Source: a virus (lineage: Duplodnaviria; Heunggongvirae; Uroviricota; Caudoviricetes). From it: a stretch of DNA of 64,000 nt. The stretch lies in the IMG/VR virus record IMGVR_UViG_3300025000_000063, positions 64,001 to 128,000 of that record, one strand, 5' to 3'. A program made the position numbers and the translations under genes. Positions 1-64,000 of this stretch are shown here, piece by piece. Under the pieces are notes generated by a model. It ran no database searches. It was not told the origin of the DNA and saw only the letters and a program-made list of their open reading frames with translations. Every line of letters begins with the position of its first letter. The stretch's first letter is position 1.

Positions 1-8017: not shown

Positions 8018-8701
8018 ATGGCAACATCAACTACAGCAACCCCAACCAAAAAAGATCAAGTCAAAATCAGCATTATGCAGCACCTGAGCAAAAATGAAAA
8101 TGTGGATCAGACATTTCTCATCAAAGAATGCCTGACAATCGCCGGCAAAACAACAATCACTGACGCCTTGAAGGAATTGGAAAAGGAAGGGGCAATTGAG
8201 AAACTGAGTATCAACAAACTGATCTGCTGGAACATGTGTGCACTGAAACCGCTGCCTGAGGAAATTGAGCATGTTTCTGAGGTTGAGGAAGCGGCTGTAG
8301 AAGAAGCCCCGGAACCTATTATTGCTCCTGTTGTTGAGCCCATTCCCACCCTTGCTGAAGTTGCTGTACCATCCCTTAAAGAAAAACTGGTTAATGCCGG
8401 CAAAAAGGCCCGTACAAAAATCAGCATTGGAAAAACGAAAGAAAAGGTTGAACGCCCAAGGTCTCAGTATGGCCGGTTGCTTTCTTCTGCTGTTGGTGTG
8501 ATTGATTCTCTTTTGCTTGCTGGCACCACAACTGAAGACGAGATTATCAATGCCATCCAGAAAAAGTTTCCCCAGAAAACAAAACAACAAATCGTCAACA
8601 GGATGAAATCCCATCTCAGGCAGTTGAAAAAAGAAGGGGTAAAAATCACTGAAAAAAACGGTGTTGTAGCTGTTAAAATTGGGAGTAAAATTAAAAAATA
8701 A
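8018..8701 (+). CDS. Early protein with probable winged-helix-like domains; C-terminal domain paralogous to 18968..19792
   Basis: Strong RBS AGGAAAAGGAG; YGRLLSSAVGVID...QLKKEG.I.EKNG domain shared. Confidence 0.75.
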   Translation: MATSTTATPTKKDQVKISIMQHLSKNENVDQTFLIKECLTIAGKTTITDALKELEKEGAIEKLSINKLICWNMCALKPLPEEIEHVSEVEEAAVEEAPEPIIAPVVEPIPTLAEVAVPSLKEKLVNAGKKARTKISIGKTKEKVERPRSQYGRLLSSAVGVIDSLLLAGTTTEDEIINAIQKKFPQKTKQQIVNRMKSHLRQLKKEGVKITEKNGVVAVKIGSKIKK

Positions 8702-8725
8702 CTTTGTGAATGCAACCATTAAATA

Positions 8726-8751
8726 AGGGCAGGAAATTATTCTGCCCTTTT
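8726..8751 (+). terminator. Intrinsic terminator
   Basis: AGGGCAG/CTGCCCT stem followed by T tract. Confidence 0.75.
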
Positions 8752-8791
8752 ATAAAAACAGGATTTGGGCGTTTAAAAAAGGAGAAGCATA

Positions 8792-9298
8792 ATGATTATT
8801 GATCAAACCACACCAGGGCTGGAAGAGAAGAAAGGATATTGGGAGCTGAAAAAAGATCTGATATCAACGGAATTCTTGGAAATAAAGATATCTCTTTCCG
8901 TTACCGGTTGAATCATTGCCGGGAAAGGGATCAGGGCCGGGAAAGGGATCATTGCCGGGGAAGAGATCGAGGCCGGGGAAGAGATCGAGGCCGGGGGAGG
9001 TATCCGTGCAAAAAACATAATAGGAAAAATTAAAAAAATGTTCGGCGTCGAGATTGTTTCCATGCTGACAATATCATCCAAAAGGTGGCCTGTATTCATT
9101 TTTAACAGCACAATGAAAATCGGCTGCGAGATGCACCTGATTTCAGAGTGGAAAAATTTCTCTGATGGTGAGATATCTAAAATGAATGGCGATGCCCTGA
9201 AATTCTGGAGAGAAAACAAAGCCGAATTATTAAGCATTTGCAAAATTGTGAACAAGGCTTACAAAAGGAGGGATAATGAAAGAGATTGTGGAATTTGA
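8792..9298 (+). pseudogene. Hexapeptide-repeat (xxIxAG) protein interrupted by one in-frame TGA at 8909-8911
   Basis: RBS AAGGAG and ATG8792; continuous frame SVTG*IIAGKGIRAGKGIIAGEEIEAG... into ORF 9038..9298 with the phage C-terminal KIGCEMH..EW...ALKFW domain. Confidence 0.7.
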
Positions 9299-9443
9299 TA
9301 TGGGTGGTAAAAGAACTAAAGGTCGGTTAATATCAGAAAATAAAATGACTGCAATTGTGGACCTATACCGCTGGATCAATGTGAATGTGGTTAAAATCCA
9401 TAAGAAGAAAAAACGTTTTGTCCGTACCGGTGAATATATTTGA
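9276..9443 (+). CDS. Hypothetical protein (55 aa)
   Basis: Manual translation, RBS AAGGAGG. Confidence 0.55.
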   Translation: MKEIVEFDMGGKRTKGRLISENKMTAIVDLYRWINVNVVKIHKKKKRFVRTGEYI

Positions 9444-9527
9444 CTTTTGATTCGGCATTTAATTTAGGGGGTTAAATGCCTATGTGAAGAGTTAAATGCA
9501 ATTAAACGCACGTAAATAGGGGGTGTT

Positions 9528-10022
9528 ATGCAAATCTTTTGGACCAGAAATGATAGTACTAAATCATCAGAAGATTTAGATGACAAAAGATTAAACAAAC
9601 AAATCATCGAGCTTGGACAAATCCTGAGCACTGCAATATGGATTGAAAACTGTGATGTTGGAGAAACCTTAACAGCAATGGATTGCATTTATTTGCCCAC
9701 ACATGAAAATCACCCAATAATACAAAATTGCAAATATTATTATTTTAAAGCAATGTCGTATTTAACAGATTGCTGTGAAGAGTACAAACACAGGTTTAAT
9801 AAAATACATAAAACTTCTTTAATGCTGCATGATTTTAAAGCACAAAATCATCTATTTTTTAATTACCGGAGAATGCCGTTTATAAACTGCACCAAAAACC
9901 ATAAACATATCATCAGCACCACAGAAGCATATCGACAATGCCTCATTGAAAAATGGAAAAGTGAGAATCCTAAATGGACTAAAAGAAAAAAACCTGATTG
10001 GGCAAACAAGGAGGAAGAATGA
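9528..10022 (+). CDS. Pyrimidine-dimer DNA glycosylase/endonuclease V-like protein
   Basis: MQIF...LDDKRLNKQIIELGQILS...YLPTHENHP. Confidence 0.75.
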   Translation: MQIFWTRNDSTKSSEDLDDKRLNKQIIELGQILSTAIWIENCDVGETLTAMDCIYLPTHENHPIIQNCKYYYFKAMSYLTDCCEEYKHRFNKIHKTSLMLHDFKAQNHLFFNYRRMPFINCTKNHKHIISTTEAYRQCLIEKWKSENPKWTKRKKPDWANKEEE

Positions 10023-10246
10023 TCAAGAATGTAAACAGGAAGAAAATCAATCACATCTGGGCTGCTTCCAAAAATAGGAACAGCCCATGCTGGAATTCTC
10101 AAGAGATTAGTAAGAAGTCCTGGCGAAGGGTACCTGGGCTCAAAATCAAAATTCGGGATGGTGTTTACACTGAAGAGGTCAGGCATACTACCAAACCCAA
10201 AAGAAACAGAACCAGGGCAAGTATCCGATTTATTAACTTTAAATAG
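10019..10246 (+). CDS. Hypothetical basic protein
   Basis: ATGA overlap, RBS GGAGG. Confidence 0.5.
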   Translation: MIKNVNRKKINHIWAASKNRNSPCWNSQEISKKSWRRVPGLKIKIRDGVYTEEVRHTTKPKRNRTRASIRFINFK

Positions 10247-10387
10247 AATAAAATAGGAGAAAATAATGGAATTTGTCAGTAATTTTCCAGGAGAAGCACT
10301 CTTTTGGCCGGTTATGTTATTCGTAATGTTAGTTTGGGGCCGGTATAAAGAAAAAAAGAAAGCAAGCAAAAGAAGGATAAAAAGAAA

Positions 10388-11809
10388 ATGAAACCAATTA
10401 TTATCAATAACAGAATCCGGTTGCCGGATGATGTACCAGAAGAAAAATTGGAAGAAATCAAAAAGGCTTTTACTATTATCAATCCAGAATTCCGTAAAAT
10501 GATGGAATTCAAACGGATCAAAGAAAAAGATTGGGGTAAATTTATCAAAGAAGGATACTATATCACCAGAAATAAAGTAAAAGGACGCTGGACAACAAAA
10601 GCAATACCGGTTGAACTATATTACTGGGACTTTGATAATCGGACGCAGGTTGTTCTACCAAGAGGCGCAATGTGGCAGTTAAAAAGATTATTAAAGAGGC
10701 CCGTTACTAACGAAAAACACCAAGTAAAAAAGGCCTCTTTTATTTTTAAAGGGGAATTATCAGAAAATAAAGGACAGCCCGTAATCAAAAAATTATCCCA
10801 CAAGAACGGGATAATTCAGGCTCCTACAGGATCAGGGAAAACAGTAATGGCTTTATGGCTGGTAGCCAAATTCTCAGTGAGAACCTGTATCGTTGTTGAT
10901 ACAACTGAATTGATGAATCAATGGATTGCTCGGATTAAACAGTTTTTGGGAGTTTCTAAAATTGGAAAAATAGGCGCTGGAGATGTCAAAGTGCATCCTA
11001 TTTCCGTTGCATTAATGCAGACATTACGAGAACAGGAAAAGGCAATAAACTCGTTTGATTGTTTGATCGTAGATGAATGTCACATCGCGGCAACTGAATC
11101 GTATGAAAAAATCATCAATGTTTTCACCGGAGAATACGTATACGGGCTGAGCGCTACCCCAGTGAGGAAGGATGGAAAAACAGAAGTAATGAAATGGCTG
11201 CTTGGTCCTATCCGAATTGTTGTTAATTATAAAGATGCGGAAAGATGCCCCGCCAAAGTAAAAGTAATCCCTACTCAATTTAAAACGGATATCAATTTTA
11301 GGAGGAACTATCAGGCTGGGGTTAAATCGAGATTACTTGATCAAACAGTAAATAAGTTGATCGCTCAAAATATTGAAAAAGAAATAGACTGGTTTGGAAT
11401 TCAATTGGTGACTTCCAGGTCAGTCCAGCATCTTTATTTAATCCAAAACCTTTTGCCCCCATTAATAAAAATGGTAAGCCGTATTTTGGTTGGGCAGGTA
11501 TCCAAAGAAGACAGAAAAACCATAGTAAAAGAAGCCGCTACTGGTAAATTGAAGATACTTTTCGCAACTGAACAATTACTTGGTAAAGGATTCGACGAAC
11601 CTTTATTATCCGTGCTGCATATGGCAACACCAATTAAAGATGTTGATTTTCTGACTCAGGTGATTGGCAGAGTAACAAGGATTCACGAAGGAAAAAAAGA
11701 GGCCCTCATCCTGGATTACTGGGATAATATGGAACCGGTGTTAGGGCGGTCAGTGAAGGCCCGATTGAAAAAATATCAGGAATTAGGAATTGAAAGAATC
11801 AAAATTTAA
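10388..11809 (+). CDS. Superfamily 2 (DExH, UvsW/Rad25-like) helicase
   Basis: APTGSGKT, VDECH, GLSATP, LGKGFD, QVIGRVTR. Confidence 0.92.
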   Translation: MKPIIINNRIRLPDDVPEEKLEEIKKAFTIINPEFRKMMEFKRIKEKDWGKFIKEGYYITRNKVKGRWTTKAIPVELYYWDFDNRTQVVLPRGAMWQLKRLLKRPVTNEKHQVKKASFIFKGELSENKGQPVIKKLSHKNGIIQAPTGSGKTVMALWLVAKFSVRTCIVVDTTELMNQWIARIKQFLGVSKIGKIGAGDVKVHPISVALMQTLREQEKAINSFDCLIVDECHIAATESYEKIINVFTGEYVYGLSATPVRKDGKTEVMKWLLGPIRIVVNYKDAERCPAKVKVIPTQFKTDINFRRNYQAGVKSRLLDQTVNKLIAQNIEKEIDWFGIQLVTSRSVQHLYLIQNLLPPLIKMVSRILVGQVSKEDRKTIVKEAATGKLKILFATEQLLGKGFDEPLLSVLHMATPIKDVDFLTQVIGRVTRIHEGKKEALILDYWDNMEPVLGRSVKARLKKYQELGIERIKI

Positions 11810-11836
11810 AGAATGAAATAAACAGGGGGAATAATC

Positions 11837-12334
11837 ATGGAAAAAGACCCAATGACAGAATTATACGTCAAATATCAAAATCTTATTAGATACCAAGCGT
11901 GGAAATTATCCAAGAAATTGAATTGCAGTTTTGATGAGGCCCTAAGCGACATCAATATGATTTTCTGGGATTCCGTCAAATCCTGGCAGCCAGAAAGAGG
12001 GGCCTTCACCACCTTTTTATTTTGCTGCGTCCACAGCCATATTATCAACAGCATGACAGCCCGGTCAGCGATGAAAAGGAAAAATGAGACGCTGTCTGAT
12101 ATTATGGATTTAATAGCCCAACTACAGCCAAGCCCTGAAAAGCTGGTAATTTTAAAGGACCTTATTGAAAAAGACCCTGTGATGAACGCGATAAAAGACC
12201 TGTTACTGACGGAACAAAAGGGATACCAAGAACAAAAAAAGGGATTCAAAGGGTGGCTCTCTGATAAGCTTTTTGCCATGGGATTCAAATGGAAAGATAT
12301 CTGGGGAGCATGGAGATACATCGAACAACTATAA
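11837..12334 (+). CDS. Phage sigma70-family (region 2) factor
   Basis: LYVKYQNLIRYQAWK...DEALSDINMIFWDSVKSWQPERGAFTTFL. Confidence 0.75.
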   Translation: MEKDPMTELYVKYQNLIRYQAWKLSKKLNCSFDEALSDINMIFWDSVKSWQPERGAFTTFLFCCVHSHIINSMTARSAMKRKNETLSDIMDLIAQLQPSPEKLVILKDLIEKDPVMNAIKDLLLTEQKGYQEQKKGFKGWLSDKLFAMGFKWKDIWGAWRYIEQL

Positions 12335-12344
12335 GGGGGCTTGA

Positions 12345-12671
12345 ATGAATAGAAGGACAAAAATAAAGCAAAAAGCAGAAAGCCCGGTGAAGACAAAATT
12401 TAAAATAAAAAGAAAAGAAAAACCAACTGAACCGCCACCGACAACATATAAAAGGCCGGTAGGTGGTCATTTACCATTTCCACCAAAAGACTGCTACCGG
12501 CCAGGCTGGATTCAGTTTTTTACTGAAAAGAACGTGCCCTGGATTGATTTAGCAATCTGTATTGATTGCCCACAAAAATGCCAACGGAGAAAAGAATACC
12601 TGCAACAATTAAAGGAGGAAAGAAATGCCAAACGTGATGCCGGCACAGCAAGTAATACCAAACATGAATGA
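12345..12671 (+). CDS. Hypothetical protein with CxxCxxxC
   Basis: ORF in operon orientation. Confidence 0.55.
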   Translation: MNRRTKIKQKAESPVKTKFKIKRKEKPTEPPPTTYKRPVGGHLPFPPKDCYRPGWIQFFTEKNVPWIDLAICIDCPQKCQRRKEYLQQLKEERNAKRDAGTASNTKHE

Positions 12672-12969
12672 AACGCAAGAACTGGACAGAAACTCGTTGT
12701 TAATGAAACGAACAAAATTGCTTGAAGAGTTCCTCAGTAAAAATGGTATTACGGTACCTTTTATCCAAAATATCAAAAAAAGACACGCTGGAAATGGCTG
12801 CGAAGATATTAAAAATTACGTGGAATGGCTTCATGCGACCAGGTTTAACTTTGCCAATGCTTTTTACCTGGCATTTTATTGGCATCCAAAAGACCCAATT
12901 CCCTGGAAACAGCATGCACAAAATTGGAAATCTTTTCTGAAAGGGGGTTCTCCGTATGGACCTGCTTAG
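12664..12969 (+). CDS. Hypothetical protein
   Basis: ORF between neighbours, overlaps primase start. Confidence 0.5.
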   Translation: MNETQELDRNSLLMKRTKLLEEFLSKNGITVPFIQNIKKRHAGNGCEDIKNYVEWLHATRFNFANAFYLAFYWHPKDPIPWKQHAQNWKSFLKGGSPYGPA

Positions 12970-13891
12970 GTTATTTCAAGACCACGGTATTTCCTCCGCC
13001 CCTGAAGGTGCACCACATTATCGGCCTGGGTGGATAAATATCCCGTGCCCCTATTGTACAGGAAACCCTGGCAATCATTTGGGATACAATATCGAACAAG
13101 AATATTTCTTCTGCTGGCGTTGCGGACATAAACCTGTTACGAAAGTAATTGAAACGCTCCTTGGGGTAAACTGGAGAAAGGCGAAAGAACTGATCAGAAA
13201 GTATGAAGGGAAGTCCCACAATCCAGCTAAAAAATTAACCCTTAAACGAAAATCATTTATTTTACCCCACGCGGTGCCCTTAAACGAGTCCCCTGGAGGT
13301 AAATTTTACTTCAAAAAACGTGGTTTCAGTTTAAAGGAAGCATTATCATTAGAATCCCTTTTTGAGCTTAAAATAACTCAGCCAGGCGCGGTCATCGACC
13401 AAATGGATTTATCATACCGGGTTTTGATTCCGATTAAGTACCAAGGGAAAGTTGTTTCTTGGCAAACCAGGGATATGTCTGGCAATTCTCCTTTGAAGTA
13501 TATCTCCTGTCCGGAGGCCCGGGAACTTATCCACCACAAGCATATCTTTTACAATGATGATGGGGGTGATGAAGCAGTGCTCTGTGAAGGCGTGTTTGAT
13601 GTTTGGAAAGTAACCTTGGCTGGATACCGAGCTATCTGCGGGTTCGGGGTTGAATTAACCAAAGAACAAATCTTCAGGTTGATGAAAATGAAAAAGGTTC
13701 TAATCTTTTTTGACCCTGATGTTGCTGGCCAAAGCAAAGCCGATTTGCTATACAAACAACTGCTGTTCTCTGGGGTTGATGTTTGGAAGGTGCTTTACCA
13801 AACACCGGAAGGGAAAAAGAAAATAGATCCCGGTGAAATGGGCCTGGAAATACTCCGTGATGTGCTCGGGGAGGATTGTTTAATAGGATAA
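12956..13891 (+). CDS. dnaG: DNA primase (Zn finger + TOPRIM)
   Basis: CPYC...CWRCG Zn finger; EGVFD and FFDPDVAG TOPRIM motifs. Confidence 0.88.
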   Translation: MDLLRLFQDHGISSAPEGAPHYRPGWINIPCPYCTGNPGNHLGYNIEQEYFFCWRCGHKPVTKVIETLLGVNWRKAKELIRKYEGKSHNPAKKLTLKRKSFILPHAVPLNESPGGKFYFKKRGFSLKEALSLESLFELKITQPGAVIDQMDLSYRVLIPIKYQGKVVSWQTRDMSGNSPLKYISCPEARELIHHKHIFYNDDGGDEAVLCEGVFDVWKVTLAGYRAICGFGVELTKEQIFRLMKMKKVLIFFDPDVAGQSKADLLYKQLLFSGVDVWKVLYQTPEGKKKIDPGEMGLEILRDVLGEDCLIG

Positions 13892-13900
13892 AAAATAATT

Positions 13901-13930
13901 TTTAAAAAAATTAAAATCATTTTGTATAAT
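13901..13930 (+). promoter_or_regulatory. Repeated phage promoter, copy 1
   Basis: TTTAAAAAAATTAAAATCATTTTGTATAAT, identical to 27416..27445. Confidence 0.7.
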
Positions 13931-13939
13931 ATATTGCTT

Positions 13940-14022
13940 ACTTACCTGGCCCGGTAAGTCCGAAAGGATAAAGGGTGGGTTAGATCATTTCGCCCTGTTA
14001 TGATCTTCCGAGCCACCCACCC
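13940..14022 (+). promoter_or_regulatory. Structured 5' leader of initiator gene
   Basis: ACTTACC/GGTAAGT, TCC-GAAA-GGA, GGGTGGGT/ACCCACCC enclosing AGATCAT/ATGATCT. Confidence 0.55.
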
Positions 14023-14062
14023 AAAAAGCATCATCTTTAATGGCTCTACAAGGAGAAAAAGA

Positions 14063-15025
14063 TTGAAAAGAAAATCTGTGGCAAATCAAACAACCATTCA
14101 AACAACAATAAAGTATAATATCCCCCCAGATGCAATCTACGCAGATCCAACACCAGACAATTTTACGCAAGTACCAAATACAGTAATTGAAGACCTGAAC
14201 TTATCTTGGAAAAGTTTGGGTATTTTAGTATTTCTTCTACGGAATAAAAACAAAAAAGGATGGCATACGTACACGTCCAGTGTGATCCAAGCAAAAAAAG
14301 ATAAAAAGGATTCCGTATCTTCAGGGCTTGCTGAACTTGAATTACTTGGGTATGTTCTTCGTTTCCGTTATTACGATGAAAAGAAGAAAGTGCGAGGTTC
14401 TTTCTTTGCATATACTGCGCACCCATTCAAATTTGAATTAAATTATATTACAAAGTGGATAAGGAAGCAAGGATGGGGATTTACTCCTTCTACGCAGAAT
14501 TCAAAAGAAGTGTTTCAACAGGTTTGTAAAAAGCTAACCAGTCCAAACCTAAAAATGGGAAACCCAATATTGGAAAACCCAATATTGGAAAATCCGCCTC
14601 TAAAAAGAAAAACCTCTCAAAAAGAAAAACCTCTCAAAAAGAAAAAAAATAATAAAATAAATAAAAAACTATTTGATCCAATGGAAGTTTTTATGCAAAT
14701 ATGTCCAGAAGAAATGAAATCTGAAAGTATCCTCCATACTATGTATGAATACGCAGCATATAGATGGGAACAAGGGAACCCAATAAAAACTAAACAAGCT
14801 ATTGTTATATTAGTAAATAAATTGCGTAATTTTTCAGAAGATGAAATAATTGAAGCCCTGGAAAGATCCATAATGAATTCATGGATCGGTGTTTTCCCAA
14901 AAAAGAATGATGATTACGGATATGCCGGGAGGAATAAACAATACAATGAAAAAGAAGAACCAGAAGATGAGTATGACGGTTTACGTAAACCTGAATACAA
15001 ATCCTGGAAAGATATGACAGATTAA
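14063..15025 (+). CDS. Replication initiator/replisome organizer (wHTH, lambda O/DnaD-like)
   Basis: FTQVPNTVIEDLNLSWKSLGILVFLL...ELELLGYV; start moved to TTG14063 behind AAGGAG; internal iteron-like repeats. Confidence 0.7.
   Translation: MKRKSVANQTTIQTTIKYNIPPDAIYADPTPDNFTQVPNTVIEDLNLSWKSLGILVFLLRNKNKKGWHTYTSSVIQAKKDKKDSVSSGLAELELLGYVLRFRYYDEKKKVRGSFFAYTAHPFKFELNYITKWIRKQGWGFTPSTQNSKEVFQQVCKKLTSPNLKMGNPILENPILENPPLKRKTSQKEKPLKKKKNNKINKKLFDPMEVFMQICPEEMKSESILHTMYEYAAYRWEQGNPIKTKQAIVILVNKLRNFSEDEIIEALERSIMNSWIGVFPKKNDDYGYAGRNKQYNEKEEPEDEYDGLRKPEYKSWKDMTD
14558..14670 (+). repeat. Iteron-like repeats plus A-tract; candidate replication origin
   Basis: GGAAA(A)CCCAATATT x2 plus a partial copy; CCTCT(C)AAAAAGAAAAA x3 (17-bp period); A-rich tract. 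Confidence 0.55.
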
Positions 15026-15055
15026 TTAACAACAATAAAATAAAGGAGATTTAAA

Positions 15056-15304
15056 ATGGAAGATCCAAATTCAACACTCATTCCAGCACTTGTTGTGTTT
15101 TTAGTTCTATTTGCCATTTGCCGAGAAATTGTTTGCTGGTACTGGAAAATTAATGAACGGACTGACCACCTGAAGCAAATGAAAAAATCCGCAAAACGCA
15201 CAAATGAGTTGTTAATGGAAATAAAAGACCTGCTGCACAGGGACATAATCAAAAGTAGTGCGTCAGGCCAAGTCCTGGAAAAATGGAAAGACTCTGGCAA
15301 ATGA
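15056..15304 (+). CDS. Small membrane protein
   Basis: N-terminal hydrophobic helix, RBS AAGGAG. Confidence 0.6.
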   Translation: MEDPNSTLIPALVVFLVLFAICREIVCWYWKINERTDHLKQMKKSAKRTNELLMEIKDLLHRDIIKSSASGQVLEKWKDSGK

Positions 15305-16863
15305 AAACAAAAGAAATCCTCCAAATTGAACGGAAAATTGTGATCGGGCTGATTCTGTATACGGAGTATTTAAAACAAGCGATTGAACTCATAGATATTT
15401 CATGGGTTCAATCTCCGGAAGCTAAAATCATTATTTCATGGGTGTACGATTATTTCCAAACATATAAACTGGCTCCAGGGATGAATATCCAAGATATTTT
15501 CATGGAAAAGCTCCGGACCAAAAAGATCCATAAAGCCCAGGCTGAAATCATTGAATGGGTCCTCGCTGATTTATCAGAAGAAAGTCAGAATGAAAGCAAT
15601 ACTAACCTGGAATATTTGTTAGACCAGACTGAAAAATATGGGAAAGCATGTAAGATCAATATGTATGCTGACCGGGTTAAAGAGGAAGTTGAATCCGGAA
15701 GAATTCTGGAAGCGGAACAATTGCTTGTGAACTTTAAACCAGTAGAACATCTCAAATCAAATGCCGTCACCCCTTTAGGGACAGTTGAGCAGCGGAAACA
15801 GGCGTTTGAAAGTTACAAAGACCCGTTAATAAAATATCCTGGAGCATTAGGGCAACTGATCAACCAATATATGGTCCAGGAATCCTTTGTTGTTTTCCTG
15901 GGCCAGAATAAAGGAGGTAAATCGTTCTTCTTAATGGATGCCGCCATGCGAGCAGCCAAACAAGGGAAGCAAGTTGTTTTTATCCAAGCCGGGGATATGT
16001 CCCAAGCACAACAAGAACGACGCCAAGCAATTTATTTATCCAAGAAATCAGATTTACAGCAGTATTGCGGCCCTTTATTGATTCCGGCCCTGGATTGCAT
16101 CTGGAATCAAAATGATGAATGTGAATTAGATTTTAGGGCAGGAGGCAAAAAAGGGGATGATGGCCCGTTTTACAAGAAAAAGCCAGAACAAATCCATGAC
16201 TTAACATTAAAAGAACTGAAAGAGGCTTTTGAAGAAATGCCGGAGCATACTCCTTGTTACAATTGCCTCAGATTTAAAAAGAACCGGTTTCAAGGTGCTT
16301 TGTGGTATAAACAGAGAAAAGCCGTTGAACCATTAAGCTGGAAAGAAGTCCACAGGACTTTGGAAAAAAGGCATAAAACTTTGATAAACAGGATTAAGCT
16401 TATCACATATTCCAGCGAATCTTTGACTATGTCTAAAATCAATGCCGAATTGGATATTTTAGAGAAAAGTGGGTTCTTCCCGCAAATCATCATCATTGAT
16501 TACATGGACTTGATCGCCCCGGACTATGATGCTACAGGGCTGAAGCCCAGGGATCAAGAAAATAAAAAATGGATGCGTGCCAGGCGGTTGAGCCAGGACC
16601 GCAAATGTTTGTTACTATCTGCCAGCCAAAGCGATACGGAGGGATTCGATAAAAAGTTTTTATCCAAAAAGAATTTTTCAGAAGACCGCAGGAAGCTTGA
16701 CCATGTTACCGCAATGGTCGGGCTGAACATGACCAAAGAGGAAAAGAAGAAGGGCATTATGCGCATCAATGATATTGTGGCCAGGGATACTGAAGGCGCA
16801 AACTGGTGCTACGTTACACACCGTCTGCAAATAGGACGGCCAATCATTAATAGTTTTTTTTAA
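15301..16863 (+). CDS. Replicative DnaB/gp41-like helicase
   Basis: GQNKGGKS Walker A, IIIDYMDL Walker B, SASQ, EDRRKLDHV. Confidence 0.88.
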   Translation: MKTKEILQIERKIVIGLILYTEYLKQAIELIDISWVQSPEAKIIISWVYDYFQTYKLAPGMNIQDIFMEKLRTKKIHKAQAEIIEWVLADLSEESQNESNTNLEYLLDQTEKYGKACKINMYADRVKEEVESGRILEAEQLLVNFKPVEHLKSNAVTPLGTVEQRKQAFESYKDPLIKYPGALGQLINQYMVQESFVVFLGQNKGGKSFFLMDAAMRAAKQGKQVVFIQAGDMSQAQQERRQAIYLSKKSDLQQYCGPLLIPALDCIWNQNDECELDFRAGGKKGDDGPFYKKKPEQIHDLTLKELKEAFEEMPEHTPCYNCLRFKKNRFQGALWYKQRKAVEPLSWKEVHRTLEKRHKTLINRIKLITYSSESLTMSKINAELDILEKSGFFPQIIIIDYMDLIAPDYDATGLKPRDQENKKWMRARRLSQDRKCLLLSASQSDTEGFDKKFLSKKNFSEDRRKLDHVTAMVGLNMTKEEKKKGIMRINDIVARDTEGANWCYVTHRLQIGRPIINSFF

Positions 16864-16880
16864 AGGAGGAATGAAAGAAA

Positions 16881-17039
16881 ATGAATAAACCATTTAAATA
16901 TTTAGTATTGGGAAACCACCCTATTTTCCAGTATGTGACTCGACGTTGTTTAACAGTAGAAGAAGCTGAAAATGTAAAAAATGGATTATTAGCGGTTGGG
17001 TATGAAGTAGAAATAAAAGAGGAAGGAGGAGATAAATGA
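16881..17039 (+). CDS. Hypothetical protein (52 aa)
   Basis: Manual translation, ATGA overlap with next gene. Confidence 0.45.
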   Translation: MNKPFKYLVLGNHPIFQYVTRRCLTVEEAENVKNGLLAVGYEVEIKEEGGDK

Positions 17040-17455
17040 CAGCACCAAAGAACAATGAACAAGAAAATAAACCCCAACCCAGCCTGATCCCACTGGACCT
17101 GCTGATTAAGATCCTTGAACCAGCTTACAGGGAAGGGCTAATCAAATATCGTCGGGAATCATGGAGAGAAGGATTCCACACAACAATAATGATGGATTCG
17201 GCGCAGCGACACCTATCTGCCCATTTCTATGATGGAGAAGATTTCGACCCTGATGCCAAAAAACTGGGGATTAACAAGACTCATTTAGGCGGGGCATTAT
17301 TCAGCATCCTCTGTATGGCACACACAATGCTGAACCACCCTGAATTAGATAACCGGCCTGGAAAAATGAAAAAAGAAAAAATCTATGTCAGCACCTTAGA
17401 TGTTTTCGGGCTGAAAAAAGAATTTATATTCGTTGAACCACCAAACGAAGAGTAG
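17036..17455 (+). CDS. dATP/dGTP diphosphohydrolase-like protein (DUF5664 type)
   Basis: LIPLDLL...GLIKY.RESW.EG...DSAQRHL...GEDFDPD...THLGGALFSILC. Confidence 0.75.
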   Translation: MTAPKNNEQENKPQPSLIPLDLLIKILEPAYREGLIKYRRESWREGFHTTIMMDSAQRHLSAHFYDGEDFDPDAKKLGINKTHLGGALFSILCMAHTMLNHPELDNRPGKMKKEKIYVSTLDVFGLKKEFIFVEPPNEE

Positions 17456-17466
17456 GAGGATTTATA

Positions 17467-18183
17467 ATGAAAATAATTAATCAAAGCTATGAAATTTTAA
17501 ATTGGCCAGAACAGGCATTGGAAATGATCGAACGTGCCGGGAGAACCTGCTATAAATCAGAGAATAAAATTGGATGTTCAATTCCAGAAGAACAGCAAGG
17601 TCATGAAAATTGCCCTGACCTGCATTGGTATTTTTCTTGCACCTCGGAATGTCAGCACCATTCATCAAGAAAATTTGTTAAGATGCTGCAAAACAGAGGC
17701 CACCATGCAATGATTGAATTTGCGGATCTTACCGTCAAGTTTATTACCAATCGGGGAGTGACGCATGAACTGGTCCGGCACCGGATGTGTTCTTTTGCCC
17801 AGGAAAGCACCCGGTACGTGAAGTATGATGGAAATATGGAATTTATCCGGCCTGTTTGGGGTTATCCAACATCGTGCACACACCTTGAACAAACCAAAGA
17901 AATTTTAATTGCAGATACTATATGGCTTAGGGCAATGCGATATGCGGAAGGATACTATCTGCAATTATTAGATGCGGGCTGGAGGCCAGAACAGGCCAGA
18001 GAAGTTTTACCCAATTCGCTTAAAACCGAAATCGTGGTAAAAGCAAACCTCCGGGAATGGCATCATGTCTTAACCCTCAGGACTTCCAAAGCAGCACACC
18101 CACAGATGAGGGCCTTAATGCTGCCGCTCTTAAAAGAATTAAAAGAAAAAATCCCTGTTGTATTCGATGGGGTACAGGAATGA
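17467..18183 (+). CDS. thyX: Flavin-dependent thymidylate synthase
   Basis: GHHAMIEF, RGVTHELVRHR-x-SFAQESTRY, PEQAREVLPNSL, LTLRTSKAAHPQMR. Confidence 0.96.
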   Translation: MKIINQSYEILNWPEQALEMIERAGRTCYKSENKIGCSIPEEQQGHENCPDLHWYFSCTSECQHHSSRKFVKMLQNRGHHAMIEFADLTVKFITNRGVTHELVRHRMCSFAQESTRYVKYDGNMEFIRPVWGYPTSCTHLEQTKEILIADTIWLRAMRYAEGYYLQLLDAGWRPEQAREVLPNSLKTEIVVKANLREWHHVLTLRTSKAAHPQMRALMLPLLKELKEKIPVVFDGVQE

Positions 18184-18380
18184 AAATTGTTATCTGTATA
18201 TTTATGCTTTTTCTGTGGCCAACTATAATAAACATTGCAGAATTTATGCCCTGCCCTGTATACGAGCATATCCAAATTCATGGGCATGGGATTGATATGA
18301 GCAGTGTATGGGGGCAAGGAAAAGCAAATTATCAACTCAGGAAGAAAAACTTTAAACCTGGGAGATATTTGAGGAGGTAG
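18180..18380 (+). CDS. Small hypothetical protein with N-terminal hydrophobic segment
   Basis: ATGA overlap with thyX. Confidence 0.45.
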   Translation: MKIVICIFMLFLWPTIINIAEFMPCPVYEHIQIHGHGIDMSSVWGQGKANYQLRKKNFKPGRYLRR

Positions 18381-18382
18381 AA

Positions 18383-18832
18383 ATGCCGTTCAAATGGCAT
18401 GCAAGATTTATTGATCTTGCTTATTTAGTTGCTTCTTGGAGTAAAGATCCAAGCACTAAATGTGGCGCTGTGATTGTTGACCAAAATAAAAGGATTATCT
18501 CCGTTGGTTTCAATGGATTTCCTAAAGGAACTTCTGACGATACCGGGCTTTATGACAACAGGGAAGAAAAATACCGTAGGGTGATCCATGCAGAAAAGAA
18601 TGCAATTTTATTTGCCCAAAAGGATTTAGCTGGATGTACATTATATGTAGTTCCTATGCCTCCATGCAGCCAATGTGCCGGTATGATTATCCAATCTGGA
18701 ATTACCCTTGTTGTCACAATAGAACCAAGTACAGAACATATCAAAAGATGGGGTGTGGATATACTGTCAACAAAACAAATGTTCAATGAAGCTGGTGTAC
18801 AATTACTGTACTATGCGTCAATTGAAAAATAA
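18383..18832 (+). CDS. dCMP deaminase
   Basis: SKDPSTKCGAVIV, GFNGFP, HAEKNAI, PCSQC. Confidence 0.93.
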   Translation: MPFKWHARFIDLAYLVASWSKDPSTKCGAVIVDQNKRIISVGFNGFPKGTSDDTGLYDNREEKYRRVIHAEKNAILFAQKDLAGCTLYVVPMPPCSQCAGMIIQSGITLVVTIEPSTEHIKRWGVDILSTKQMFNEAGVQLLYYASIEK

Positions 18833-18856
18833 ATAAAGGAGGGAGCAAAATAAATT

Positions 18857-18885
18857 TTTAAAAAATTAAAATTGTTTTGTATAAT
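18857..18885 (+). promoter_or_regulatory. Repeated phage promoter, copy 2
   Basis: TTTAAAAAATTAAAATTGTTTTGTATAAT. Confidence 0.65.
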
Positions 18886-18967
18886 ATAATGACGAGGAAA
18901 TGAATTTAATCATATTCCAATTTAACCAAGAGTTACTAACAGTAACAAAGAAAAAAGGAGAACGACA

Positions 18968-19792
18968 ATGGGAAAGAAAAGTAAAGAAAAAGCACCGCAG
19001 ATTGACCCGAAAAAGCTGCGAAAAGCTGCGGATGAGCTCCAGGGCCTGCTTGACCTGGAAGATGATGATGGAAACCCTGTTGAACTGAATAAAGGGTCCA
19101 TTGAGGAAATCTGTGACAAAGTGACAGAGGCCGCCGCAGAACTCACTGAAGACGATGAAATTTCTGAAAACTTGGCAGAGGTGCTTGAAATCCTGGGGGT
19201 TGAAATCCCGGAAGCAGAAGATGCAGATGATGATGCAGATGATGATGCAGATGATGATGCAGATGATGATGCAGATGATGATGCAGATGATGATGCAGAT
19301 GATGATGCAGATGATGATGCAGATGATGATGGTCCGGAACTGTCCCTGGCCGACCAGGTAAAAGCAGCAAAGAAGCTTGACGACATGAAAATCCTGGTGA
19401 ACAACAATGATGAATTCAAAAAACTGCGCAAAGGCCTCAGTGATTATAAAGGTCTTGCCGGCCCACGTGAATTGAAAGCCAAAATGCTGAAAATCCTCGG
19501 AATTGACCCGGCTGAAAAACCTGCAAAAGGCCCGAAAAAAGAAGCTGGAAAATCCAGATACGGCCGGTTGCTTTCTTCTGCTGTTGGTGTGATTGATGAA
19601 TTGCTCTTCAAAGGTACCACAGAAGAAGACATCCTCAAAACACTCACTGAAAAATTTCCCGGAAAGGATGTGAAACAACTCACTGCCAGGCTGCATGGCC
19701 ATATGAAGCAGTTGAAAAAGGAAGGGATCACAATTACCGAAAAAAACGGGAAGATCAAATCCAAAGAAGAAAAACATCCCAACATGGAATAG
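18968..19792 (+). CDS. Acidic protein with (DDDA)n tract and C-terminal domain paralogous to 8018..8701
   Basis: RBS AAGGAG; own promoter and terminator; shared domain. Confidence 0.8.
   Translation: MGKKSKEKAPQIDPKKLRKAADELQGLLDLEDDDGNPVELNKGSIEEICDKVTEAAAELTEDDEISENLAEVLEILGVEIPEAEDADDDADDDADDDADDDADDDADDDADDDADDDADDDGPELSLADQVKAAKKLDDMKILVNNNDEFKKLRKGLSDYKGLAGPRELKAKMLKILGIDPAEKPAKGPKKEAGKSRYGRLLSSAVGVIDELLFKGTTEEDILKTLTEKFPGKDVKQLTARLHGHMKQLKKEGITITEKNGKIKSKEEKHPNME
19223..19330 (+). repeat. 12-bp tandem repeat x9 (GCAGATGATGAT)
   Basis: Direct inspection. Confidence 0.95.
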
Positions 19793-19825
19793 CACTGCCA
19801 ACGGAGCCAAGTAAAACAATGATTG

Positions 19826-19862
19826 AATGCCGCCCAAATATGCATTAATGGGCGGCATTTTT
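19826..19862 (+). terminator. Intrinsic terminator
   Basis: AATGCCGCCCA/TGGGCGGCATT stem + TTT. Confidence 0.8.
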
Positions 19863-19896
19863 CGCACAAAATCAATAATGAGGGTGAAATAAGGAA

Positions 19897-20637
19897 ATGG
19901 GAAAACTAAAAAAGAAAAGTGACCACGCAGGAGATAACACGATAATCAAGAATGGAAAAAACTTCAGCGCCTTACTCACAAATGCAAACCTGCGTGGGTT
20001 GTTGAATGAAGTTGTCCTGACTGTAAAAAACGGGGTTGGAGAAATCCAGGCAATTGATATGACTTCCAGTGTATTCCTTTCTTGCACTGAAGACCTTGGT
20101 ATAACAGAGGACCTCACTATTGGGCTAAACAATTTACCCGGCCTGATTAAATTCTTTGAAAACAGCGAAGAAGTCCAGTACCGGTTTGAAGATGACTGGA
20201 TTATCCTCAAAAAACACAAAGCCCAATTGAAATGTATTCTATCTCCTCCTGAATCTGTCCCAACCAGCATCACAGAAAAGCTTAAATTTTCTGACCTCAA
20301 AAAACAATGCAGTAACTCCATCGACTTCACCAAAAAGATGTACGACGAATTTACGTACTATTCTTCCATAGTCAGCCCTACCAGCATTTTTATTGTTTCC
20401 GAAAAGAAGAAAACAATGCTGCACAGCAATGAATACGATGAGCAGCAATTTAAACTGTTTTTAGGTAAAGCGGAAACTGATGAAACATGCAAAACGGAAA
20501 TCCTGACAGAACATTTTTTGAAAATCCTTGGCATCCTAGACTGGAGTGAAAAAGTAACAATGTTCTTTGGCACTGACGTCCCAACGGTCATAAAACAAAA
20601 AGAAAACTTTTGGTCACTGGTGCCACTCAAAAGTTAA
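19897..20637 (+). CDS. Sliding clamp (PCNA/gp45-like, two-domain subunit)
   Basis: ~246 aa; EIQAIDMTSSVFL resembles PCNA lqAmD; C-terminal VTMFFGTDVPTVIKQ...LVPL; a loader is encoded nearby. Confidence 0.6.
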   Translation: MGKLKKKSDHAGDNTIIKNGKNFSALLTNANLRGLLNEVVLTVKNGVGEIQAIDMTSSVFLSCTEDLGITEDLTIGLNNLPGLIKFFENSEEVQYRFEDDWIILKKHKAQLKCILSPPESVPTSITEKLKFSDLKKQCSNSIDFTKKMYDEFTYYSSIVSPTSIFIVSEKKKTMLHSNEYDEQQFKLFLGKAETDETCKTEILTEHFLKILGILDWSEKVTMFFGTDVPTVIKQKENFWSLVPLKS

Positions 20638-20649
20638 GGAGGCACCAAA

Positions 20650-21120
20650 ATGAACATAGAAGAATTCTTGCCAATTAAGAGTAGGGTGCTTTCAAAAATG
20701 AGCAAATTTGAATTGGCAAAGAAAAAATGCACATCGAAAGAAGAATTGCGTGTCCTGGAAATGCAATACCTCCGCCCGGAAAAGTTGCAGAAAACAACAC
20801 AAGTGAACCACGCAGCATCTATTGATGACAGAATTATTGAAGTTGTTTTTGCAAATGAAGAAGACATCCAAAACTTCAAGCAGTTTTTCTCTGTAACTTC
20901 TCGCAGATCACTCGGGGTGAAGCAATCACTGTACAGGATTAATTTGCTTTTAGATTTTATCGCAGCATTGAAATCAGGGGAAATATCTTATGATTCGGAA
21001 AAACGAAAATTCAAGTACCAAACAGAGCCAGAACATGACGAAAGAAGATCAGATCGGAAACGGAATATTACCTCCACTAAACTCCGACATCTTAAAAGAA
21101 GCAAACAAATGGCTTCTTGA
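20650..21120 (+). CDS. Hypothetical protein upstream of radical SAM gene
   Basis: RBS AAGGAGG; 3' end overlaps next ORF. Confidence 0.6.
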   Translation: MNIEEFLPIKSRVLSKMSKFELAKKKCTSKEELRVLEMQYLRPEKLQKTTQVNHAASIDDRIIEVVFANEEDIQNFKQFFSVTSRRSLGVKQSLYRINLLLDFIAALKSGEISYDSEKRKFKYQTEPEHDERRSDRKRNITSTKLRHLKRSKQMAS

Positions 21121-21871
21121 GAATACAGACAGGACAGCCCACGGAACATATGGTTCCCCACGGGTGAGCAGTGAATTACCTGATTGCAGTATGCCGATGA
21201 CATTTGATCAGTATAGTTACTGTGGACTCGGCTGTTGCTATTGCACTATTGCAGGGACTCCAATTTCTGTTGTTGGTGGGAATAAACCAATTGAACATCT
21301 TATGGTAGGAGATAGTATTTACAGCAGGAACGTCGAAACAATGCAAATGGAGGTAACAGAAATAACAGCCACCATGGAAAGGACAGTGCATGAGATTTAT
21401 GAGATTGAACTTGAAAATGGGCGGAAGTTAAATATCACAGGTGAACATCCTGTTTGGGTGAATAATTCTGAATGGAAATGCGTAAAAGACTTAAAGCTAA
21501 CTGATGAAGTTGATTTTGTAGAAAAGCCGTATTTAGTTGCACGGAACCAAGAATACCAATTTAGAAAAAATGTATCAAAACGCATGAAGAAAAATAATCC
21601 AAGGTGGGTTGCTGGTGTCACAGAAAGAACATCGAAAACATTAAAAAAACGGTATGCCAGTGGTGAATTAACTCCATATTGGTTAGGAAAAGAAAAACCA
21701 GACGCAAAACATAGGATGCTGACAAACAATCCGATGAAGGACCCAACCATCAGAAGAAAGACATTGCAAAAATCAGTAAAAACATGGCTTGAAAATGGAA
21801 GAATTTCAATCGGTGAAAAAAGGTACGGAAAGCACTACGTGTGCTCGGTGAAAACTTTATTCATGAAATGA
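20990..21871 (+). CDS. Radical SAM protein N-extein fused to N-half of a split intein (intein starts at Cys, 21242)
   Basis: YGSPRVSSE..DC..PMTFDQYSYCGLGCCY|CTIAGTPI (intein block A) ...NITGEHPVWV (block B) ...KCVKDLK. Confidence 0.88.
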   Translation: MIRKNENSSTKQSQNMTKEDQIGNGILPPLNSDILKEANKWLLENTDRTAHGTYGSPRVSSELPDCSMPMTFDQYSYCGLGCCYCTIAGTPISVVGGNKPIEHLMVGDSIYSRNVETMQMEVTEITATMERTVHEIYEIELENGRKLNITGEHPVWVNNSEWKCVKDLKLTDEVDFVEKPYLVARNQEYQFRKNVSKRMKKNNPRWVAGVTERTSKTLKKRYASGELTPYWLGKEKPDAKHRMLTNNPMKDPTIRRKTLQKSVKTWLENGRISIGEKRYGKHYVCSVKTLFMK

Positions 21872-22116
21872 AAATACCAGGACCAAAAAGAGAATACACG
21901 CTTGATTTTTTCTTGCCTGATAAAAATATTGTAATAGAGTATGATGGGCACAGTAAGCATTATACAGAAAAGGGGCAAGAAAAACATCATGAACGTGATA
22001 ATTGGTTGTATCAAAAACATGGCATAATTACTGTTCGTATACATAGAGACGAAACAAAATTACCTGTCACCCAGTTTAGTAAGTTGCTTACCGAAAGGAT
22101 TGCAAAATGCGCATAA
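21841..22116 (+). mobile_element. Vsr/DUF559-like homing endonuclease domain lying between the split-intein halves (frame -1 relative to IntN)
   Basis: EYTLDFFLPDKNIVIEYDGHSKHY...HERDNWL; frame open from 21817 (KKVRKALRVLGENF). Confidence 0.75.
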
Positions 22117-23438
22117 AAAGCATTGTTATAAAAAAAGGGACTTTCAGAGTCCATAACATTGAAACGTCTAAACATAATAATTATTATGCCAATGGTGTGC
22201 TTGTGCATAATTGTTTTTCATACTTCTTTAAGAGCAACAACCCAAGCATGAAAACACATGAACTCAAACAAGTGAATGTAAAAAGGTTGTTGAAAAAAAT
22301 GAATGGTGAATCACCGCAAGATGTAATGTACCGGCATTTTTATAAAAGAAAATTCTTGTTGCATTGGGGTGGATTGGCAGATCCATTTTGTTCATTTGAA
22401 AAAACAAACGGAACCGGGCTTGAATTAATTAAAGGGCTGGGGAAATTAAATTACCCAACCCTCTTTTCATTCAAAGGACCAACAATCTTAGAAAAGAACT
22501 ACCTCAAAACATTTGAGAAATACCAAAAACAGTCAAATTTTGCTTTCCAGGCATCCATTATAACCCGTGATGATGATATGGCAAAACGGGTTGAAATTGG
22601 GGTGCCAAGCCCAACAAAAAGATTAAAAGCATTGAAAGAACTCAGTGATATGGGGTATTGGACTATCCTCAGATTACGTCCTTTTATTGTTGGAATTTCT
22701 GATGTTGGCCTTGATGAACTATTAAACGATGCCCTCGCTGCTGGTATTAACGGTGTCAGTTGCGAGTTTTTTGCCATGGATGCAAGAGCAAATATCGGAA
22801 TGAAGACCAGGTATGATTGGCTGGGCCAGTTAACCGGGATAAAAAATATGCATGAATATTACACGGTGCTCAGCCCAAAAGAACGTGGCGGGTACCGGAG
22901 GCTCAATAGGCTTGTAAAAGAGCCATATATCAAAAAGATCTATAAATTCTGCATTGAAAATAATTTGGTTTGTGGGATCAGTGACCCTGACTTTAAAGAG
23001 TTGAACACCTCTGGATCATGTTGTGCCATGCCGGATAATTTTAAAAAGAACCCGGAAATGCAAAACTGGACTACATCCCAATTGACATACCACCTGAAAG
23101 AAATCAGGAAAACATATCACAAAACAGGAAAGCTTGAAAGGCTTTATTTTGATAAAGTGTACAACAGTGGTAAAGAAACATACCTGGAAGAATGGCGTTT
23201 TGCCAATGACCACCCATGTACTGTTGGAATGTCACACGCCAGGGTCCGGAACACCAATCTAAAACAAATCACACAACGGTCCTGGAATAATTTACACAGT
23301 CCTGGAAATCCCAGGAACTATTTCCATGGGAAAGTTGTTCCGGTTGACCAGGACAGTAAGGGCAATTTAGTTTTTGAGTATGCCCCACATGATTATGAAG
23401 CACAATGGAAAAAAGAAGGTATCGATTTAACAAAATAA
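22107..23438 (+). CDS. 35-aa C-half of split intein (22107-22211) fused to radical SAM C-extein (SplB-like)
   Basis: MRIKSI...VHNIETSKHNNYYANGVLVHN|CFSY; own ATG, RBS AAGGA and upstream in-frame stop; WGGLADPF, LRLRPFI motifs. Confidence 0.88.
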   Translation: MRIKSIVIKKGTFRVHNIETSKHNNYYANGVLVHNCFSYFFKSNNPSMKTHELKQVNVKRLLKKMNGESPQDVMYRHFYKRKFLLHWGGLADPFCSFEKTNGTGLELIKGLGKLNYPTLFSFKGPTILEKNYLKTFEKYQKQSNFAFQASIITRDDDMAKRVEIGVPSPTKRLKALKELSDMGYWTILRLRPFIVGISDVGLDELLNDALAAGINGVSCEFFAMDARANIGMKTRYDWLGQLTGIKNMHEYYTVLSPKERGGYRRLNRLVKEPYIKKIYKFCIENNLVCGISDPDFKELNTSGSCCAMPDNFKKNPEMQNWTTSQLTYHLKEIRKTYHKTGKLERLYFDKVYNSGKETYLEEWRFANDHPCTVGMSHARVRNTNLKQITQRSWNNLHSPGNPRNYFHGKVVPVDQDSKGNLVFEYAPHDYEAQWKKEGIDLTK

Positions 23439-23450
23439 AACAGGTGTATT

Positions 23451-24263
23451 ATGCACATTTATATTCCCACGTACAGCAGGCCGAATAAGCAAGAGACATT
23501 AAAGCACATCCCAAATAAATTGATGGAAAAGGTTCGTTTGGTTGTGAACAAAGAAGAATACGGGGTGTATTGCGAACGTGTTTCTAAAAAAATGATCATG
23601 GTTGTGGAAAGAAAAGTAACAAACATCGGCCAAGTACGCCAGTACATTATTGAAAATAGCCTCAGTGATTTCAGTTTATTTTTTGATGATGATATGTCCT
23701 TTGGTGTACGGAAAGAAGGTAAACTTAAAAAAGCTGAAAAAATAGATGTGTACGGAATGTACAAATTATTACTTTTTTGGCTGGAAGAAGGGCTTATCCA
23801 CGTAGGGGTCAGTCAAAGATTTGGGAATAACCGGATAGCAGAAGATTACCTGGAAGTGACCCGTATGAATAATGTTTATGCGTACAACACCAAAATTGTG
23901 AATAAAGAAAAAATCAGGTTTGATAGATTGCCGATAATGGAAGATTTTGACATGACTTTGTCTTTACTTGCTGCAGGATACAAAAACCGGGTGTCGTACA
24001 AGTATTGCTGGGGACAAGGGAAGAGTGGCGATAGGGGTGGGTGTTCAACCTATCGGACGTTTGAAATGCAAAAAGAAGCTGCTATAGCATTAAGTAAACT
24101 TCACCCTGGCATCGTTAAAATAAAGGCAAAAAAAGGTAAGGAAGAATGGGGTGGTATAAATTCCCTATACCGAACAGACGTTAATATTTTGTGGAAAAAA
24201 GCTTTCAAAAACAAGGAAAGAAAAGGAAACACTGATTGGCTTTTTAGCGGGAGGAAGGAGTAA
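23451..24263 (+). CDS. GT-A fold DNA-base glycosyltransferase (TET-associated GT / beta-glucosyl-HMC-alpha-glucosyltransferase-like)
   Basis: IYIPTYSR, IGQVRQYI, FFDDD, EDFDMTL, GGCSTYRT motifs. Confidence 0.78.
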   Translation: MHIYIPTYSRPNKQETLKHIPNKLMEKVRLVVNKEEYGVYCERVSKKMIMVVERKVTNIGQVRQYIIENSLSDFSLFFDDDMSFGVRKEGKLKKAEKIDVYGMYKLLLFWLEEGLIHVGVSQRFGNNRIAEDYLEVTRMNNVYAYNTKIVNKEKIRFDRLPIMEDFDMTLSLLAAGYKNRVSYKYCWGQGKSGDRGGCSTYRTFEMQKEAAIALSKLHPGIVKIKAKKGKEEWGGINSLYRTDVNILWKKAFKNKERKGNTDWLFSGRKE

Positions 24264-25510
24264 TGTCCGGATTCTTTTTCCCAGAAAGAAAACAAAAAGT
24301 GCAAACATTTAATTCCTTTGTTGGAAGAGGTAATACTTGCTCAACTTGTGGCAGGTACCGTGGATGCAAAACTCCAAGAATGAAGCCGTTTGGTGGATTT
24401 AAGAAAAAGATCATGCTTTTGGTTGAATCACCAAGTGTGACTGACGATAAACTTGGTGAACCACTTAAAAGCCGGCACGGGAAAAAAATTGTTCGTGCTT
24501 TAAAACAAATAGGGGTAGATGTTGCCAGTGATTGCCTTGTTGTCTATTCTGTTGCTTGTTATTCAGAAGAAAAAGTCAAACCAAAAGAAATTCTTTGCTG
24601 CAAAACAAAACTGGTACAAACGATCCGCCAACATAAACCAAATGTGATAATCCCCTTTGGGGGAGAATCACTTGATGCATTGATTGGCCATTACTGGAAA
24701 AAGAACATCAGCGGAATACAGAATTGGAGAGGTTGGCAAATACCAGACAGGAACTATCAAGCTTGGGTTTGCCCAGTATTCGCTCCTTGGTTTATTGAAC
24801 AAAGTGAAGAAAAGTACAGTAATATGGCAGAGAATCTTTGGCTAGAAGATTTAACATCCGCAATAAGCATACAAGAACAAATTCAATTTTCCGATGATAC
24901 CAAATGCATTCATTACGTTGAAAATAATGAAGATTTCCGGCAAGCTATTAAAGAGATCAACCGTGCTCCTTGGGTTTCTTTTGATTATGAAACTACCGGG
25001 CTGAAACCACATGCACCAGGACATGAGATAATTTGTGTCAGCGTTGCAGTATCCAGTAAAAAAGTATTTGTTTGGGAGAATGATGAATACAGGGCAAAGG
25101 TATGGTCTATGATCCTGAAAAAAGGAAAAATAAAAAAATCATCACACAACCTTTCTTTCGAGCAATTATGGAGTGCAGTATTAATGAAAACCAGAGTCCG
25201 TGGCTGGGATTGGTGCAGCATGAACACGGCCCATATCTTGGATAACAGGCAAGGCATTTGTGGATTAAAATTCCAAGCATATGTTAATTTCGGGGTTATC
25301 GATTATAATTCTCAAATAGAACCATACTTAGAAAGCCCACCTGATCAGGGGGCCAATGCAAAAAACAGAATAAAAGAATTCATTAAAAAATTCGGGATAA
25401 AACCAGTTTTGACTTATTGCGCCTTGGATTCATTATACGGATATTGGCTCACAGAAAAACAAAAACAAGATATTGAAAATAAAGTAGCAAACGAACTAAT
25501 TCCCTTTTAA
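24263..25510 (+). CDS. PolA N-terminal half: family-4 UDG-like domain + 3'-5' exonuclease
   Basis: CxxC-x5-C Fe-S ligands, KPNVIIPFG; exonuclease SFDYETTGL, HNLSFE, YCALD. Confidence 0.85.
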   Translation: MSGFFFPERKQKVQTFNSFVGRGNTCSTCGRYRGCKTPRMKPFGGFKKKIMLLVESPSVTDDKLGEPLKSRHGKKIVRALKQIGVDVASDCLVVYSVACYSEEKVKPKEILCCKTKLVQTIRQHKPNVIIPFGGESLDALIGHYWKKNISGIQNWRGWQIPDRNYQAWVCPVFAPWFIEQSEEKYSNMAENLWLEDLTSAISIQEQIQFSDDTKCIHYVENNEDFRQAIKEINRAPWVSFDYETTGLKPHAPGHEIICVSVAVSSKKVFVWENDEYRAKVWSMILKKGKIKKSSHNLSFEQLWSAVLMKTRVRGWDWCSMNTAHILDNRQGICGLKFQAYVNFGVIDYNSQIEPYLESPPDQGANAKNRIKEFIKKFGIKPVLTYCALDSLYGYWLTEKQKQDIENKVANELIPF

Positions 25511-25527
25511 CCAGGCAGAAACCTACA

Positions 25528-25974
25528 ATGAAACGGAAAAAGAAATTGCAGACCAATTCTGAATTGTTACAGAAAGAAAGCCTTCAAATATTCAAATGCA
25601 TAAAACCTATCAAACTCCAATTAACAAAAAAAGCTTGTGCACATATGTACCATCAAGCAAACAAAACAAACAAAAACGGGGTCTCTGCAATTAACCATAC
25701 CATCGATGCATTTTACTATTGTTTTGAATGCCCAGAAGGGAAGAAAAATTATGAAAAATACCACAGTAACGGGAAAGAAAAAATAAAGGCCCCTAAAAGA
25801 AAACAATGCCTGATGTACCAGGTAGACCCAACTCAATGTAAAAATGAAAAAATAGAAGGGTGGTTTTCCAGGCACAGAACACAAAAAGACCAAAACTGGG
25901 GGATCAAGAGGTTTTGTTGTGCTGAATGTGGGGTGCGGTACCATTATTTAAAATCACAAGGGAAGATAAAATGA
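25528..25974 (+). CDS. Cys-rich hypothetical protein between the two PolA halves
   Basis: YYCFECPEG, FCCAECG. Confidence 0.6.
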   Translation: MKRKKKLQTNSELLQKESLQIFKCIKPIKLQLTKKACAHMYHQANKTNKNGVSAINHTIDAFYYCFECPEGKKNYEKYHSNGKEKIKAPKRKQCLMYQVDPTQCKNEKIEGWFSRHRTQKDQNWGIKRFCCAECGVRYHYLKSQGKIK

Positions 25975-27389
25975 TTCAAGCAACTACTGAAGATGCACGG
26001 AAATTGATCACAGAAGGGTTAATTACTTTATCAAATGCCTCAATTGAAGGTATTGGCATTGATATCAAATACTGCTTGAAGCAAGAAAAAATACTTACCC
26101 TGAAACTAAAAAAATTAATCACTGAATTTAAAGAAACCAGGACCGGTAAACTATGGAAAAAAATTTACCGGAATGCCAATTTCAATTCTGATATGCAACT
26201 TCGGGATATCTTGTTTAAAAAATTACACCTCCCACAAGTCAAAAAAACCGAACCCAGTGTTACATACCCAAACGGCCAGCCTGTTGTAAACAATGAAACT
26301 TTAGAACTGTTAAGCAAACAGAATGAAGATTTATTGCCGTATATCAGTTATAAAAAATATGATAAGGTTTTGAACACTTATATCTCAGGTATCATAAAAG
26401 AACAAGTGGATGGGTTTCTTCACCCATTCTTCCACCTGCATACTGCCAAAACATTCCGATCCAGCAGCGCCAATATCAATTTCCAGAACCAGCCGAATAG
26501 AGATCCCATTCAAAAGAAAATCATCCGGACAGCATTTATCCCGCACAAAGGACATCGGTTTCTTACAGCAGACTTTTCCGGGATTGAAGTTGCTATTTCT
26601 TGCTGCAATCATAAAGATCCCAAAATGATAAAGTATGTAACAGACAAAAAAACTGATATGCACCGGGATCTTGCCGTCGATTGCTATAAGCTGGATAAAT
26701 TTCAAAAAGAAGGATCTGAAAAAACACTAAGGAAAGGCGCCAAAAATGGATTTGTATTTCCTCAATTCTACGGCGATTATTACGGGAACAATGCCCCAAT
26801 TCTTTTGCACTGGGGTGGATTGCCTTCTTCCGGTTCTTGGGAAAAATCAGACGGTTTGCCATTAATAACTGGAATGACCCTTGGAGAGCACTTAATCCGA
26901 AAGGGCATAACTTGTTACGAAGAATTTGAAGACCATATTCAAGATGTACAAAACCATTTTTGGAAACAAAGATTTAAGGCATACAATCAATGGAAATTAG
27001 ATAATGTTGCGGAGTATTATAAAAGGGGATACTTAAAAACATTAACCGGGTTTACCTGCTCTGGGTTGATGGGCAAAAACGAAATAAACAATTACCCAAT
27101 ACAAGGCCCAGCATTCCATTGTACTCTTGCCACATTCATTGAAATTTCAAAAAGGATTGAATACCAAGGATTAAAGACCCGGTTAATTGGACAAATACAC
27201 GACGAGCTTGTTTTTACAAATGAACCTGATGAAAAAGACCAAATACTTGATATGATCCGATCTGTTGCGTGTATTTGGTTGCCAAAACAATGGCCTTGGA
27301 TTATTGTTCCTTTAGAAATTGAAGCAAATGTTTTTGAAGTTGACGCCCCTTGGTCATCAGCTTCTTATGTTGTTAAAATTGCCAAATAA
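25971..27389 (+). CDS. polA: PolA C-terminal polymerase domain
   Basis: RSSSANINFQNQP, TADFSGIEV (motif A), RKGAKNGFVFPQFYG (motif B), GQIHDEL (motif C). Confidence 0.93.
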   Translation: MIQATTEDARKLITEGLITLSNASIEGIGIDIKYCLKQEKILTLKLKKLITEFKETRTGKLWKKIYRNANFNSDMQLRDILFKKLHLPQVKKTEPSVTYPNGQPVVNNETLELLSKQNEDLLPYISYKKYDKVLNTYISGIIKEQVDGFLHPFFHLHTAKTFRSSSANINFQNQPNRDPIQKKIIRTAFIPHKGHRFLTADFSGIEVAISCCNHKDPKMIKYVTDKKTDMHRDLAVDCYKLDKFQKEGSEKTLRKGAKNGFVFPQFYGDYYGNNAPILLHWGGLPSSGSWEKSDGLPLITGMTLGEHLIRKGITCYEEFEDHIQDVQNHFWKQRFKAYNQWKLDNVAEYYKRGYLKTLTGFTCSGLMGKNEINNYPIQGPAFHCTLATFIEISKRIEYQGLKTRLIGQIHDELVFTNEPDEKDQILDMIRSVACIWLPKQWPWIIVPLEIEANVFEVDAPWSSASYVVKIAK

Positions 27390-27415
27390 ATAAAGATGAC
27401 AACTTTTAAACAACT

Positions 27416-27445
27416 TTTAAAAAAATTAAAATCATTTTGTATAAT
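27416..27445 (+). promoter_or_regulatory. Repeated phage promoter, copy 3
   Basis: 30-bp identity with 13901..13930. Confidence 0.7.
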
Positions 27446-27499
27446 ATTACAGAATACGGTAAAGATGTAGAAAATTAAAATTATAAACTGGAGAAAAGA

Positions 27500-28003
27500 A
27501 TGCCCACAATTAAAAAATTAATCGAATGCAAGAGTTGTTCCGGCACCGGGGTGTACCAAGGAATGGCTGAAGGTCACGGTTGTGGTGTTGTCTGCACAAC
27601 CTGTAAAGGTTCAGGCGCATTTGAGTACACCTTCACGTACAACGAGTTTAAAGGTAAACGGACTAAAGATGGAATTAGTCGCGTATACAAATCTGGGTAT
27701 GGGTATAAAATAGGGTTGGGCAAAATAAATTTTGTTGGTATTGGTGAAATTGATATGGACAAAAAAGGAGTCAGTTACACAGAATTTTTGTCAGGGCAAA
27801 TGCCTGCGCATATCCAAGAATTGTGTTGCCCAATGCTTGCCGATCAAGGTGCATGCCATGCTATTGATGGGTTTGTACAACAATGCAAAAAATTGGATGG
27901 GCGGGGCTGGATAGGGCACATACCAAATTGTAATTATGCCAGTAAAAAATCTTTGTGTTGGGATCGATTTACTCGCGCCCAAAAAGCACAGGAGAAAAAT
28001 TAA
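27500..28003 (+). CDS. Hypothetical protein with DnaJ-type CxxCxGxG Zn finger
   Basis: CKSCSGTG, CTTCKGSG. Confidence 0.65.
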   Translation: MPTIKKLIECKSCSGTGVYQGMAEGHGCGVVCTTCKGSGAFEYTFTYNEFKGKRTKDGISRVYKSGYGYKIGLGKINFVGIGEIDMDKKGVSYTEFLSGQMPAHIQELCCPMLADQGACHAIDGFVQQCKKLDGRGWIGHIPNCNYASKKSLCWDRFTRAQKAQEKN

Positions 28004-28004
28004 A

Positions 28005-28952
28005 ATGGAGTTGTACAAAAAGTACAGGCCGGGGGTGTTATCAGATATGGTCGGAAATAAAGCAAATGTTCAATTGCTCACTTCTTTCTTAAAAGAGGGG
28101 AATTTACCCCATGCCATTATGTTCACAGGGCAAAAAGGGTGCGGGAAAACAACCCTCGGCAGAATCCTGAAAACTGAATTGAATTGCGCTGATTGTGATT
28201 ATAAAGAGTTGGACACTGCTGTATTTCGTGGCATTGATACAATGCGTGAAATACGGGAACAAATGAAGTTCTTACCAATTAAGAGTGAATGCAAAGTTTT
28301 TTTGTTGGATGAATTTCACATGGTTGGCAAAGGGATGGAAGAAAAAAATGAAGCCCAGAATGCCTTATTGAAGGCTCTGGAAGACACGCCGAAACATGTT
28401 CATTTCATTTTATGCACAACAAATCCAGAACGTGTCATATCTACCGTAAAAAGTAGATGTGTTGAAATTCAATTGCAGACTCTTTCCGAATCAGAGATGA
28501 TTTTGTTACTTAAAAAGGTGTGCAAAAAAGAACGGAAGGTTTTGCCCGGAAAAGTTATAAAACAAATTATTACGTACGCAGAAGGGAGCCCAAGAAACGC
28601 TTTACAGTTATTGGAAAAGGCCCTGAACCTCACTGACGAAAAAGATATGCTGGAAGCTGTTAAATCTGAATTACTGGATCAATCCGCTGCGGTAAATGAA
28701 TTATGCCAAGCGATGCTGAAAACAGGGGAATGGGGTAAAGTGAAAAAGGTTCTCCAAGGGTTAAAAACGGAAGACCCTGAAAGCATTCGCCGGCAAATTA
28801 TCGGGTACGCTGGAGCGGTATTACTAAATGGAAATGAATCAGCATCATTAATCTTGGGATGGTTTCTTTACAAGAACACGTACGATGCTGGATTCCCATT
28901 GATTACCCAGTTTTGTTATAACATTTGTCAAGGAATTGAGCCTCCATGTTAA
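28005..28952 (+). CDS. dnaX: Clamp loader AAA+ (DNA pol III gamma/tau-like)
   Basis: LYKKYRP, GQKGCGKTT, LLDEFHM, AQNALLKALED, TVKSRC. Confidence 0.9.
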   Translation: MELYKKYRPGVLSDMVGNKANVQLLTSFLKEGNLPHAIMFTGQKGCGKTTLGRILKTELNCADCDYKELDTAVFRGIDTMREIREQMKFLPIKSECKVFLLDEFHMVGKGMEEKNEAQNALLKALEDTPKHVHFILCTTNPERVISTVKSRCVEIQLQTLSESEMILLLKKVCKKERKVLPGKVIKQIITYAEGSPRNALQLLEKALNLTDEKDMLEAVKSELLDQSAAVNELCQAMLKTGEWGKVKKVLQGLKTEDPESIRRQIIGYAGAVLLNGNESASLILGWFLYKNTYDAGFPLITQFCYNICQGIEPPC

Positions 28953-28961
28953 TGAGAAAAT

Positions 28962-29165
28962 ATGAGAAATAACAAAAAATTAAAAAAAGTAAAAGATCTT
29001 GTTGAATGGGAGATAAAAACAACATCGGATGCTTGTAAATGGGCAGGTCCAGTTTTTGTGAATAACGCAGACAATATCGTTCACCATTATGAGTGTAATC
29101 ACGTTAATAATTTTGTGTGTCTTTGCTGTTCTAAAAATTGCCCAATTATAATTACTGGAAATTAA
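28962..29165 (+). CDS. Hypothetical protein
   Basis: ORF in operon orientation. Confidence 0.45.
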   Translation: MRNNKKLKKVKDLVEWEIKTTSDACKWAGPVFVNNADNIVHHYECNHVNNFVCLCCSKNCPIIITGN

Positions 29166-29213
29166 ATGACGGGGCCTCCCGGGTATAATAACCATAACAA
29201 AGGATTTCTTTAA

Positions 29214-29549
29214 ATGCGCCCTAATCCTGATGAAATCATGGCATACTTGATAAGCAACAAAGAAAAGATACAAACAGGGAAGATTAAAAAAGTTGAAATT
29301 TGCATTGCCCTGGGCATTTGTGAGAGGACAGTGTACCGGTATTTACAATTATTGGGAATTAAAACTATTATCGGTAGGCCAAAAAGCGCAAGATGCCAAA
29401 GCAGGATGGCCAAGAAAACTAATTTCAAACGAATTATCCGATTAGAAAAGCTGGTAAAAACTTTGGCACGGGTGCTTTATGAGGTACAGGAAGATATGGG
29501 GTCAATCCCGCATCCAAGCATAAAAGAAATACTAAAAGAGGAAAGGTAG
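29214..29549 (+). CDS. HTH-containing protein
   Basis: KKVEICIALGICERTVYRYL. Confidence 0.6.
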   Translation: MRPNPDEIMAYLISNKEKIQTGKIKKVEICIALGICERTVYRYLQLLGIKTIIGRPKSARCQSRMAKKTNFKRIIRLEKLVKTLARVLYEVQEDMGSIPHPSIKEILKEER

Positions 29550-29556
29550 GGGCAAA

Positions 29557-29883
29557 ATGAAAAGAAAACCAAGTGTTTCAAAATTCAAAATCAATAAAGC
29601 TGGATTCAGAAAAGAACTGGATCATTACTTTCCAAAATACATGTTCACAATGAAAAAGCAAATCAGTCCTTTCATCGTGGTCCAAGGCAACGAGATAAGA
29701 AAAGAAGATATGACTGCCACATTGTTTGAGTTGCCTGAAGACACCACAATATTTCATACTTGGCCTGGCCAATACCGGTCTGACGTGTTTGTGTATACCA
29801 TAAAAGAAATGCTGGAATGGTTTAATGCACAAGAAGAATCCACAAAAGAAACGTACAGGAGGAAATGTGGGCTTACTGAATAA
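29557..29883 (+). CDS. Hypothetical protein
   Basis: RBS, operon orientation. Confidence 0.55.
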   Translation: MKRKPSVSKFKINKAGFRKELDHYFPKYMFTMKKQISPFIVVQGNEIRKEDMTATLFELPEDTTIFHTWPGQYRSDVFVYTIKEMLEWFNAQEESTKETYRRKCGLTE

Positions 29884-30418
29884 AAAACGTCTTGACTACA
29901 AACAAGACGTAAAAATAGATACAGAAGCCCTGGATGTGGAATGGGCAGAACATCCGGAAAAATGCCTGATGTACATCGAACAACTGGCAGAATTAAGGAA
30001 ACAGGCCCGGCTGGATGAAGAGGAAGTCAAAACAACCAGGTCAGAACTTATCTTGGAAGCAAATAATGATCCAATTGGATGCTGTGGGAAAGAGAAACCG
30101 AATGCTGCGGATATTGAAGCTTATTATCGCAGCAATGATGAGTATAAAGCAGCAAAAGAGGCAGCTATCCAGGCAGCAGATGCGGCACTTGTGGCAGAAG
30201 ACATGAAAAACCTGATGACATATACCAAAACAAAAGCACTGGAGCAATTAGTCAGTTTGCATTCACAATCTTATTTTATCGGGCCAACGACTCCCAGGAA
30301 CTTAAACAGAGAAATGGAAAAAAGAAGGGAAAGAAAAGAACAAGCAGAAGAAACAAAGAAAAAAACTGCCAGCAACCTAAAAAATAAGTTCAGCGGGTTC
30401 AAAAGGAAAAAAGCATGA
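29867..30418 (+). CDS. UvsY-like recombination mediator
   Basis: D-VKID.EALDVEW.EHP...Y coiled coil, IEAYYRSNDEY; adjacent to SSB and RecA. Confidence 0.6.
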   Translation: MGLLNKKRLDYKQDVKIDTEALDVEWAEHPEKCLMYIEQLAELRKQARLDEEEVKTTRSELILEANNDPIGCCGKEKPNAADIEAYYRSNDEYKAAKEAAIQAADAALVAEDMKNLMTYTKTKALEQLVSLHSQSYFIGPTTPRNLNREMEKRRERKEQAEETKKKTASNLKNKFSGFKRKKA

Positions 30419-30581
30419 ATTTTTTAGAAACATTAATTATTTCCATTTGCGGCACGCTTGCAATTATTTTGATGGCGTATTTAGCTGGGCGTAATTTTGC
30501 CTTAGGGGTTTTACATCAAATTGCGGAAATAGTGAAGAAAATAGAAGGACAAACAGTAGAAACAGAACGAAAGGAGAACAA

Positions 30582-31967
30582 ATGAAAAAGAGTAAACGTG
30601 AAAACAAGAGGCGTGGGGCCTCAATGGGTGCCGGAGCCAGGGAATCCAGAAAAAATAGAAAACTTGGGAAAAAATGGCTCAGTATCCCAAAAGGAATGCA
30701 ACTCTGGAAAGAGGAACCTGGGTTGTACAAGGTTGATATCCTCCCGTATGAAGTGAAAAACCCAAAATTACATATGGAAGGTGAATACATCACGGAAGGT
30801 ATTTGGTACAGGATGCCGTACAAACTGCACAGAAATGTTGGGCCGAATAAAATGGATATCGTATGCCCAACAACTATCGGAAAACCGTGCCCGTTATGCC
30901 AGAAACGGCAGGAGATTTTCGATGACCCTGACCTGGACAACAAACTTGCCGGAGCTTACCGGGCATCAGAACGATCATTGTTTGCTCTCAAGATGCTATC
31001 CGGTAACAAAGAACTGAAAGGCAAGATCGTTTTGTGGGACATTTCTGATTTCTTGTTCTTTGAGCAGCTTTGCGTTGAACTGGAAAACGGTGAAGAAGAA
31101 TGGGAAAACTTCCCGCTGCTGGAAGGCGGGTATTCTTTAAAGATCCGGTTGTTGGAAGAAGTATTTGACAAAACCAAATTTTCCAAATGTGATCGGATTG
31201 ACTTTATCGAACGGGATGACTACGATGAATCCATTCTGGAAGAAGTTCCCTGCCTGGATGATGTGATCCTGCCGAATATCCGGACGTTTAAGGAAATCCA
31301 GGCAATTCTGGAAGGTATGGACGAGGATGAAGATGATGATTCTGAGGAGGAAGATGATGAAGATGAAAAAACTTCCAGAAAAACAAAAAAAGGTTCCAGG
31401 GAAGCCGGGAAAGCAGATAAATCCAAACCGGCAAAGGGAAAGAAAAGACCCGAACCAGAGCCGGAAGACGATGATGACGGCGACAATGATAGTGATTCGG
31501 AAGAAGTAGAACAGCCGGAATCCTGGGATGAATTAGAATCCATGGATGAAGATGAACTGGTTGCCCTTGCCGAATCCCTGGACTTTGAAATTGATGAAGA
31601 TGAAATTGATTCTGAGGATGCCCTGCGAGAGGCCCTGGCGGAAGAACTTGGGATTGAAAAACCGAAAAAGGGTAAAAAGAAAGAAACCTCCAAATCCACA
31701 AAGCCTGCAAAATCCGGTAAAAAGAAGCCGGAGCCAGAAGAAGATGATGACGAGGATGAAGAAGAAGATGATCCCCCACCGAAATCCAAAAAGCAAGACA
31801 AATCCGGCAAGGGAGCGGATAAAAAAGCCAAGAAAGGGGCTTCAGGCAAATGTCCGCACGGCCATGTATTTGGTGAGGAATTCGGGGATCATGATGAATG
31901 CGATGAAGACACCTGTAAAAAGCATGATGCTTGTTTTGATGAATACGATTCAATGCAGGATGAATGA
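30582..31967 (+). CDS. Single-stranded DNA-binding protein (gp32-like) with very long acidic tail
   Basis: VCPTTIGKPCPLC Zn site, W.ISDFLF, F.LEGGYSLKI; acidic D/E tail. Confidence 0.75.
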   Translation: MKKSKRENKRRGASMGAGARESRKNRKLGKKWLSIPKGMQLWKEEPGLYKVDILPYEVKNPKLHMEGEYITEGIWYRMPYKLHRNVGPNKMDIVCPTTIGKPCPLCQKRQEIFDDPDLDNKLAGAYRASERSLFALKMLSGNKELKGKIVLWDISDFLFFEQLCVELENGEEEWENFPLLEGGYSLKIRLLEEVFDKTKFSKCDRIDFIERDDYDESILEEVPCLDDVILPNIRTFKEIQAILEGMDEDEDDDSEEEDDEDEKTSRKTKKGSREAGKADKSKPAKGKKRPEPEPEDDDDGDNDSDSEEVEQPESWDELESMDEDELVALAESLDFEIDEDEIDSEDALREALAEELGIEKPKKGKKKETSKSTKPAKSGKKKPEPEEDDDEDEEEDDPPPKSKKQDKSGKGADKKAKKGASGKCPHGHVFGEEFGDHDECDEDTCKKHDACFDEYDSMQDE

Positions 31968-31996
31968 CTACCAGGTAATTAACCAATAACCAAAAT

Positions 31997-32076
31997 TGTT
32001 GGGTGGCGGAATAGGTAGACGCAGATCAGGCAAGGCGGAAGGTACTTGTATGCAGGTTCAAATCCTGCCCCAACAA
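31997..32076 (+). ncRNA. tRNA-like RNA / pseudo-tRNA (Leu-type D arm, intact T arm, no paired anticodon stem, no encoded CCA)
   Basis: Acceptor TGTTGGG/CCCAACA, TGGCGGAATAGGTAGACGC, GCAGG-TTCAAAT-CCTGC. Confidence 0.75.
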
Positions 32077-32099
32077 TAAATAGTATGGAGAGAAAGAAG

Positions 32100-32513
32100 A
32101 TGGCACAGTATAAAAATGGATTCCTTAAGCCCCCCGCACCAGATAAGTTAGTCGGCTGTTATATTGCCAGGGCTGATTCCCATCGAATCGCTCTCCATGC
32201 TATTTTATCCTCAAAAACTCGTTCTGAAGTTTTCCAGGAGTTATTACTCCCTTTCATTGAAAAACTCCCAGAACTTGAAATTTTATTGGAACAAGTGACT
32301 GTTTATTTAGTGCGGGAGTGGCAAGATAAATGTATTAAGAACGCAAGTCAAATCGGATGGAAATCAGCGGACCAAATGTCCCTACGATGGAATGAGTATA
32401 AAGAAGAAGTAATCACTGAATTTAAAAAGAAAAAACTTGACCAGCATTTGTTGCAGCAGATCATTCAACGGCTGGAAATACTTGAATACGGGGAAATCCC
32501 GGTAAAGGAATAA
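32100..32513 (+). CDS. Hypothetical protein
   Basis: Start chosen behind GGAG; ORF-track start falls inside the tRNA-like element. Confidence 0.55.
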   Translation: MAQYKNGFLKPPAPDKLVGCYIARADSHRIALHAILSSKTRSEVFQELLLPFIEKLPELEILLEQVTVYLVREWQDKCIKNASQIGWKSADQMSLRWNEYKEEVITEFKKKKLDQHLLQQIIQRLEILEYGEIPVKE

Positions 32514-32545
32514 AAAGAATAAAAGGAACAAAAGGAACATGATAA

Positions 32546-33688
32546 ATGATAAAAAGAAAAGTTAAATCTATGTCCAGGCCATCTTCAGGGGATAACCTAA
32601 GGGAACAAATCCGGGAACATGTGAAAGAAGAAAAAGAGGTGAAACCAGAAAGTCAAAATGGTAAATTGTGGGTTCCTTCTGGTTCTATTCTTTTTAACCT
32701 TGCTTGTTCTGACAGATATTCTGGTGCGTACCTGGAAGGCCGGATGATTAACCTGGTTGGAGATTCTTCTTCTGGGAAATCCTTTCTTGCCTTATCCGGT
32801 ATGGCCGCAATGGCAAACAGCAAGAAATACGCTGATTATGCGTTGATCTATGATGATGCCGAATTTGCAGATTCGTTTGATCATGAAAAACTTTTCGGGT
32901 CTTCTTTTTGTTCCAGGGTGAAACCCCCTTCCATTGATACTGAAACAGGAGAGCTTGTTTTTTCATCAACCATTGAACAGTTCTTTGACCATGTTATGGA
33001 TGCTGTTGATTCAGAAAAGCCCTTTATTTACATTTTGGATTCATTCGATGCAATTGATGCCGACGCCGAAATAGCAAAAGAACTTGAAAACAGGGAGCAC
33101 CGAAAGAAAGGCAATTTATCTAAAATAAAAGGCAGCTTTCAGGCAACCAAACAGAAGAAAGCTTCCCAGATGTTTCGGCAGATTTGCGGCAAGCTTTCCA
33201 AAACAAAATCAATACTGATTATCATTAGCCAAACCAGGGATAACCTGGATGCATTTTCGTTTGTTAAACAATACAGGGCCGGAGGAAAAGCTTTAAAATT
33301 TTATTCCAGCATTGAAGCCTGGCTGACGTATGCCGGAGCAATCACCAAAACGGTTGCCGGGGTACCCCATAAAATTGGGGTTAAAACAGTCATAAAGATC
33401 TCAAAGAACAAATTCACCGGAAAGCTCCGGGAAGTCGGATTCCCAATCTATTATGATTATGGGATTGACGATATTGAATCCTGCCTGGATTTTCTGGTCA
33501 CAAATAAATACTGGGTGAAGCCAAAACAGACCATCACAGCCACCGAATTAAACGTTGAAATGACCCAGCCAAAACTGATCCAATACATTGAAGAAAAAGG
33601 AAAAGAAAAAATCCTTTTTAAGGCCGTTCAATCGTGCTGGAATGAACTGGAAGAAAAGCTGAAGTTAAACCGTAAAAGAAAGTTTTAA
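32546..33688 (+). CDS. recA: RecA/UvsX-like recombinase
   Basis: GDSSSGKS, YDDAE, ILDSFDA, ISQTRD, AGGKALKFYSS, YYDYGID. Confidence 0.9.
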   Translation: MIKRKVKSMSRPSSGDNLREQIREHVKEEKEVKPESQNGKLWVPSGSILFNLACSDRYSGAYLEGRMINLVGDSSSGKSFLALSGMAAMANSKKYADYALIYDDAEFADSFDHEKLFGSSFCSRVKPPSIDTETGELVFSSTIEQFFDHVMDAVDSEKPFIYILDSFDAIDADAEIAKELENREHRKKGNLSKIKGSFQATKQKKASQMFRQICGKLSKTKSILIIISQTRDNLDAFSFVKQYRAGGKALKFYSSIEAWLTYAGAITKTVAGVPHKIGVKTVIKISKNKFTGKLREVGFPIYYDYGIDDIESCLDFLVTNKYWVKPKQTITATELNVEMTQPKLIQYIEEKGKEKILFKAVQSCWNELEEKLKLNRKRKF

Positions 33689-33700
33689 GGCACCGGTATT

Positions 33701-34267
33701 ATGAAAATAAAAAGCAAAAGAATATCATCTAAAGGGCAAGGGTATCAACTATCTTTACCTGGTGATATATTCACAAAACATATTCAATTTGGCACTCCTA
33801 TTTTGGATGGCATTTATGTTATTTTTTTTAAACATTATCCCCCTTTGGCCCATGATAATTTCCCTCCAGCAGGAATGAAAATCTGTCATTATTCTATGGG
33901 GGCCTGGGCTTGCAGTGAAATGGTTTTGGCCTTCCTTGGCCCTTTACCAATTCTGAGCCTGGATGAATTGGCTGTGGAGCAGGAATGCATGAATAGACAA
34001 TTTGTTATTGGGACATTGAAAGGGGCTGCTAAAAATAAGTTTTTATCTGTATATCATCCTCAATATATGATTGCCACCCTGAATGTACCATTACAAAGAA
34101 AAGGCAATTTTATTTTTGAAATGAATAGCCATAAATCAATGCCGACCCCGGTTGCTAAATGGGGTGAAGAAGAAGGTAAATGGCGAAAAATAACAGAGCC
34201 AAGAAAGTATCTCAAAATTATCAAAGCGTTTCAAATGCATTTCCGGATCGGTTCTTACAATAAATAG
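33701..34267 (+). CDS. Hypothetical protein
   Basis: ORF in operon orientation. Confidence 0.55.
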   Translation: MKIKSKRISSKGQGYQLSLPGDIFTKHIQFGTPILDGIYVIFFKHYPPLAHDNFPPAGMKICHYSMGAWACSEMVLAFLGPLPILSLDELAVEQECMNRQFVIGTLKGAAKNKFLSVYHPQYMIATLNVPLQRKGNFIFEMNSHKSMPTPVAKWGEEEGKWRKITEPRKYLKIIKAFQMHFRIGSYNK

Positions 34268-34280
34268 GAAAATCTAAATA

Positions 34281-35120
34281 ATGAAACGGATAATGAAACG
34301 GATAATGAAACGGGTAATGAAACGAAAAACAAAACCAGGAATAAAACCCAAACGGAAAGTAAAAATATCCGTAAAACATATTACCACCAAACCAGAAGTA
34401 AAACCCAAACGGAAAGTAAAAATATCCGTAAAACATATTACCACCAAACCAGAAGTAAAACCCAAACGGAAAGTAAAAATATCCGTAAAACATATTACCA
34501 CCAAACCAGAAGTAAAACCACCAATACTACCGATAATAACTGCCAGAAACAGGCCAGTAAAAAAAATAGATTGGGGCAAGTTTGTAGATAAGGAAAGGCA
34601 TGCCCCAGATTGCATCCAATTAACGCAAAAAACTGCCCAAGAATTAAAACAAAAACTTTACCTGCTCCAGGATGGATATTGCCCTATTATAAAACAAAGA
34701 ATTAAATGGGGTGATACCACCTTAGACCATCAGCATAAATTGAAAAGTGAATTATCCGGCCCAGAAGGAAAAGGGCTTATCCGTGGTGTGTTGCATTTTC
34801 AAGCGAATTCTTTTGAAGGAAAAGTCTACAAGACATACAAACGATACGGCCTGCATAAATTTATTGATTTGGTTGCTTTACTCCGGAACCTGGCCGATTA
34901 TCTGGAATGTCCGCCAAGTACCCGGTTACCATCCAAATACATCCACCCGAATGAAAAAGAAAAAGCAGAAGTATTCGGGAAAAGAAAATATAAAAAGATT
35001 TTGAAATGGCATAAAAAGAAATACCCGAAAAGGGCCTTGCCGGGTTATCCGCATAAAGGCAAGATCGGTAAAACCTGGCAACAAATAATCACAGAATATT
35101 TTATGGATGAGAGGGAGTAA
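34281..35120 (+). CDS. Recombination endonuclease VII-like resolvase with basic N-terminal repeats
   Basis: QDGYCPII...TTLDHQH...LIRGVLH..ANSFEGK. Confidence 0.8.
   Translation: MKRIMKRIMKRVMKRKTKPGIKPKRKVKISVKHITTKPEVKPKRKVKISVKHITTKPEVKPKRKVKISVKHITTKPEVKPPILPIITARNRPVKKIDWGKFVDKERHAPDCIQLTQKTAQELKQKLYLLQDGYCPIIKQRIKWGDTTLDHQHKLKSELSGPEGKGLIRGVLHFQANSFEGKVYKTYKRYGLHKFIDLVALLRNLADYLECPPSTRLPSKYIHPNEKEKAEVFGKRKYKKILKWHKKKYPKRALPGYPHKGKIGKTWQQIITEYFMDERE
34344..34514 (+). repeat. 57-bp perfect tandem repeat x3 (KPKRKVKISVKHITTKPEV); preceded by 12-bp ATGAAACG repeats at 34281-34328
   Basis: Direct inspection. Confidence 0.95.
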
Positions 35121-35122
35121 AT

Positions 35123-35356
35123 ATGAAAAAACTATTACAACAGGATGATTGTGCCCCAGATAGTATGACTGCTTTTCTTGATCAATTTGTAAACGCTACA
35201 AAAATAAAAATGCCTGACTTTTGTTTAATGGCTACCATGAAAAATGAAAATGATGGCATGACTATGCAGTGGCACTATGCTAATTGGATATTAGAAATTT
35301 CAGGCGACGATCCATACTATATTTTGTATGAGATTGAACCAGAGGATGGAAAATGA
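35123..35356 (+). CDS. Hypothetical protein
   Basis: RBS GAGGGAG, ATGA overlap. Confidence 0.5.
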   Translation: MKKLLQQDDCAPDSMTAFLDQFVNATKIKMPDFCLMATMKNENDGMTMQWHYANWILEISGDDPYYILYEIEPEDGK

Positions 35357-36474
35357 AACGTAAAAATAAAACAACACGGCCAGTGACCACTTCAACAATC
35401 CCCCCAATCCAATATATACAATCTATCGAATTAAAGAACGTCCAATGCCATAAACATGCTTTATTAAATTTCAGCCCCGGTGTGAATATGATTATCGGCC
35501 CAAGCGACCACGGTAAATCTGCAATCTTTAATGCTTTTTACAAAATCATTTCCAACAGGCCGGCAGGTGATGAATGGAGAACATGGCATTCAAAGAAATC
35601 TGAAATTGAAATGATATTAAGCAATCAAACAAAAATCAGGTATGAAAAAGCCAGTCAAGCAGCATATTTCTTAAAAGAACCCGGGAAAGATGAAATACAG
35701 TTTAAAGCATTTGGCCAAAATGTTCCAGAAGAAATTGCCAAGATCTTGAATATGGATCAAAAAGTAAATATCCAAAGACAACTGGAAAGGGGGGTGCCTA
35801 TCTTTTTAATTGCGGAAAGCCCAGGGGATGTTGCAAAGCATTTTAATTCTGTTGCCGGGTTTGATGTGATTGATTCTGCCATTGCTAAAGGGAAATCATC
35901 TATCCGGGTGAACGAGCAAAAACTGAATGAACTCAAATCAATCCATAAGAGCAAAACAGAAGAATTGGCAAAGTATGTGCAGTATATCAGGTTAAATATG
36001 CTGCTGGTTAAAGCCGAAAAGCAACAAGAAAAGATAACAAATAAAAATGAACAATTTCAGGCAATACAGGATTTGGTATACGATATCCAAAAAAAGCAAA
36101 GGGAATTATTCCCTTTGAATAAAAAATTAAAGCTTATTCCTTTTATAAAAAAGGCGGATATCTTGTATAATAAAACAAAGGAAAATTTAAAGCAAAAAAA
36201 CGAGATTGAAATGCAGGTAGGTAAGGTTATTAAAAATCAGGAAACATTAAATTTTATAAGCAAAAAACTTACTGTATCTGGACTGGTTGACCGGGCTTCA
36301 GTTTTCTTTAAAATTATTCAGGGGAAACTGGATAAAAAGAAAGAATTAGAATTGCTGGTACGGCAAATAACAGAGCAACAAAACGAAGTGAAAATGATGC
36401 TAAAGAAATACAAAGAAACTAAAACCAAGTTCAAAGAATTAATGCCGGAACAATGTCCGCTCTGCGGGAAATAG
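35353..36474 (+). CDS. SbcC/Rad50-like ATPase, N-terminal half ending in Zn-hook
   Basis: IIGPSDHGKS Walker A, coiled coil, terminal CPLCGK. Confidence 0.88.
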   Translation: MKRKNKTTRPVTTSTIPPIQYIQSIELKNVQCHKHALLNFSPGVNMIIGPSDHGKSAIFNAFYKIISNRPAGDEWRTWHSKKSEIEMILSNQTKIRYEKASQAAYFLKEPGKDEIQFKAFGQNVPEEIAKILNMDQKVNIQRQLERGVPIFLIAESPGDVAKHFNSVAGFDVIDSAIAKGKSSIRVNEQKLNELKSIHKSKTEELAKYVQYIRLNMLLVKAEKQQEKITNKNEQFQAIQDLVYDIQKKQRELFPLNKKLKLIPFIKKADILYNKTKENLKQKNEIEMQVGKVIKNQETLNFISKKLTVSGLVDRASVFFKIIQGKLDKKKELELLVRQITEQQNEVKMMLKKYKETKTKFKELMPEQCPLCGK

Positions 36475-36482
36475 GACGTTTT

Positions 36483-36683
36483 ATGAAATTTGAAATGACA
36501 CATAGATTTTTCAGGACTACTCAGGAATTTGATGAAAACACTGCGCCAGACTGGCTTACAAGTGTTAATTCAATCAAAGGATCTACTATGGATCAACGAT
36601 GGTTTTGGGAAAACTATATTTTAACATTAGCAGCAGGGGAATCAATTAAAACAGACTTTCAAATTATAAAAAGGATTTTATAA
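36483..36683 (+). CDS. Hypothetical protein
   Basis: ORF in operon orientation. Confidence 0.5.
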   Translation: MKFEMTHRFFRTTQEFDENTAPDWLTSVNSIKGSTMDQRWFWENYILTLAAGESIKTDFQIIKRIL

Positions 36684-36684
36684 T

Positions 36685-37137
36685 ATGCAAACAATGGAAG
36701 AAGAAAATGCGTATTGTACTTTAAAACAGTTAGTATCGCCAGAGGAACTAAATACAGCTATTGAGGTAAGTGATACTTACCAAATATCACTGCAGTATAT
36801 CGCTGAATACGTAACAATAAATGGAAAGCTATTTATTCCGGAATTGTACCAATTTCAAAAAGCAATTGACCAATTTAAAACAGCTTTGTGCGATGCCATA
36901 TGTATCGCTCTCCCATTTTTAAGCAGAAATAAAGGAGGCTGCATGCAAACGAACAAAAAGAAAAGAGAAAAAGAGGACCCTGTAATGCCATTTGGCAAAT
37001 ACAAAGGTACCCGAATTTCAAAACTGCCATCCAATTACCTTTTATGGATGGCTGAAAACATGGCAGACGGTGGATTGTGCTACGCTGCTGATACAGAATA
37101 CCAATTGAGAGAAAAAGAAAACTCGCATCATAATTAA
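36685..37137 (+). CDS. Hypothetical protein with C-terminal MPFGKYKG (DUF3820-like) module
   Basis: MPFGKYKGTRISKLPSNYLLW; possible internal start at 36943. Confidence 0.6.
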   Translation: MQTMEEENAYCTLKQLVSPEELNTAIEVSDTYQISLQYIAEYVTINGKLFIPELYQFQKAIDQFKTALCDAICIALPFLSRNKGGCMQTNKKKREKEDPVMPFGKYKGTRISKLPSNYLLWMAENMADGGLCYAADTEYQLREKENSHHN

Positions 37138-37146
37138 GAGGCTGAA

Positions 37147-38049
37147 ATGAAAAAGAAAAGAAAAGCAGATGCCATTATCTCAGGGGATTGGCATTTGATG
37201 GAGGAAGAAAGAACTCCCCCTTGCCGCCTGGATTCTATTTGGGAAGCACAGTGGAATAAAGTGGACCAAATATCTGAGCTACAAAAAGAGCATGAATGCC
37301 CCGTAGAGCTTTCTGGTGACCTGTTTGACCATTGGAAAGCATCCCCAAATTTAATTAATGCTTGTTTTGCCCATTTTCCTAAACACATGCAAACAATTAT
37401 CGGGAATCATGATCTTGCACAACACAGTCTTGGGCTGTTGCATAAAACAGGTATCGAAATACTTTTCAGGTCTGAATTGATTCATCCTATTTTAAATGCT
37501 GGCCATTGGGGGGTAGAATTAGATTCCTTATACCCAGTACGACTGCGTGATTATGCCACTGGGAAAGTGGTAAAGAAAAAAGCAGTTATACTGCATACGA
37601 TGACCTGGAAAGATGAATTACCATACCCAGGCTGTGAAGACCCGCAATGCAATAAATTATTTGATTTATTTCCAGGGGCTGATCTAATTATAACCGGGCA
37701 TAATCATAAAACATTTACGGCTAAAAAGGGCAAGCAACTTCTTATCAATCCAGGGTCTTTAACCCGCCATGATGCAGATCAAATGGACCACAAGCCATGT
37801 GTATTCCTTTGGTACGCGGAAGATAACTCGTTTGACATCCATTACCTAAGGATTAACGAAAATGCGATGTCCAGAGAACACATTAAAGACCGGAAAAGAA
37901 AAGAAAAACAAGTAAACGATTTTATGGAGAAACTGCAAGGGTCATGGAAAGTCAGCCTGTCTTTTGAAGAAAATATTGAACGTGCTTTGGAAAAAAATAA
38001 AGTACCCCAAAGCATCAAAGAAATAATTTTAAAATGGGTGGGAAAATGA
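37147..38049 (+). CDS. sbcD: SbcD/Mre11-like metallophosphoesterase nuclease
   Basis: GDWH, GDLFD, GNHD, GHNH. Confidence 0.9.
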   Translation: MKKKRKADAIISGDWHLMEEERTPPCRLDSIWEAQWNKVDQISELQKEHECPVELSGDLFDHWKASPNLINACFAHFPKHMQTIIGNHDLAQHSLGLLHKTGIEILFRSELIHPILNAGHWGVELDSLYPVRLRDYATGKVVKKKAVILHTMTWKDELPYPGCEDPQCNKLFDLFPGADLIITGHNHKTFTAKKGKQLLINPGSLTRHDADQMDHKPCVFLWYAEDNSFDIHYLRINENAMSREHIKDRKRKEKQVNDFMEKLQGSWKVSLSFEENIERALEKNKVPQSIKEIILKWVGK

Positions 38050-38267
38050 AAAAACAAGAAGCTGCCAGGGTGCTAAAACACATCCGCAAAAATTGGTTTA
38101 ATGTGTATGCTCCGTTGAATGATTGTATGTTTGATCAGGAAGTTACCGTAGGAGAGAAATTTGATGAAGCTCTAAAAGTTTTATTATCCAGGAAAAAGAA
38201 AAGAAAAAATACAGTACCTTTAAAAGAATATTTTGACAAACCTGCAAAAGAAGATGTAAAGGATTAG
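38046..38267 (+). CDS. Hypothetical protein
   Basis: ATGA overlap. Confidence 0.45.
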   Translation: MKKQEAARVLKHIRKNWFNVYAPLNDCMFDQEVTVGEKFDEALKVLLSRKKKRKNTVPLKEYFDKPAKEDVKD

Positions 38268-38467
38268 TAAAATGAACATCAAGGCGCCATTTCAAGAAAA
38301 TAACATGGGAGACTGTCATATTTAAAATGGGTGAATAGGTGATTTATGTTTTGGCACTGGTTATACTGGCAATCAGAAGTGTCGTTTGAAAATGATATGA
38401 ATAAATGCTTTAAAATGATTTTGAGGACACTCACTGGGATCAATAGAAATAGAGCAAAGGATGACAA

Positions 38468-38770
38468 ATGAACCAAACACAAATTAAAAGCACCCTGCTT
38501 AGATATCAAGAAGAGATGGAAAACCTCGGTAAAAAAGCTGAGCGGGTAAAAGGGTCATTGGAGTCTGATTTTAAAAAACTGAATGAAATACTCAAGGTAG
38601 ACAAAGAAACGGAAGAAGAAATACTGGAAGAAGCTAACAAAGTCGTAGAAGAATTGCAAGCAGCTATTGATGAAACCAATGCACGTCTGAATGCCTTAAT
38701 GAAAGAAATCGAAGAAGAATATGCAAAGATTGAGGATGCCAATGAATCTGGTGAGTCCGATGAATCTTAA
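38468..38770 (+). CDS. Coiled-coil protein
   Basis: Heptad-rich acidic helix, immediately before SbcC C-half. Confidence 0.6.
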   Translation: MNQTQIKSTLLRYQEEMENLGKKAERVKGSLESDFKKLNEILKVDKETEEEILEEANKVVEELQAAIDETNARLNALMKEIEEEYAKIEDANESGESDES

Positions 38771-39380
38771 AAAGCTCCGGACATTCCTAAACAAAAAACA
38801 AGCCCAAAAAGAATACATCCAAAATGAAATTCAAAGCTTAGAAATAAGTATTAAAAAGCAAAAGGTTCTTTTATTACAGGAACAGCGGGCGCTTGAGTTC
38901 ATCAAAGAAATTGCGATACAAACACAAGGACAATTAGAATTTCAGCTCGGGGATATGGTTTCAACTGGTTTGAATACCGTGTTTGACCAAGCGTATGAGT
39001 TTCTTGTAAAGTTTGAACTACGCAGGGATAAAACTGAGTGTGACCTGTTCTTCAAAAAACAAGAAGAATTGGTTGACCCTTTATTGTTTTCGGGACTGGG
39101 GGCTGCAGATGTGGCTGCATTTGCTTTACGGTGTGCTTCTTGGAGTATGGTAAAAAAATACCGGAATACATTGTTACTTGACGAGCCGTTTAAGCATCTT
39201 TCTGTTAATCATCATGAAAGGGTCGGCGCACTGGTTAAAATGCTTTCTGAAAAATTAGGATTGCAGATTATAATGATAACCCATTCAGAAATAATGAGCA
39301 GGTATGCCGATAAAATTTATAAGGTTACAATGCAGAATAATGTTTCAAAGGTTCATCAAGTAAAAGACTTGCTTTATTAA
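38742..39380 (+). CDS. SbcC/Rad50-like ATPase, C-terminal half
   Basis: FSGLGAADVAAFALR signature, LLLDEPFKHLS Walker B/D-loop, ITHS H-loop. Confidence 0.88.
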   Translation: MNLVSPMNLKKLRTFLNKKQAQKEYIQNEIQSLEISIKKQKVLLLQEQRALEFIKEIAIQTQGQLEFQLGDMVSTGLNTVFDQAYEFLVKFELRRDKTECDLFFKKQEELVDPLLFSGLGAADVAAFALRCASWSMVKKYRNTLLLDEPFKHLSVNHHERVGALVKMLSEKLGLQIIMITHSEIMSRYADKIYKVTMQNNVSKVHQVKDLLY

Positions 39381-39397
39381 AATAATTAAGGTATAAT
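39369..39397 (+). promoter_or_regulatory. Sigma70-type promoter of endonuclease cassette
   Basis: TTGCTT-17 bp-TATAAT, followed by AGGAGG RBS. Confidence 0.7.
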
Positions 39398-39426
39398 GGC
39401 GCGAAATATATTATTATAGGAGGAAC

Positions 39427-40005
39427 ATGGTAATTAGAAAAAAGAAAGCGCCATTATGCAAATGTGGATGTGGGATGCCAGTAAAATGGAGCATCCCAAA
39501 AAAGAAATGGAATCCGTATTTAAAAGGACATTGGGTAAGGGGGCGGCAAGTTTCGGTGGAAACCCGAGATAAAATGCGAGAAATCGCCAAACAACGTGGA
39601 TTTTTTACAACGTATAATAAAACGCAAGAACACCGCGAAAAAGTTATAAAAAGCAACAGGTCCAGAGTATTATCGGAAGAAACTAAACAAAAAATAGCAA
39701 ACACGCTCCTGGGATTTAAACATTCTGAAAAAACCAAACAAAAAATGAGGGAAACAAAAAGAAATAACCCAAGAGTAGGAGAATTTGCCCCAAATTGGCA
39801 AGGAGGAATGCAAGAATACGGAGAACGTTGGTTTAGCACAATTTCAACCCAAATAAAAGAAAGAGACGGACGTTGTATTTATTGCGGTTCAACAGAAGCC
39901 GTGAAAGTGAATAATAAAACAGCAACAAAAATACAAATAAAAATAAAAAAGTATATTCTTTCTTTAAAAAGGGGGAAAAAGAAAATAAAAGAGTCCTCCG
40001 ATTAA
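39427..40005 (+). mobile_element. Free-standing NUMOD3/HNH-type homing endonuclease, apparently degenerate
   Basis: CKCGCG...YLKGH, two HSEETK-type NUMOD3 motifs, PNWQGG, ERDGRCIYCG but no HNH residues afterwards. Confidence 0.7.
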
Positions 40006-40151
40006 TGAAAATGCTTTCTGAAAAGTTAGGGCTGCAGATCATCTGTATTAATGATGAACGAGCAGCCCGGGAAGATATTATTGAATATGCAGATAAACTC
40101 TTTGAAGTAAAACAAACAAAAGGATTTTCTACGATAAAAGAAATTAAGTGA
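40005..40151 (+). pseudogene. Second, divergent copy of SbcC 3' end (48 codons)
   Basis: MKMLSEKLGLQIICINDER...YADKLFEV vs KMLSEKLGLQIIMITHSE...YADKIYKV. Confidence 0.8.
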
Positions 40152-40656
40152 TCGCTTTCCCGGTCAATTTGGCCCCTTTAGCCTGGATAATCATTCTAAA
40201 AATCCCCGGAGAAACCAAAGCCGGATTGATCCGGTCCCACTTGAACCACTGACAAAGCGGGGTGATCATTTCTTCAGAGCAAAAGGTCTTGTCCGGATCG
40301 TCTTTGCCTTTTAGTCCGAAAGCCACAATACCAGACCAATCATATTCCCTTTTCTTGGACGCGGATTCCCTGTAATATCCCATAACAAAATCATAACATT
40401 CCGGAGAAACTTTCAACGACCAGATTTCATAGGGCGTTCCTTTGGTATGTCCGGACCAATCGGCATAATCCATCCACGCCTTTATTCCGCCTTGGTGAGG
40501 CCACTGTTCAATAAGTTGTTTAGTTCCATGGACTTCCCGATCCATAACGGCAGAATGGGAATCCTGGTCACGGGTAAATTTCTGGATTATTTTAGAGGTA
40601 AGTGATACCCCCTGAAACTGAACATACTCAAGTGTTCTTGGTAATGCCAATGTCAT
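40144..40656 (-). CDS. Permuted papain-like (NlpC/P60, YiiX-type) amidase
   Basis: SHSAV ... YDW ... FCSE (His before Cys). Confidence 0.72.
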   Translation of the reverse strand: MTLALPRTLEYVQFQGVSLTSKIIQKFTRDQDSHSAVMDREVHGTKQLIEQWPHQGGIKAWMDYADWSGHTKGTPYEIWSLKVSPECYDFVMGYYRESASKKREYDWSGIVAFGLKGKDDPDKTFCSEEMITPLCQWFKWDRINPALVSPGIFRMIIQAKGAKLTGKAIT

Positions 40657-40856
40657 TTTATATCTTCCTTTCCCTTTTTGTCAGAAGATCCAAAAAAGAA
40701 AGTTATAATCCCCGTCAGCCCCGTTCCCAGAATAAACCCAAGGATAACCTCATTCGGCCGGGCTGAATCAACAAGGGTGATGATAAACACATACCCGAAT
40801 GACAACAGCACAATCAGAATCGCAAGCAGATATCTTAAAAACCATTTATCTTTCAT
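40653..40856 (-). CDS. Holin-like two-TM protein
   Basis: Two hydrophobic helices, FFFGSS, basic tail. Confidence 0.65.
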   Translation of the reverse strand: MKDKWFLRYLLAILIVLLSFGYVFIITLVDSARPNEVILGFILGTGLTGIITFFFGSSDKKGKEDIK

Positions 40857-41101
40857 TGGCGTTGCTCCTTCATAATTTTGGAAAGCTCCTTCACCAAGAC
40901 TTCATACATGGCCCTAAGTTCCAGGACTTGCTCCGGATCATTAATGGAAGCTCCGGTGGAAATCTCGTTGCCTGTTTTATCCTTGACTGTCATAAAAAAT
41001 CCGTTATCAGTCTTGCCCTGGAATCCTGCAAATTCAGCCACGCATCCCGTCATCAAAAATATCAACAGCAGGGTAGCCAATAAATATTTTTTATTTTTCA
41101 T
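40853..41101 (-). CDS. Lipoprotein (spanin candidate)
   Basis: MKNKKYLLATLLLIFLMTG|C lipobox. Confidence 0.6.
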   Translation of the reverse strand: MKNKKYLLATLLLIFLMTGCVAEFAGFQGKTDNGFFMTVKDKTGNEISTGASINDPEQVLELRAMYEVLVKELSKIMKEQRQ

Positions 41102-41372
41102 TTGACATCTCCGCCCTGAATCCGGTTTTTGTTTCAAAAATATTCACCTTATCGCCAGGTTTGATATAATCCGCGTCCCGGACTTCGTAATTAAACCCGT
41201 CCTCAAAAAAGAGCGTGGCTTTATCCTTGCCTATGGTGATGCTTTGGACCATGGCGGAATGGACCGGGGTTTCCCTCGTTAAAATGTCCGTAATTTCAAC
41301 GGCAGTATTCAATACACCGCATCCCGTCATTAAAAACATTGCTGCGATTAAAATCAAAAACAACTTTTTCAT
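41091..41372 (-). CDS. Lipoprotein
   Basis: MKKLFLILIAAMFLMTG|C lipobox. Confidence 0.65.
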   Translation of the reverse strand: MKKLFLILIAAMFLMTGCGVLNTAVEITDILTRETPVHSAMVQSITIGKDKATLFFEDGFNYEVRDADYIKPGDKVNIFETKTGFRAEMSNEK

Positions 41373-41541
41373 TTGAATCCTCTCTAATCAGTTCTTGTAA
41401 ATCATCCATCCATCCAGGCAGGCCGGTATGCTCATTCACCCACCCAACCACACACCAACACCGCACAATTCCGAAATTGTTATGGTCCGCTGTTATTAAA
41501 TTACCGTTGCAGTTAGGACAAGTGACGAACATATCAGCCAT
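41296..41541 (-). CDS. Small Zn-finger hypothetical protein
   Basis: CPNCNG...CWC; start overlaps endolysin stop. Confidence 0.45.
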   Translation of the reverse strand: MADMFVTCPNCNGNLITADHNNFGIVRCWCVVGWVNEHTGLPGWMDDLQELIREDSNEKVVFDFNRSNVFNDGMRCIEYCR

Positions 41542-41896
41542 CCACCTGGAAATGGATGTGATCTTTCATCCGTGGCAGGCCGTAATCTTTCGAAACAGCC
41601 TGAGCAATACCTATGCTTTCACCCGCCTTAACGCCTTTACCAATCAGCCATTTATGCGGTTTAAAGTAAAACATCTTGCCCTTAGACATCCCACGAGTCC
41701 ATGCTATGCCAGAAAGAGGTGAACCAGCTTTCGGGATAGCTTCTCGCTCGACTATAAGATCGAATGGAGCAACAACAATTTGATTCTCGTCACACAAATA
41801 ATCAACGCCATTATGTAGCCGGTTCCCCCTGGATGCCCCGTATTCCCCGGAGCCTTCTTTATCATTTCTGATGCCTTTGCCTGTTGGTGATATCAT
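41534..41896 (-). CDS. M23/LytM-family peptidase, endolysin candidate
   Basis: RLHNGVDY (HxxxD) and DHIHF (HxH). Confidence 0.82.
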   Translation of the reverse strand: MISPTGKGIRNDKEGSGEYGASRGNRLHNGVDYLCDENQIVVAPFDLIVEREAIPKAGSPLSGIAWTRGMSKGKMFYFKPHKWLIGKGVKAGESIGIAQAVSKDYGLPRMKDHIHFQVDG

Positions 41897-41911
41897 AATC
41901 CCCCTTATCGT

Positions 41912-42181
41912 TTATTTAAACGGAGTCCAGCCTTTAAAGAATGCAATAACCATACCCACAGAGATACCTATAGCTGAAAAAATAGCAATAACCGAATCTA
42001 TCGTTTTCCGTTTCAATAAAAATTTTGTGTCTTTTTCAATAGCTTTAAACCGTTCATTGCAGTTGGTTGGGTGTTTGTCAAGCTGCTCTATGATCCTTAA
42101 ATTCATGACGAACAACATCCCAAGTTTTGTTTTAACCGGTGCCTCATCAAAAACTTCTTTCGAATATTCATTTATGGGCAT
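41912..42181 (-). CDS. Membrane protein (holin-like, C-terminal TM)
   Basis: Coiled coil followed by one TM helix. Confidence 0.55.
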   Translation of the reverse strand: MPINEYSKEVFDEAPVKTKLGMLFVMNLRIIEQLDKHPTNCNERFKAIEKDTKFLLKRKTIDSVIAIFSAIGISVGMVIAFFKGWTPFK

Positions 42182-42299
42182 TCAGGGCTCCTTTTATTTT
42201 ATTATACAACACCACTATTCAAAATTTAAAAATCCCTCCAGCAGTATAATTAAAAATACTTTATTCATCCTTTCCATTCAGAGGAGGCTCTTTTTATAA

Positions 42300-42659
42300 T
42301 TAGCTCACAATATCCGTTTGCCCAACCAATTTATCAATGGTAAAAACACATTCTGCCGTAAGAGGTAGATCCGTTCCAGCGGATGAATCGTAAGCGGCTT
42401 GAAAAGAGATAACCCTATTTCCTGAGTCCCTGGAACCAAAAATAGCCAAGTCATCCCCACTGATAACCCAAGAAAGGCCTGTCAAAGCAGAAAGGGCAAA
42501 CGTTCTGTCATTGACGACTGTTCCGTTAGTTTTCATAAGCTGCCATTGAGGATTGTTGAGTTGCCCAAAAGTTAAGGCGATTCCATCTTCATCCACAGGA
42601 TAGATAGTCACAACAGCCGTGCCTTTTTCAGAAGGTTTTATGCTGATAAAATCAGTCAT
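42300..42659 (-). CDS. Hypothetical virion-module protein (beta-sandwich)
   Basis: Position and composition. Confidence 0.55.
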   Translation of the reverse strand: MTDFISIKPSEKGTAVVTIYPVDEDGIALTFGQLNNPQWQLMKTNGTVVNDRTFALSALTGLSWVISGDDLAIFGSRDSGNRVISFQAAYDSSAGTDLPLTAECVFTIDKLVGQTDIVS

Positions 42660-43062
42660 GGATTACTCCTTTTGCTATCCGGGGATGGATATGCGCTTTA
42701 AATTCTTGTAAAGTAGATGCATACTTTTTTATCAACATCCCAGATTTAAAATCATAGTCTTCGAGATAACATTTTTCACCATCCGTCCATCCCGCTGTCC
42801 AAATTCGGATAGCCTCATACTGATCAAATTTACCGTGTTTATAAACGGGCCGCTGCCCGCCCCACCGGAAAACCATAAAGAATTGAAAAGCTGGATTCTG
42901 ACAGGTAATGGAATAGGTATGTTGCTTCAAATGAGTATCCACTCTAACAACCTTTTCCCATTCCACTTGACGCCAATTTATTTTCCGGCTATCAGCGGTT
43001 TCCCCGGTAGCAAGGTGGTACTCTTGCCACCTGTCCCGGTATTGGGAGTCTAAGTGCATCAT
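42652..43062 (-). CDS. Hypothetical protein
   Basis: Overlapping start/stop with neighbours. Confidence 0.55.
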   Translation of the reverse strand: MMHLDSQYRDRWQEYHLATGETADSRKINWRQVEWEKVVRVDTHLKQHTYSITCQNPAFQFFMVFRWGGQRPVYKHGKFDQYEAIRIWTAGWTDGEKCYLEDYDFKSGMLIKKYASTLQEFKAHIHPRIAKGVIHD

Positions 43063-43634
43063 GAATAGCTGTACTTGAATGAAAATTGTAGTTCGTAGCC
43101 AGCATCAGTGCCTTTGTATGTACCGGTTGTTTCACTGGCAGCAATAGCGGCATACATAGCCCACATGACAACATCATCTGATGTTGTAGAAAGTACCATA
43201 TCGGCCCCTTCATCTGTCGGCCATACATTCTGTGCCGGTTCTGTTTCTGGCATAGTTGCCCAGGTGTAACTACCAACGACTGCATTAGCGACATAATTTT
43301 GGGTGTTACTGGGCGATGCCTGATCTCCTCCGGATAGAGGTTGCATTTTAATTACTGACCCGGCCTGATCGAAGCCATTGCTGGACAACCAAAGTTTAAA
43401 GGTCTCCACCTTGGTATTGCCTCCATCAGCGGTCACGTCCCATAGGATCGTTTGAATACCTGAATTTGCGGCACCACCTGAAATATCTACAGTGCCGAAA
43501 TCCGCCTCATTACCACTTGCCGTAGAGACAACCGCTTCACTTGCAATCGCGGCAAGTCTTTCCGCTGCGGTATCTAAGGCTGCGGTTGTAGTAGCCAACG
43601 GAATTTTCCTGAATCTTGTGGTTGGTTCTGCCAT
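43059..43634 (-). CDS. Putative structural protein
   Basis: RBS AAGGAG, beta-rich. Confidence 0.55.
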   Translation of the reverse strand: MAEPTTRFRKIPLATTTAALDTAAERLAAIASEAVVSTASGNEADFGTVDISGGAANSGIQTILWDVTADGGNTKVETFKLWLSSNGFDQAGSVIKMQPLSGGDQASPSNTQNYVANAVVGSYTWATMPETEPAQNVWPTDEGADMVLSTTSDDVVMWAMYAAIAASETTGTYKGTDAGYELQFSFKYSYS

Positions 43635-43645
43635 GGTTTTTCTCC

Positions 43646-45307
43646 TTAAACAATACTAAATGTTATGCCCGGCGTTTTTAAATCAAAAGATATTCCGGGT
43701 GTTTTTAAATCAAAAGTTACTGTTACCTTGCCATGAGCAAGGGCAGTTAAAATGATTTTACCGTCAAAAACGTTTGTTGCGCTATCTGAAGCTATTACAA
43801 GTTTCCCATCCAGAATAGTTGTCCCATCGTCTCCTATAATTATCTTGCCATCCAGCAGCTCAATAGATGCTGTTTTGACAGATAACTTACCATCAAATAA
43901 ACTAACAGCATTCGTTTTTATCACAATTTTACCGTCAAGAAGATCAGAAGCAATGTCTTTGACGGTAATTTTACTATCTAAATTTAAGGTGTTATTTTTG
44001 GATATTATCAACTTACCATCGAGAGATAAGGTGGAATAGTCCTGGATTGAAATCAGACCATCCAGATAATCCGTTGTAACAGACTTGATTGATATTTTAC
44101 CGTCCAATAAGTCATAAACCGTGCCCCCGGATTCCAGCAGCATTTTACCATCAAGACTGTTAGTGACGTTGGACAGGACAGCGATCTTACCGTTCAACAG
44201 GTCGGAAGCAGTGTTTTTAATTTGGGCTTTGCCATCCAAATAGTTTAGCGCAATATCCCGTATAGTGGCCTTGCCGTCAAATAAGCTTGTCCCTGCGGAT
44301 TTTAGAACAAGTTTGCCATCCAGAGTACTCTGTCCAACATTACTTACGGTGGCTAAACCATTTAATAAAAGGGTAGCTGAATTCTGTACAGCCAATGATC
44401 CATCCAATAGAGCAATAGTGGTATCCTTCACCGCCAATTTACCATCGAGCAGATTTGTTATTGGAGTTTGTTCTGATAGTGCAACTTTACCATCAAGCAG
44501 GTTAATGGCATCGTCTTTAATTTTTAATAAACCATCCAGCAAAATACTTGATGCAGAAACAATTCTGATTTTTCCATCGAAAAAAGCAACAGCGGCATCT
44601 CCACCCCCATACGTTCCTGCTCTGATTTGGTCTATTATATCAGCAGTTTTGATGTCCTTAAAAACGACTGTCTCATCCATTAACCCATCAAAGGAGACCG
44701 ATCCGCCATCCCGAGACCCGATGAATAGCGCGCCATCTTCTACGTTAACATTATTTGTGAAATTTCCAGTTATTTCCTGGAATAAAGCGCCAGCGGTATG
44801 ATCCCAAACGCGTAACCGGTAGCTTTTGTCTGAGTCATCATATGTTGCCCCGTAGCTGTAAAACCGGCCGGTTAATAATGATGAAGTTAAATAAGCACCC
44901 TCAAAAGAAGCCCCGCCACTATAACCCAACAGAATCCCCAGCTTATTGGAATTATTATATATAGCAAAGCTGCGCTTGTTGGTGACATTCTCTCCTTTAC
45001 AGAATATGTACTGTGCGGCATTGACAGTCTCAAATTTAAGCCTGCCACACACGGTTATTTTTTTATTTGTATCTCCACTCTTAAATGGGAATCCTGCTGA
45101 CAAATTGGTGTCAAGAATATTACCATGCTCGTAGTTAAGTTGCTCAAAATCGGCGCAGCCTGCCCCCTCTATGTGATCAGCGGTGTTTGAGCCAATCGTG
45201 TTGTTATCAGTTAAGTCATTCGTGCTGATTGAATCTGCCAGTAAATCAGTTGGCTCAAATCGCCACAAGGCTACACAATTGGAGTCACCTGTAAAATCGT
45301 TAGACAT
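43646..45307 (-). CDS. Fibre-like protein: LamG/ConA-like head + 20 copies of a ~14-aa xLDGK repeat
   Basis: CVALWRFE...FIGSR...FDGLMDETVVF; repeats counted by eye. Confidence 0.75.
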   Translation of the reverse strand: MSNDFTGDSNCVALWRFEPTDLLADSISTNDLTDNNTIGSNTADHIEGAGCADFEQLNYEHGNILDTNLSAGFPFKSGDTNKKITVCGRLKFETVNAAQYIFCKGENVTNKRSFAIYNNSNKLGILLGYSGGASFEGAYLTSSLLTGRFYSYGATYDDSDKSYRLRVWDHTAGALFQEITGNFTNNVNVEDGALFIGSRDGGSVSFDGLMDETVVFKDIKTADIIDQIRAGTYGGGDAAVAFFDGKIRIVSASSILLDGLLKIKDDAINLLDGKVALSEQTPITNLLDGKLAVKDTTIALLDGSLAVQNSATLLLNGLATVSNVGQSTLDGKLVLKSAGTSLFDGKATIRDIALNYLDGKAQIKNTASDLLNGKIAVLSNVTNSLDGKMLLESGGTVYDLLDGKISIKSVTTDYLDGLISIQDYSTLSLDGKLIISKNNTLNLDSKITVKDIASDLLDGKIVIKTNAVSLFDGKLSVKTASIELLDGKIIIGDDGTTILDGKLVIASDSATNVFDGKIILTALAHGKVTVTFDLKTPGISFDLKTPGITFSIV

Positions 45308-45825
45308 TAAGGCCCAACCTCCGGAGGTTCAATATACCAATCATCCGTTATGCTCCCGCTGCCGTAAAGAGGCCCATAAACATATCTGTATTTCCACAGA
45401 TCGCCGTCGTTACCATACGGATCTGGCCCAAGGCCTTCTTTTACCAAAGAGAACAAAATTTCATATCCGTGCTCTTCTAATCGTTGAACTACATTCACCC
45501 TGACATTAAAAATTGTACGGAAATCGTCATTAAAAACATCAGGCATCCAAGTTCCCCAAGAGTCTGACTGGTCGTCTGGATGGGAACCGTAGTCAATCCC
45601 TACTTCCGTAGATCCGTTGCATGCTGCTTGAGACGGTATTAAAAGCCCTTGGAAGTATTGTCCATGCTGTGCAAAATACGCGGCCTGCTGACCCTTGATC
45701 AGACCGGTAATGATATTTTTCCTGGATCTGATATTTTGATAGTTCGGGTGTGACGTAATATCAGCCCAGACATATGAGACCAAAAACATAGACAAACTGA
45801 TAATCAAAAGCATGCTTTTTTTCAT
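45307..45825 (-). CDS. Hypothetical protein with Sec signal peptide
   Basis: MKKSMLLIISLSMFLVSYVWA|D. Confidence 0.6.
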   Translation of the reverse strand: MKKSMLLIISLSMFLVSYVWADITSHPNYQNIRSRKNIITGLIKGQQAAYFAQHGQYFQGLLIPSQAACNGSTEVGIDYGSHPDDQSDSWGTWMPDVFNDDFRTIFNVRVNVVQRLEEHGYEILFSLVKEGLGPDPYGNDGDLWKYRYVYGPLYGSGSITDDWYIEPPEVGP

Positions 45826-46142
45826 AATGATTCCCCTTTGGTTATTGTTTCAATTATCCCATCACCAAGGTCGCGTTGAGCCGTGATTTTAAATCCTTTT
45901 GTGACAACAGAACCTTTTTTGTGAGACCAGACATCAACGGTAAAGGCATAATCTTTTTCCCTTGGTATAAAGTCTATTTCGTCCGATTCATCGTCCGGTT
46001 TGCGAAGTTTGGTCAAATCAGCCGTTGCGCCCTTTGATGGTATCGTTTCAGGCGTTTGCAGGCACTGAGCGTATTTACCCTTGGCGGCGAATAAGCTCTT
46101 CTGTTTTTGTTCAAGATCCAGGATGTCATCAATTATTGCCAT
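45822..46142 (-). CDS. Hypothetical protein resembling the mature part of the downstream gene
   Basis: KYAQCLQTP vs QYFQGLLIP; FTVDVW vs FNVRVN. Confidence 0.5.
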   Translation of the reverse strand: MAIIDDILDLEQKQKSLFAAKGKYAQCLQTPETIPSKGATADLTKLRKPDDESDEIDFIPREKDYAFTVDVWSHKKGSVVTKGFKITAQRDLGDGIIETITKGESL

Positions 46143-46395
46143 TAATTTTTATCCCTCATATAGTTTACTTTTTTCAATTCCCGCATTTCTTTAACCCAAG
46201 CATCCGGCATGGGCCAGTAATACCAATCAAAACCTATCAATTTAAAGCCTTTCAAGGGCTTCTGCTTGATGATGCACTCATCCAAAACGGACTATCACCC
46301 CATGCTTATAAAGCAGATTGAATACTATATTATAAAGACTTGACTGCGATTGTGAAACTGACTTAACTGTTATTAATGATGAGAACGCCATGGTT

Positions 46396-48570
46396 TCATC
46401 TTCCCCCTATGCGCAACATGCCTTGATATTTTATAGGCATACCTGCTTTTTGGTCGACCCCGAGGTTATATTTTCCATAGATAAGATTATTATAATAGTC
46501 TCGCTCACCATATAAAATTGACATATCTATTCCAGCGTCTATTAAAATAGAATTTTTACTTACTCTATAATTATCATTTACAGGGAATGATCTTGTCCAT
46601 CTTAGTCCGTTAGCGTCTGCATCTGTTCCAGATCGAACGTAGGCAATCGTGGCTTCGGAATTATTTACCCCCGCAAAGTTATTATGCAGTGCATCTAAAA
46701 TAAGTGTCCAATTGGCTTCAGAGTAAGTGTTTTGATGAAAAACAATTGTCATCAAGGCTCCTGTATAATTGGCAAAATCAACAAGCGTGGCGGCCCTCCT
46801 GTCGATATCTGATGTAGCGAAATAGTCCTCCACCAAGGCCCACCATATCTGGTATATAGATAGACCGTATGCCGATGCAGACTGATAATCATCCGCCATG
46901 GTATAACTTCCTGACCCGCTGGTGCTCCAGGCAGCTAAAAACGGGATTGTTCCGCCTTTAGCCCACCATCCGGCAGCATCAGATGATAACCATGCCCTAA
47001 CCGTGGCATCAGAACTACCTCCGGGACAATCAATCCCGTTTACTGCAATGCCATGAGTTTCTATTATTTTTTTTGGCTCTACCAGTTCCGTATAATACAT
47101 CCGATTGCGGTCCAAAATAGTTGCATATGCTGATGCTGTGCTTACGCCTGTAACGTTTGCCAGCGACACGGACCTGGCAGAATTTCTTCTGTTGGTAGCC
47201 CCGGTTCCATCCCCGGAATTTGCAACAATTGATGTCCACAACGGCAACGCCTCTATGGCATTGGACAGGGTCAATAAAGTTCCGTAACTTCCAGATCCGG
47301 ATATGTCGAATGTATATTTCGCGGGTTCCCCGGTTTCACCTAAAACAACAGTGCCGGTCCAGGAATCAGACGATGCGGCCGAATCATCAATCGAGATCGT
47401 CATTGTTGATCCGGCTGGACCGGTGATGGTCAAACCACCGAGAGATGTAAGGGTAAGATGATTTTCTGTCGTTAAAACAACAGAATGTCCCTGGGCTATA
47501 AAACTATTTAAAAAAGCCCAATCTCCTGATACAAGCGTCCTCACACCCCTTATCCCTAATGTGATATATTGCCCCAAATTCGCAGCGTATGCGGCCACAG
47601 GGGAAATAACTGACAAATCAGAAAAATCCCAGAAATGCATATGCAAATTTATTATTCCGGTTCTGCGGGGGGTTGTGAACTCAGGGGAATCGTATATCGT
47701 GCCGGTTAATGTCCCCATATTATTTATTCCGAAATCTATGGGATCGAATGGGTTTCCAAGGATAAGATTATTGGCACCTGAAACAACGGCATTCGCAGAC
47801 GTATTACTGACTATATGTTTCGTGGCTAAGGAAACCGAATTAGCGACAAAAACGTTATTATTTAAATTTACGACCTGGGCGCTGTCTGTGCCAATCACAA
47901 AAGCCTCGTTCAGGTTCCCAATAAAAAGGTTATTGGCTAAATTATGGGTGCCTTTAAAAGCCGTATAGTATGCAGCACTGTCTTTAAAAACGGAATAGTA
48001 GATATTAGCAGTATTTCCAGCAACATTGTTATTGATGAAATACGCGCCAGAAATACCCGAAAAAGTAGAACGCCATAAGGTCAGTGTCCCATTATTAAAT
48101 ATTCCCCTGGCTCCATTTGTGATTTTTACTCCGTACCCGACTATGGTTAAATTCGAAGCTCCATAAATATTATAGTTTGTCCCGGTGGACCCTGTGAATT
48201 CTATGTTATTCAAAGTGCATGAATGCGTCGGAGAAAAAGTATGCGTGCCTGCGCTTACTCCATCTATTACGACCATTCCTATGCCATTGATGCTCTGCCC
48301 AGAAGCTGTTGTCTTTAATCCTCCGGAGGCATCCAGCATTGTCCCTGAATATGTACCAACGCAAATATTAATAATTCCATTCGTGGAGGACTCTGTTAAA
48401 GCTGCGACTATAGATCCAGCCGTATCTTCAGCCGTAACCCCGTCACAGGACGAACAGGAGGAATCGTAATAAACTGCTCCTCCTATATTTTTTATGAATA
48501 CGGTGGCACCCCAAGACTGCCCGACCAGTACCCACAACAAGATACAGAGCCCAAAAAATAATTTTTTCAT
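46396..48570 (-). CDS. Secreted beta-helix + degenerate polysaccharide deacetylase (CE4/NodB-like) protein
   Basis: Signal peptide MKKLFFGLCILLWVLVGQSWG; N/G-rich beta-helix; GHSVVLTTENH, ELVEPKKIIE, IDCPGG. Confidence 0.65.
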   Translation of the reverse strand: MKKLFFGLCILLWVLVGQSWGATVFIKNIGGAVYYDSSCSSCDGVTAEDTAGSIVAALTESSTNGIINICVGTYSGTMLDASGGLKTTASGQSINGIGMVVIDGVSAGTHTFSPTHSCTLNNIEFTGSTGTNYNIYGASNLTIVGYGVKITNGARGIFNNGTLTLWRSTFSGISGAYFINNNVAGNTANIYYSVFKDSAAYYTAFKGTHNLANNLFIGNLNEAFVIGTDSAQVVNLNNNVFVANSVSLATKHIVSNTSANAVVSGANNLILGNPFDPIDFGINNMGTLTGTIYDSPEFTTPRRTGIINLHMHFWDFSDLSVISPVAAYAANLGQYITLGIRGVRTLVSGDWAFLNSFIAQGHSVVLTTENHLTLTSLGGLTITGPAGSTMTISIDDSAASSDSWTGTVVLGETGEPAKYTFDISGSGSYGTLLTLSNAIEALPLWTSIVANSGDGTGATNRRNSARSVSLANVTGVSTASAYATILDRNRMYYTELVEPKKIIETHGIAVNGIDCPGGSSDATVRAWLSSDAAGWWAKGGTIPFLAAWSTSGSGSYTMADDYQSASAYGLSIYQIWWALVEDYFATSDIDRRAATLVDFANYTGALMTIVFHQNTYSEANWTLILDALHNNFAGVNNSEATIAYVRSGTDADANGLRWTRSFPVNDNYRVSKNSILIDAGIDMSILYGERDYYNNLIYGKYNLGVDQKAGMPIKYQGMLRIGGR

Positions 48571-48579
48571 ATGCACTCC

Positions 48580-48936
48580 TTAATAATTCCTCTTTTTAGC
48601 CGGAAATACATATAGCTTAGGGGTTCCAGAAATTGCTTTAGCATAAAAAATAGTAGTACCAGGAGGCACCAAATGATCCCAAGAAACCCCCACAACATTA
48701 TTCGATATTTCCGTAGGAGTATCTGATCCATTCGCAGTTAAATATAAATACCAGCCAGAATCGTCCGATAATAAAACGCTAAACCCATAACAAGGTTGCG
48801 TTCCAGTAGTTATTGCCACCGGATCACCTGTCGTGCTCAAGGTGAAAGAAATAGGAGCGTAAATCAGATCCACTCCCGCAAAAACATCCCCGAGTAAAAT
48901 CAATGAAATTACAATAATACAAAATAATTTTTTCAT
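48580..48936 (-). CDS. Hypothetical protein with signal peptide
   Basis: MKKLFCIIVISLILLGDVFA|G. Confidence 0.6.
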   Translation of the reverse strand: MKKLFCIIVISLILLGDVFAGVDLIYAPISFTLSTTGDPVAITTGTQPCYGFSVLLSDDSGWYLYLTANGSDTPTEISNNVVGVSWDHLVPPGTTIFYAKAISGTPKLYVFPAKKRNY

Positions 48937-48999
48937 TTATATCTCCAATATTTTTCTATTGACTTCCGCAGTTTATCCAAATATACCATAAAGCCCCCC

Positions 49000-49578
49000 T
49001 TACTTATCTTTTTGTAAATCGTCTTTTTTAGCCCAACTCTCTTTATATTTTTGGGAATACCACTGCACGAAAGCCAAACCAAATTCTATCATTTCCGTGG
49101 CGGTCATCTCGTGATTTATATTCGCCTCGTCTCGATATTCAACTTTTGTTGTGGCATCGCCTTTTAATTGTAATGCCAGAGCTGCCACCCCCAGACCCGT
49201 AATATTGATAATATCCCGATCTGACTTAATATCCACAATGCCCTCAATCCCGTCCGGGAATTTATAAGACATCCCGGATTGGATTGTCTGCTCCCGTTTG
49301 GTATTGATTTCAGTGGCCTTCTGTTTTTGTAAGGCCAATACCGAAATTGAAACGACTTGATTACCGAGATCGGTTCGAACCCACCCACCGGCAGAGGTAT
49401 AGAAATAGTGCCCACCCTGCCAGTCATCCGGAATGTTTTCAATTGTTTCGATAACATGATCCACCTGATTGCAGAAAGGCGCGGAAAATCCTGATCCAAC
49501 CAGCTTACCATTAACCCAGGACAGCTCGTCTTCTGCGAATATCACTGTGTTGGTCTTTACGTCTTTGACTACTTTCAT
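49000..49578 (-). CDS. Tail fibre assembly-type protein (DUF4376-like)
   Basis: EINTKREQ...NITGL...YRDEANINHEMTATEMIEFG. Confidence 0.7.
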   Translation of the reverse strand: MKVVKDVKTNTVIFAEDELSWVNGKLVGSGFSAPFCNQVDHVIETIENIPDDWQGGHYFYTSAGGWVRTDLGNQVVSISVLALQKQKATEINTKREQTIQSGMSYKFPDGIEGIVDIKSDRDIINITGLGVAALALQLKGDATTKVEYRDEANINHEMTATEMIEFGLAFVQWYSQKYKESWAKKDDLQKDK

Positions 49579-51347
49579 TATCCAACCTCTATCCTATCTG
49601 CATAAATATAATTGCTGTCACCGCCGTTTCTGATAAAAAGCGCCCCGGCCTCATCAAGACCAACCAAATTTTTGTTTGCATACGTTGTACCAGTCCTGCC
49701 TATATCTGTTTTTGATTCAAGAGACAAAACGCAATCTCTGAAAACTGAGCTGCCGACTACTTTTATTTTATAAATTGTGGTTTGACCGCTTTTAAAAGGA
49801 TCAACAGCCAGCAAAAAAGTACTGGAATCTATCTTCGCAAAAGAGTTTTTGTCCATATATTGGGGTACTACACAAGTCCCTAAATATAGAGATTTTTTAA
49901 GGGTAAGTGAGCTGTCATATAGGCCCACCATTAAATCCATAGGAATTGTAGTGGTAACGGTCCCCTGCAAATACGCCACTACAAAATAATCCGCTGATAC
50001 CGCTCGAATAGACGAAATCCCGTTATAAGTGCCTATTACTCCAGCCGATATATACGCAAGCGTGTTCCCTCCCGTCCAAGCTATTTTTTTTACTATGGAA
50101 GTTCCATTGACCTTTGCTGATAAAATCATCGTTGCTGTACTGATAGTGCCTTCCAGCACGTCCGCGCTATAATCACTTGATGCTGCACCGAAATCTGATT
50201 TTTGTTCTGCCGTATTCGACTCAATTGTGGACCCATTCCAATCCAACACCTGGACATAAGTATAGGTCCCGGCATCTGTAGCAGAATTGTAGTACATAAC
50301 GCCTATTTTACCATCAGTGGCGTGCGGATAAATAGGCACTACAGCGAGGGGAAAAGCCGTGCTGAAGGCTGCGGTGTCTTTAAACTCGTGGGTGTCTGTT
50401 AATGCCAGAGTGTTCGTGCCCGGCGTATAGGTGACTGCGCATATTTTACCGTCTTGGTCTGTATCAACATACCCTATAATCCCTACAGTATCGGTCATTC
50501 TGCAACCGGAGACGCCGTTTATCGTGGTAGCGGATATTTCAAGCTGATTAGATTCTGTTATTGCTGGAGTCCCTGGTACCCACGTTAATACCGCGGCGAG
50601 GCCTTTAGTTGCCTCAGCCCATGCAACCAAAACAGTGGTAGGCGTTAATTTGAAGGCATTGATATAATCTGAATTCGCGGAATTTAAAACGGTCTGCACT
50701 CTGGCCAAGAGCAAATCGGCCCAGTCAGAAGCTCTCCAAGAGTCTCCCACCCTGGTTATTCTACCAAAACCTTTAGCATCGATGGCCGCTATAAACACCC
50801 CTGTACTGTCTTTAACTCCGTATTTAAACGCCCCATCGTTAAAAAAATCAAAAAAATCACCGTTTTGCAACACAGCGACGTCTGGAAGAACCACAAACTT
50901 TTCCGCCGCCGTCATGCTCAAATATTGAACAGTTTTAGATGCATACGTTAAAGTTACATCCGCCGCGCTGGTTGTGGTGTCTACCCCGGTCCTTAAATTT
51001 GTTGGGATAACCCACTTGGAGGATGTTCCCGGCACCTCCAGAGTCACATCCGCCACGTATTCCGTTAATGTCCATATCTGATTCAAATGATAGGCCGATG
51101 CCGGGACATTTAAGGCGCCGGTCAAAGAAGAATATAGCCCCACAAAATTAGAGAAAGAAGCTGCATTGGCAGCCGCTTCAATTTCAGGAATCAAGGCGTT
51201 TATGCCGGATATGCTGGCATTCATGTTCACAGCAAGAGTTGACTCATAAGTCAGTTGCTGCGCGGTGTATAAACTAAAATTAGTTTTTTGTCCTCTGATC
51301 GCAACTCCCCCGGTATAAACCGGAATAGGTAATACTGGTGTAGTCAT
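49578..51347 (-). CDS. Tail tip/fibre protein
   Basis: Position downstream of TMP, beta-rich. Confidence 0.6.
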   Translation of the reverse strand: MTTPVLPIPVYTGGVAIRGQKTNFSLYTAQQLTYESTLAVNMNASISGINALIPEIEAAANAASFSNFVGLYSSLTGALNVPASAYHLNQIWTLTEYVADVTLEVPGTSSKWVIPTNLRTGVDTTTSAADVTLTYASKTVQYLSMTAAEKFVVLPDVAVLQNGDFFDFFNDGAFKYGVKDSTGVFIAAIDAKGFGRITRVGDSWRASDWADLLLARVQTVLNSANSDYINAFKLTPTTVLVAWAEATKGLAAVLTWVPGTPAITESNQLEISATTINGVSGCRMTDTVGIIGYVDTDQDGKICAVTYTPGTNTLALTDTHEFKDTAAFSTAFPLAVVPIYPHATDGKIGVMYYNSATDAGTYTYVQVLDWNGSTIESNTAEQKSDFGAASSDYSADVLEGTISTATMILSAKVNGTSIVKKIAWTGGNTLAYISAGVIGTYNGISSIRAVSADYFVVAYLQGTVTTTIPMDLMVGLYDSSLTLKKSLYLGTCVVPQYMDKNSFAKIDSSTFLLAVDPFKSGQTTIYKIKVVGSSVFRDCVLSLESKTDIGRTGTTYANKNLVGLDEAGALFIRNGGDSNYIYADRIEVG

Positions 51348-52265
51348 TTAAACAAACCCCTCAAATGTTATCGAACATTCACTTACCCCCGGACCCGGAA
51401 CCACTATGGAAAAATCCGTGAAAAATCCGTAACCGTTCATAGACGTTATCCCGTAATCTACGTCATCCCCGATAAAAGCAACCCCTACCGCATCCATTTC
51501 CGACAATATAGAATCCACCTCATCAACAAATTCATTTTCGATAATGAGATCCAGTTCAACTTCTCTGGCGCTTGGTCGTTTAGTAAACTCAACCCTACCG
51601 TACTCATCTCGATCAGTTTTGGAAAAAGATAAGCGCCCTATTTTTGGCCCCCACACAGTTTTCCCCAAAGACATCAACTTTCCTACCACAACCGCGCCAG
51701 CTTTGACGGTCTCACCGGAATAAGAAATTGTGATAGTCGTAACCGCATCCGGGTATGGCGGCAAATCAAGATCCACAATTGTTTTGATGTATCGAACCGG
51801 TTTAAAATAGTAATCGTAATAATCATCAACTTCCATGTCAATCGCAGAATGTACTTTACGATAAACCTCACCCTCAACGGGATCAGTCATAACGATAGTC
51901 ACCGTTTCGGCCTCAATATTAAAAATAGCACAGGCGTCTATTATCTCTCCGGGCGTAATTTCCACCACGATTTCATCTGTTGTAACCGTCTGAGAGTTAA
52001 CAAACTCGTCAGACAGCATTTTCCACGGGTTAGTAGCTCCTAAATAAATCCATTTCGGGGTGGCAGATACCCGATCATCCGTTGTATTTGGATCATTCCC
52101 GATATTACTCCCAGCCACACTTTCCCATTCTTCGTGCTGAGCAGCGATCATCACGGTATCCCCCGCGGCATATGTTGTACCCACCGCCCATTCCGGATTA
52201 TCTGTTTCCGGGACATCCGTAGTTGTGTTTACATCTGTTAAAAGGACAGGGATAATGGCTTTCAT
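51348..52265 (-). CDS. Distal tail-type protein with W-x-x-G-T-T-Y-x-x-G-D carbohydrate-binding-like motif
   Basis: Directly after TMP; EWAVGTTYAAGDTV, LGATNPWKM. Confidence 0.65.
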   Translation of the reverse strand: MKAIIPVLLTDVNTTTDVPETDNPEWAVGTTYAAGDTVMIAAQHEEWESVAGSNIGNDPNTTDDRVSATPKWIYLGATNPWKMLSDEFVNSQTVTTDEIVVEITPGEIIDACAIFNIEAETVTIVMTDPVEGEVYRKVHSAIDMEVDDYYDYYFKPVRYIKTIVDLDLPPYPDAVTTITISYSGETVKAGAVVVGKLMSLGKTVWGPKIGRLSFSKTDRDEYGRVEFTKRPSAREVELDLIIENEFVDEVDSILSEMDAVGVAFIGDDVDYGITSMNGYGFFTDFSIVVPGPGVSECSITFEGFV

Positions 52266-55200
52266 GCAATCACCCTCACTTTCATAGCGTCAACATCGTT
52301 AAACCGCTTCAGCAATTTTGTAGTTTCCAAAGTATTTTTAACCGTTTGATAATTCAAAGTCTCCAGACGCTCTGTCTGTTTTTCAATAGCTTTGACAACG
52401 GCATCATTGTCAGGAAGTTTTTTGTTTGGGATAATCCATTCATCCCCGTGGAAAGTGGCATCCGGCATTTTATACCCAGAATCAGGTCCAGAGATAAACC
52501 CCCCGTCCCGGAACTGCCTGCCCTCGTTCAATCCGTACATCAGGTAATGTTCCAGCCCACTGGCAAATTGCCCGGATTGTACTGCCTGGGCTACGTCTAA
52601 ATTGTTGGCAAGGTATGTGTCCTCTTTCGTCAAAGAGGCGTATCCAGTGGCTCCACGGCCTTCATATTTGCCATACAAGTCATAGTGTTCTTGGCCGCTG
52701 GTAAACTGCCCGGCAGCCACAGCCGCGGCTACGTCAGGATTCGCAGCCAGATAAGCAGCTTCCGGGTCTGCCGTTGTTTGTGCTGTAATCAATGCGGCTT
52801 GGGCAGCAAAGAAGGCTTGCATTAACTGCTCGATGGTTTGGGAGCTGTCCAACAAACTTTTCAAAGTCGCAATTTCTTCCTGCATCCAGGAATTATCCAG
52901 TTCCATTTGTGCTGATTCGTATGCAGCACGGGCAGCGGCAATATCCGTCACGTTGGAAGAAACCCCATTGACTTCGTCCATCAAGCCTTCCAAGTATTCG
53001 GTCTGTTTTTCAGCTTCAGATAATTGATCAACGGCGGAGTCCTCAACCCCAGTCAACAAAACGGAAGTCTTTGCCAAGTCACGGGCATAATCAATCCAAG
53101 AAACTGAAGTGGACTTGGCAGTGTCCAGATACTTTTCCGAAACCGACAATAGGCTGTCTATGGATTCTGTATCCCCTGACATGGCTGAACTTGCCAGAGA
53201 CGACATTTGAGATGCATAAATGCTTTTACCGGTAACGCCGATTGTCCCGGCAGTTGACCACATTTCAGACTTGAAATCTTGCAAACTTTTGATGGCCGGA
53301 GTAAGCGCCGACACGATATCTTGCTGTGCGCTCAGTTCATCGTCTAAAAGACTCAGATAATTTTCTTTGGCCGTGGCCGCCTTATCCTCCAGGATGGATA
53401 ATTCGCTTTCAAGGGCAGATAAATATTCCTGGCCGGCGGAATTCCTGGAAGAAGTAAGAGAATCAATATCTATCCCGGCATTATCAAAAAAGTCATCCCA
53501 TTTTTCGGACAAAGCGTCCACTTCCGAAATAATGCTGGATATATCAAGTTGGTCTATGATGTAAGGCAAATAATCAAACATCTTTTCAACATCACCGCCC
53601 ACGGCATCAAAAACTTCCCCCAGCTTAATATTAAAAGGAGTGATATATTTTTCAATGACTTCGTTTGTCAACGAAACAGCCAAAGAGGAAGATACTGACT
53701 GTTTCATGATATCAGAAATCAAGCTCCCGGTATCTCCACCCATTATTGCCTGTTGCAAGGCCGAGCTTACGTTTGTGGCAGTTAGCCCACTGACCTGCAT
53801 ACCCAAAGCCGTGGTGCGGTTTTTCTCGGCTTCTGTAACTTCTTCCAGCGTAGCCAAAGAATCATTAAGGGCGTCAATCCACGTCTCAAACTGATCAATG
53901 ATTTGAACCAGGGGATCTGTAATTTTTATCAATGGGTCCATCATGGCGTCCATTTCCGTAAAAATACCCATGATCGATTCCAGATTCAAAAAAGCTTGCA
54001 AAGAATCATCACCTAAAGCGGTCATCTGCCCGGAAAACTTTTCCAAGAAATCAGTCGTCCCTTCGACAACCGTATTAAAATCTATAAACGCCTGGAAAAG
54101 ATCCTCATCATCACCCTTTATGGATTCAAAAAAATCAACCCCGAAAGATTCGAACCCGGAACCCATCGTTACCGTTTTTAAACCGTCTAAGATACCTTCA
54201 AAAACATTGTTGCTAACCGCTTCCAGGATTGCGTCGGTATCCATGCCTTCGGTATACACCCAACCCCTATTTTTGGCCCCTGCATCGTATTTTTCCAGAG
54301 TTTCGGCGAATGCCCCGGAAAGTGCTTCATCTACCGCAGCAAACCGAGTATCAAAAAACTCCAAAAGGGTAGCGGAAGATTCCCCACCCATGTCCTGAGC
54401 AAAGAGTTTGTAATTGTATTTGGTTGAGTTAAGACTCCCGGTCGATGGAGATTCTTCCTCCCAAGATCCACCTTGTATCCCTATTGCCGGGGTCGGGTCA
54501 TCTTCAAAGAGAGACGTGATCAACGGGATAGCTATAGCTGCAATAGCCGCATAAGGGGCGAGGGCAGAAAGCGTAGAAGCTATGCCCGCTGTTCCAGCAG
54601 CTTCGGCTCCGGCCGCGACCATATATTCAGCTCCACCATAATAAGCAGCGCTCGTGCCTGCCATGGAAGCGCCTGTCCCGTACCAATTGGAATTACCGAA
54701 TATGCTGGAGCCTACTTTTCCCCCAAGGCCGGTTGTTAGAAAATTTGAAACTCCGCCATTGGCGGCATTGTATAAAGAGTTGGCTCCGGAAGCCGTATTA
54801 AGTAAATTTGACCCTGAACTCGCCATGCTTGAAAATGAAGTTCCGTTCCATGAGGCACCCAAGGCGGAGCCAATTTGCAAACCGATAGGGATCACAAAAT
54901 TCTGGGCAATTATTGAAGCAGCAATCTCATAAAGCATATCCTTGAAAATGCTGACGATCTTATCCGCCATGTTTTCATGATTTTCTATAATATCTTTGAT
55001 GTTGTCTTTTATGGTATCGGAGAAATCCACATAGGCTTCCAAGGCCTTCTCCTGGGATTTTTTATAATCCTCCGCCCATTTATCCCGGGACTTTGCGAGG
55101 TCTTCTTCAGCCTTCTTCCGGTCAGAAACCGCCTTTAATTCTTGTTCTGCCTGATAAGCAATCTGGGCCTCATCGGCCAGGCCCGAATCATCCCACGTCA

Positions 55201-56944
55201 TGCCAATATTGGAAAAACGGTTTTTGAAGTCTTGTTCCTGTTGGGCCAGCTCTCTTTTTAATCTGACAGTTTCATTCAGCACCTTGTTATTTTTGCCAAG
55301 GACTTCTGCTTGTTCTTCGTACCAATTATTTATATCGAGATTCTTGAGCCTGAGTTCTTCGTCTGCATAACCCCCGGTCTGAATTGTGAGCTTTGCGTAT
55401 TCAACATTTAAAAACTTGATGGCTTTATCTGTTTCTTTCAAAGCGTCTTCAGATAGTTTTTGAGCTTTTGCCGCTGTTTCAACAGCCGGGCTGACAGTTG
55501 AAACAACCTTAGTATATTCAGACCACCCTTCCGTTGTCTCGCTTATAGCGTGTTGGGCGCCTTTATTTACCAAACTCATTAACGCCTCGTCATCGCCAAG
55601 AGCTATGGCAGTGGCTATTTTTTTTGTTTCCCCCCCAGGGAATAATTTAGCTCCGATAGCGGCTAATTTAACAGATAAAACCAGCAGCTCTCCCAACGAT
55701 TCAGCAATGCCCTGTAAATTTTCTATAACACCCGGGTCTTTAAGAACGTCAGTAAAATCCTTAATAGCTTTTGTAGCCAAATCCATAAACCCGGAAGCAG
55801 CCATCTTATTTTTGAGTTCTTCCCAAGCTTCAGCGAGTTTATTGGCAGCCTTCACAGATTCATCAATACCGCCTTTAAAGTTCTCATCTAAAGCTTTTCT
55901 AAATTTGGGGAGGAAATCATCAGAGAACACTTCCCCGGCGCTTACCGCTTTATCAAAAGCTTCGACAGTCATACCCATGGCTTTAGCGCCGAGCTGGAAG
56001 GCCCCAGGGATATTATCACCCATCTGGCGCCGGATTTCTTCCATGCTGACCTTACCTTTTGACATCATCTGTTCAAGAGCAAGGAAAGTAAGACCCACTC
56101 TCTCGTTCGATAAGCCAAGAACAGCGCCTGCATTTGACACAGATTTAAAAATTGCCTGGACTTCCTGCATAGGTATCTTAGAAGTCTGAGCAGCGGCGAG
56201 GAAACCTTTATAGCCTTCACGCAAAGTATAAAAGTTTAGGCCTAAGTCGTCAGCGGTTTTTCTTAAAAACTGAAATTGGACGTTGGCGTTCGCAACAGAG
56301 CCAGTAATCTCTTTATAAGCGTTCTCAGACACCTTCGTTGCCCGACCAGCTTCCCAAAGGGCTTCTGACATCTGTTTGATTGGGTATATTACGGCGGCGG
56401 CGAGAACCGAAACGTTTAAAAGTCCGTTTCTAATCCCATTTAATGACGTAAGGAAAGATTTATGGGCAGTTTGGCTCCTGTCAATCTTATTGGCCATAGC
56501 TTCGGCTTGTTTAGCAGTGTGGCCCATCTGCATAGCCAGAGCTTTCAATTCTTTATTAGAAAGCCCGGCTGTTTTACCGATAGACCGTAAAGAAGCTTCG
56601 GCAGTAACCATAGCCTGATTACGGAGCATTTTTTCATTAAGGACTTGAAACTGTTTCCCCGTCATGCCAACCTTGGCCGCAGCTTCCTCCATCCCACTGG
56701 CGATGGCGGCGGACGTAGCCTTAAAGTTTGCAGCCGGGGCTTTTGCACTTTGGGATAACCGAACAAGGGACTCAGATAAATCCTTCATCCCTCGTTCGGC
56801 TTTAGATGGATTTATGGCGTTATTGAGGGCATTGGATACCTCAGTACCACCTTTTTTAGCGATGCTTCTTAAGGCAACAATGTCGCGCTCAAAAGTCGTA
56901 GTATTACCGCGAACATCTACGTATATACTGCCGATGCTACCCAT
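52262..56944 (-). CDS. Tape measure protein
   Basis: 1560 aa, Ala-rich helical; N-terminal tape domain EQMMSKGKVSMEEIRRQMGDNIPGAF; C-terminal FRDGGFISG. Confidence 0.93.
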   Translation of the reverse strand: MGSIGSIYVDVRGNTTTFERDIVALRSIAKKGGTEVSNALNNAINPSKAERGMKDLSESLVRLSQSAKAPAANFKATSAAIASGMEEAAAKVGMTGKQFQVLNEKMLRNQAMVTAEASLRSIGKTAGLSNKELKALAMQMGHTAKQAEAMANKIDRSQTAHKSFLTSLNGIRNGLLNVSVLAAAVIYPIKQMSEALWEAGRATKVSENAYKEITGSVANANVQFQFLRKTADDLGLNFYTLREGYKGFLAAAQTSKIPMQEVQAIFKSVSNAGAVLGLSNERVGLTFLALEQMMSKGKVSMEEIRRQMGDNIPGAFQLGAKAMGMTVEAFDKAVSAGEVFSDDFLPKFRKALDENFKGGIDESVKAANKLAEAWEELKNKMAASGFMDLATKAIKDFTDVLKDPGVIENLQGIAESLGELLVLSVKLAAIGAKLFPGGETKKIATAIALGDDEALMSLVNKGAQHAISETTEGWSEYTKVVSTVSPAVETAAKAQKLSEDALKETDKAIKFLNVEYAKLTIQTGGYADEELRLKNLDINNWYEEQAEVLGKNNKVLNETVRLKRELAQQEQDFKNRFSNIGMTWDDSGLADEAQIAYQAEQELKAVSDRKKAEEDLAKSRDKWAEDYKKSQEKALEAYVDFSDTIKDNIKDIIENHENMADKIVSIFKDMLYEIAASIIAQNFVIPIGLQIGSALGASWNGTSFSSMASSGSNLLNTASGANSLYNAANGGVSNFLTTGLGGKVGSSIFGNSNWYGTGASMAGTSAAYYGGAEYMVAAGAEAAGTAGIASTLSALAPYAAIAAIAIPLITSLFEDDPTPAIGIQGGSWEEESPSTGSLNSTKYNYKLFAQDMGGESSATLLEFFDTRFAAVDEALSGAFAETLEKYDAGAKNRGWVYTEGMDTDAILEAVSNNVFEGILDGLKTVTMGSGFESFGVDFFESIKGDDEDLFQAFIDFNTVVEGTTDFLEKFSGQMTALGDDSLQAFLNLESIMGIFTEMDAMMDPLIKITDPLVQIIDQFETWIDALNDSLATLEEVTEAEKNRTTALGMQVSGLTATNVSSALQQAIMGGDTGSLISDIMKQSVSSSLAVSLTNEVIEKYITPFNIKLGEVFDAVGGDVEKMFDYLPYIIDQLDISSIISEVDALSEKWDDFFDNAGIDIDSLTSSRNSAGQEYLSALESELSILEDKAATAKENYLSLLDDELSAQQDIVSALTPAIKSLQDFKSEMWSTAGTIGVTGKSIYASQMSSLASSAMSGDTESIDSLLSVSEKYLDTAKSTSVSWIDYARDLAKTSVLLTGVEDSAVDQLSEAEKQTEYLEGLMDEVNGVSSNVTDIAAARAAYESAQMELDNSWMQEEIATLKSLLDSSQTIEQLMQAFFAAQAALITAQTTADPEAAYLAANPDVAAAVAAGQFTSGQEHYDLYGKYEGRGATGYASLTKEDTYLANNLDVAQAVQSGQFASGLEHYLMYGLNEGRQFRDGGFISGPDSGYKMPDATFHGDEWIIPNKKLPDNDAVVKAIEKQTERLETLNYQTVKNTLETTKLLKRFNDVDAMKVRVIA

Positions 56945-57208
56945 TTATTTATTCTGTTCCTTCCTGGCTTCGTGCTGTTTAGCGATCATATGTCTCCCCA
57001 CCACAACAACCTTTTCAAAACAATCCTGCCTGTCTTCGATTTCATACAGGTCCATGGCGGAGTGAATAGCCATTTGATTCAAAGCTACCGCCCCTCCCAT
57101 ACCAAAGATTACCTGATCCTCGACTTTAAAATAAATAAATTCAGCATCTTCATTTTCCGGTAAAAGAGGTGGAACACATGCTTTGCAGTCGTCTATGCTC
57201 CACCGCAT
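56945..57208 (-). CDS. Tail assembly chaperone, frameshifted (T) part
   Basis: Frame open back to the slippery site, giving KCENCKK...CKAC. Confidence 0.75.
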   Translation of the reverse strand: MRWSIDDCKACVPPLLPENEDAEFIYFKVEDQVIFGMGGAVALNQMAIHSAMDLYEIEDRQDCFEKVVVVGRHMIAKQHEARKEQNK

Positions 57209-57213
57209 TCCCT

Positions 57214-57750
57214 TTATTTTTTTACAATTTTCACATTTTGGCTTCCCTGGGTCCCGGATTCTTTCGATCCGGGCAAGGAGTTTTTTCTAGAAGCTTCCTT
57301 GTTGGCCTCTTCTTCCTCTATCATTTTTCCGTGACATTCAGTCACATAATCCGCCAGATCCGGCACAACAGATAAAAGCTTAATTTTACCAGCCTGACCA
57401 AATTTCAGAGGAACCACGCCGTCTTCGTCTTCATAAAACCCTTCCCACCCAATGACGGCCTTCATAAACAGATGCTCGTTCATTTTGTAATGCTCAGACA
57501 GCATTTCAGGCTTCATGGAGCCGGAATCATCTGCCGAATAAGTGGTCTTGAAAGAGGACATCAAAAGCCCTTTTCTTTCACCGGGCGTCAGCAGACGGAT
57601 TTTAATAGTTGCGTCCGTTTCCGGCGCGCCAGCCATATCAGAAACCTTAATTTCACATTCTTTACTCTTGTAAATTTTTCCCAAAAACATAATGTTTTCT
57701 CCCGTTATATCCCGGTTATTAATGCCCACCCGGGAAAGTGCCGGGTACAC
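57214..57750 (-). CDS. Tail assembly chaperone (G)
   Basis: Between tail tube and TMP; carries the slippery site. Confidence 0.8.
   Translation of the reverse strand: MYPALSRVGINNRDITGENIMFLGKIYKSKECEIKVSDMAGAPETDATIKIRLLTPGERKGLLMSSFKTTYSADDSGSMKPEMLSEHYKMNEHLFMKAVIGWEGFYEDEDGVVPLKFGQAGKIKLLSVVPDLADYVTECHGKMIEEEEANKEASRKNSLPGSKESGTQGSQNVKIVKK
57280..57286 (-). other. Programmed -1 ribosomal frameshift heptamer A AAA AAC
   Basis: In-frame X XXY YYZ; -1 frame open into 56945..57208. Confidence 0.85.
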
Positions 57751-57786
57751 TTCTTTTCCGTCATGACGGCCCAGGTGAGCAAGGTG

Positions 57787-58242
57787 TTAATTGGCTTTGA
57801 CCATTACACCGGAAACCTTGGCAGTGAAGCTGATTGTACCGAGCCCTGATTTGTCCATGCCGATATTAAAGCTGGTAATTCTCAGACTTGACGGAATTGT
57901 CGGCTGGCTGACTGACAAAGCGCCAGGCGCAAACCATCCGGTGGTCTGACATGCTTCATAATAACTGGTCGTGTTGTAATAAAGCCGCATACTGGTAAGC
58001 GGGGTGTTATTGAGATTCGCCACCTGCAAGGCAACCTGACCAGTTGTGTCGGTGGGCTCAAAATGCCCGGAAAAAGAGATTGACCCGCCGTCTTTCATTC
58101 CGTATTCAAAAGTCTTCCAGGTGCTGCCGAATTCTGAAGCGTCAAACTCATCGGTCGTAATTCCATCGATGCTCCATTGTCCCATGCCTAAAATTGTTGC
58201 GGTCCCCAATGAGACCTTTCCATCTTTTCCTACAATTGCCAT
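57787..58242 (-). CDS. Major tail tube protein
   Basis: GKDGKV...WSIDGITTDEFDASEFG.TWKTF..G.KDGGSISFSG. Confidence 0.82.
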   Translation of the reverse strand: MAIVGKDGKVSLGTATILGMGQWSIDGITTDEFDASEFGSTWKTFEYGMKDGGSISFSGHFEPTDTTGQVALQVANLNNTPLTSMRLYYNTTSYYEACQTTGWFAPGALSVSQPTIPSSLRITSFNIGMDKSGLGTISFTAKVSGVMVKAN

Positions 58243-58268
58243 TTCGGAATCTCCTATTGTTTGACGTT

Positions 58269-58366
58269 AAGTTCGGGCATAAAAAAAAGAGGACGAATAT
58301 GATGATTACGGCACCGTAATTGCCCTCTCTATTTATCTTACGTCATCCCTCAGTCTGGCCGAACTT
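58269..58366 (-). promoter_or_regulatory. Structured leader/attenuator-like element upstream of tail tube gene
   Basis: AAGTTCGG/CCGAACTT, ATTACG/CGTAAT, AGAGGGC/GTCCTCT followed by U8. Confidence 0.5.
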
Positions 58367-58399
58367 TGGGAATCACCCGAATTTTTTATTTAAAAGGTT

Positions 58400-59608
58400 T
58401 TATCCTCTTATTTTTATTTGTTTACAAATTTGATGCAACACTCTGTTGGCCTCCATTATTACTAAATGCCCAACCTCAACAGAGGTATCAATAAAAATCC
58501 TACAACCAGCTTCACGGGCCTTGTTACAAAAATAAAAATCCTCGCCTACCGGACGGCCGTTATGAACATCAAACTTGAACCAAGGAGGCTCAAGTTTGTC
58601 AAAAACGCTCATATTGATCAAAAGACATCCCGTGCCGGTTGCATCCACTTCTATCAGATCCCCGGAATACATTTCTGACTCAGGGACGCTTTCGTACTTG
58701 TCAAGATTGCCCCTCATGAAGATAGGATCAAACGGCGGATACCGCCTATGAACCCTTACCCCACAAATATCAACGTCATGGGCCGCAAGCTTATGGAGCA
58801 TGTCAACCGGATAAACCTGATCCGTGTCACACATCAACAAGTGACTTGCCCCTTCGTTCAATGCCTGGAAAACAAGGCTTTCTCTGGCTTCTGCAAGATT
58901 GCATGTCCAGGGGCCATGAGGTGTTTGGGGAACGAGCAAAGTATATTTTTCAGGCTTTGCCATGGTTTCAAATGAGAAAAAAAATTGAACCGGTAGAGTA
59001 TCGTTGACAAGAGGGAAGCCTATCGCCAAAAGACCGCCTTTCCGTTCCCTCTTTCTTCTGAAGTATGTGGCCCGGTCGATCTTAAATTTATCCCCGCCAT
59101 AAGCCTTCTCGTACCACTCATCAGACTCACCACCGTTTACCGGGTGGTCATGTTCGATAATGGCGTCGTCAGCATAGACCCATCGACCTTGTTCAATAGC
59201 GATGTCCTTGAGTTCGTCGTCCCCATAACAATGCAGGTATTCCGTTGAAAAGAAATTTCCCCCAGGGATATGCCCAAGGATTCTCTTGTCGGCCATCCAG
59301 TGAGCGTGGTCATTTCCTGGCGTGGTGTTAAATCCAACAACACCCCATCCATCAGGCAAGCTTTCCATTTTTGCCAAAGCATTTTGAAAGGCCCCGGCCT
59401 GAACAATCGTATCGTCGCCCAGGAAAACGACAATCGGCCTCGTGGTTCTGCCCGTCAACCTTTTAACCATCTTAGGACATCCGATACCAGCGACGTCAAT
59501 CCCGGTGATTATCTCAACTCCTGGACAATGTAACTCAATTGACTCGATGCACCGTTTAGCTTTTTCAAGCCGAACGATAGGAATAATGACTGATACCCGG
59601 TCAAACAT
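58400..59608 (-). CDS. Two-domain GT2/GT-A glycosyltransferase
   Basis: VSVIIP...FLGDD; second domain CDTDQ, GTGCLLI, GEDFYFC, VGH. Confidence 0.85.
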   Translation of the reverse strand: MFDRVSVIIPIVRLEKAKRCIESIELHCPGVEIITGIDVAGIGCPKMVKRLTGRTTRPIVVFLGDDTIVQAGAFQNALAKMESLPDGWGVVGFNTTPGNDHAHWMADKRILGHIPGGNFFSTEYLHCYGDDELKDIAIEQGRWVYADDAIIEHDHPVNGGESDEWYEKAYGGDKFKIDRATYFRRKRERKGGLLAIGFPLVNDTLPVQFFFSFETMAKPEKYTLLVPQTPHGPWTCNLAEARESLVFQALNEGASHLLMCDTDQVYPVDMLHKLAAHDVDICGVRVHRRYPPFDPIFMRGNLDKYESVPESEMYSGDLIEVDATGTGCLLINMSVFDKLEPPWFKFDVHNGRPVGEDFYFCNKAREAGCRIFIDTSVEVGHLVIMEANRVLHQICKQIKIRG

Positions 59609-60063
59609 TATTTCACCGCCCTTAAAATAAAATGTAAGTGATAGACCCTCATCATAGGATCTGTGAGCTTCCGTTTAAAATACTCAACTTCAAAATTTGC
59701 TTTTGTGTCGTAATATCCCCGGTAAACAGGATGACAGTAGTAGGCAAATCGCCCCTCTGTCCAAAAATTGATGTGTGTCGGGTCCATAAATGCCCCCTGA
59801 CCGTATTCAGCGTCAGGAGTGTGGGTCACAAATTGACACCCGCTCTTAAGAACCCGCCAAACTTCCTCCATGACAAAAGTTGTTGACAGAATCGGAATGT
59901 GTTCCAGAACATCAAAAGCCCTTACTTCATCGACGGAGTTATCTTCAAACGGAAGGCCCTTCGTAAAATCCAGAACTAAATCCGGATTTACCGATTCCCG
60001 ACAATCAATATTGATATACCCATCTGCTTTTTCCTTTCCACACCCAAGGTTTAGCTTTTTCAT
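59608..60063 (-). CDS. SAM-dependent methyltransferase (class I)
   Basis: LNLGCG, DFTKGLPFEDNSVDEV, VLEHI, RVLKSG. Confidence 0.88.
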   Translation of the reverse strand: MKKLNLGCGKEKADGYINIDCRESVNPDLVLDFTKGLPFEDNSVDEVRAFDVLEHIPILSTTFVMEEVWRVLKSGCQFVTHTPDAEYGQGAFMDPTHINFWTEGRFAYYCHPVYRGYYDTKANFEVEYFKRKLTDPMMRVYHLHFILRAVK

Positions 60064-60455
60064 GATTTTTTATACCTACATTCATATGTTACAATAGCCC
60101 GATAAAGCTCGTTCTGAGCCCCGTCCCGGACCGTCTGATAATTCGTTCTTTCCATAATGACCGTTGTATAACCAGCGGCCGTGGGCCTTGCGTCATCATA
60201 TAAAACAATTAATGCGTTGTACGCCGTCATCCGTTTTGCATTGGTGTCAGCGTAAATATCAAATTGGACGGTAACAACTTCAAAACGCTCCCCGCCGAGA
60301 TAGTAATCTGGATAACCGGATACAAGAAAATAAGTAGCATAAGGCAAAGCGGTATTCTGCGGGGCCAGTTCAATATGAAGACCTCCGGGGATAGCCGCCT
60401 TTAAAGTGGTGTCTCCACTGTACTTTGAATATATGCCGGTTAAAATCTTATCCAC
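60060..60455 (-). CDS. Tail terminator/completion protein (DUF3168-like)
   Basis: APQNTALPYATY...VQFDIY. Confidence 0.75.
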   Translation of the reverse strand: MDKILTGIYSKYSGDTTLKAAIPGGLHIELAPQNTALPYATYFLVSGYPDYYLGGERFEVVTVQFDIYADTNAKRMTAYNALIVLYDDARPTAAGYTTVIMERTNYQTVRDGAQNELYRAIVTYECRYKKS

Positions 60456-60648
60456 GTTTTATATAAAACCCTTCTATCTCCGCAGTCATTAGGTCATTAA
60501 CACTCGCCCGAGTAGATATCGAAGTAACTAAAAAATCTTTTCCATTCAATTTTATAGCCTCCTGATATAGCAAAGACCTCTGATACTCAGACATCTTCTC
60601 TGAAAACTCATCTGCCAAATGTGTCTCTTCCCAAGTTAAATCAGCCAA
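60448..60648 (-). CDS. Hypothetical protein
   Basis: Overlaps with neighbours. Confidence 0.45.
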   Translation of the reverse strand: MADLTWEETHLADEFSEKMSEYQRSLLYQEAIKLNGKDFLVTSISTRASVNDLMTAEIEGFYIKRG

Positions 60649-60856
60649 TTTTTCTTATCTCGATTTTCCCATAAACTTTTTTCTGAGGAATATTTTTCAT
60701 CCCTGGGACGAAGGCCTCAATGTCGTGGCACAACGCGTAACCCTCTTCCTCATCAGCCGTGTGGCAATGCCCCAATTCAACACCATCACAAAAAACCTTA
60801 TGACTGTAAGCTAAAAAAGAATATCCCATATCGCCTCTCATTACAGACAGTCTCAT
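60641..60856 (-). CDS. Hypothetical protein
   Basis: VFCDGVEL..CHTADEEEGY. Confidence 0.5.
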   Translation of the reverse strand: MRLSVMRGDMGYSFLAYSHKVFCDGVELGHCHTADEEEGYALCHDIEAFVPGMKNIPQKKVYGKIEIRKIG

Positions 60857-61029
60857 TTCTGATTCTCCAAAAACTTAACCTCGCACCCGCACCCCAACAC
60901 CTTACCAGCCAACCTCATCAATATTTTCGAAGCCCATATTCTAAGATAGAGTTTTTTCGAAACGCTGACTTCGATGATAATCGGACCAACTTTTTTAAAA
61001 CTCGTTATCTTTGTGTTTAACTTAGTCAT
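60853..61029 (-). CDS. Hypothetical protein (58 aa)
   Basis: Manual translation; coupled to both neighbours. Confidence 0.45.
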   Translation of the reverse strand: MTKLNTKITSFKKVGPIIIEVSVSKKLYLRIWASKILMRLAGKVLGCGCEVKFLENQK

Positions 61030-62457
61030 TTAATCGTCCAATCCAAAAGTAGAAGGTGGTTTGGTGTACCCCGGTTCACTCATTTTTTCTGAGAGCTTAC
61101 GCTTTGCAAAAGCAATATTCTTATCAAGAGCGGGCTTCAGATACGGACGCGCCGGAGCCGGGTGAGGACCGCCATGACCGTGCTCTACCAACCACGAATT
61201 AGAAGTCAACACGCCGTTTGCAAAAAACGAATGGACCCCTTCTATAGACAAATCATAAAGCTTTGTCTGCCCTTTATCGTACCTTTTTTTTGTTAAAGAG
61301 ATAATGTGGGTGTTCTCGAAAAGATCAACATTCACAAATGTTGATATCCCGGGGTTGCAAGGGATGTAAAAAACGTTTTCAATAGGGTTAATATCTATCC
61401 CTTTAGCAGAATCCCCAACTATAAAATGTATGTGAAATATCTTAACGCCGTCTATCGCCTCTAAAATTTTTTTGTCCCGCTCGATGTCCTTTTTTTGATC
61501 CTTATGCCAGTATCCACCATCGACTTCATAAACAATGTTTTCATCTGGCAAATAAAAATCCAGAAATAAAGAGTTTACCTCATATTGAGACACGTACTTC
61601 CGGCCTCCGTCTTTTAACCAAGCTTCGACCTCTTTTTCAATCCGTGTTTGTTTCTGACCCCCCGCAAGCCTGTTAGGATGTAAACCAGGATTCTCCGATA
61701 TCATCTCAAGGCGTTTTACAGACATTCTTTTTTTAGATTCATCACTTCTTTTTGAACCTATATGCGGATTCATATCTGTAGCGTAAGCGGCATCTCGACA
61801 TTTTATCGTGCAGTACACAGACTCTTTTCTGGCCCTTATACCGTTAACACCAGAACCAAACATTTCACCGCAAAAAGCGCACTTTTTAGAACACCCAGTA
61901 CCTTTGTTTTTAGCCATTCTTTTTCTAATGAAAAGCTTATCGGTAAGAACGAGATCGCCCGCTTTTATCCATTGATTTTTACCCTCCCGAAAGACGAGCA
62001 TTTTATGGTCGTCTGTTACAGTGAGCTTGTGATGATGCTTACTGCACTTATTAACGTCGTATACGACCATATCTATCAGATCTGGCTTATCAACAGCCGG
62101 AAACGAGTGCTTGCTGACAACTGAACGATACTCACCAGTTTGAGTCAAAACTTTATCTCCGACTTTAACAGAAGATATTCCAAGGGGGCCTCTGTGCTCC
62201 GTTACAACCCTTGTATCACCTCCAAATATGCACTGCATCGCACCACGGCCGCCAGCTTTCACAATATACCCCCCACCCTCAAACTTACTCTTTTTAACCT
62301 TAATTGATTTTCTAAGGGCTCCAGTTTCATCTTTAAAAGCAACAGTCCGCTTGGCATCGACTTTGATCTGATCGCAAATCTCCTTGCACTTCTCGTCAAG
62401 ATGCTCCTCAAGCGCCTGTAAAAACTCGCTGGCGTCTATTTGAACTTTGACCGTCAT
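61030..62457 (-). CDS. HK97 gp10-like tail-completion protein containing an intein
   Basis: DETGALRKSI...AMQ|intein|SWLVEHG...PARPYLKPAL; spliced length 130 aa. Confidence 0.85.
   Translation of the reverse strand: MTVKVQIDASEFLQALEEHLDEKCKEICDQIKVDAKRTVAFKDETGALRKSIKVKKSKFEGGGYIVKAGGRGAMQCIFGGDTRVVTEHRGPLGISSVKVGDKVLTQTGEYRSVVSKHSFPAVDKPDLIDMVVYDVNKCSKHHHKLTVTDDHKMLVFREGKNQWIKAGDLVLTDKLFIRKRMAKNKGTGCSKKCAFCGEMFGSGVNGIRARKESVYCTIKCRDAAYATDMNPHIGSKRSDESKKRMSVKRLEMISENPGLHPNRLAGGQKQTRIEKEVEAWLKDGGRKYVSQYEVNSLFLDFYLPDENIVYEVDGGYWHKDQKKDIERDKKILEAIDGVKIFHIHFIVGDSAKGIDINPIENVFYIPCNPGISTFVNVDLFENTHIISLTKKRYDKGQTKLYDLSIEGVHSFFANGVLTSNSWLVEHGHGGPHPAPARPYLKPALDKNIAFAKRKLSEKMSEPGYTKPPSTFGLDD
61198..62232 (-). 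mobile_element. 345-aa cis intein with Zn-finger/NUMOD3/Vsr-like endonuclease
   Basis: C1 in CIFGGDT, LTVTDDH block B, LYDLSIEGVHSFFANGVLTSN|S; LDFYLPDENIVYEVDGGYWH. Confidence 0.9.
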
Positions 62458-62780
62458 TACAAGACCTCCGAGCAATGCAGAACCATATCCCCAGCCCTCT
62501 GATAATCTTCAACCCCGGTAATCCGGTATGTCTTTCCGCCATGCGTAACACGACATGAAGAATCAAGCCGCACGTCCCGCCTTACTCGGAGTTTAAATTC
62601 AGTCTTCATTTCAAGTTTTCCGGCTTCAATCCGTTCAGTTCCCCTCAAAGGTATATATTCAGCCCTGCACGGCGCTCCTGATAAATCTGACCATGTTTCA
62701 ACGGTTGCCCCCATGCCGTCCTGTGCAGTTGTCACAGACTGAATTTTTATACTCTGATCAAGTTTTCCTGCTCGAATCAT
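62457..62780 (-). CDS. Head closure protein (SPP1 gp16-like)
   Basis: MIRAGKLDQ.I.IQ...QDGMG...W. Confidence 0.85.
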   Translation of the reverse strand: MIRAGKLDQSIKIQSVTTAQDGMGATVETWSDLSGAPCRAEYIPLRGTERIEAGKLEMKTEFKLRVRRDVRLDSSCRVTHGGKTYRITGVEDYQRAGDMVLHCSEVL

Positions 62781-63374
62781 TTATTCCCCAAAATTAAAAA
62801 GGCGGTAAGGCCATAAAAGGTTCATAATATGCCCAGGTATTTGATCAACTGACTGATTGTTACCAACAATTATGCTTTCTCTATGGGCATACGCGTCGGC
62901 GACCATGATCAAAATAGCGGCTTTAATAGGGTACGGGACATTTGCCTCTGTGCCGTACCCGCAAACAAACTGAATATAAATCGGGTTTGAAGGATAAAGC
63001 GTTACTGTAGGCCAAAGCTTTTCATACCCCAGAACAACCCGGCCCGGATCTGAATCGATATCGACGATATAATCACTCGATGAAAACGTATACTCAACGC
63101 CATCAGAGCCTTTATACTTAACGCTCGTTACAGACTGCAAATTCCCAAACGGCAATAAAAAACGCGCCGTGGGCCATTCATCAGCAAACGCTTTCCATGT
63201 CTGTGTCAATAACTTCCGGTTAGTGATGTTTTCAGCTTGAGCGGTTGCAGACTGGATAAGACTTTCAAGATAAAAATCATCATCTGTGTTATCCCAAGTA
63301 ATATTGAGCTGCATTTTAACAAGGCCAATATCCACAACTGCTCCGGTCGGGGCCATCACCAATTTGGTTATCAT
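62781..63374 (-). CDS. Head-tail connector (gp6/gp15-like)
   Basis: VKMQL...DDDFYLESLIQSA..AENIT.R...VPYPIKAAILIMVADAY.HRE. Confidence 0.88.
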   Translation of the reverse strand: MITKLVMAPTGAVVDIGLVKMQLNITWDNTDDDFYLESLIQSATAQAENITNRKLLTQTWKAFADEWPTARFLLPFGNLQSVTSVKYKGSDGVEYTFSSSDYIVDIDSDPGRVVLGYEKLWPTVTLYPSNPIYIQFVCGYGTEANVPYPIKAAILIMVADAYAHRESIIVGNNQSVDQIPGHIMNLLWPYRLFNFGE

Positions 63375-63392
63375 TTCACATGCCCAAAAAAG

Positions 63393-63938
63393 TTAAGCAT
63401 TTAAAAAATACCCCCCGGCAACAACCGGGCGCCAAAGCACCGTTATGTCCGCAATCTTTCCAGCTCCAGCGGTGGCCCCGGAAATTGTCAACTGGATTTT
63501 CTTCGTTGCCGCCGTCACAGAAGGACCACGGTATACGCTGTAAAAGTTTCCGGTTAAATTGGCTTTAGCTCCGGCAGTACCGGATAAAAGAACGATGGGG
63601 GCCACATCATCTGTCTGAACTGATATGCCTGTAAAAGTGGCTACCGCTGAAAGATCATCAGGAATATGCACCGTAACGGCGTCTATAAATAGCGCCTGCG
63701 CCGTGGCGGTCATAACATCATAGGTATTGGCGGCTTGATTCAAAGAAATTTGTTTGTAATTAACCGTGCTTTCCGGCATAAAACTCTTTGGAACCCAGGC
63801 ATACCCATTGTAAATGAACATGAATCCGGTGTTGGTTTCAAAGAAAGTCGCCCCGGCTGCGATATCAGTTGTTGGTTTGGTATCTGTTGAAAGCCCTATG
63901 AATCTGTTGTTCATTGAGCCTATGGATTGAACGGTCAT
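63393..63938 (-). CDS. Hypothetical head-module protein
   Basis: FIGLSTDTKPT...GATFFETNTG; RBS AGGAGG. Confidence 0.6.
   Translation of the reverse strand: MTVQSIGSMNNRFIGLSTDTKPTTDIAAGATFFETNTGFMFIYNGYAWVPKSFMPESTVNYKQISLNQAANTYDVMTATAQALFIDAVTVHIPDDLSAVATFTGISVQTDDVAPIVLLSGTAGAKANLTGNFYSVYRGPSVTAATKKIQLTISGATAGAGKIADITVLWRPVVAGGYFLNA

Positions 63939-64000: not shown

Follow-up and report, generated by a model that had tools for sequence, protein, structure and literature searches.

Why would a phage carry an enzyme gene in two pieces, with the break inside the motif that binds the metal cluster? The window analysed here, a stretch of 64,000 nucleotides from a groundwater phage, raises this question between positions 20990 and 23438. 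Our analysis indicates that a mobile split intein divides a gene for a radical SAM enzyme resembling spore photoproduct lyase (SPL), and does so within the metal-binding motif. We hold it quite probable that the intein is genuine and mobile, belongs to class 1 and is naturally split. The features of the locus are the following.

20990-21871, + strand: gene A (ORF1), frame 2; N-extein, IntN and front part of the endonuclease
20990..21241, + strand: N-extein, 84 codons, ending in CGLGCCY; aligned codon for codon with L001:75-326
21242..21541, + strand: IntN, about 100 residues, from Cys1; block B T-x-x-H is ITGEHPV
21542..21820, + strand: basic linker with two RM-x-x-NNP repeats, in frame with IntN; N-terminal part of the endonuclease
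21816..21821: A6 run, lacking one base relative to the reading frame that every relative keeps; lies between the linker in ORF1 and the nuclease domain in ORF2
21821..21871, + strand: out-of-frame tail of ORF1, 16 codons and a TGA stop
21817..22116, + strand: DUF559/Vsr-like PD-(D/E)xK nuclease domain (ORF2), frame 1, ending in ...ERIAKCA with TAA at 22114-22116
22093..22099, + strand: Shine-Dalgarno-like GAAAGGA, 7 nt upstream of the IntC ATG
22107-23438, + strand: gene B (ORF3), frame 0; IntC, then C-extein
22107..22211, + strand: IntC, 35 residues (MRIKSI...VLVHN), with blocks F and G, penultimate His and terminal Asn
22212..23438, + strand: C-extein, 408 codons and a stop, from Cys+1
23451..24263, + strand: TET-associated glycosyltransferase (TAGT) gene, directly downstream (Pfam TAGT, E 6.6e-14)

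Gene A, which has an alternative start at ATG 21035, reads ...SYCGLGCCY and then enters the intein at the Cys at 21242; CGLGCCY holds the first two Fe-S ligand cysteines. In the frame of gene B a TAA at 22080 precedes the ATG at 22107, and Cys+1 (22212), followed by FSYFFKSNNP, combines two roles, those of third Fe-S ligand and of splice nucleophile. The nuclease frame overlaps the IntC gene by 10 nt on the same strand (ATGCGCATAA). The intein halves have separate genes, spread with the nuclease domain over three frames, with a stop and a start of their own and a Shine-Dalgarno-like leader. A promoter and terminator scan of 20400-23600, which performed at chance level, found no terminator on the + strand between the halves. 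All the coordinates and features given in the preliminary description (CGLGCCY, Cys 21242, a separate ATG and ribosome-binding site, the upstream stop, a 35-residue IntC and Cys+1) are present.

Are these halves those of an intein able to splice? The Pfam Intein_splicing family (PF14890) matches residues 100-198 of ORF1 (E 3.3e-11, 43.6 bits for a cut-off of 35.8), and an IntN profile searched against the PDB matched solved inteins and a BIL domain, including 2lwy (E 3.4e-14), NrdJ-1 and gp41-1. The IntC profile matched the C terminus of the solved Spl DnaX mini-intein (E 5.1e-5), as well as NrdJ-1 and gp41-1. All the splicing residues (Cys1, T-x-x-H, H-N and Cys+1) are invariant among relatives: C6, T71 and H74 in the IntN alignment (A1), and H34, N35 and C36 in the alignment of 14 IntC starts (A2), where M1 is nearly so. 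The block F position, an Asp in many inteins, is an Asn in this phage. Net charges are -8 for IntN and +5 for IntC, with +21 for the whole ORF1 tail. This highly basic C-terminal tail of IntN has 109 residues here and about 190 in relatives. We know of no characterised natural split intein with such a large basic tail on IntN, and it could slow or hinder the assembly of the halves.

There is also an empty allele. The relative L001 has one uninterrupted gene of 492 codons (L001:75-1550), reading CGLGCSYCFAYFFKSNNP / CGLGCSYCFAYFFK, with flanking DNA about 88-90% identical to that of the window and a protein 95% identical. The 84 and 408 extein codons therefore make up exactly the 492 of L001, with no residue lost or gained, and the extein junction matches its pattern, CGLGC(S/C)YCF(A/S)YFFK. 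The empty site lies around 315-335 of L001. Of the nine bases next to the insertion site on its 3' side, four differ from L001, but comparison with it in 30-nt bins gave no clear gradient, and we do not count this as evidence of co-conversion.

Which enzyme has been interrupted? Uninterrupted homologues have about 470-490 aa and carry PF04055, which is above its cut-off in the homologue P0003 (32.4 for 29.5 bits) and below it in L001. Only the joined product, or the L001 protein, has the CxxxCxxC motif in full. A profile of the host enzyme found no relative among PDB sequences, hence a fold search was needed. The model of the L001 protein (pLDDT 87) has spore photoproduct lyase as its best match (Foldseek E about 1e-5, target TM 0.62-0.63), and we accordingly take the C-extein for a radical SAM barrel of SPL-like type, extended at its C terminus. 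It shares with SplB (PDB 4FHC and related structures), an enzyme acting on DNA, the CxxxCxxC radical SAM core, but differs from it by an identity of only 13-14%, by about 150 additional C-terminal residues and by lying in a phage next to TAGT and UDG-PolA genes. The NCBIfam equivalogs PA0069 and Rv2578c score 45.5 and 33.6 bits, far below their cut-offs of 360 and 430, so that the enzyme is only a distant relative and a member of neither. Beyond the TAGT gene lie UDG / DNA polymerase A genes (Pfam UDG and DNA_pol_A_exo1), and this neighbourhood is common to L001, L002, L004, L013, L014, L015 and the P0134 locus. It suggests that the host enzyme takes part in DNA base modification rather than in spore repair.

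The two-gene layout recurs in uncultured relatives known from metagenomes. A gene for N-extein, IntN and endonuclease, followed by an overlapping gene for IntC and C-extein, is kept in L002, L004/L005, L006/L007, L012, L013 and L014, whose C-exteins are about 57-63% and IntN 36-45% identical to those of this phage. Their genes overlap by 1, 4 or 10 nt, their IntC genes start with ATG or GTG, and in each of the nine loci compared a purine-rich leader precedes the IntC start by 6-11 nt. The product of the L006/L007 C gene (P0119) was found on 19 contigs. The C-extein has 378 homologues and, among the best 120, 13 begin exactly at the Met of IntC. The split intein that the preliminary description had placed before the third Cys of CxxxCxxC is thus borne out, with the break on the IntC side kept in diverged relatives. 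Other layouts occupy the same site. The endonuclease is free-standing in L008 and at the P0134 locus (where the gene table gives a 48-nt spacer), and it is apparently fused to IntC at the P0143 locus, as judged from gene lengths and a faint Pfam match; the P0104, P0134 and P0143 loci were read from gene tables alone. There are five states at this one site: empty, contiguous intein with endonuclease, endonuclease fused to IntN, apparently fused to IntC, and free-standing. The IntN tree requires the layout to have changed several times. Clustered at 50% identity, such N-halves from metagenomes fall into at least about 20 clusters. A scan of viral contigs with the C gene gave no relative, and tblastn against 50,697 GenBank phage records gave no match, an absence that holds for that collection only.

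The endonuclease of this phage has a history of its own. The preliminary description likened the locus to known fractured genes, which have Vsr-like endonucleases between the intein halves; this has to be revised, since the endonuclease is not free-standing but fused to IntN in relatives and frameshifted here. The middle ORF opens inside ORF1, with an overlap of 55 nt, and lacks a credible start codon. It matches Pfam DUF559 (PF04480; E 1.4e-4, 22.1 bits for a cut-off of 20.6) and phrog_559 (E 1.1e-9); a profile of the nuclease domain weakly matched the PvuRts1I nuclease and 3hrl in the PDB, where a single-sequence search gave nothing usable. The alignment of nine relatives (A3) has invariant residues that are all kept here, among them Y27, D30, F31, E41, Y42, D43, H45 and H48 (window numbering). 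The endonuclease is in frame with IntN in L002, L004, L006, L012 and L014, and the linker aligns with the fused IntN-endonuclease genes of L002, L006, L012 and L014, where the repeat occurs one to four times. At the A6 run the nuclease domain passes into the -1 frame in this phage and continues in one frame in relatives; read with a -1 slip, the junction gives GEKKVRKALRVLGENF, which aligns gap-free to GEIKVRESLSRLGVDF of L002 and others. The middle ORF is best read as the detached 3' part of the endonuclease that continues from ORF1. The linker is presumed to be its DNA-binding part, a role that we infer only, because its repeats match no Pfam family, NUMOD included, even at E 10; a NUMOD-like label for them was dropped on these grounds. 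The endonuclease, consisting of the basic repeats and the DUF559/Vsr-like nuclease domain, would ancestrally have been fused in frame to IntN, and one A would have been lost from an A7 run in this phage, cutting off the nuclease domain. Most likely, then, this domain has ceased to be made, or arises by rare slippage only. A homing nuclease usually decays once its site is occupied.

Could the split be an artefact or an illusion? Single-base changes would suffice to produce both breaks from an ordinary contiguous intein, and the first of them lies in a homopolymer, so that errors of sequencing or assembly come readily to mind. Yet contigs assembled separately from each of four runs, at depths of 251, 93, 18 and 14, agree with the window in every base over 20900-23500, with no indels and with the A6 run common to all four; they come from the same study and may be the source of the window. 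Since these assemblies match it exactly, the frame breaks are real DNA, and not the two single-base assembly deletions in a continuous frame that the preliminary description had named as a possible refutation. Moreover, the IntC-side break recurs, every time with start codon and leader, in six or more independent, diverged loci of other samples, and a contiguous intein with the same type of nuclease was assembled intact, in one frame, elsewhere in this genome; therefore, the assembly does not break inteins in general. We consider this explanation largely refuted, with a chance close to nil. Recoding could instead yield one cis-splicing precursor and make the split only apparent, by programmed -1 frameshifting first at the A run and again where endonuclease and IntC overlap. 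Runs like A AAA AAG can slip, the slipped reading aligns with relatives without gaps, and the N gene stands in the same frame relative to the IntC gene (+1 offset) at all loci split at this site. On the other hand, the overlaps of endonuclease and IntC vary (TAATG, ATGA/GTGA, ATGCGnnTAA) and have no slippery motif in common, whereas a start codon and a Shine-Dalgarno-like leader are conserved exactly where IntC starts. The shift at the A run is specific to this lineage, because relatives need none there, and the RNA downstream folds no better than shuffled sequences (z -0.31); without such a structure the programmed frameshift was rejected and the shift treated as a deletion. Recoding is, in our opinion, highly improbable.

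If the two genes are real, they may still be remnants, or may be used without splicing. An insertion of intein and endonuclease could have inactivated the radical SAM gene, leaving its pieces to decay, as the frameshifted endonuclease and the accessory nature of the enzyme family, in a module that differs among many related phages, would allow. The exteins speak against this: their dN/dS relative to L001 is 0.088 (N-extein) and 0.026 (C-extein), and none of 111 conserved positions of the host enzyme has changed, the corresponding numbers being 0-8 in other split alleles (13 at this site and 6 at a first-Cys site) and up to 5 in intact ones. The exteins thus do not seem to be decaying, even if the purifying selection measured against L001 could largely be older than the arrival of the intein. 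The catalytic residues of the intein are also all intact, and the persistence of the two-gene layout at the divergence seen among the split loci is unlike a dead gene, which we regard as very unlikely. The NrdA of phage Aeh1, split by an endonuclease, reportedly assembles through interaction domains, and the halves studied here might likewise assemble non-covalently, through the intein fragments. Functional genes in pieces do provide a precedent (Crona et al. 2011, PMC3045599; a case also discussed by Dassa et al., PMC2677866). Two observations nevertheless leave this with very little probability: the residues of the splicing chemistry are invariant across the family, and the third ligand Cys comes two residues after the second, within one loop, where a Hint domain of about 135 residues is implausible.

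How, then, would the enzyme be made under the favoured reading, trans-splicing of a split intein? Gene A would yield the 84-residue N-extein, IntN and the basic front part of the endonuclease, and gene B the 35-residue IntC with the 408-residue C-extein. The nuclease frame has its stop 10 nt into gene B, so translation of this gene is probably coupled. The acidic IntN and the basic IntC would associate into one Hint fold, a thioester formed at Cys1 would be passed to Cys+1, and cyclisation of the terminal Asn would leave the exteins joined in a 492-residue enzyme. Indirect evidence for association and trans-splicing comes from the complementary charges of the halves and from the conservation of the exteins. 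Only this ligated product, with its contiguous CGLGCCYC, would be able to hold a [4Fe-4S] cluster.

Does the split serve the phage or the intein? The intein is present in some alleles and absent from others, and it comes with a homing nuclease; both facts suggest in the first place a selfish element, ahead of the redox or timing switch that the preliminary description raised. The split intein could also be a gate on Fe-S assembly, such that an oxygen-labile enzyme is finished only when conditions are reducing or at a late stage of infection, an idea that we find doubtful. Two cysteines of the N-extein, the second ligand and one more, stand at -3 and -2 from Cys1. In the Pyrococcus abyssi MoaA intein, a Cys of the N-extein and Cys1 form a redox-sensitive disulfide (Callahan et al. 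2011, as reviewed in PMC10663303), and the -3/-2 placement found here has the geometry of that redox-trapped intein.

Fractured genes in general have been known since 2009. Dassa et al. 2009 (PMC2677866) describe gp41-1/-8, NrdJ-1, NrdA-2, IMPDH-1, DnaE, ligase and terminase, within eight host types, with the 3' end of the endonuclease overlapping the IntC start by 6-69 bp in 15 loci and free-standing endonucleases with a non-coding leader of their own of 27-51 nt. The locus of this phage resembles those in being a phage enzyme gene broken on one strand by a split intein, in its Vsr-like (DUF559) endonuclease whose 3' end lies over the IntC start codon (by 10 nt here), and in its IntC of about 35 residues with complementary IntN and IntC charges. 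It differs from them in its SPL-like radical SAM host, outside the eight host types, and in its two-gene layout with the endonuclease fused to IntN and, here, further frameshifted. The layouts of relatives at the same site include intermediates of steps II to IIIa of the model of Dassa et al., where, in the accessible text, they are implied and not described as observed.

Radical SAM proteins are not in themselves a new context for inteins, as the preliminary description had proposed, since contiguous ones are known: NCBIfam NF038136 models an intein-containing radical SAM protein of the Rv2578c family, Novikova et al. 2016 (PMC4760082) report 48 SplB/COG1533 inteins, which are actinobacterial, and the MoaA intein is another published case (PMC10663303). 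These share the host superfamily with the intein described here, but they are single polypeptides whereas here there are two genes. The protein described here is not a member of those NCBIfam families, since its scores lie far under their cut-offs (45 vs 360 bits and 26 vs 700 bits). When the NF038136 profile is aligned to the window, the match is continuous across both junctions, the one between the Cys motif and IntN and the one between IntC and the C-extein. This suggests that the insertion point in that family is the same or an adjacent one, the exact residue there being one that we infer. Metagenomic QueE, CXXX-repeat maturase and B12-radical-SAM proteins have contiguous inteins at CxxxCxx|C. 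We found no published report of a split intein in a radical SAM host in the literature searched, which lacks most subscription journals; it appears that only the split form is unpublished there. Relative to the split inteins used as tools (Npu/Ssp DnaE, gp41-1, NrdJ-1 and IMPDH-1; Pinto et al. 2020, PMC7090010), this one has the same class-1 chemistry, N-terminal Cys, HN end and IntC of about 35 residues. It differs in its low identity, in having both Cys1 and Cys+1 with native CCY / CFS junctions, and in the large basic endonuclease part that extends IntN.

With these results a further enzyme class joins those that host natural split inteins. The insertion lies where this class is most conserved, and the +1 nucleophile doubles as a metal ligand. 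The N-halves found in metagenomes are a sizeable pool of candidate, possibly orthogonal, Cys1/Cys+1 split inteins, and a natural IntN with an endonuclease tail of 100-190 residues would show that a large cargo is tolerated at the split point. The host module, made of the SPL-like radical SAM enzyme, the TAGT glycosyltransferase and UDG-PolA, is a phage module known from metagenomes only and probably modifies DNA. Finally, the insertion site, with its stages from empty to fractured, lends itself to natural tests of the origin of split inteins: the half-fused forms are intermediates that the gene-breaking model of 2009 had implied, and they are open to direct tests of splicing and homing.

The region 20990-23438 holds a radical SAM gene resembling spore photoproduct lyase, split by an intein before the third cysteine of its CxxxCxxC motif. 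The preliminary description was correct in its coordinates and anatomy: three frames, Hint domain, IntC and Cys 22212 are all present. The frames follow one another on the plus strand:

20990-21871, plus strand: ORF1, opening with 84 residues of a conserved protein (last residues ...FDQYSYCGLGCCY) and continuing into a Hint domain
from Cys 21242, plus strand: Hint domain, the N-terminal intein half (IntN); match to Pfam Intein_splicing at E 3.3e-11, exceeding the gathering score
open 21817-22116, plus strand: nuclease frame, DUF559/Vsr-like; PF04480 at 22.1 bits against a 20.6-bit cut-off
22107-23438, plus strand: ORF3, with an ATG start, GAAAGGA upstream and an in-frame TAA at 22080

The block-B motif of the Hint domain is ITGEHPV. 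IntN is about 100 residues long and is followed by a very basic stretch up to the stop at 21871; this tail has a net charge of +21 and includes two RM-x-x-NNP repeats. The nuclease frame also matches phrog_559 ("HNH endonuclease," E 1.1e-9). The ORF3 product consists of 35 residues ending VLVHN (the C-terminal half, IntC), Cys 22212 and a 408-residue C-extein.

Could the breaks between these frames be assembly errors? The window derives from a 137-kb IMG/VR virus record, and the region is present in four public runs, all of one groundwater-metagenome study. Each run was assembled separately, at depths of 251, 93, 18, and 14, and all four contigs agree with window 20900-23500 without a single substitution or indel, including 22080-22116, which the preliminary description had singled out for verification. 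These runs may be the source of the IMG/VR record, and their agreement excludes an assembly slip without being independent biology. Independent support for the breaks comes from other samples, as an empty allele and a conserved split. Two pieces of the endonuclease basic repeats (21553-21570 and 21678-21701, 18 and 24 nt) recur in three of the four runs in a second, unrelated contig sharing only these pieces (19.7 kb at depth 65 in run X1, 4.4 kb in X2, 3.9 kb in X3). Some other element in this community probably encodes a related endonuclease.

The empty allele is found on L001, a contig of a different run, which encodes the best homologue of the C-extein (P0001, 95% identity). There, L001:75-1553 is one uninterrupted 492-codon frame reading ...YSYCGLGCSYCFAYFFKSNNPSMKTHELK. 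The extein parts of the window (84 + 408 = 492 codons) align with it codon for codon, and the DNA flanking the insertion is ~88-90% identical. Comparing window and L001, the N-extein has a dN/dS of 0.088 and the C-extein one of 0.026, with dS of 0.46-0.86. Hence, the site is polymorphic for insertion of the intein-endonuclease unit, as one would expect for a homing element, and the host gene is under strong purifying selection. Intact homologues define 111 positions with conservation of at least 95%. None of these is changed in the window; other split alleles (13 at the third-Cys site, 6 at the first-Cys site) have 0-8 changes, and the intact homologues themselves average 1.1, with 5 at most.

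The split before IntC recurs in other lineages. We found 378 homologues of the C-extein at E <= 0.001. Of the top 120, no fewer than 89 are uninterrupted, with a length of 440 residues or more (typically ~470-490) and the sequence CSLGCxYCFAYFFKSNNP, about half have PF04055, and 13 start with an IntC-like M(K/R)I-x-SIKK...NNYFANG-x-LVHN followed directly by CFAYFFK. DNA was compared for six of the lineages with such an IntC-like start (contigs L002, L004/L005, L006/L007, L012, L013, and L014). In all six, one upstream gene of ~300-420 residues encodes N-extein, IntN, basic repeats and a DUF559-like nuclease, and the stop of this gene is overlapped by the IntC-C-extein gene by 1 nt (TAATG), 4 nt (ATGA/GTGA), or 10 nt (ATGCGnnTAA). 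IntC starts with ATG or GTG in every case, with a purine-rich Shine-Dalgarno-like element 6-11 nt upstream. L006 and the window share the 10-nt overlap, and their endonucleases end in ERIAQCV and ERIAKCA, respectively. The C-exteins of these lineages are ~57-63% identical to that of the window and the IntN only 36-45%, a divergence that argues for an old and maintained two-gene layout.

Every determinant of splicing is in place. Six IntN sequences all have Cys1 and the block-B Thr and His, and 14 IntC sequences all have His-Asn-Cys+1, with a nearly invariant initiator Met. Against solved Hint domains, the IntN profile matches a bacterial intein-like domain (E 3.4e-14), NrdJ-1 (4.1e-8), and gp41-1 (2.1e-7); with the profile of IntC, the hits are to C-terminal strands, those of the Spl DnaX mini-intein (E 5.1e-5), of NrdJ-1 and of gp41-1. 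IntN is acidic (net charge -8) and IntC basic (+5). We infer trans-splicing from the anatomy, its conservation, and a host gene still under selection. The central proposal of a naturally split intein within the Fe-S motif is supported by anatomy, conservation, splicing residues and selection on the exteins.

The endonuclease had been taken for a free-standing gene between the halves. In relatives, it is fused in frame to IntN, and alignment with their fused genes reveals ORF1 and the nuclease frame as one gene, interrupted in the window at an A6 run (21816-21821). With a -1 step at this run, ...NGRISIGEKKVRKALRVLGENF... aligns without gaps to ...NGRISEGEIKVRESLSRLGVDF... of L002 and others, so that one added A would restore the frame. 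All nuclease-domain residues invariant in nine relatives are kept in the window, implying a lesion that is recent or bypassed at low level. We found neither a stimulatory RNA structure 3' of the A run (z -0.31) nor a convincing start codon for the nuclease frame, and hence read the A6 run as a one-base deletion disabling the homing nuclease, with rare slippage possible. IntN lies upstream and is unaffected.

An exhaustive search with ORF1 (155 hits, E <= 1e-10) and inspection of the hits revealed a diversity of layouts. At the third-Cys site of this enzyme family, the endonuclease is fused to IntN in at least 8 clusters (50% identity), and 7 clusters have short IntN-only N genes of 141-173 residues. 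Among the loci with such short N genes, that of protein P0134 is a classical fractured gene, in which a 48-nt spacer precedes a free-standing gene for a nuclease of 301 residues. At another, the P0143 locus, the downstream gene has 642 residues, and this length together with a faint match to Pfam leads us to read it as endonuclease-IntC-C-extein. Contiguous inteins occupy the third-Cys site in P0160 (773 aa) and P0192 (1091 aa). Split inteins also occur at a second site, in front of the first Cys, in P0026, P0032, P0096, P0105, and P0107; at this site, contig L008 has a free-standing TnsA-like nuclease gene and P0104 an endonuclease fused to IntC. The N-terminal gene product P0140 (541 aa) has an intein at each site, with seven host residues spanning both: the one before the first Cys is a contiguous mini-intein, the one before the third a split IntN-endonuclease. 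In an unrooted IntN tree, built from 100 columns and with a weak backbone, the layouts are intermingled; for example, L002 (fused) pairs with P0134 (free-standing) with support 95/88. Its well-supported branches need at least three changes for "IntN only" and at least four for "IntN + endonuclease," so that layouts have switched repeatedly, in a direction that the tree does not give.

Radical SAM enzymes are not the new host context that had been proposed, since inteins are known in Rv2578c-family, SplB/COG1533, and MoaA proteins. An NCBIfam exception model for an intein-containing Rv2578c-family protein aligns unbroken across the Cys motif into the window IntN, and across IntC into the C-extein. 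Forty-eight SplB/COG1533 inteins were described in Actinobacteria (Novikova et al., PMC4760082). We found no published split intein in a radical SAM enzyme in the searchable literature, whose coverage is limited. Metagenomic QueE, CXXX-repeat maturase and B12-radical-SAM proteins have contiguous inteins at CxxxCxx|C. In QueE (7-carboxy-7-deazaguanine synthase), P0171, P0188, P0199, P0209, P0214, P0249, and P0268 have contiguous inteins with a Vsr/DUF559-like nuclease, at the same position where checked; RM-x-x-NNP repeats are visible in the three inspected (P0171, P0188, and P0209), and the QueE inteins fall among those of the SPL-like family in the unrooted IntN tree, a hint that inteins may have jumped from one radical SAM family to another at the motif they share. 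The phage also has a second, contiguous intein (window 61030-62475, minus strand) with a DUF559/Vsr-like nuclease inside (Intein_splicing E 1.7e-7; DUF559 E 5.5e-4; endonuclease-domain profile A3 E 3.1e-7). It begins with Cys, ends ...VLTSN before a Ser, and interrupts a 481-residue HK97-gp10-like tail/connector protein after ...GGRGAMQ. Inteins are less common in virion structural genes than in replication genes.

The predicted structure of the uninterrupted allele (pLDDT 87, pTM 0.88) is closest to spore photoproduct lyase (Foldseek E ~1e-5, target TM 0.62-0.63). By sequence, the enzyme is no more than distantly related to the PA0069 and Rv2578c families, and we found no sequence relative in the PDB and no match in 50,697 GenBank phage records. 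Its gene lies in the replication module, directly 5' of a gene for a TET-associated glycosyltransferase (TAGT) and of UDG / DNA polymerase A genes. Most of the related loci have this neighborhood too, and the enzyme may plausibly take part in DNA base modification. L001 has an extra N6/N4 DNA methyltransferase gene (L001:1563-2375) between the radical SAM and TAGT glycosyltransferase genes. The window lacks it, and the two sequences part right after the radical SAM stop codon, where the putative DNA-modification module thus has a variable slot. Upstream of the module, window 18968-19792 (plus strand) encodes an acidic protein with a long perfect (DADD)n repeat.

Dassa et al. (2009; PMC2677866) defined fractured genes in eight host types of DNA metabolism, which do not include radical SAM enzymes. 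Their endonucleases are free-standing GIY-YIG or Vsr-like genes, 27-51 nt after IntN, and overlap the IntC start by 6-69 bp in 15 loci. In step IIIa of the model given there, loss of the endonuclease flanks fuses the endonuclease into the intein, and the half-fused forms at the radical SAM site are intermediates that this model implies. Could the split also be a regulatory switch? Before ligation, the third Fe-S ligand and the first two belong to separate polypeptides, and it is fair to infer that the canonical cluster cannot form at that stage. The Pyrococcus abyssi MoaA intein is a published example of redox control, by a disulfide between an N-extein Cys and Cys1 (PMC10663303), and the window N-extein has a MoaA-like geometry, with cysteines at -3 and -2 from Cys1. 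We nevertheless consider such a switch unlikely: selfish mobility accounts for the presence/absence polymorphism, for the attached homing nuclease and for the variety of layouts.
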